Assembly: GCF_006345805.1 (NCBI RefSeq)
Contig: NC_043007.1
Location: 74,276,001-74,340,000 of the forward strand
Reading direction: 5' to 3'
DNA length: 64,000 nucleotides
DNA from: Octopus sinensis
Lineage: Eukaryota
The notes beneath the pieces are model-generated. The model did no database searches and was not told where the DNA came from. It worked only from the letters and a program-made list of their open reading frames with translations. Below, piece after piece: positions 1-64,000 of this stretch. Position numbers and translations under genes: made by a program. Positions within the stretch are counted from its first letter, which is position 1, and the number at the start of each line of letters is the position of its first letter.

Positions 1-91
1 CATAAAAATTATATAAAAATACATAAAAAATATATAAAAAATATATAAAAATATATAAATTCTTCTTGGGACATAACATAGAAAGCATGTT

Positions 92-1569
92 CTATCTGTT
101 TTCTTTAGGGGACCAAAAACGTAACAGAAACTTAGTCACATGTGGGCATGATCCGAAGAGCTCTGTCCTTGTATTTAGACATGTAGTAGGGTCTAAGCTG
201 CTTTTCCAGATAAGCCATCTCTCCATGTCGCATAGACCACACCTTCCGCTGCCGTTAGTATAGGGCTTACATCTGGCCAAAATCTTCCATTGTATGTTAT
301 AATCGACACCTTTATCTCTTAAAGACCAAATATGATTAGACAATTGTGTCGCTTTTCTTTTGTTCCAGTGCCTAAAGCTCAAAGTGTGGTTATTGAACCT
401 GGCCTTGAAATTACCCTCTGTAAGGCCCACGTATTTCTTTGTCGAAACGGTGTCTTTAGTGGTTATAGAGTTTACGGTAGCTTCATATATGATGGTCTTG
501 GACATGCAAGCTCCATTTAGCGGGCACAATTCTTTATTCCTGCATGAACAGCTGTTTTCTTCTTGTGTTTTTTGTATGTTATGTTTGATTATGTTTTTAA
601 AATTGGTAGTTGAACTAAAGCTAATTTTTAAATTGTGTCTATTGAAGAGTTTCCTATAAGTATGGTTAACTGGAAAATGTCTATCTATCAGTGCTAGGAA
701 ATATTTACCTATATTGAAGGCCACCTCGGGTGAATAAGGGGGCGTAAACCAGATGACCTTCCTATTTCTATTATTCCTTTTCTTTACTGTTGGGCTAGTG
801 ATAGGTGTATATTTTATTTTATCGCTAAAACCACTATCTTTTAAAGCCTTATTATAAACTGGGGCAACGCTATTGAAGGTGTCCTCATCAGATGAGAGGC
901 TAGAAATCCTCTTACTAATATTTTTAACTAAATTTTTGAATACTATAGGGGGATGGCATGAACCTACATTAATATAACTTAGTCTATCATTGGGTTTCCT
1001 ATAAGGCTTATAAATATTCTTATTAAGATCTAAGGAAACGTCTAAGAAATTGACAACCGTCAAGTTAGTATCTATAGTTATACTAAGTCCGAAGTGCTTC
1101 ATTAACTGGATAAGATCCTTCCTAAAACGATCTTGTGCTGGTCCATTTGTATTAGCTGTTAAGGCGAGGGCATCATCTTTGTAGATGGCGAAATGTACGT
1201 TAGGGAATGTCTTACCTAAGGTATCTAGGAGAAAAAGTCCAATTAGATCACAGATGCCTGCCCCATCATATGAACCCATGCTCACATCGAAAGCGCCCTC
1301 TGTGTCGGTGTTTTTTACCCACTTTGCGTCCTCACTGAAAAGTAAGGTCTTTCTAGCATGGAAGATTATTTCCTTATCATTGGTACTAATTTCTATGAAG
1401 TCACTAGCGAAGATGAGGGCTTTATCTAGCAGTTCTTTAGAGATAGAGGCATAAAAATCAACAATATTAATTGTGTAAACCTCGCTTTTTTCTTATTCTT
1501 AATAGCTTTAAACCAGTCTACGACTTCTATACTATTGGACCATTGTACTAGCCTAGTATCGGTCTTAAT
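92..1569 (-). pseudogene. Penelope-like RT-GIY-YIG ORF, 5'-truncated, with one frameshift
   Basis: The frame of track ORF 92..1285 stays open upstream through ..IVDFYASISKELLDKALIFASDF..HARKTLLF..FDV. Upstream RT sequence (VQWSNSIEVVDWFKAIKNKKKARFTQL) is in a shifted frame, implying a 1-bp deletion near 1467 (GAT to AT). There is no N-terminus because the inversion junction is at 1569/1570. Confidence 0.85.
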
Positions 1570-2275
1570 TAGCCCAACAGTAAAGAAAAGGAATAATAGA
1601 AATAGGAAGGTCATCTGGTTTACGCCCCCTTATTCACCCGAGGTGGCCTTCAATATAGGTAAATATTTCCTAGCACTGATAGATAGACATTTTCCAGTTA
1701 ACCATACTTATAGGAAACTCTTCAATAGACACAATTTAAAAATTAGTTTTAGTTCAACTACCAATTTTAAAAACATAATCAAACATAACATACAAAAAAC
1801 ACAAGAAGAAAACAGCTGTTCATGCAGGAATAAAGAATTGTGCCCGCTAAATGGAGCTTGCATGTCCAAGACCATCATATATGAAGCTACCGTAAACTCT
1901 ATAACCACTAAAGACACCGTTTCGACAAAGAAATACGTGGGCCTTACAGAGGGTAATTTCAAGGCCAGGTTCATTAACCACACTTTGAGCTTTAGGCACT
2001 GGAACAAAAGAAAAGCGACACAATTGTCTAATCATATTTGGTCTTTAAGAGATAAAGGTGTCGATTATAACATACAATGGAAGATTTTGGCCAGATGTAA
2101 GCCCTATACTAACGGCAGCGGAAGGTGCGGTCTATGCGACATGGAGAGATGGCTTATCTGGAAAAGCAGCTTAGACCCTACTACATGTCTAAATACAAGG
2201 ACAGAGCTTTTCGGATCATGCCCACATGTGACTAAGTTTCTGTTACGTTTTTGGTCCCCTAAAGAAAACAGATAG
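1570..2275 (+). pseudogene. Inverted duplicate of the PLE C-terminal GIY-YIG endonuclease coding region
   Basis: From SPTVKKRNNR to the stop, the protein matches the minus-strand copy except for N>I. Confidence 0.85.
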
Positions 2276-2479
2276 AACATGCTTTCTATGTTATGTCCCA
2301 AGAAGAATTTATATATTTTTATATATTTTTTATATATTTTTTATATATTTTTTATGTATTTTTATATAATTTTTATGACGAAAAATGCGAGCGATGTATA
2401 AGTACGCAGGCAAGCAGAGTTATAACAGAGTAATTTCCCTTTATTTAACGGTATTTTTTCATAACGTTTTCAAATAGCC

Positions 2480-2542
2480 AGATAACCGAAGAGATGGTGT
2501 TGTGGATTTCCACTTCGGCATCTGAAACTCAGAGTTTTATCT
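2480..2542 (+). ncRNA. Minimal type I hammerhead-like motif at PLE terminus
   Basis: Stem I AGATAA/TTATCT. Core CCGAAGA (U4C variant). Stem II GATG/CATC with an inner GTGGA/TCCAC hairpin, then an extra T before GAAA. Palindromic stem III ACTC-A-GAGT. Cleavage triplet GTT. Confidence 0.65.
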
Positions 2543-2571
2543 TGACTACCGAGTAATGTAACATATTGTAT

Positions 2572-2604
<33 letters not shown>

Positions 2605-2607
<3 letters not shown>

Positions 2608-2854
2608 CTAGGGTCACCTACATTGATTGAGATAAGAGCTAAAAAGCCTTACTGCTGTAGTTAAAACACAATTGTATACATATGTACTGACAGAGACTGT
2701 AATCTCCCATAAACACTGGTAACCTGTGCTTTTGGGTGATTACAGTCCCTGTCAGTACATATGTATACAATTATGTGTTTTAACTACTGCATCAGAGCAT
2801 CATAGCTTTTTCACTCTTATTTCTAACAATATATGTGTTCTAACACCCTAGTCA
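2605..2854. mobile_element. Foldback element with TGACTAGGGT/ACCCTAGTCA termini
   Basis: Terminal inverted repeat plus a ~48-bp inner inverted repeat (2657-2704 / 2738-2787), starting at a (TA)n tract. Shares termini and the ATAAGAGCTAAAA motif with 45797-45902. Confidence 0.65.
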
Positions 2855-2909
2855 TATTTAGTGACAATCATAGTTTTCCTTTTTGGTAAAACATTGCACA
2901 TGGCTGTTT

Positions 2910-2942
<33 letters not shown>

Positions 2943-3859
2943 TAATTTAGTTCCAAACCATTTCTGTGTGCCACATTTTACTCACAAAGTATTACTTTGG
3001 TCAAGGTTACGGTGGAAGACACTAAGTAAACTTTTAATCCCTGCCTACCAGATCACAAATAATTAACCACAACAACAACAATACAATTGTTTTGATACAG
3101 ATATTGTAATGTTATAGATATAAGTTCAAAGCAGGGAGCTGGCAGAATTGTTAGCATGCTGGGCAAAGCATTTAGTGGTATTTTGTTCATCTTTACATTC
3201 TGGGCTCAAATTCCACCAAGACCGATTTTGTTTTCGTTTTTCCTATTTTCAGGGTAAAATATAAGTACCAGTTGAGTACTGAGATTGATATAATTGACTT
3301 ACTCACATCCCCAAAATTGCTGGCCTTGTGCTAAAATTTGAAACCAATATTTATGATGGTGTCCTGCTGAACCGTTAGCATGCCAGACAAAATATTTAGT
3401 GGCATTTCTTCGGTCTTTATGTTCTGAGTTCAAATTCTGCTTAAGTTGACTTTGCCTTTCATACTTTTGGGATTCATAAGACACGTATCAGTTGAGTATT
3501 GACGTTGACGTAATCAACTTATCCCCTTCCCTGAACTTGCTGACCTTGTGCCAAAATTTGAAACCGATATTCAAAACTAGTGTCCCCACCACCACCACTA
3601 CCACCATCATTCATCATCATCGTAATTATTATTATAATTTTGACTTGGTGTAGGTTTGGTCTTATTCCTGATAATATTTATGTGGGTAGCAGGTTACTAC
3701 CTATAACGTTAGGCATCCACAAGTTTTCAGCAGTCTTTCAAGTGCTTAGAACCCTCCCAAAAATCCTTGCTGGCCCTAAGAGACAAACTTTCTGTAGGAG
3801 CTCTACCAGGTATTCTATTTCAATCTCCTTCACATATTGGTCTATATCTTTGCTTGTGG

Positions 3860-4222
3860 TTTCATCACAACAATGCTCCTGCATACACCTCGAGTGTGAG
3901 ACAGTTTTTGCCAAAAATGGCATGACCTCACTTATCTACCTTCCCTATTTGCCTGATCTTGCTCCCGGTAACGTTTTTTGTTCACCCAAATGAAAAAGTT
4001 CTTAAAGGAAAATGCTTTGCAGATGTGAAAGAGGTGAAGAAAAAAAAAACAACAGAGGCATTAAAAGGCATCACTGTGCAAGAATTCTAGGACTGCTTTG
4101 AACTATGGACTGAGGCATTGCTTCAAATGGAGAATACTTTGAAGGTGATAAAAGTGTAAACATATAAAACTAAGTGAATAAAATAATATTGCAAAATTCC
4201 GGTTTCTTTTGGGTACCCCTTC
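3860..4222 (+). mobile_element. Mariner transposase C-terminal relic with 3' TIR-like end
   Basis: Translates to YLPYLPDLAPGNVFCSPK, a degenerate YSPDLAPxDF motif, followed by a CIASNGEYFEGD-like tail. Ends TTTGGGTACCCCT-TCATA. Confidence 0.7.
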
Positions 4223-4609
4223 ATATATAATATATATATATGTGTATATATATATATACATATATATATATCCTCACCTTCGAAACACGCTGGAGTTGAA
4301 CTAGGGACAGCTGATGAAGGGGATTTTTCCTTGTGTAGTTGTCTTGTATTCATTTTTTTCGTTGTTAAAAAAATGGTCCGTTCCATGCTGTTTTTACTTT
4401 TTCGTTTCTCATTGAGTTCTACGTCTATTTGTGGTGTCCTGTACACACGTATATATATTTATATATGCATGTATATATACATGTAGATGTAGGTACGTAC
4501 ATATATGTTTGTATGTATGCATATATTTTATTTATTACACTATTGTATGACTGAGCGCCCTCGCGTCGATTCGATTCGTTTCATTTCGTTTCTTCTTCTT
4601 CTCTAAGCT

Positions 4610-4651
<42 letters not shown>

Positions 4652-4829
4652 AGAGTACTGTAGTTTGCATGAAGCATTGTGCATTGTTTGTAAAATATAA
4701 CATGTCTTGAATGGCACAACAATGCAGAGTGGACTACAATAAATGTTATAATTTAATTATCCATAGTCTGATATAATAACAATATTTCAGAAAACAAAAA
4801 TTCCTTCTTCAAATATCACTAGAAGTTGA

Positions 4830-5400
4830 TCGAATCACTGCTACAATTGGTTTTCCAACGGTTACTGAAATTTCAAGCTCATGTGTGTTGGCACATTTGC
4901 AGTGCTGCTTCTAAGTTATGTATTATACGTGCAGTTTCTTCTTTTTTGTTTTGTTTCATAATACATGAACATGTTATCAAAACTGAACCTACATGCATCC
5001 ATATGTAGCTAAATAATATACTGATTGCCAACCTCCAGCCAGTTGTTAATTTGGGGCCCTAGTCTGTCTATGAGGATAGCTTCTTTAATCCTTAGATTAC
5101 CCAAATTTCTTTCATTGTGATTGTTATGCTTTTGTCAGTGTTCCAGCATCTGTCTAGATGTTTTCTGAAGGAGGAGGCTCTCGTGTTCAGATGTTCTATG
5201 ATGTGAATGTGTAATGGTCTTGTGCTACCCACGTACAACTTGTTGCATTTGCTACATTGTATTCTATAGACAACATTTACCTGTTGACATAAATCTGTCA
5301 TGGATGGGGCAATTAGTTTGTGTGCATTGATTGCTGTCCCTTGCTTGTTTCTTTGCTAGGTGTCTTCTCAGAGAGGGGCCAGAGTGGGCTAGTTGTATAT
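4830..5400 (-). mobile_element. Degenerate Penelope-like GIY-YIG fragment
   Basis: ORF 5092..5301 reads NVVYRIQCSKCNKLYVGSTRPLHIHIIEH, a GIY-YIG pattern with CxxC. Confidence 0.7.
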
Positions 5401-5802
5401 ATAAATAAGTGCAAGAGTGGTTGAGTAGTAAGAAGTTTGCTTTCAAACCACATGCTTCCGGGTTCAGTTTCAGTGTGTAGTACCATGGCCAAGTGTCGTC
5501 TATAGCCTGGAGCTGATCAAAGCCTTGTGAGTGGATTTGGTAGATGGAAACTGAAGGAAACCCATCACATATGTGTGTGCTTGTCTCCTATCATAGCTTG
5601 ACAACCGATGTTGGAGTGTTTATGGCCCTGTAACTTAGCAGTTTGTTTAAAAACTGATAGAATAAATACCAGGCTTAAAAAAAAATAAGTACTAGGATCA
5701 ATTCATTCAACTAAAAAGATTCTTCAAGTTGGTGTCCCATCATGGTTGCTGTATAATGACTGAAATAAATAAAAGGTAAAGGATATATATGAATATTGGT
5801 CC

Positions 5803-6028
5803 AGCTGGCAGAAACGGTAGCATGCCAGGCAAAATGCATAGCTGTATTTTGTCTGCCATTATGTTCTGAGTTCATATTCCGCCGAGGTCGACTTTGCCTT
5901 TCATCCTTTTGGGGTCGATAAATTAAGTACCAGTTACGCACTGGGCTCGATATAATCGACTTAATCCGTTTGTCTGTCCTTGTTTGTCCTCTCTGTGTTT
6001 AGCCCCTTGTGGGTAGTAAAGAAATAGG
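5803..6028 (+). mobile_element. tRNA-derived SINE family B (representative copy)
   Basis: Head AGCTGGCAGAAACGGTAGCATGCC..GTTCTGAGTTCA(A/T)ATTCCGCC. Other copies or fragments at about 3136-3300, 3375-3560, 11960-12140, 13349-13567, 20462-20872 (tandem pair), 28425-28630, 39578-39800, 40945-41162, 43908-44133, 56590-56755 and 62993-63190. Confidence 0.8.
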
Positions 6029-7389
6029 TCTTGATTTTGCATACTTCATAATAATAATTGAAGCATGTTCCATTAAATCTGAAACATATTCAGAATAGAT
6101 ATCTTCAGCTTTTGTTTAGTTAAAGCCATTCAAAATAATGTCATCAACTCCAGCATCAACTGTGACAGTTAAATAAACTATATATGACAGAAGTAGACAT
6201 CGCTATAGGATTAAGGTTATAAAGTATTCCGTGTCGGACATGTTTGAATGACAAGCTGAGAATTTTACTGGAGAAAATATTTTATTGAAAATCAGGGTTT
6301 TTTTTTTTGTTCTTTTAATAAAAAATGGCTATGATGGTTGAATAGCATTTTTAAGAGTTCTAAAGAGTTGTCGAGTTGGAATGTTGGTTTGAATTATATT
6401 AAAGCATTAGTAACTCTAAATGGCAACAGCTGAAAGGTGACTGACCTTTTCTTGTCTGATTGTCTGCTGTTGAAGCAGAGCATTTGGTTTGCATTTACAT
6501 GTGAGTGTGCATCCATCATTCTATTTCTCTCTCTCTCTCTTTAATATATATATATGTATATGTATATATATATGTGTGTATATATATATTTATATATATA
6601 TATGTATATATACACATATATACATATATATACATATATACATATATATACATATATATATATATATAATCATATATATATTTATATATATATAATATAT
6701 ATATATATGTATATATACACATATATACATATATATACATATATACATATATATATATAATATATCATATATATATTTATATATATATATATATATATAA
6801 TATATATATATATATATTTGGAAGCTTATAGGTAAAGTAAGTGGTAATGTACAAATCACTCTGCTTATAAAGAAATCAACAGTTCTGTAGAAAATATCGA
6901 TCTGTGAGACAACAATAACATATGGGCATGATCTTTACTTTCTATGTGCCATCAATAGATGGACACCTGTAAGTCTAAGTTTTATGATAATACAATATAC
7001 TTAAACTACATGTGTTTACTTTCAAAGCAGAGCCCCAACATGGCCGCAGTTTAATGACTGAAACAAGTAACAGATAAAAGATAAAAGATATATATATAAA
7101 ATAATGGTTTGTTGCCAACTTAATGTGGCAGTCCCAAGAAAGGGAAGAATGCTGCTGCTATACTGTTATTTAGCCCCAAGAAACATCATTTCTAGTTGGC
7201 TACATGACACAAGCACTCTGTGTCCTTAAATTTTCAAACAGGGGAGATAAGCACCTCCACCAAACAAAGCCACCCAAGAGATCTAAATGAAATATTTCAA
7301 AATTTTGTAGATCAGTGAAGTTATTTCACTTGAAATTATATAAAGTTTTGACAGCGAGTTATCACCGACAGCTAGCAAGGCTAAGCTAC

Positions 7390-7432
7390 TCCAGACTGAT
7401 GAAGGGCAACAACCCTGGAACTAGTCTCTGGA
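7390..7432 (+). ncRNA. Minimal hammerhead-like motif, one core substitution
   Basis: TCCAGA-CTGATGA-AGGG caacaa CCCT-GGAA-C TA G-TC-TCTGGA. Stems I, II and III all pair, but GAAA is GGAA. Confidence 0.65.
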
Positions 7433-7799
7433 TGCTGGCTTTGTTGGGTGGAGGTGCTTATTGAATATGATATGAGAGGTAATTTCAACAGGAAATGTGA
7501 AAAAATAAAAATAATTGCAATTTTGAAAAATTGTGAAAAAGGAAATTGAAATTGAAATTGAAATGTACCAAAAGTCTCTTTTAGTTCATAATATATACTA
7601 GAGGTATGTTTATCTGTACATTGGTGTATAATTTAAAATACCAGTTCCTCATTTTGTCAATACTGAACTATTATAGACAAAGGAAAAATCCTTGGTCAAT
7701 ATAATGTAATATAAATTAAATAAGCCAAAGAAATATGTATATATATTAACCAATAAATTGAGTGAAAGTGTTACAATTCAGGTTCCTATTTTGAGTTTT

Positions 7800-8560
7800 T
7801 ATTTTTTATTTTTATTTTTAAGGAATGTGTTGGGTGCAGGTGGTCAAGTTTGTATATTAAGGTGTGGTCTGTACTTTTGTATAAACAGGATTTCCTAGTT
7901 TAGGCGTTCTTGTAAAGAGATTTAATCATTGCATTGGTATGATGGAAAAAATATGGAAATTTGGTGTTTTATTTCTTGTGTATCTGTCAATATGTTCGCA
8001 CAGAACTATCTGTCTGTATTGAAGAAAACGAATCTGTTCTTTATGCAGTGTAACACTGTATCTCAGAGTAAGGCTCGTTTGGCTGGCATATTTGTGGCCA
8101 CAACCTGAGCAGGTTAGGACATAAATCAGGTTCTGAGAGGCACATGTGAAGTTGGTTTGAATTAAAAATATTTTTCCATGCTGGGATGAGAATTCCATGC
8201 CTTTATTTAAGTTTGGGCCTGCACCACAATTAGGTCATCTGCATTTTTTAGCTGTTGGTGTTGTATGTGATGAGTACAGTTTTGCATTTGTTAGGAGTCT
8301 TTTAGGTGATTTGTGTTGTCTTTTGCATTTGAGGAGTTTATGTGTGTTCAGAATGTTGTTCATTTTTGGGTCTTGAGTGAGCAGAGAGAGATTTTGTACA
8401 ATAGTGTTTTGGATGACATGGGATGGATACTTTTAATTTTTTTATATACAGTTAATGGGTCTACATATAGTTCATTGCGAATAAAACACAAATGATAAAA
8501 GAGCAAGAAAAAGATTATTTTGATAAGTTCGCACTTAGTTGCACACACATGCACATCATT
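7800..8560 (-). mobile_element. Degenerate Penelope-like GIY-YIG C-terminal fragment
   Basis: ORF 7926..8198 reads FTCASQNLIYVLTCSGCGHKYASQTSLTLRYSVTLHKEQIR, followed by an EILFIQKYRPHLN-like tail near 7850-7890. Confidence 0.75.
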
Positions 8561-9944
8561 TTAGAGGGAGTTTTTGTTAACTAATTGCATGGATAATCGC
8601 AACTAATCAAATTCTTCAGTTCATTATATTACATGATTTGGGTCACTACCATATTTATATTTTGTATACAGAATGATTCCTTCTTTTTTTTTTTTTCTCA
8701 TCCATGTCACTGATGCAGGGAAGCTATATAAAAAATTACAAGTAAATGGTTTTCTAAACAGAACTGTTTATCATCAATTCAGTAATGTGTCCCCACTTAC
8801 AGGGGCTAACATAAATCATTTCACGTTACTGGGGCAAAAAGAAAAAACAGAAATTAAAATATAAAAGAATGTTTGACATATCATATTATTCCTTATGGTT
8901 ACTTGGAAGCCTATAAATAAAGAAAATGGTATTGTACTCCACTTATAAAGTAATCAACAGCTCTGTAGAAAATATCGATCTGAGGGACAACAATAAAATA
9001 TAGATATGATCTTTACTTCCTATGTACCATCAACAGGTGGACTACCTGTCAGTCCAAGTTTTATGATAATACAATGTAGTTAAACTACACATGTTTACTT
9101 ACAAATGTTTTATAAAATACAGGTTTGAATGTGACAGATTTCCAGCAAGAGAAGTAACATTTTCCCCTTGTAACATTAATAAAAACAAGATTTAAATCAA
9201 CACAGATTACTAAGGTAATATTGTGCATAAAAATAAGTTAGTGGTGTAAAACATGTTCATAAAATACAAGTTCTTTTTAGCCACATATCTACTGTTTGAT
9301 AAAAAGAAATGGACAAACATACTCAGCAACCTGGTGAAATCAATATACAGCCATCAATGTCTCATTCTGCAGAAATGTGTTAAATTAAGATTAACTGAAA
9401 CAAGGCTATAAAATACAGATTCCTTCTGCTCCTTGTTCAGACTGTGTTACATCAAAAGTGAAAGAGAGCAAGAACGATTTTGGGTTCTGTTTATACATCC
9501 AGCTCGTGGTTGAGAGGTACTATTGTCTATTGGTTTAATAAACAACTGGAAAACATAGAACAACTAAAGTGTCACTTGGTTACATGTGGGTTGTTATATT
9601 AATATTCTTCTAGGTTGCTGAGAAGGAATGATTGCCAAGTCTCAAAACAAAACTGGTTTGCATGATATGTGCATAAGATGCAAGTGAGTCCTACATGTGT
9701 GTACTTTCAAACAAGTCTGTGTGATGTATGTGCATGATATAAGTGCGTTTGCATAATGTATGCACAAGATGCAAATAAGTGTGCATAAAATGCAAGTGAC
9801 TCTGCTAGAATATGTGTACTTTTGTACTAGTGGATCTGAAGAAAGTGAATGAACAATGGTATTAGCATTTTAGTATGCATGCACATACAAGTTTGTTTAT
9901 CTATCTGCTTTTCTCTGGTGAAATCTGAGTAGGTTCATAAAAAT

Positions 9945-10340
9945 ACTATCAATATCGCCCGGTGTTGCTCAGGTTTGTTTCGACCCTTTAGAATTAAAAT
10001 TTTTGAAAAGTAAAAATGTTGCATTATGTAGCTTGTTGTTCTCTTTAAGTGAACCTTGTTCTGGTTGAAATACACTGAAAAATGGCGACACAGCAGTAAA
10101 AAAATCGTAAAAAATAGGGATTTTCATAGAAAAAAAGCACCTCTTTGATGTAAATAATTTTTGGTGTTAACATGGTCCGATTTGAATTTTTTTCTTCTAC
10201 GGAATGAAGAGCAAGCCTTCTTCTATCATACTCTCAATTTTGGTCAACTTGCGCAGCAGGGTCTCGGAGGAGATAGTGTTAGTTGAAGGCTACCAAACCT
10301 GCCATACACAGACAACTTCAGCTTTATATATATAGAGAGA
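9945..10340 (+). mobile_element. Non-autonomous Helentron/DINE-like element
   Basis: Starts ACTATCAATATCGCCCGGTGTTGCTCAGG and ends CAGCTTTATATATATAGAG. Same end architecture as 44953-45353. Confidence 0.5.
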
Positions 10341-13225
10341 TTTAAAAAATAGTTAATTTCAGAGAAATCTGCAGTTGCAAATGTGATGAGTTTTGGTATT
10401 AGTAATGAGATGAAGTACTGGTATTTATATTGAAGTTGAGCTTACATATTTATGAAGTGAACTCATGATGGCCTTTGCCAGCTGGTGCATTTGAAATGAG
10501 ATTATGATGCTTTCCGCTAGCTGGAAAGGCATACTCATTGAAATGGACACTGCATAACAGGATCTTGGTAGCTGGAGGATCAGTATCAGGAGTGATGCAT
10601 CACAGCTGGTCAGCTGTTCTCTTTAGTGGGAAACTCTAGAAATTAATTCTTTAATGACACTCATAAATATAGCATTTGATCAAAGCTTCTGACAAGGCAG
10701 CTTCGAGCTTTAAAGTCTGATTGATGTACTAACATCATTTGGATCATCAGGGTGAGTGTATTTGGAAAATAAATTAAAAAGATTCTGTATCTGATACTAA
10801 AAGAGGAATATTTGATAAAAAAATATCATGCTCACTAATGTGAAAAATTTTGATGTACGATACACAACAATAAAGAACATATTTTCTCTTTCATATTTAT
10901 TACTTCTCTTTTATTTTCTATGTACCATTAGAAAGTATTACACACATGCACACACACACACACGCACACACACACACACGCTTGCGCGTGCACACACACA
11001 CACATGCACATACATATATTATATTCCTTTATCTCAGCAACATTTCCTGTTCACACTACATGTATAGCAAAAGAACTGTACTTTATGAATATATGAATTA
11101 CACCAATGACTGTTCAAACATATTCATATGTGTAACACTCTGTTTACGCTACATGTTAACTCGAATAGCTTTCTTTTTTATGAATGTTACAAGTGAAAAA
11201 TGTTTTTTTTATTTTGCATCGATTGCTGTCTCATTCAAACCTGGATACATACTGTTTAGCCATATTGAATACCTGCACAACATAGGCTGGGTAACATCTA
11301 TTTCTGATGGTACACTGGAAATAAAAGAGAACTTTTATTTGTGTGTGTATGTGTATATTTGTGCGTATTTATGTTTGTGTGTGTGTGCATGTGTAATTCT
11401 TTCTAATAGCTCATGGGCAAAAAGGAGAGCTTATTATGTACCATATTTGATGACATATAAGATGCACTTTTTACCCCAAATATGACTCAAAAAATCCCCC
11501 AAGGTCCTATGTGCAAAGTTGAGCTTCACATCTGATTTAATACACTAAAAACTTTTTATCCTGAATATGTGCTTCTCAAACTGGGATGCATCTAATATGC
11601 CAATGTATCTTTTATGTTACCAGTCATTGGTGTAATTCATATATTCAGTAACTCAATGGAATTGAGATATAGCAAATTAATGTCTCATTCAACATAAACA
11701 TGAGTTGTGCTGAAACTAACTAAACAAAGAAAGCAATCAATTCTACCAATTCCTTATTCTGAAGAGAAAGATTTGTTCCATTTTGAATCGTATTTATACA
11801 GCCAGTTCATTGCTAAGAGTACTGTTTCACTGGTCTAATCAAACATTGGAAAATGGATAACTAAAAGATAACTTCCCTTTGAAGGAAGTTGCTTCCCTTG
11901 AATTTTTGCATAAGGTAAATTTTTGCAAAAAATAAATCAACAGGAATATATTGGTTTCAAATTTTGGTACAGAGCCAGCAAACTTTTAGGAGTGGGGTAA
12001 GTCGATTTGATTGACCCCAGTGTTCAACTGGTACTTGTTTTTATCAACCCTGAAAGGAAGAAAGGCAAAGACAACCTCAGTAGAATTTGAACTCAGAACA
12101 TTTTGCCCAGTGTGCAAATGATTTTGTCTGCTGACCACCTTATAGGACATCAATAATATTGTTAAAACATTAGCTGATGCTGCGGACGACTTTACTAATA
12201 GATGTTGGTATATATTCTCAATGTTTCGATGAGAAGGAAGCTAAAATAAATATTGGTTTTCACTTAAAGTTGATATATCATCAGAACCTGAATTTCAGAC
12301 TAAAAACTAATAAAGTCAAATGCCAAATAGCAATGTACATCAACAAAGAATAAAGGAGAGCCATAAATCCAAAAGACAAGGGGCAGTTGGGAGAGCGCCA
12401 ATAAAACAAGAATTTGATCTGAAATCTTGACACATCTCATAGCTTGTGATTTTGTTGTTACTTCCTGTAGTGACCTACCAATGCAAAAATATTTACTTAT
12501 TGGGTCTTAAACAAACAGCCAAATGTGTCAGTTTGACCATTCTAATCATAACTCATCTTTATAACAACTTTTATAAAAACAGACAAAGACAGGTCATTTA
12601 ATCAGTCAATGCCTAGCTTTTGAGTCAGGAAGACATCATCTAAACCCCTTGCGGGTCCATATATAATTTTATTGTTAAAATTCTTTTGTGATAAACTGTT
12701 TATACTTCTACAATGCTTGAAATATTTTTTCAATTTTTATACAATTCCTAATAATATCTAATTCTAAAAATAGAATATTTTAAACAAGAAGCAAATTAGC
12801 TAGTTAAGGAAATTTTTAGAAGAGACAAAAGCAGTAATTATACTGAGAAGTAATGGTTATCACTACTTAAACACAGCTGTTCTGTAGGAACTGATATTAC
12901 TGCTATTTTAACCCAAGCTGGTCACCTCCTCCAGCTGGTTATTTGATGCAATCTGCACCTAATATATATTGCAAGTAGGGGAGTGAACTCCTACCATCTT
13001 CCAGCCACAAAATCACCAGACTGTACAGTTTAGACCTCTTTGTGGTTATCATCAGTGGTGGATGTTCATCCACTAGAGATAATAGTAGTTCACTCCAGCT
13101 CGCAATATATAGAAGACAAGAGACACACAGACACTGATCTTGCAACAAGCAAATTAGTTAGTTAAGAAAATCTCTATAAGAGATGAAAGCAGTAATTATA
13201 TTAAGTAATGTTTACCACCACTTAA

Positions 13226-13680
13226 CCTTTTCATTAACAAAACCCAGCCAAAACCAGCTCTGGCTCTGTAGTACAAATGTCTTGTTTTCATAAGTTTTGA
13301 ATTAAAATCTTTCACCAAACTTTAGTCACAATCTATGTTCCTAACACTTATTTCTTTATTGCCCACAAGAGTGGACAAAGGACAGGCAAAGGGATTAAGT
13401 CGATTACATTGACCCCAGTGCGTAACTGGTACTTAGTTTATCAACCCCGAAAGGATGTAAGGCAAAGTTGACCTCGGCGGAATTTGAACTCAGAACGTAA
13501 CGACAGACAAACTACCGCTAAGCATTTTGCCCGGCATGCTAACGTTTCTGCCAGCTCGCCGCCTTCTTATGTTCCTAACACTAGCTGAATGATAACTTAG
13601 TTATTTTACTAAATTCTTTGTTATATTTAAAAGGATTGGAAGAAACAGAGTATCTCAAGATAAATACAGTAATGAAAGGG
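13226..13680. mobile_element. piggyBac-type MITE (TTAA target) carrying a nested SINE B
   Basis: TTAA|CCTTTTCATTAAC...GTAATGAAAGGG|TTAA. The SINE at 13349-13567 is flanked by the 15-bp duplication TATGTTCCTAACACT (13334-13348 and 13568-13582). Confidence 0.75.
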
Positions 13681-14039
13681 TTAAACATGGCTGTTCCGTA
13701 GGAACCAACGTTAAACATTGAATGGCTATGGGGTCCATTCAAGTAAAATAGGAAGTAAAGGGGTCTGTAGGTAAAAAATGGTTGAGAACCATTGCTTTAG
13801 AACAACACTTGGCTGCCTTTAGGTCATTGTTGCCACAGTTGTCTTGAAGGTTACAGGGAATCATTACTAGTGCTTGTACCACATATTCTGTTAAGTGGTT
13901 AGCATTAGTAGAACATACAGCTGAAGCAGACATTGAAGTGTGATGCAATCCTCTAACCCATTGGATTCTGACAAACTGTCCAGCCCTTGCTTGCATGGAA
14001 GACCAACATTCACTGATGATGCTATTGATGATGAACCAA

Positions 14040-14440
14040 TTCTACTATATGGCTCAGAAACCTAGATGTTATCAAAGAAGCTTGACAGGTGGTTGGATGG
14101 AACTTACACTCGCCTCCTTATGAGAGCTCAAAATCTCTCGTGGAAGCATCATCCAACCAAAGTACAAATATATAGAAAACTACCACCTGTACCATCTCTT
14201 GTGAAAGGTAGAAGAGTCCAGTTTGCTAGACATTGTTGTAGAGCTGAAAATGAGGTAATTTCTACTCTTCTCCCCTGGAAGCCATCTGCTCGCAATACCA
14301 GAGGGCACACACTCTCCTACCCTGATGTAATCTCCAGGGATACAGGCATCCAGCAACAGGACCTCCGTTGCATAGTAGCATAGTAAATTCCATTGTTTCG
14401 GCCATGGTCGAACAATGATGATGATGATCTGCAGAAGAGT
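14040..14440 (+). mobile_element. LINE (RTE-like) 3' fragment
   Basis: LDGTYTRLLMRAQNLSWKHHPTK..RRVQFARHCCRAENEVISTLLPW resembles the post-RT C-terminus of RTE-type LINEs. Confidence 0.65.
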
Positions 14441-17113
14441 GGGTGTTGTTGGACCTAATGACAAGTAAGTCCTTGATGTCTTAAAGGAAAAGAGTAGTGG
14501 ATAACTGTAGTGGTTTTACATCAGAGTGTATGCCTTGTCACATCTTCACCTTCTTATCACTCTCTCTCTATCTGAGGTAACCATGCTTCTCCTCTACTAC
14601 AAGACACCTATTCTTATCTCTCAATACTACTACTCCACTCAGTCGAGGGGTCTTGTTACGATCATCTTGATGATGATGATGATAGTGATGATGATGATAG
14701 ACTTACATCATAAAATCATAAAACCTTTAAACAAACAAAAACCCATGTGTCCCTCTTTCTCAAAGCCTGTACTTCAATCTGCTAAAAATAGCAATAAAAT
14801 CTCCCTCATTTCACCCCCTACCATTTTAAATAACACATTGGACAACGTAGCCATTAATATTCAATTTCTGAAGAAAAGAGGAAACAGACAAAGTTAGAAA
14901 ACCTTTGATCATCAGTCTACTTGATCAGGGTTAACCTGGGGTTAAACAACAACAACAACAACATATTTTATAGCTCAGTATTGATTTTTAGATTAGTTTC
15001 ACAAATTCTACAGTCATTGATAATAGATTTAACTGATCTTTATGACTTTCTCCTATTGATTTTCTTGACTATATTAGCCAATTCACTTTTGAGTACGGCA
15101 TTAGTAAGCATTATACTCTAGAATATGTCGTCAGCATAGAACATACACATTTCAGCTAACTTTTCTCCTGTATATCTAACCTTTTATGGAATATATTTTG
15201 TTATGTGGGTCATATGTCATTGATATCACTGCTTGTAATGTTTTTTAAGTAGTTCTTGATTTCTTTGTAGTTTTATATAATCCCCTTTTATTGAAGTGAG
15301 AAAACTGCATGTGGTGAAAATCAGATGGAAATTAAACTTGGGTACAGATAGAAGTTATTTAGTATCATACAAGCCTTTATTTGTTAAACTAATATAAACT
15401 ACAATATATTCTGGAGACTAAAAATAAAATGCACAAAATTTCTCGGTGGATGGCTTGTTAAATTATATTTCTGGTATAAAGATTGCAGAGAAAAGAAACA
15501 GAAGAAGGAAGAGGACAATATGGTTCTCAAGCTTGAAGTGGTTGAAAGAACGAGGCATTAACTGTTTAGCATTTAAACCAACCATATTTGACCCAAAATA
15601 TTCTACCTGTTTTACATGCAAACTGTCTAGATCCAACATCTTACACCTATCCTACAATGTCATTCTGAAAATAAACAACCACATTGCTGAAATCTTAAGG
15701 CTACAAGATAATGCATGATTAATTCAAAACAATGCGAATAAATAAGGATTGCATTTGATAAAGTAACTTGAATGCTGAAAGGTTTAACAATAGGAAGTGG
15801 AACTGTTACAGAAAATAAAGAATAGAGAATTTGGACAGGACATGATTGGTCTATGCTATACATTCTGCACATGGTACCTAAAGAAAGCATAAAATTCAGT
15901 GTTATAAGGTGACAAAGGCAATGAGCTAGCAGTGTCTCAAGCAGGTCAAACAAAATACTAAGTGGTATTTTTTCTAGCTCTTTATGTTCTGAGTTCAAGT
16001 TCCACTGACGTCAACTTTGTCTTTCATCCCTTCAAGGTTGATAAAATAAAGTACCAGTCATGTATCAAGGTCCACCTCTCATCAAGATTGCTGGTCTTGA
16101 ACCCAACATCAAAGTCTCATTCAGGGGGAATGTTGTGACATCAGTCAGTTATACGCCATAAAAACTGGATAATCACCCTAGAGTTTGTGTCCTTAGAGTT
16201 TGAGGGATAAAAAAAAGCAACAAAAACCTGAGGTGACAAGAATACCTACAGAATTAGTGAAGTGTGTAAGTTATTGAAGAGATATCTATCTTAGTCCTTT
16301 TGTGTTCAGATTTCTTTGGCGTTACATCGAAGAGACCAGGGAACAGAAGAAAGAAGGAGAAAGAAGACATGTACCCAACACCAGAGCTGAAGACACCTCT
16401 GAAAGGGGGTGCGCCACAACAAAACAGTAGAGGAGTAGGGGCCAAAACCGGACGTAGTTCCTCCTGATGATGTCTTGAGCTAACTGGATCCTATAAAGGA
16501 GCTGTTGTGGTAGCAGACCACGAAACACGGTTGAAATTCCTTCACATTGCTTTGAATTAGGTACATGGCTCAGTGGTTAGGGCTGTCAGGTTCACAATCA
16601 AGAGATAGTGAGTTCAATTCCTGAACCAGGTTGTGTACTTGAGTTAAACACTTTGAGTTGTGACATCACTGATGCCAAGCTGTGTCAGACTTTACCTCTC
16701 TTGAGGCTGGTATGCATGGGCAACTGCTGGTCTTCCATAAACAACCCTACCCAAACTTGTGCCTCAGAGGGGAACTTCCTTTTATCCTTTGAATTAATCA
16801 GGCATTATTTTGTAGTTTCAAGGTTTCAATGATGTGTTTGCATATTTTTAGAGCAACATTGTACAGTAGGTGTGAGAGGTTGGATCTGGTCAGTTTCAAC
16901 ATAAAACAGGTAGAATATTTGAGCTGGATAAGGCAAGATTAAATGCTAAAGATATAAAATATGTTTGTGTGATCATGTGTTATTCATAAAAATTTCTCTA
17001 GGCACAAAATGAATTGATTTTAAAAATAATGCCAAAGAAAAAGGAAAAAAATGAGAAATTTAGTAGAGGGTGGAAAATGAAGTTTTCCAGCTTTCTTTTG
17101 TGTATAAATGTAG

Positions 17114-17124
17114 TTTATTTTATT
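17114..17124 (-). terminator. Two AATAAA polyadenylation signal candidates of the galectin gene
   Basis: Plus-strand TTTATT at 17114-17119 and 17119-17124, 13-23 nt past the TGA stop. Confidence 0.5.
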
Positions 17125-17136
17125 AAATGAATCTCT

Positions 17137-49600
<32,464 letters not shown>

Positions 49601-50257
49601 ATACGGTAATATCGAAGGTGGTTCTTGCTGCATCGTAACTAGTGTCCTATAGTTTTTTTTTAATTACTGAAACAACTTTTGTTCAGAGGTTTTCCTTTTC
49701 TGGAGTAATTTATTCCTTTCTTTCTTTATTATTTTTCTTTTTTCTTTTTTACTTGTGTAAACTTTTAATTCGCGTCTTTCAAAATCGCAGCTTAACGTGG
49801 CAACAGCACTTTAATTAAAATCTCGGTGGTTTTAACACGAAAGTTGGTTTCATCGTCTGCTTTCACTTTAATATTAAACACTTAACTCTTTCACTCTAAT
49901 ATCAAATATCATCCGAGTGGCCTCTTTACTGTTAAAAAAAAAGAAGAATTGTGTACAATAGTTAGAAGCGTCGAGATGAGCGATTCAATGTTTATTTTCT
50001 CTATTTGTATTGTTAAATATATTGACCCAAATGATTGCCTGACACTGTCCCTGGCTTTACTCTTATCTATTTAAAATTGCTTTTGTTGTCTGGTGTGAAA
50101 TTCTACAGTATTAACGTTCAAGCACATAATAATAGATTACCTCGTGATAACGTATATTTCATAAAATATTAACGCATACCAATTTTATTGTGTATGTGTG
50201 TGTGTATGCATACACTCACACATATACATACATACACACATATAAATATTCATACAT

Positions 50258-50303
<46 letters not shown>

Positions 50304-50406
50304 AATCCAAAAGGGAAACAAAAAACAACAACAACAGGAACAATTACAGTATTATTATTAATAGGCGCTCAGGAGATATATATACATACGTACATACATA
50401 CATACA

Positions 50407-50439
<33 letters not shown>

Positions 50440-51051
50440 GTCATTTTAGTAAACAAATAAATAAGTTGACATAATATGTCAAAAAGCTGATGAACCATCT
50501 ATTGATCCCCTCCATTTTCTTATTGCTCTCTCTCACTCACTCTCTCTCTCTCTCTCATCACCATCATCATTTAACGTCCGTTGTCCATGCTGGCATGGGT
50601 TGGACGCTTTGACCATAGTTAGTAAGCTGGAAAGCTACACCAAACTCCAGTCTGATTTGGCATGGTTTCTACTGCTGGATGTCCTTTCTAACGCCATCCA
50701 CTCCGAGGCTGCAATGGGTGCTTTTACGTGCCACCAGCATGGATGCAATTTGCGTGACACTGGTATCTGCTATGACTGAATTTATTTGGTTTGATGTGTC
50801 TTCTTCTCGAGCATGGTATAATGTCAAAAGTTTCAGTCATTGCCTCTGTGAGGCCCAAAGGAGTTTTTCATGTGCTGCCTGCATCAGCCACTTTGCCTCC
50901 GGGAGGCCCAACACTCGAAAGGTGCTTTTTATGTATCACCAGCATGGGTGCCAGTTACGTGACACCAGCATCAGCCACGACTACGATATCTTTCATCTTT
51001 TATCCTTTATCTGTTTCAGTCATTAGACTGCAGCCATGCTGAGGCACTGTG

Positions 51052-51450
51052 CTTCACGGCAGTGAAACATGGGCTGAGACTGCGGAGGACATGCGTAGGC
51101 TCGAAAGAAATGAAGCTAACATGATCCGCTGGATGTGTAATGTCAGAGTGCATGCACAACAGAGTGTGAGCGCCCTGAGAGAAATGTTGGACATAAGAAG
51201 CATCTGATGTGGCGTGCAGGAGAGACGTTTACATTGGTATGGTCATGTACTACAGATGGATGAGGAGAGATGTGTGAAGAAGTGCCACTCCCAAACTGTT
51301 GAAAGAATCCGGGGTAGAGGTAGACCCAGGGAGACATGGGATGAAGTGGTCAAGCATGACCTTCGAACATTGGGCCTCACAGAGGCTATGACGAAAGACC
51401 GAGACCTCTGGAGATATGCTGTGACTGCGAAGACCCAACAAATGAAGTGA
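51052..51450 (+). mobile_element. RTE-type LINE 3' end
   Basis: RLERNEANMIRWMCNV..ERRLHWYGHVLQMDEERCVKKC..GRGRPRETWDEVVKHDL. Related minus-strand pieces lie near 53400-53560 and 56900-57480. Confidence 0.8.
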
Positions 51451-51983
51451 GTTCATGGCTCGTAGGACAACTTGCTGTGCTAACCTTGGATCATAGGGTG
51501 ACCCGCTGTGCTTGAGGAGACCTATTGAGTCAAGTACATTAACATCAACATCAAAATAAAAATCAAATGGAAATTGTAGTTGAGATACCCGTACTAGTGG
51601 CATGTAAAAAGCACCATCCGATCGTGGCCGTTGCCAGCCTCGCCTGGCCCCCGTGCTGGTGGAATGTAAAAAGCACCATCTGATCATGGCCGTTTGCCAG
51701 CCTCGTCTGGCACATAAAAAGCACCCACTACACTCACAGAGTGGCTGGCGTTAGGAAGGGCATCCAGCCGTAGAAACACTGCCAGATCAGACTGGGCCTG
51801 GTGCAGCATTCTGGCTTCCCAGACCCCAGTTGAACCATCCAACCCATGCTAGCATGGAAAGCGGAGGCTAAAGGATGATGATGATGATGATATTATTATA
51901 TATATAATATATATATATATATAATATATATATATATATATACATATATATATACATATAATATACATATATATATATATATC

Positions 51984-52051
<68 letters not shown>

Positions 52052-52056
52052 TATAT

Positions 52057-52089
<33 letters not shown>

Positions 52090-52129
52090 ATTAAGGGTTA
52101 AATGCAACAAGTTGCTCAAAACCACATAC

Positions 52130-52540
52130 CGAAAATATTAGAAATAGCAGCCAAAATTGGTCACTATTTCCTCTACTAGTAAAAAGTCTCCACAAACAAA
52201 CAGAATTTGTAAGCTGTATATAGCAAAAAAGGCAGAAAATAACGAAAACCCAGCCTGTGGATTAATTATAGACGACTCGTTTCTGGATTAGAACTGAAGG
52301 TTCATTTCCTTGTCAATATAATATTTCCTATAGATCTAGAAATGCTAGGGGAAAAAAACTTACTCGTTACACCAGTACGATCTGCGACATCGGACAGCCT
52401 AACGGAACTGCTAGCATTCCTACACCTATGCCGACATGCGAATTCATATTTCCCTCCAAAATTTACCACGTGAGCTACAAAAACGTTACCAACGAAACGA
52501 AAAATTCGGAGATAACTTGTAAGGGAGCAAAAGTATTCAA
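52130..52540 (-). mobile_element. Diverged solo monomer related to the 490-bp hammerhead satellite, with decayed hammerhead
   Basis: Shares TAGAAATA(G/A)CAGCCAAAA and TAACGGAACT/TTACGGAACT with the array unit. The minus strand at 52265-52322 reads ATTATA-TTGACAA-GGA..TCC A-GAAA-CG AGT CG-TC-TATAAT. Confidence 0.45.
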
Positions 52541-53733
52541 TATGCAATAAAGGGTGGAATGTAATTAATTTAATTACATTCCACCCTTTAAATTAATTAC
52601 ATTCCACCCTTTATTGCATATATATATATATATATACATTTATATATATTTATATATATTAAGCATCTCAGCAACTATTCCTAAAGGACCACCCGCCTTC
52701 CGTACCTTCTTTAATTTTGGTGTCAACTTGAATGGCTGGTCCCTCTGTTGGGTCCTTATAGGATACAGTTTCTGTCTCCTATGCATTCTCCTCATTCAAC
52801 AATCCCTCTTAATAATACTTTCATGCTTCTTCCTTTTTGGTGTTAGTAAGGGCTAGTACAGTTGATGCTGTAGAGTAGAATTCTGCTTTTGCACTTCATA
52901 TTTGCATTTGGAAATATTCTTCGACTGGTTTTTGCTCCACCAAAATATTTTTAACATCACATATTCGAACTTACTTATCATCAGACTAATTAACAGTAAG
53001 GAACTAAAATATTTCATTACTGGTCATGCACTTGATCAAAGTAAAAAACAACCAAAAACCTGAAGCAATTTTTGACAAAGACAACATCATCATCATCATC
53101 ATCATCATCAACATCCAATGTCCATTTTCCATACTGGCATGGGTTGAACAGCTTGTCAGAAACTGGCAAGGCCAGGCACCACACCAGGTTTCATAGTCTG
53201 TTTTGGTTTGGTTTTTACAGCTGGATGCTCTTCATAATGCAAACCACTCTACTGGCTGCTTTTTACATGACACCATCACCAGTGCTTTTTAAGTGGCATG
53301 AGCACAGTGCTATTTACGTGGCACCAGCACCCACACCAATGCTTTTTATGTGGCATCTTAGTTTTAGGATCTTGATTCTGTTGTGGTGGGCAGGTCTTCT
53401 CAAGTACAGCAGTAAAATCACATACCTTTGCCCTCTGTCATCTCCTTCATAAAATTCAGCATTTTGAGATCAGTTTTCAGTACTTCATCCTATACCTTCC
53501 TGAATCACCTTCTTTCACAACTTCTCCCCACTTTAAGTGATTAGCACTTCATGATGCAACTGTTCTCATTAGCCGTAGGAGTGGTTGTGTGGTAAGTAGC
53601 TTGCTTACCAACCACATGGTTCCGGGTTCAGTCCCACTACGTGCCACCTTGGGCAAGTGTCGTCTACTATAGCTTCGGGCTGACCAAAGCCTTGTGAGTG
53701 GATTTGGTAGACAGAAACTGAAAGAAGCCCGTC

Positions 53734-53775
<42 letters not shown>

Positions 53776-54889
53776 ACATATATGTATGTATGTGTATATG
53801 TTTGTGTGTCTGTGCTTGTCCCCCAACATCACTTGACAACCGATGCTGGTGTGTTTACGCCTCCATAACTTAGCACTTCGGCAAAAAAGACCGATAGAAT
53901 AAGTACCAGGCTTACAAAGAATAAGTCCTGGGTTCGATTTGCTCGACTAAAGGTGGTGCTCCAGCATGGCCACAGTCAAAAAGAGTATTCAAGTGAAGTT
54001 AGAAGGAGAGTAAGAGAAAAGAATTTTTATCCAGAAGTTTAAACTTGTTCTGAAAGGATGACAACTACAACAGCAACAGCAGCAGCAGTGGAGGTGTAAT
54101 GGCCCAGTGGTTAGGGCAGCAGACTCGCGGTCGGAGGATCCCGGTTTCAATTCCCAGAGCAGAAGTTGTGTGTGTTTATTGAGCGAAAACACCTAAAGCT
54201 CTATGCGGCTCCGGCAGGGGGTGGTGGTGACCCCTATTGTACACTTTCACTCCAACTTTCTCTCACTCTTTCTTCCTGTTTCTTGTCCCCGACTTCCTGT
54301 GCAATTGCTGAGCCTGGATGCACATTCATCCATCCGTCGATGCTCTCAGTGTCGGTGGGGTTGACCTGCTTTCTCTTCTGTGGGTCTTACGAATAGCAAA
54401 GGACCACGTTTCGGACTTCTCCCACTACAGAGGTGCAATCTTGCGAACTCTGGGACGAAGACCGCTTTGCTCAACAAACAAACAAACAAACAAACAGCAG
54501 TAGCAACAACAAGGAGGAGGAGAAGAAGAAGAAGAAGAAGAATATTGATTAAAATTAAACTTTTCTTGAAACCATGTCACTGCACTCATCAAATCATAAT
54601 AATTTAATGAAAAAAGTCAGTCATTTCTCTTCAATTGAGAAACATGAAGCAGATTAACTGTTTGTTAATATTACTCCCATATAAACGTTTACCTTAAGAT
54701 CATTAATAACAAGTTCAATATATCAATTTTATTTGAAAAATTGTCTATTTTATTTTGCTGCTCCTATGGAACCTAAAAATACTTGTAATATTGTAATGTG
54801 TATTGATAATATTGTAAAAATACAAAAATTAAAATGTAAAAATCAGATTACTTTGGAAATCAACAGGCTTACATACATACATACATACA

Positions 54890-54954
<65 letters not shown>

Positions 54955-55365
54955 CCGTGGTAGCATGTGTAAAAAGATTCAAGTGAGGTCATTGCCAGTA
55001 TCGCCTGACTGGCCCCGTGCCAGTGGCACATAAAATGCACCCACTACACTCTCGGAGTGGTTGGCATTAGGAAGGGCATCCAGCTGTAGAAACTCTGCCA
55101 GATCAAGATTGGAGCCTGGTGCGGCCATCTGGTTCGCCAGCCCTCAGTCAAAATCGTCCAACCCATGCTAGCATGGAAAGCGGACGTTAAACGATGATGA
55201 TGATGATTGATTATATATATATATATATTTAACTCCAAAAAAGTTAGAGGTTGTGTGTATAACACCCAATTATTAATACACAAGTGTTTTTATTGCATTG
55301 CAATTAACTTACCTAGTGTATTGAATGGGTGGAGGTAAAGAGATATTTTACCATTAATTTATATT

Positions 55366-55526
55366 GCAAATAAGAAAATGGGGGAACACAATAGTTGGTT
55401 CATCAACTTTAAGACATTAAAAATGTTAACTTATTTATTTATTAAACTGATAAATAAATAAGCTAACATTTTTAATGTCCTAAAGTTGATGAACCAACTA
55501 TTTTGTTCCTCCATTTTCTTATTTGC
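55366..55526. repeat. 160-bp foldback
   Basis: GCAAATAAGAAAATGG..AATAGTTGGTTCATCAACTTTA.GACATTAAAAATGTTA is mirrored on the right with few mismatches. Confidence 0.85.
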
Positions 55527-55708
55527 TATATATATATATTATAGGCGTAGGAGTGGCTGTGTGGTCAGTAGCTTCCTTACGAACCATATGGTTCTGGGTG
55601 CAGTCCCACTGCGTGGCACATTGGGTAAGTGTCTTCTACTGTAGCCTCGCGCCGACCAAAGCCTTGTGAGTGGATTTGGTAGACGGAAACTGAAAGAAGC
55701 CCATCATA

Positions 55709-55778
<70 letters not shown>

Positions 55779-57729
55779 GCATGTTTGCATGCCGGTGTGT
55801 TTATGTCCCCATAAGTTAGCGGTTCAGCAAAAAAGAGACCGATAAAATAAATACTAGGCTTACAAAGAATAAGTCCTGGGGTCGATTTACTCGACTAGAA
55901 GGCGGTGCTCCAGCATGGCCACAGTCACATGACTGAAACAAGTAAAAGAGTATATACATATAGTCACTATGAGGATATTTAGACCTCTTATAGGGTTATT
56001 TTAATCCAAGATGCACTGGTTTAATATATTGTATTTTGAAGGGATATTCCTTCAATGAATATATTATAAAATATAAACTATCAAATATTATCAAGTTTGA
56101 AAATGGAGAGATTCAATGGATATAAATTAATTTATCAATTAATTATCACCATTGCCAACAATTGTTTCATTTCACATCCAATTTAAATAACAGAGCATAT
56201 ATAAATATATAAGTTTGCTTTTCAAAATATCTTGGGTGGAAAATTTTCAGGGCATGAAAAAGGGCAATACAGAGATTACATTTTGATGAGTTGAAATACT
56301 CAAATAGACTAATAAAAAATGGAGGGAGAGAAGAAAAACAGAGAGCAACAGAAATGTGTTGGGATTAATGGTTCCACATATCATCCTCCTCCTCATCATC
56401 ATCGTCATTTAACATCCATTTTCTATGCTGGTACGGGTTGGACAGTTTGACAAGAGCTGTCCAGACTCCAATTGTCTGTTTTGGCATGGTTTTCTATGGT
56501 TGGATGCCCTTCCTAGCACCAAACACTTTACAGAGTGTGCTGGGTACCTTTCATGTTCCACCAGCATAGGTACATTTATATATATATTTCTTTATTACCC
56601 ACAAGGGGCTAAACATAGAGGGGACAAACAAGGACAGTCAAAGGTATTAAATCGATTACATCGACCCCAGTGCATAACTGGTACTTAATTTATTGACCCC
56701 GAAAGGATGAAAGACAAAGTCGACCTCAGCGGAATTTGAACTCAGAACGTAACGACATGGCACCAGCACAAGTGCATTTTGCATGGCACCAGCACCTGCA
56801 AAGGGCATGTCTGTATGTATGGATGACCATGATAATACTTAGCATGATGTTTTCTCCTCAAGCACAGCAAATTACCACAACTCCTGGCCCCTTGTCATTT
56901 CCTCAGTGAGGCCCAGCATTTGAAGATCTTTTCTCACCACTTTGTCCCATGTCTTCCTGGGTCTACCCCTTTAAGAGTTGTTGAAGCATGGAACACACTG
57001 CTAGCATCAGTTGTTAGTTGTCAGAGCACTGCATCCTTCAAAACTTCCATGCTTCCTGAGATTCGCCAGTACTGCACCTGATTTTTTTCCCCTCCATACA
57101 CATGCAAGCATGTATCTGACTCATACACTGTTCACCTCCCAGACATTTGTACATTACTGTATAAATTTTATATGCACTTTTGACAAGTAGTGGTGCACCT
57201 GAGCACTGTATACAATAATTTCATTATTATTTTCTTTTTTCCATAGGTTCACCCCACAATTAGAAATCAGCATTTCTTTAAGCAGCTGTCCTCATCCATA
57301 TGCATCAGATGACCTAACCAGTGCAGTTTTTCTCTCTTACACACAACATCTAATGCCTGTTATACCCAGTTGTCCTCTTAAACCATTTACACTCTGTCAT
57401 ATGTGCACACTGACATTACCCATCAAGTGCTGGCTTCATTTCTTTCAAGCCTTCACATGTCCTCTGCAGTCATAGCCCATGTTTCACTGTCATGTGGCGT
57501 AGCATAGCTGTACATACACAGGTATCATACAATCTGCCTTCCACTCTGAGGGGAGGCGAAAGGAGAGAGAGGGAAGGGGAGGTGAAAGGAGTGAGCAAGG
57601 AGGGGAACAAGGAAGAGGGCAAGGAGGGGAGGAGCAGAAAGAGAATGTGGTGATGATGATGATGATACTCTTTAAAAATGTTGATCAGGATTTTTTTACT
57701 TTTTTGTTTCTTCCCAGTAGAGAAACATG

Positions 57730-57764
57730 AGAAGAAGAAGAAGAAGAAGAAGAAGAAGAAGAAG

Positions 57765-57797
<33 letters not shown>

Positions 57798-57950
57798 ACG
57801 CTGGAAGAGGCAGAGGCGGCAGAGGAAGAGGAGGAGGAGGAGGAGGGGGAGAGGAGGAGGAGGCAGAGGAGGAGGAGGCAGAGGAGGAGGAGGCAGAGGA
57901 GGAGGAGGCAGAGGAGGCGGAAGAGGCGGGGGAGGAGGAGGAATAAGCTG
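57730..57950. repeat. (GAA)n followed by (GGA/GGC)-rich polypurine tract
   Basis: Direct reading. Confidence 0.95.
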
Positions 57951-58909
57951 ACTTTAGTGTGCAAATAATATAACATCATTTGAAATGTCAAGTCCCTTGA
58001 GACAGCGTGTAGGCATTAAATATATAAAAAAGCTCATCAAGACAGCGAAGACAGCAACAGCATGGTTTGGATATGCAATCAAAAGGGATGGGAAGTCTCA
58101 GAGTGAAAGAAAGCACAGCAAGGCACAGCGATGACTGTGTGGGAGAAGTCTGCTTCCCAACCACATTGTTCTGGTTCAGTCCCACTGTGTGGCACCTTGG
58201 GGCAAGTGTCTTCTACTATAGCCTCAAGACAATCAAAGCCTTGCGAGTAGATATTGTAGATGGAAACTGAAAGAAGCCCATCGTATACATACGATGATGA
58301 TGTATTAGTGTTCAGCTTTTGATGAATAATCTGTACAAATGATTTGTTTGTAGGGATCAAATGTTCTTGCCACACATTAGCTCACTCCCTCCATTGAATC
58401 AACATTGTCTGAAAAGGTGCACTGTGTACCACGTATTAGGTGTTGAAGTGATCGCAGAGCAATGCAAGATGAAGTGTCTTGCTCAAGAACACAAAACACC
58501 ACCCAGTCAAGGAATTGAAATCACGATCTTGTGATATGTGAGTGTAACACCCTACCCACTGAGCCATGTATGTATATGAATATGTGTGTGTGTGTGTGTG
58601 TGTTTTAGTATATATTTATGTATGTGTGTCTTTGTGTCTGTGTTTGTCTCCTCATCACCACTTCCCAACCAGTGTTGGTGTGTTTACATCCCCATAAATT
58701 AGTGGTTCAGCAAAAAGAGACTGATAAAACCCTTCAAGCCAGTGCTCCAGCATGGCTATAGTCAAATGATTGAAACAAATAAAAAATAAAAGAAGAGTGC
58801 AATGGGTAAACTGTCACCATCTTATGGTTTTAATTTTGCGCATGCGCATTATTTACTTTTGATTTTGTTGACTACCTAGTATAGTAGGGACAATTGGGCA
58901 CTATCTGTG

Positions 58910-59660
58910 AGAAAAACAACATCATGACACAATTCACTCTGTCAGAAATTTTGAAACAATATGCTGTACTACTTGGCATTCACACTGAAAGCTCGAATCT
59001 GAACATTTCAGAGTGTTTGGGTGTCAATCTGAGGACAGTGCAATCTGAGGACATGTACCAAGAGTGATAAAAATCAAACACCCAGTCAACATCATAGTAT
59101 TTGGAGTGATCTCTAGCGATGGCAACATTATGCCTCCATTCATCTTCCCACACAGCCTCAGAGGCCTACATCAAGTACCTGGAGGTGGTAGTGCTTCCCT
59201 GGGTCAAGAGGGTGGCTGCTGGAAGACACTATATCTGGCAATAGGACTCTGTACCATGCCACACAAGCAGGAGAACCCAGTCGTGGCTGTCAGAGAATTT
59301 CTGCGACCACATCACCCCTAACATCTGGCCACCTAACAACTCCCCAGACTACAATCCCCTCGATTATTATTTGTGGGGTGCAGTTTAGTGAGAGATCAAC
59401 AAAACTCCTTATAAAACCAAAGATGAACTGAAGACATGTATTATGGCATCATTCACCAACTTAAACAAAGGAAACCATCCAGAAGATTTGCAGAAGATTC
59501 CGAAGTCATCTGGAGGCCATGGTTGAAGACAATGGCGATTTTATTGACTAAATTTGCTCTTTAGTATTCCAAGACACTTTCATATAATTTTTGTCAAATG
59601 AGAAGTCAGTGTTATTTTCATTTTTACATAATTTAGATGACAGTTTATTCATTACATCCT
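58910..59660 (+). mobile_element. Deleted Tc1/mariner (maT-like) element
   Basis: KHPVNIIVFGVISSDGNIMPPFIF, WPP..PDYNPLDYY; ends in the TIR-like TTATTCATTACATCCTG-TA. Confidence 0.75.
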
Positions 59661-59953
59661 GTATATAAATATGTGTGTGTGTGTGTGTATGTATATAAAT
59701 GCACATATATATATATATGTATGTGTATATACATATGTGTATGTATGTATGTATGTATGTATGTATGTGTGTATGTATGTATGTATGTATGCATGTATGT
59801 ATGTTTGTATGTATATATATATATATATATATCCAATCAAGAACGGCCATAATAGGCCATTCACCCACTAGAAATAACAGCCAAAAAGCTTCAACCGCAA
59901 AATAACATTAATTCCGTAAACCAGGAGAAAATTAAAAAAACATTTACCCTGAA

Positions 59954-60058
59954 ATTCCTTATACGATGCACCGTTTCGTCTATGTTTAATGGTAAACTAA
60001 CCTGATTAAATTAAATCAAGCCATCTACCATAGGCCCTTAGATTCATCAGTAAGGAAT
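59954..60058 (-). ncRNA. Type I hammerhead ribozyme, array unit 1
   Basis: ATTCCTTA-CTGATGA-ATCTA..TAGAC-GAAA-CGGTGCATCG-TA-TAAGGAAT. Confidence 0.8.
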
Positions 60059-60439
60059 AGCCAAATCGGAACAGATATTTTTCACGAGGCATTCACGTCC
60101 ATGCCTCGCCAATATCTGACCTAAAATTTCAAATCGTCGCACTCGCGCCAAATTTATCGGCAGCAAATAAGTATAAGCCGCCGATTCCTTACGGAACTAA
60201 CCAGAAAATTCATAATTAATCAATATAGGAGGCAAAAAAATTTTGTAGAATTCTTTTGCCCCCAGCGGCCTAGTGGGAAAAAATTAAATAGTCATAAACC
60301 ATTTTTAAGTTCAATATCACAATCAAGGACGGCCATAATAGGCCATTCACCCACTAGAAATAACAGCCAAAAAGCTTCAACCGCAAAATAACATTAATTC
60401 CGTAAACCAGGAGAAAATTAAAAAAACATTTACCCTGAA

Positions 60440-60546
60440 ATTCCTTATACGATGCACCGTTTCGTCTACTGTTTAATGGTAAACTAACCTGATTAAATTA
60501 AATCAAGCCAATCTACCATAGGCCCTTAGATTCATCAGTAAGGAAT
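60440..60546 (-). ncRNA. Type I hammerhead ribozyme, array unit 2
   Basis: 8-bp stem I, canonical CUGAUGA/GAAA core, near-palindromic stem III, GUA triplet. Confidence 0.8.
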
Positions 60547-60931
60547 AGCCAAATCGGAACAGATATTTTTCACGAGGCATTCACGTCCATGCCTCGCAAT
60601 ATCTGACCTAAAATTTTCAAATCGTCGCACTCGCCGCCAAATTTATCGGCAGCAAATAAGTATAAGCCGCCGATTCCATTACGGAACTAACCAGAAAATT
60701 CATAATTAATCAATATAGGGAGGCAAAAAAATTTTGTAGAATTCTTTTGCCCCCAGCGGCCTAGTGGGAAAAAATTAAATAGTCATAAACCATTTTTAAG
60801 TTCAATATCACAATCAAGGAACGGCCATAATAGGCCATTCACCCACTAGAAATAACAGCCAAAAAGCTTCAACCGCAAAATAACATTAATTCCGTAAACC
60901 AGGAGAAAATTAAAAAAACATTTACCCTGAA

Positions 60932-61037
60932 ATTCCTTATACGATGCACCGTTTCGTCTACTGTTTAATGGTAAACTAACCTGATTAAATTAAATCAAGC
61001 CAATCTACCATAGGCCTTAGATTCATCAGTAAGGAAT
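60932..61037 (-). ncRNA. Type I hammerhead ribozyme, array unit 3
   Basis: Same fold as unit 2. Confidence 0.8.
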
Positions 61038-61421
61038 AGCCAAATCGGAACAGATATTTTTCACGAGGCATTCACGTCCATGCCTCGCCAATATCTGACC
61101 TAAAATTTTCAAATCGTCGCACTCGCGCCAAATTTATCGGCAGCAAATAAGTATAAGCCGCCGATTCCATTACGGAACTAACCAGAAAATTCATAATTAA
61201 TCAATATAGGGAGGCAAAAAATTTTGTAGAATTCTTTTGCCCCCAGCGGCCTAGTGGGAAAAAATTAAATAGTCATAAACCATTTTTAAGTTCAATATCA
61301 CAATCAAGGAACGGCCATAATAGGCCATTCACCCACTAGAAATAACAGCCAAAAAGCTTCAACCGCAAAATAACATTAATTCCGTAAACCAGGAGAAAAT
61401 TAAAAAAACATTTACCCTGAA

Positions 61422-61528
61422 ATTCCTTATACGATGCACCGTTTCGTCTACTGTTTAATGGTAAACTAACCTGATTAAATTAAATCAAGCCAATCTACCA
61501 TAGGCCCTTAGATTCATCAGTAAGGAAT
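61422..61528 (-). ncRNA. Type I hammerhead ribozyme, array unit 4
   Basis: Same fold as unit 2. Confidence 0.8.
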
Positions 61529-61912
61529 AACCAAATCGGAACAGATATTTTTCACGAGGCATTCACGTCCATGCCTCGCCAATATCTGACCTAAAATTTT
61601 CAAATCGTCGCACTCGCGCCAAATTTATCGGCAGCAAATAAGTATAAGCCGCCGATTCCATTACGGAACTAACCAGAAAATTCATAATAATCAAATAGGG
61701 AGGCAAAAAAATTTTGTAGAATTCTTTTGCCCCCAGCGGCCTAGTGGGAAAAAAAATTAAATAGTCATAAACCATTTTTAAGTTCAATATCACAATCAAG
61801 GAACGGCCATAATAGGCCATTCACCCACTAGAAATAACAGCCAAAAAGCTTCAACCGCAAAATAACATTAATTCCGTAACCAGGAGAAAATTAAAAAAAC
61901 ATTTACCCTGAA

Positions 61913-62018
61913 ATCCTTATACGATGCACCGTTTCGTCTACTGTTTAATGGTAAACTAACCTGATTAAATTAAATCAAGCCAATCTACCATAGGCCCTTA
62001 GATTCATCAGTAAGGAAT
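61913..62018 (-). ncRNA. Type I hammerhead ribozyme, array unit 5
   Basis: Same fold, with one base missing in the stem I 3' strand (TAAGGAT). Confidence 0.75.
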
Positions 62019-62617
62019 AACCAAATCGGAACAGATTTTTTTCACGAGGCATTCAGTCCATGCCTCGCCAATATCTGACCTAAAATTTTCAAATCGTCGC
62101 ACTCGCGCCAAATTTATCGGCAGCAAATAAGTATAAGCCGCCGATTCCATTACGGAACTAACCAGAAAATTCATATTAATCAATATAGGGAGGCAAAAAA
62201 ATTTTGTAGAATTCTTTTGCCCCCAGCGGCCTAGTGGAAAAAATTAAATAGTCATAAACCATTTTTAAGTTCAATATCACAATCAAGGAACGGCCATAAT
62301 AGGCCATTCACCCACTAGAAATAACAGCCAAAAAGCTTCAACCGCAAAATAACATTAATTCCGTAAACCAGGAGAAAATTAAAAAACAACATTTACCCTG
62401 AAATTCCTTATACGATGCACCGTTTCGTCTAAATTTTTTGCCTCCCTATATTGATTAATTATGAATTTTCTGGTTAGTTCCGTAATGGAATCGGCGGCTT
62501 ATACTTATTTGCTGCCGATAAATTTGGCTGCGAGTGCGACGATTTGAAATTTTAGGTCAGATATTGGCGAGGCATGGACGTGAATGCCTCGTGAAAAATA
62601 TCTGTTCCGATTTGGCT

Positions 62618-62724
62618 ATTCCTTACTGATGAATCTAAGGGCCTATGGTAGATTGGCTTGATTTAATTTAATCAGGTTAGTTTACCATTAAACAGTAGAC
62701 GAAATGGTGCATCGTATAAGGAAT
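62618..62724 (+). ncRNA. Type I hammerhead ribozyme, inverted unit
   Basis: ATTCCTTA-CTGATGA-ATCTA..TAGAC-GAAA-TGGTGCATCG-TA-TAAGGAAT. C15.2 is T, giving a U-G wobble. Confidence 0.75.
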
Positions 62725-63187
62725 TTCAGGGTAAATGTTTTTTTTAATTTCTCCTGGTTTACGGAATTAATGTTATTTTGCGGTTGAAGCTTTTGGCTGT
62801 TATTTCTAGTGGGTGAATGGCCTATTATGGCCGTTCCTTGATTGTGATATTGAACTAAAATGGTTTATGACTATTAATTTTTTCCCACTAGGCCGCTGGG
62901 GGCAAAGAATTCTACAAAATTTTTTTGCCTCCCTATATTGATTAATTATATATATATATATATTATATATATATATGTATAATATATATATTTCTTAACT
63001 ACCCACAAGGGGCTAAACACAGAGGGGACAAACAAGGACAGACAAGGGATTAAGTCAATAACATCGACCCCAGTGCGTAACTGGTACTTAATTTATCGAC
63101 CTCGGCAGAATTTGAACTCGGAACGTAACGACAGATGAAATACGGCTACGAATTTCGCCCAGTGTGCTGACGTTTCTACCAGCTCGC

Positions 63188-63269
<82 letters not shown>

Positions 63270-63373
63270 ATATATATGTATATATAATTTTATGTATGTA
63301 TATATATGTATGTATATATGTATGTTATATATATATATGTATGTATATATATATATGTAGATATATATATATT

Positions 63374-63443
<70 letters not shown>

Positions 63444-63476
63444 ATATATATATGTATGTATATATATATATGTATA

Positions 63477-63533
<57 letters not shown>

Positions 63534-64000
63534 ATATGTATGTATGTATATATATATGTATATATAGGTACATATCTATACATATAAATTTGACATGGGT
63601 GATTCTTTCTTTTCTTGGGACTCACAGTCAAATGGCTGGGTGGAATTGCACGAAAAATTACACAGATGTGTAGAATGATCCAGTGGTGATGCTAAGCTTT
63701 GTACTTTTTCATAGCTCGCATTGTTACTGAGATAATCTACTATAATAATACTCTTGTGTTTATGAATGAGAAAAGAAGGGGTGATAGATGAATAAGGAAG
63801 GAAGGGGTGATGTCATACTTGGTAGTGGGATGATGAAAATTGTACTCTGAAAAAATAAATCAAACAGCGTTTCAACTCTGTGTGAATATATGTGTGTGTA
63901 TGTAAAAGGGGAGTATGTGAATGTGTGTGTGTATGTGTTTTATGCGTGTGCACACAAATGGAAGTGGGATAGTTTAACTTTGTTTGCTTAGTATTTGGGT

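What the first reader, a model, noticed from the sequence alone, without database searches (positions are those of the whole stretch)
59834..62948. 490-bp tandem array with a complete hammerhead ribozyme in every full unit: candidate cephalopod retrozyme / circular-RNA system
Seen: each full unit, read on the minus strand, folds into a type I hammerhead. It has an 8-bp stem I (ATTCCTTA/TAAGGAAT), an intact CUGAUGA and GAAA core, a stem II with TCTA/TAGA closed by A.C and a ~60-nt structured loop, near-palindromic stem III (ACGGTGCATCGT) and a GUA triplet. Predicted cut sites at 59962, 60940, 61430 and 61920 plus 60448 are 486-492 nt apart, so one transcript would release four unit-length monomers. 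The rest of the unit is non-coding and rich in complementary segments (GAGGCAT/ATGCCTC, AGATATT/AATATCT, CCCACTAG/CTAGTGGG, TTCCGTAA/TTACGGAA). Known: tandem hammerhead-bearing repeats that yield monomeric and circular RNAs exist in newts (satellite 2), schistosomes (SM-alpha), crickets (pDo500) and other metazoans (non-LTR retrozymes), and are thought to borrow Penelope-like RT. Inference: this is a young member of that class, with a unit longer than I recall as typical, in the same window as a young PLE. I cannot tell whether this family is already described.
Basis: partly seen in the sequence, partly recalled or inferred. Interest (0 to 1): 0.95.

Follow-up and report, generated by a model that had tools for sequence, protein, structure and literature searches.

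The report
Retrozyme-like hammerhead ribozyme tandem repeat
A 490-bp non-coding repeat, present as five head-to-tail copies plus one inverted copy inside a TA microsatellite, carries a hammerhead self-cleaving RNA motif in every copy and looks like a new family of the known animal "retrozymes" (small circular-RNA retroelements thought to be copied by Penelope-like elements); its activity is untested.

Summary
A 490-bp array (59829-62431, 5.3 copies, 98% identical) carries on the minus strand five complete type I hammerhead motifs. Predicted cut sites are 59962, 60448, 60940, 61430 and 61920. That architecture is the published hallmark of Penelope-like element (PLE) insertions, and the PLE at 1-2377 in this window shows it too. 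The catalytic core is complete and stem I has 8 bp. Helix III is self-complementary over 12 nt, and the unconstrained minimum-energy fold of a two-unit transcript is the classical double hammerhead. Weaknesses: an A.C mismatch at 10.1/11.1 and a 66-nt helix II; no Rfam hammerhead match; only a partial match to a model built from four validated retrozyme hammerheads; no relatives found, so no covariation test; no expression data. Neither the 490-bp unit length nor the five-copy array is unusual for retrozymes. The source organism could not be identified. Verdict: probable new family of metazoan non-LTR retrozymes with an atypical hammerhead. It is a new member of a known kind, of moderate interest.

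The parts
59829..62431 (-). Direct tandem array of the 490-bp unit, 5.3 copies. Its RNA-sense 5' end is at 62431 (unit position ~470, inside the hammerhead). Its 3' end is at 59829 (unit position ~135) and merges into (TA)n.
62431..62948 (+). Inverted copy of 1.06 units (unit positions 206-490 then 1-237, so about 32 nt is present at both ends). It is joined head-to-head (5' end to 5' end) to the array at 62431. Its 3' end merges into (TA)n.
   Evidence: (I1-I13)
61912..62018 (-). Hammerhead copy 1, C3 at 62010, A17 at 61920. Stem I is reduced to 6 bp by a 1-nt deletion.
61422..61528 (-). Hammerhead copy 2, C3 at 61520, A17 at 61430. Stem I 8 bp, helix II 66 nt, helix III ACGG/UCGU with a UGCA loop.
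60932..61037 (-). Hammerhead copy 3, C3 at 61029, A17 at 60940.
60440..60546 (-). Hammerhead copy 4, C3 at 60538, A17 at 60448.
59954..60058 (-). Hammerhead copy 5, C3 at 60050, A17 at 59962. Two 1-nt deletions in helix II.
62403..62431 (-). 5'-truncated hammerhead: AGAC-GAAA-helix III-GUA (A17 at 62411)-stem I 3' strand. The CUGAUGA strand is missing.
62618..62724 (+). Complete hammerhead of the inverted copy, C3 at 62626, A17 at 62716. It reads GAAAU instead of GAAAC, so 15.2-16.2 is a U.G wobble.
59708..59830 (.). (TATG)n/(TA)n microsatellite abutting the 3' end of the minus-sense array.
62947..62991 (.). (TA)n microsatellite abutting the 3' end of the inverted copy.
1..2377 (.). Candidate autonomous partner class. 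Two 5'-truncated PLE copies joined head-to-head: minus copy 1-~1569, plus copy 1570-2377 or further. Arms 2-797 and 1570-2365 are 99% complementary. [quoted passage not shown] (TA)n lies at 2574-2605. There is no sequence similarity to the 490-bp unit.

Best explanation
The locus is one insertion of a non-autonomous, non-coding retroelement of the metazoan non-LTR retrozyme type.

Proposed mechanism, with each step marked as shown, predicted or inferred:
1. The minus strand is transcribed into a multimeric RNA (inferred).
2. Neighbouring hammerhead copies pair through their 12-nt self-complementary helix III segment (ACGGUGCAUCGU) and swap stem I strands, forming a double hammerhead (predicted: it is the unconstrained minimum-energy fold). 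Each core then cleaves 3' of GUA and releases 486-492-nt monomers with 5'-OH and 2',3'-cyclic phosphate ends (established hammerhead chemistry; not shown here).
3. The monomer folds into a compact branched structure in which the 8-bp stem I holds the two ends together. A host RtcB-type tRNA ligase circularises it (by analogy with mussel and axolotl retrozymes).
4. In the monomer, an alternative pairing of UGAUG with CAUCG sequesters the core. It is about 3 kcal/mol more stable than the active fold, which would protect the circle from re-cleavage (predicted).
5. A PLE reverse transcriptase/GIY-YIG endonuclease copies the circular or multimeric RNA by target-primed reverse transcription at a nicked (TA)n tract. 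Priming occurs at internal AU-rich sites of the RNA by microhomology. Priming on both strands of the break gives two 5'-truncated copies joined head-to-head, one of them multimeric (inferred from the architecture).
For: Motif:
- The catalytic core is complete: CUGAUGA, GAAA(C/U), GUA. This satisfies the CUGANGA/GAAAY/RUH criterion used by the de la Pena group.
- The topology is type I with an 8-bp stem I. Stems I and II appear in the free minimum-energy fold of the 126-nt domain (-37.9 kcal/mol, z = -4.4).
- The chance rate at the observed stringency is 1 in 3000 shuffled windows.

Dimer mode:
- The helix III duplex is worth -17.5 kcal/mol, against -0.2 for the hairpin.
- Two domains in trans fold as a double hammerhead at -87.1, against 2 x -37.9.
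- The unconstrained minimum-energy fold (-203.3) of a 641-nt transcript spanning two consecutive units is the double hammerhead.
- A short helix III with a palindromic loop and dimeric action is the published norm for metazoan type I hammerheads (PMC4209133; PMC7229834).

Precedents for the deviations:
- Axolotl HHR_Amex2 has a U.U mismatch at the base of helix II and a GUA site, and it cleaves (22% in 1 h as a monomer, efficiently as a dimer).
- The mussel retrozyme hammerhead has the same UCU/AGA helix II base and GAAAC.

Retrozyme features:
- Tandem array, 36.9% GC, longest stop-free stretch 60 codons.
- Circular monomer -149 kcal/mol, z = -6.4, 58% of bases paired.
- Unit length and copy number fall within published ranges.

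PLE-type insertion:
- Partial tandem, an adjacent inverted 5'-truncated copy and microsatellite flanks. This matches the hallmarks described for PLEs in PMC8557442.
- The PLE at 1-2377 shows the same head-to-head arrangement next to (TA)n.
- The two 3' ends lie at different unit positions (~135 and ~237), each at an AT-rich site. This fits a template without a fixed 3' end.
Against: - No Rfam hammerhead model matches, even on a 161-nt slice.
- A covariance model built from four validated retrozyme hammerheads gives only 11.5 bits (E = 0.65), and the match covers only the 5' 22 nt.
- The G10.1-C11.1 pair, described as highly conserved even in minimal PLE hammerheads, is A.C here.
- Helix II is 66 nt, against about 4 bp plus a loop in canonical motifs, so the usual loop 1-loop 2 contact cannot be assumed.
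- As a single motif, the active fold is 3 kcal/mol less stable than a competing fold.
- All copies are near-identical, so there is no covariation, and no relatives were found anywhere.
- There are no expression data.
- The unit shares no sequence with the PLE in the window, and no hammerhead was found in that PLE's retained 3' part.
- Only one locus was seen, so dispersal in the genome is unproven.
- The head-to-head structure could also arise from DNA-level rearrangement in a microsatellite.
Confidence: 0.69

Rival explanations
1. It is a retrozyme relic. The repeat descends from a hammerhead-bearing element, but the ribozyme is already dead (G10.1 to A, plus a large insertion in helix II). 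The array exists only through reverse transcription of an uncleaved multimer or through DNA-level tandem duplication, and it makes no circular RNA today.
For: - A.C mismatch at 10.1/11.1 in all six copies.
- Rfam and the custom model do not recognise the motif.
- The window holds other clearly decayed hammerhead-like relics.
- The 5' end of the array lies 21 nt upstream of a cut site, so that template was not cleaved there.
Against: - Every other core position is intact in six copies.
- A helix II base mismatch is tolerated in an active axolotl retrozyme.
- The double hammerhead is the predicted ground state of multimeric RNA.
- The copies are 98-100% identical, so the family was active very recently.
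Confidence: 0.2
2. It is an ordinary satellite or tandem duplication in which a hammerhead-like string occurs by chance.
For: - At relaxed stringency, hammerhead-like strings arise by chance at about 0.5 per 64 kb. Even at the observed stringency, the 1-in-3000 rate scales (my arithmetic) to roughly ten or more chance hits in a genome of a few gigabases.
- The first-stage reader selected the window because it looked striking.
Against: - Scaled, the chance of such a motif falling in one given 490-bp unit is about 2.5e-6 (my arithmetic).
- Features not in the descriptor also fit metazoan hammerheads: GAAAC, C15.2-G16.2, a palindromic loop 3 giving a 12-bp dimer helix, and a helix II base shared with the mussel motif.
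- The insertion architecture is that of a retroelement, not of a satellite.
Confidence: 0.04
3. It is a fragment of an autonomous PLE (tandem pseudo-LTRs) rather than a separate non-autonomous element.
For: - PLE pseudo-LTRs carry hammerheads and form tandem/inverted structures.
- In Xenopus, retrozyme families are sister to PLE pseudo-LTRs.
Against: - Five consecutive units with no reverse-transcriptase or endonuclease ORF between them.
- Both ends of the structure run directly into microsatellite.
- No similarity to the PLE in the window.
Confidence: 0.05
4. The array or its inverted junction is an assembly artefact, for example a collapsed or chimeric long-read assembly.
For: Most differences between units are 1-nt indels, which is typical of long-read error.
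Against: - The inverted copy is only 518 bp and is flanked by unique sequence (a microsatellite, then a SINE-like repeat), so it is not a whole-read palindrome.
- The same head-to-head architecture occurs independently in the PLE at the other end of the window.
Confidence: 0.02

Closest known systems
Metazoan non-LTR retrozymes (Cervera & de la Pena 2020, PMC7229834), especially the Mytilus galloprovincialis ~350-390-bp family
   Same: - Tandem non-coding units of low GC, each with a type I hammerhead.
- A highly self-paired predicted circular monomer.
- PLEs present in the same genome.
- The mussel hammerhead shares the helix II base UCU/AGA, GAAAC, and a short helix III with a palindromic loop.
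   Different: - Helix II here is 66 nt (4 bp, an internal loop, then a 19-bp hairpin) instead of 4 bp plus a 5-nt loop.
- 10.1/11.1 is A.C instead of G-C.
- The cut triplet is GUA rather than GUC.
- The unit is 490 bp.
- There is no sequence similarity outside the ribozyme core.
- No expression or cleavage data exist.
Newt satellite 2 / axolotl retrozymes (HHR_Amex1, HHR_Amex2)
   Same: - A weak helix III with a palindromic tetraloop and action as a dimer.
- HHR_Amex2 also has a mismatch (U.U) at the base of helix II and cuts after GUA.
   Different: - The axolotl motifs keep a short helix II and recognisable loop 1-loop 2 nucleotides.
- Their units are 330-350 bp.
- They are a vertebrate lineage with about 1e5 copies.
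pDo500 satellite of Dolichopoda cave crickets
   Same: A tandem unit of about 500 bp with one hammerhead per unit, and a proposed double-hammerhead mode.
   Different: - pDo500 has a compact 49-nt motif with G10.1-C11.1.
- Its conservation and compensatory changes are documented across 12 species. Here no relatives are available.
Minimal hammerheads in PLE pseudo-LTRs (Cervera & de la Pena 2014, PMC4209133)
   Same: - Type I, a larger-than-usual helix II, a poorly defined loop 1, palindromic 15.2-16.2/loop 3, and dimeric action.
- Association with tandem/inverted PLE-type insertions.
   Different: [quoted passage not shown]
- They sit in coding elements.
Double hammerhead of avocado sunblotch viroid (Forster et al. 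1988, as cited in PMC4209133)
   Same: Two adjacent copies in a multimeric RNA form one extended helix III and two active sites. The monomer is predicted to be inactive.
   Different: That is an RNA replicon with ribozymes in both polarities. Here the element is DNA-encoded and the motif is in one polarity only.

Membership tests
Hammerhead ribozyme, type I | Conserved core CUGANGA ... GAAA ... UH, with A15.1-U16.1 | tested here: met
   CUGAUGA, GAAA, A15.1-U16.1 and GUA are present in all six complete copies.
Hammerhead ribozyme, type I | Three helices around the core, with the open end in helix I | tested here: met
   Stem I has 8 bp, helix II has 4 bp plus a 19-bp hairpin, and helix III has 4 bp. 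Stems I and II appear in the free minimum-energy fold. The full active fold is -34.9 against a minimum of -37.9 kcal/mol.
Hammerhead ribozyme, type I | G10.1-C11.1 pair closing helix II | tested here: not met
   A10.1.C11.1 in every copy. An active natural precedent with U.U exists.
Hammerhead ribozyme, type I | Match to curated covariance models (Rfam hammerhead families) at gathering score | tested here: not met
   No hammerhead match at gathering score, at E<=10 over 3.8 kb, or at E<=10 on 161 nt. The custom model R1 gives only a partial match, 11.5 bits.
Hammerhead ribozyme, type I | Tertiary contact between loop 1 and loop 2 | not testable with these tools
   Helix II has an internal loop after about 5 bp, and stem I opens after 8 bp. 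No canonical loop nucleotides can be assigned. The mussel retrozyme motifs also lack them.
Hammerhead ribozyme, type I | Compensatory changes in the stems among relatives | tested here: inconclusive
   The copies are 98-100% identical. The only informative change is C15.2 to U, which keeps a wobble pair. No relatives were found.
Hammerhead ribozyme, type I | Site-specific self-cleavage | not testable with these tools
   This needs in vitro transcription.
Metazoan non-LTR retrozyme | [quoted passage not shown] | tested here: met
   5.3 direct copies plus 1.06 inverted copies of a 490-bp unit. The published range is 51-972 bp, and 75% of families have at most 7 units.
Metazoan non-LTR retrozyme | Non-coding, low GC (<45-50%), no LTRs | tested here: met
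   The longest stop-free stretch is 60 codons. GC is 36.9%. The array runs directly into microsatellite on both sides. Primer-binding site and polypurine tract were not specifically searched.
Metazoan non-LTR retrozyme | Monomer predicted to form a stable, highly self-paired circular RNA | tested here: met
   -149 kcal/mol as a circle, z = -6.4 against 200 dinucleotide shuffles, 58% of bases paired.
Metazoan non-LTR retrozyme | Co-occurrence with PLEs in the genome | tested here: met
   A reverse transcriptase + C-terminal GIY-YIG element lies at 1-2377. The Pfam GIY-YIG match is weak (E = 0.027).
Metazoan non-LTR retrozyme | Many dispersed genomic copies | not testable with these tools
   The source genome is not in any collection I could search. 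Only this locus was seen.
Metazoan non-LTR retrozyme | Expressed as linear and circular monomeric RNA | not testable with these tools
   No transcriptome access.
PLE-type insertion architecture | Partial tandem, an adjacent inverted 5'-truncated copy, and microsatellite target bias | tested here: met
   compared with the description in PMC8557442. The PLE at 1-2377 has the same layout.
Autonomous Penelope-like element | ORF encoding reverse transcriptase and GIY-YIG endonuclease | tested here: not met
   No ORF over 85 aa in the array, and none in the consensus over 60 codons.
Plant LTR retrozyme | Type III hammerheads inside LTRs, with primer-binding site and polypurine tract | tested here: not met
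   The motif is type I and there are no LTRs.

The most novel reading that the evidence does not exclude
This would be a functional hammerhead variant that current models miss. Its helix II is a 66-nt rod, the 10.1/11.1 position is an A.C mismatch, and cleavage depends on the double-hammerhead form. The locus would also be a rare single-insertion snapshot (a multimer plus an inverted 5'-truncated copy inside (TA)n, mirroring a PLE in the same window) showing directly that retrozymes are integrated by PLE machinery through priming on both strands of the target.
Probability: 0.3. Interest if true: 0.55.

Novelty: new member of a known kind. Interest (0 to 1): 0.38.

Why it matters
Hammerhead-bearing tandem repeats that give abundant small circular RNAs are known from cnidarians to amphibians. 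Two points remain open: how far the ribozyme can drift and still work, and which enzyme copies these RNAs back into DNA.

This locus bears on both.
- If the motif cleaves, standard Rfam-based and descriptor-based surveys undercount retrozymes, because a 66-nt helix II and an A.C closing mismatch defeat them.
- The insertion architecture here is a multimer joined head-to-head to a truncated inverted copy, with both 3' ends in a TA microsatellite. It is the same layout as the PLE 58 kb away. This is locus-level support for the PLE-mobilisation hypothesis, which so far rests on co-occurrence and, in Xenopus, on sequence relatedness to PLE pseudo-LTRs.

If the motif is dead, the locus is an ordinary young repeat.

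Tried and rejected
- Rfam scans at gathering score, at E<=10 over 3.8 kb, and at E<=10 on 161 nt. No hammerhead match; only microsatellite-driven miRNA noise.
- A covariance model (R1) built from the four validated retrozyme hammerheads in the PMC7229834 supplement. The candidate scored only 11.5 bits over 22 nt, because the model cannot bridge helix II. The model did find decayed hammerhead-like relics elsewhere in the window.
- Search for relatives by DNA pattern (core plus helix II base). Metagenome contigs gave 16 hits and prokaryotic genomes gave 2. BLAST of the unit against these loci showed nothing beyond short chance matches. Viral contigs gave 0 hits.
- Search for relatives through called ORFs. 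Exact-product look-ups of two array ORFs and of the PLE ORF found nothing. A protein search with all stop-free peptides of the unit concatenated (490 aa) found nothing at E<=0.001.
- Identification of the source organism. The PLE ORF matched at best at 51% identity and a second reverse-transcriptase ORF at best at 45%. The few named hits were a hydrozoan, a mantis shrimp and marine metagenome bins. 'Cephalopod' therefore stays unverified.
- Similarity between the unit and the PLE or any other part of the window: none.
- Alternative registers for helix II (an extra nucleotide after A9, or the proximal AUCUA/UAGAU hairpin). Rejected by inspection, because they displace GAAA or break the helix.
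- My first constrained fold was off by one base in helix III and is superseded.
- Strand-specific stability (-149 against -107 kcal/mol) is not evidence for the hammerhead polarity, because both polarities have z of about -6.4 against their own shuffles.


Full report
**What is there**

Tandem Repeats Finder reports a 490-bp period from 59829 to 62431, with 5.3 copies, 98% matches and 1% indels.

Read on the minus strand, each full unit contains AUUCCUUA-CUGAUGA-A-UCUA-(57 nt)-UAGA-C-GAAA-CGGUGCAUCGU-A|UAAGGAAU. One transcript would therefore release four monomers of 486-492 nt. A sixth GUA site at 62411 belongs to a motif truncated on its 5' side at 62431.

The differences between units are almost all single-base indels.

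The unit is non-coding: the longest stop-free stretch in any frame of a consensus multimer is 60 codons. Its GC content is 36.9%.

The stretch 62431-62948 is not part of the direct array. It is an inverted copy of 1.06 units (unit positions 206-490, then 1-237). It carries its own complete hammerhead on the plus strand, with A17 at 62716.

The RNA-sense 5' ends of the array and of the inverted copy abut at 62431. Both are 5'-truncated, at unit positions ~470 and ~206. Neither truncation point coincides with the ribozyme cut site.

Both RNA-sense 3' ends point outwards and merge into microsatellite. The array ends as ...GAUUGGAUAU|(AU)n at 59829, next to (TATG)n/(TA)n at 59708-59830. The inverted copy ends as ...GAUUAAUUAU|(AU)n at 62948, next to (TA)n at 62947-62991. 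The two 3' ends lie at different positions of the unit (~135 and ~237), each at an AT-rich site.

**Is the hammerhead more than chance?**

I used a descriptor that allows a mismatch at 10.1/11.1 and a helix II of up to 90 nt. In the real window it finds only the six copies.

In 3000 dinucleotide-preserving shuffles of the window it gave one hit at the observed stringency (stem I >=8, II >=4, III >=4). It gave 13 hits at I>=5, II>=4, III>=3. Scaled up, that would still allow roughly ten or more chance hits in a genome of a few gigabases. For one given 490-bp repeat unit, however, the expectation is about 2.5e-6 (both figures are my arithmetic).

Several features not in the descriptor also fit metazoan type I hammerheads:
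- GAAAC with C15.2-G16.2.
- A palindromic loop 3 (UGCA), which makes ACGGUGCAUCGU self-complementary over 12 nt.
- A helix II base (UCU/AGA) identical to that of the experimentally validated mussel retrozyme motif, CUGAUGA-GUCU-UUUGU-AGAC-GAAAC-GCGCGUC|U.

**Folding**

The 126-nt domain folds at -37.9 kcal/mol (z = -4.4), with stems I and II as in the hammerhead. In that fold UGAUG of the core pairs with CAUCG of helix III. The catalytically competent single fold is -34.9, that is 3 kcal/mol less stable (searches had an off-by-one error and are superseded).

As a hairpin, helix III is worth -0.2 kcal/mol. As a duplex between two copies it is worth -17.5. Two domains in trans fold as a double hammerhead at -87.1, against 2 x -37.9.

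The unconstrained minimum-energy structure (-203.3) of a 641-nt transcript spanning two consecutive units is exactly the double hammerhead. It has the 12-bp helix III between units and swapped stem I strands.

This is the active-as-multimer, silent-as-monomer logic described for viroid, newt, axolotl and PLE hammerheads.

The circular monomer folds at -149 kcal/mol (z = -6.4, 58% of bases paired). The complementary polarity has the same z-score, so this says nothing about strand.

**Weak points**

- No Rfam hammerhead family matches at gathering score, at E<=10 over 3.8 kb, or at E<=10 on a 161-nt slice with lax filters.
- A covariance model that I built from the four validated retrozyme hammerheads printed in the supplement of PMC7229834 (coral, mussel, two axolotl) matches only the 5' 22 nt of the candidate, at 11.5 bits and E = 0.65.
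- The reasons are visible. Helix II is 66 nt: an A.C mismatch, then 4 bp, an internal loop, and a 19-bp hairpin containing five G.U pairs. The G10.1-C11.1 pair, described as highly conserved even in minimal PLE motifs, is A.C here.
- There is a natural precedent. Axolotl HHR_Amex2 has a U.U mismatch at the base of helix II and a GUA site, and it cleaves 22% in one hour as a monomer and efficiently as a dimer. The mussel motifs also lack the archetypal loop 1-loop 2 nucleotides, yet they cleave and give abundant circles.
- Activity is therefore plausible but unproven. I put it at roughly 55-60%.

**Link to Penelope-like elements (PLEs)**

[quoted passage not shown] The Pfam GIY-YIG match is weak (E = 0.027). 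The ORF has 164 database homologues at E<=1e-10, the best at 51% identity.

The two copies are joined head-to-head. Their arms at 2-797 and 1570-2365 are 99% complementary. The plus copy is followed by (TA)n at 2574-2605.

Craig et al. (PMC8557442) describe exactly this for PLEs: partial tandems, an inverted 5'-truncated copy adjacent at the 5' end, and insertion bias for microsatellites, with (TA)n among the preferred targets.

The 490-bp repeat shows the same three features. I read this as target-primed reverse transcription on both strands of a break in a TA tract. The template would be a circular or multimeric RNA that has no fixed 3' end and is primed by microhomology. This reading is inferred from the architecture, not shown.

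The unit has no sequence similarity to this PLE. I found no hammerhead in the PLE's retained 3' part. This particular PLE is therefore not shown to be the partner.

**Comparison with what is known**

The class is established: newt satellite 2, Sm-alpha, pDo500, and the non-LTR retrozymes of corals, mussels and axolotl (PMC7229834).

A 2026 preprint (10.64898/2026.07.22.740005) reports retrozyme consensus lengths of 51-972 bp, at most seven units in 75% of families, co-occurrence with PLEs, and relatedness to PLE pseudo-LTRs in Xenopus. pDo500 is about 500 bp. So neither the 490-bp length nor the five-unit array is unusual.

I found no paper on retrozymes or hammerheads in cephalopods. I also could not establish what organism the window comes from.

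**Relatives**

None were found. DNA pattern scans of metagenome, prokaryotic-genome and viral collections gave only chance matches. Exact look-ups of array ORFs and a protein search with all stop-free peptides of the unit gave nothing. Covariation therefore cannot be assessed. The single informative change, C15.2 to U in the inverted copy, keeps a wobble pair.

**Verdict**

The most likely explanation is a young insertion of a new family of metazoan non-LTR retrozymes. Its hammerhead is atypical (very long helix II, A.C at 10.1/11.1) and is predicted to act as a dimer. The insertion architecture points to PLE-type integration. My confidence in this is about 0.7.

The main rival is that the ribozyme is already dead and the array is a relic (about 0.2). 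Chance, a PLE fragment and an assembly artefact are each unlikely.

This is a new member of a known kind, with moderate interest.

Noticed in passing
window 7390-7432 (+), 29474-29503 (+), 13013-13061 (-), 56874-56912 (-): Compact hammerhead-like motifs found by the custom model R1 (24.4, 17.6, 14.9 and 13.3 bits). They have CUGAUGA/CUGAGGA and short helices II, and where helix III is visible it is minimal. They appear decayed: GGAA instead of GAAA at 7390, UAAA at 13013, no stem I at 29474. Rfam does not match 7390. They are probably relics of PLE pseudo-LTRs or older retrozymes. At 7390 and 29474 the first base after CUGAUGA is A, facing U on the other side of helix II.
   Followed up: partly
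window 1-2605: Two 5'-truncated PLE copies are joined head-to-head (arms 2-797 and 1570-2365, 99% complementary), followed by (TA)n at 2574-2605. The ORF at 92-1285 (-) is intact over 397 aa. No hammerhead was detected in the retained 3' untranslated part. The left copy runs off the window.
   Followed up: partly
window 62992-63190, with copies at 5803-6023, 13368-13560, 20473-20873, 39579-39802, 40945-41157, 43910-44131, 56588-56757 and others: An interspersed repeat of about 200 bp (SINE-like; ARAGORN finds no tRNA) with ten or more copies at 72-89% identity. The copy next to the array is itself flanked by (TA)n on both sides.
   Followed up: partly
window 36740-37390 (+): A fragment of another reverse transcriptase (Pfam RVT_1, E = 3e-6, just below the curated cut-off). 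The best database matches are 45% identical.
   Followed up: partly
window 23763-23961, 25350-25499, 51588-51711: Short arrays (2-3 copies) of a 62-68-bp unit with related sequence (..GCCAGRCGAGGCTGGC..GGCCACG..). The same peptide-like strings recur in many spurious ORFs across the window, so this is probably part of a high-copy repeat.
   Followed up: no
window 2663-2779: A near-perfect hairpin: 58-nt arms, 88% complementary, 1 nt apart, just downstream of the PLE and its (TA)n.
   Followed up: no
window 59829-62948: Differences between the repeat units are almost all 1-nt indels, many in homopolymer runs. They may be long-read assembly errors rather than real mutations.
   Followed up: no
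window 62425-62440: The head-to-head junction lies where both partners carry a short shared motif: (G)TAGA in the direct unit and TCTAC, its complement, in the inverted unit. This suggests microhomology at the 5' join, but a few bases are missing relative to a clean crossover.
   Followed up: no
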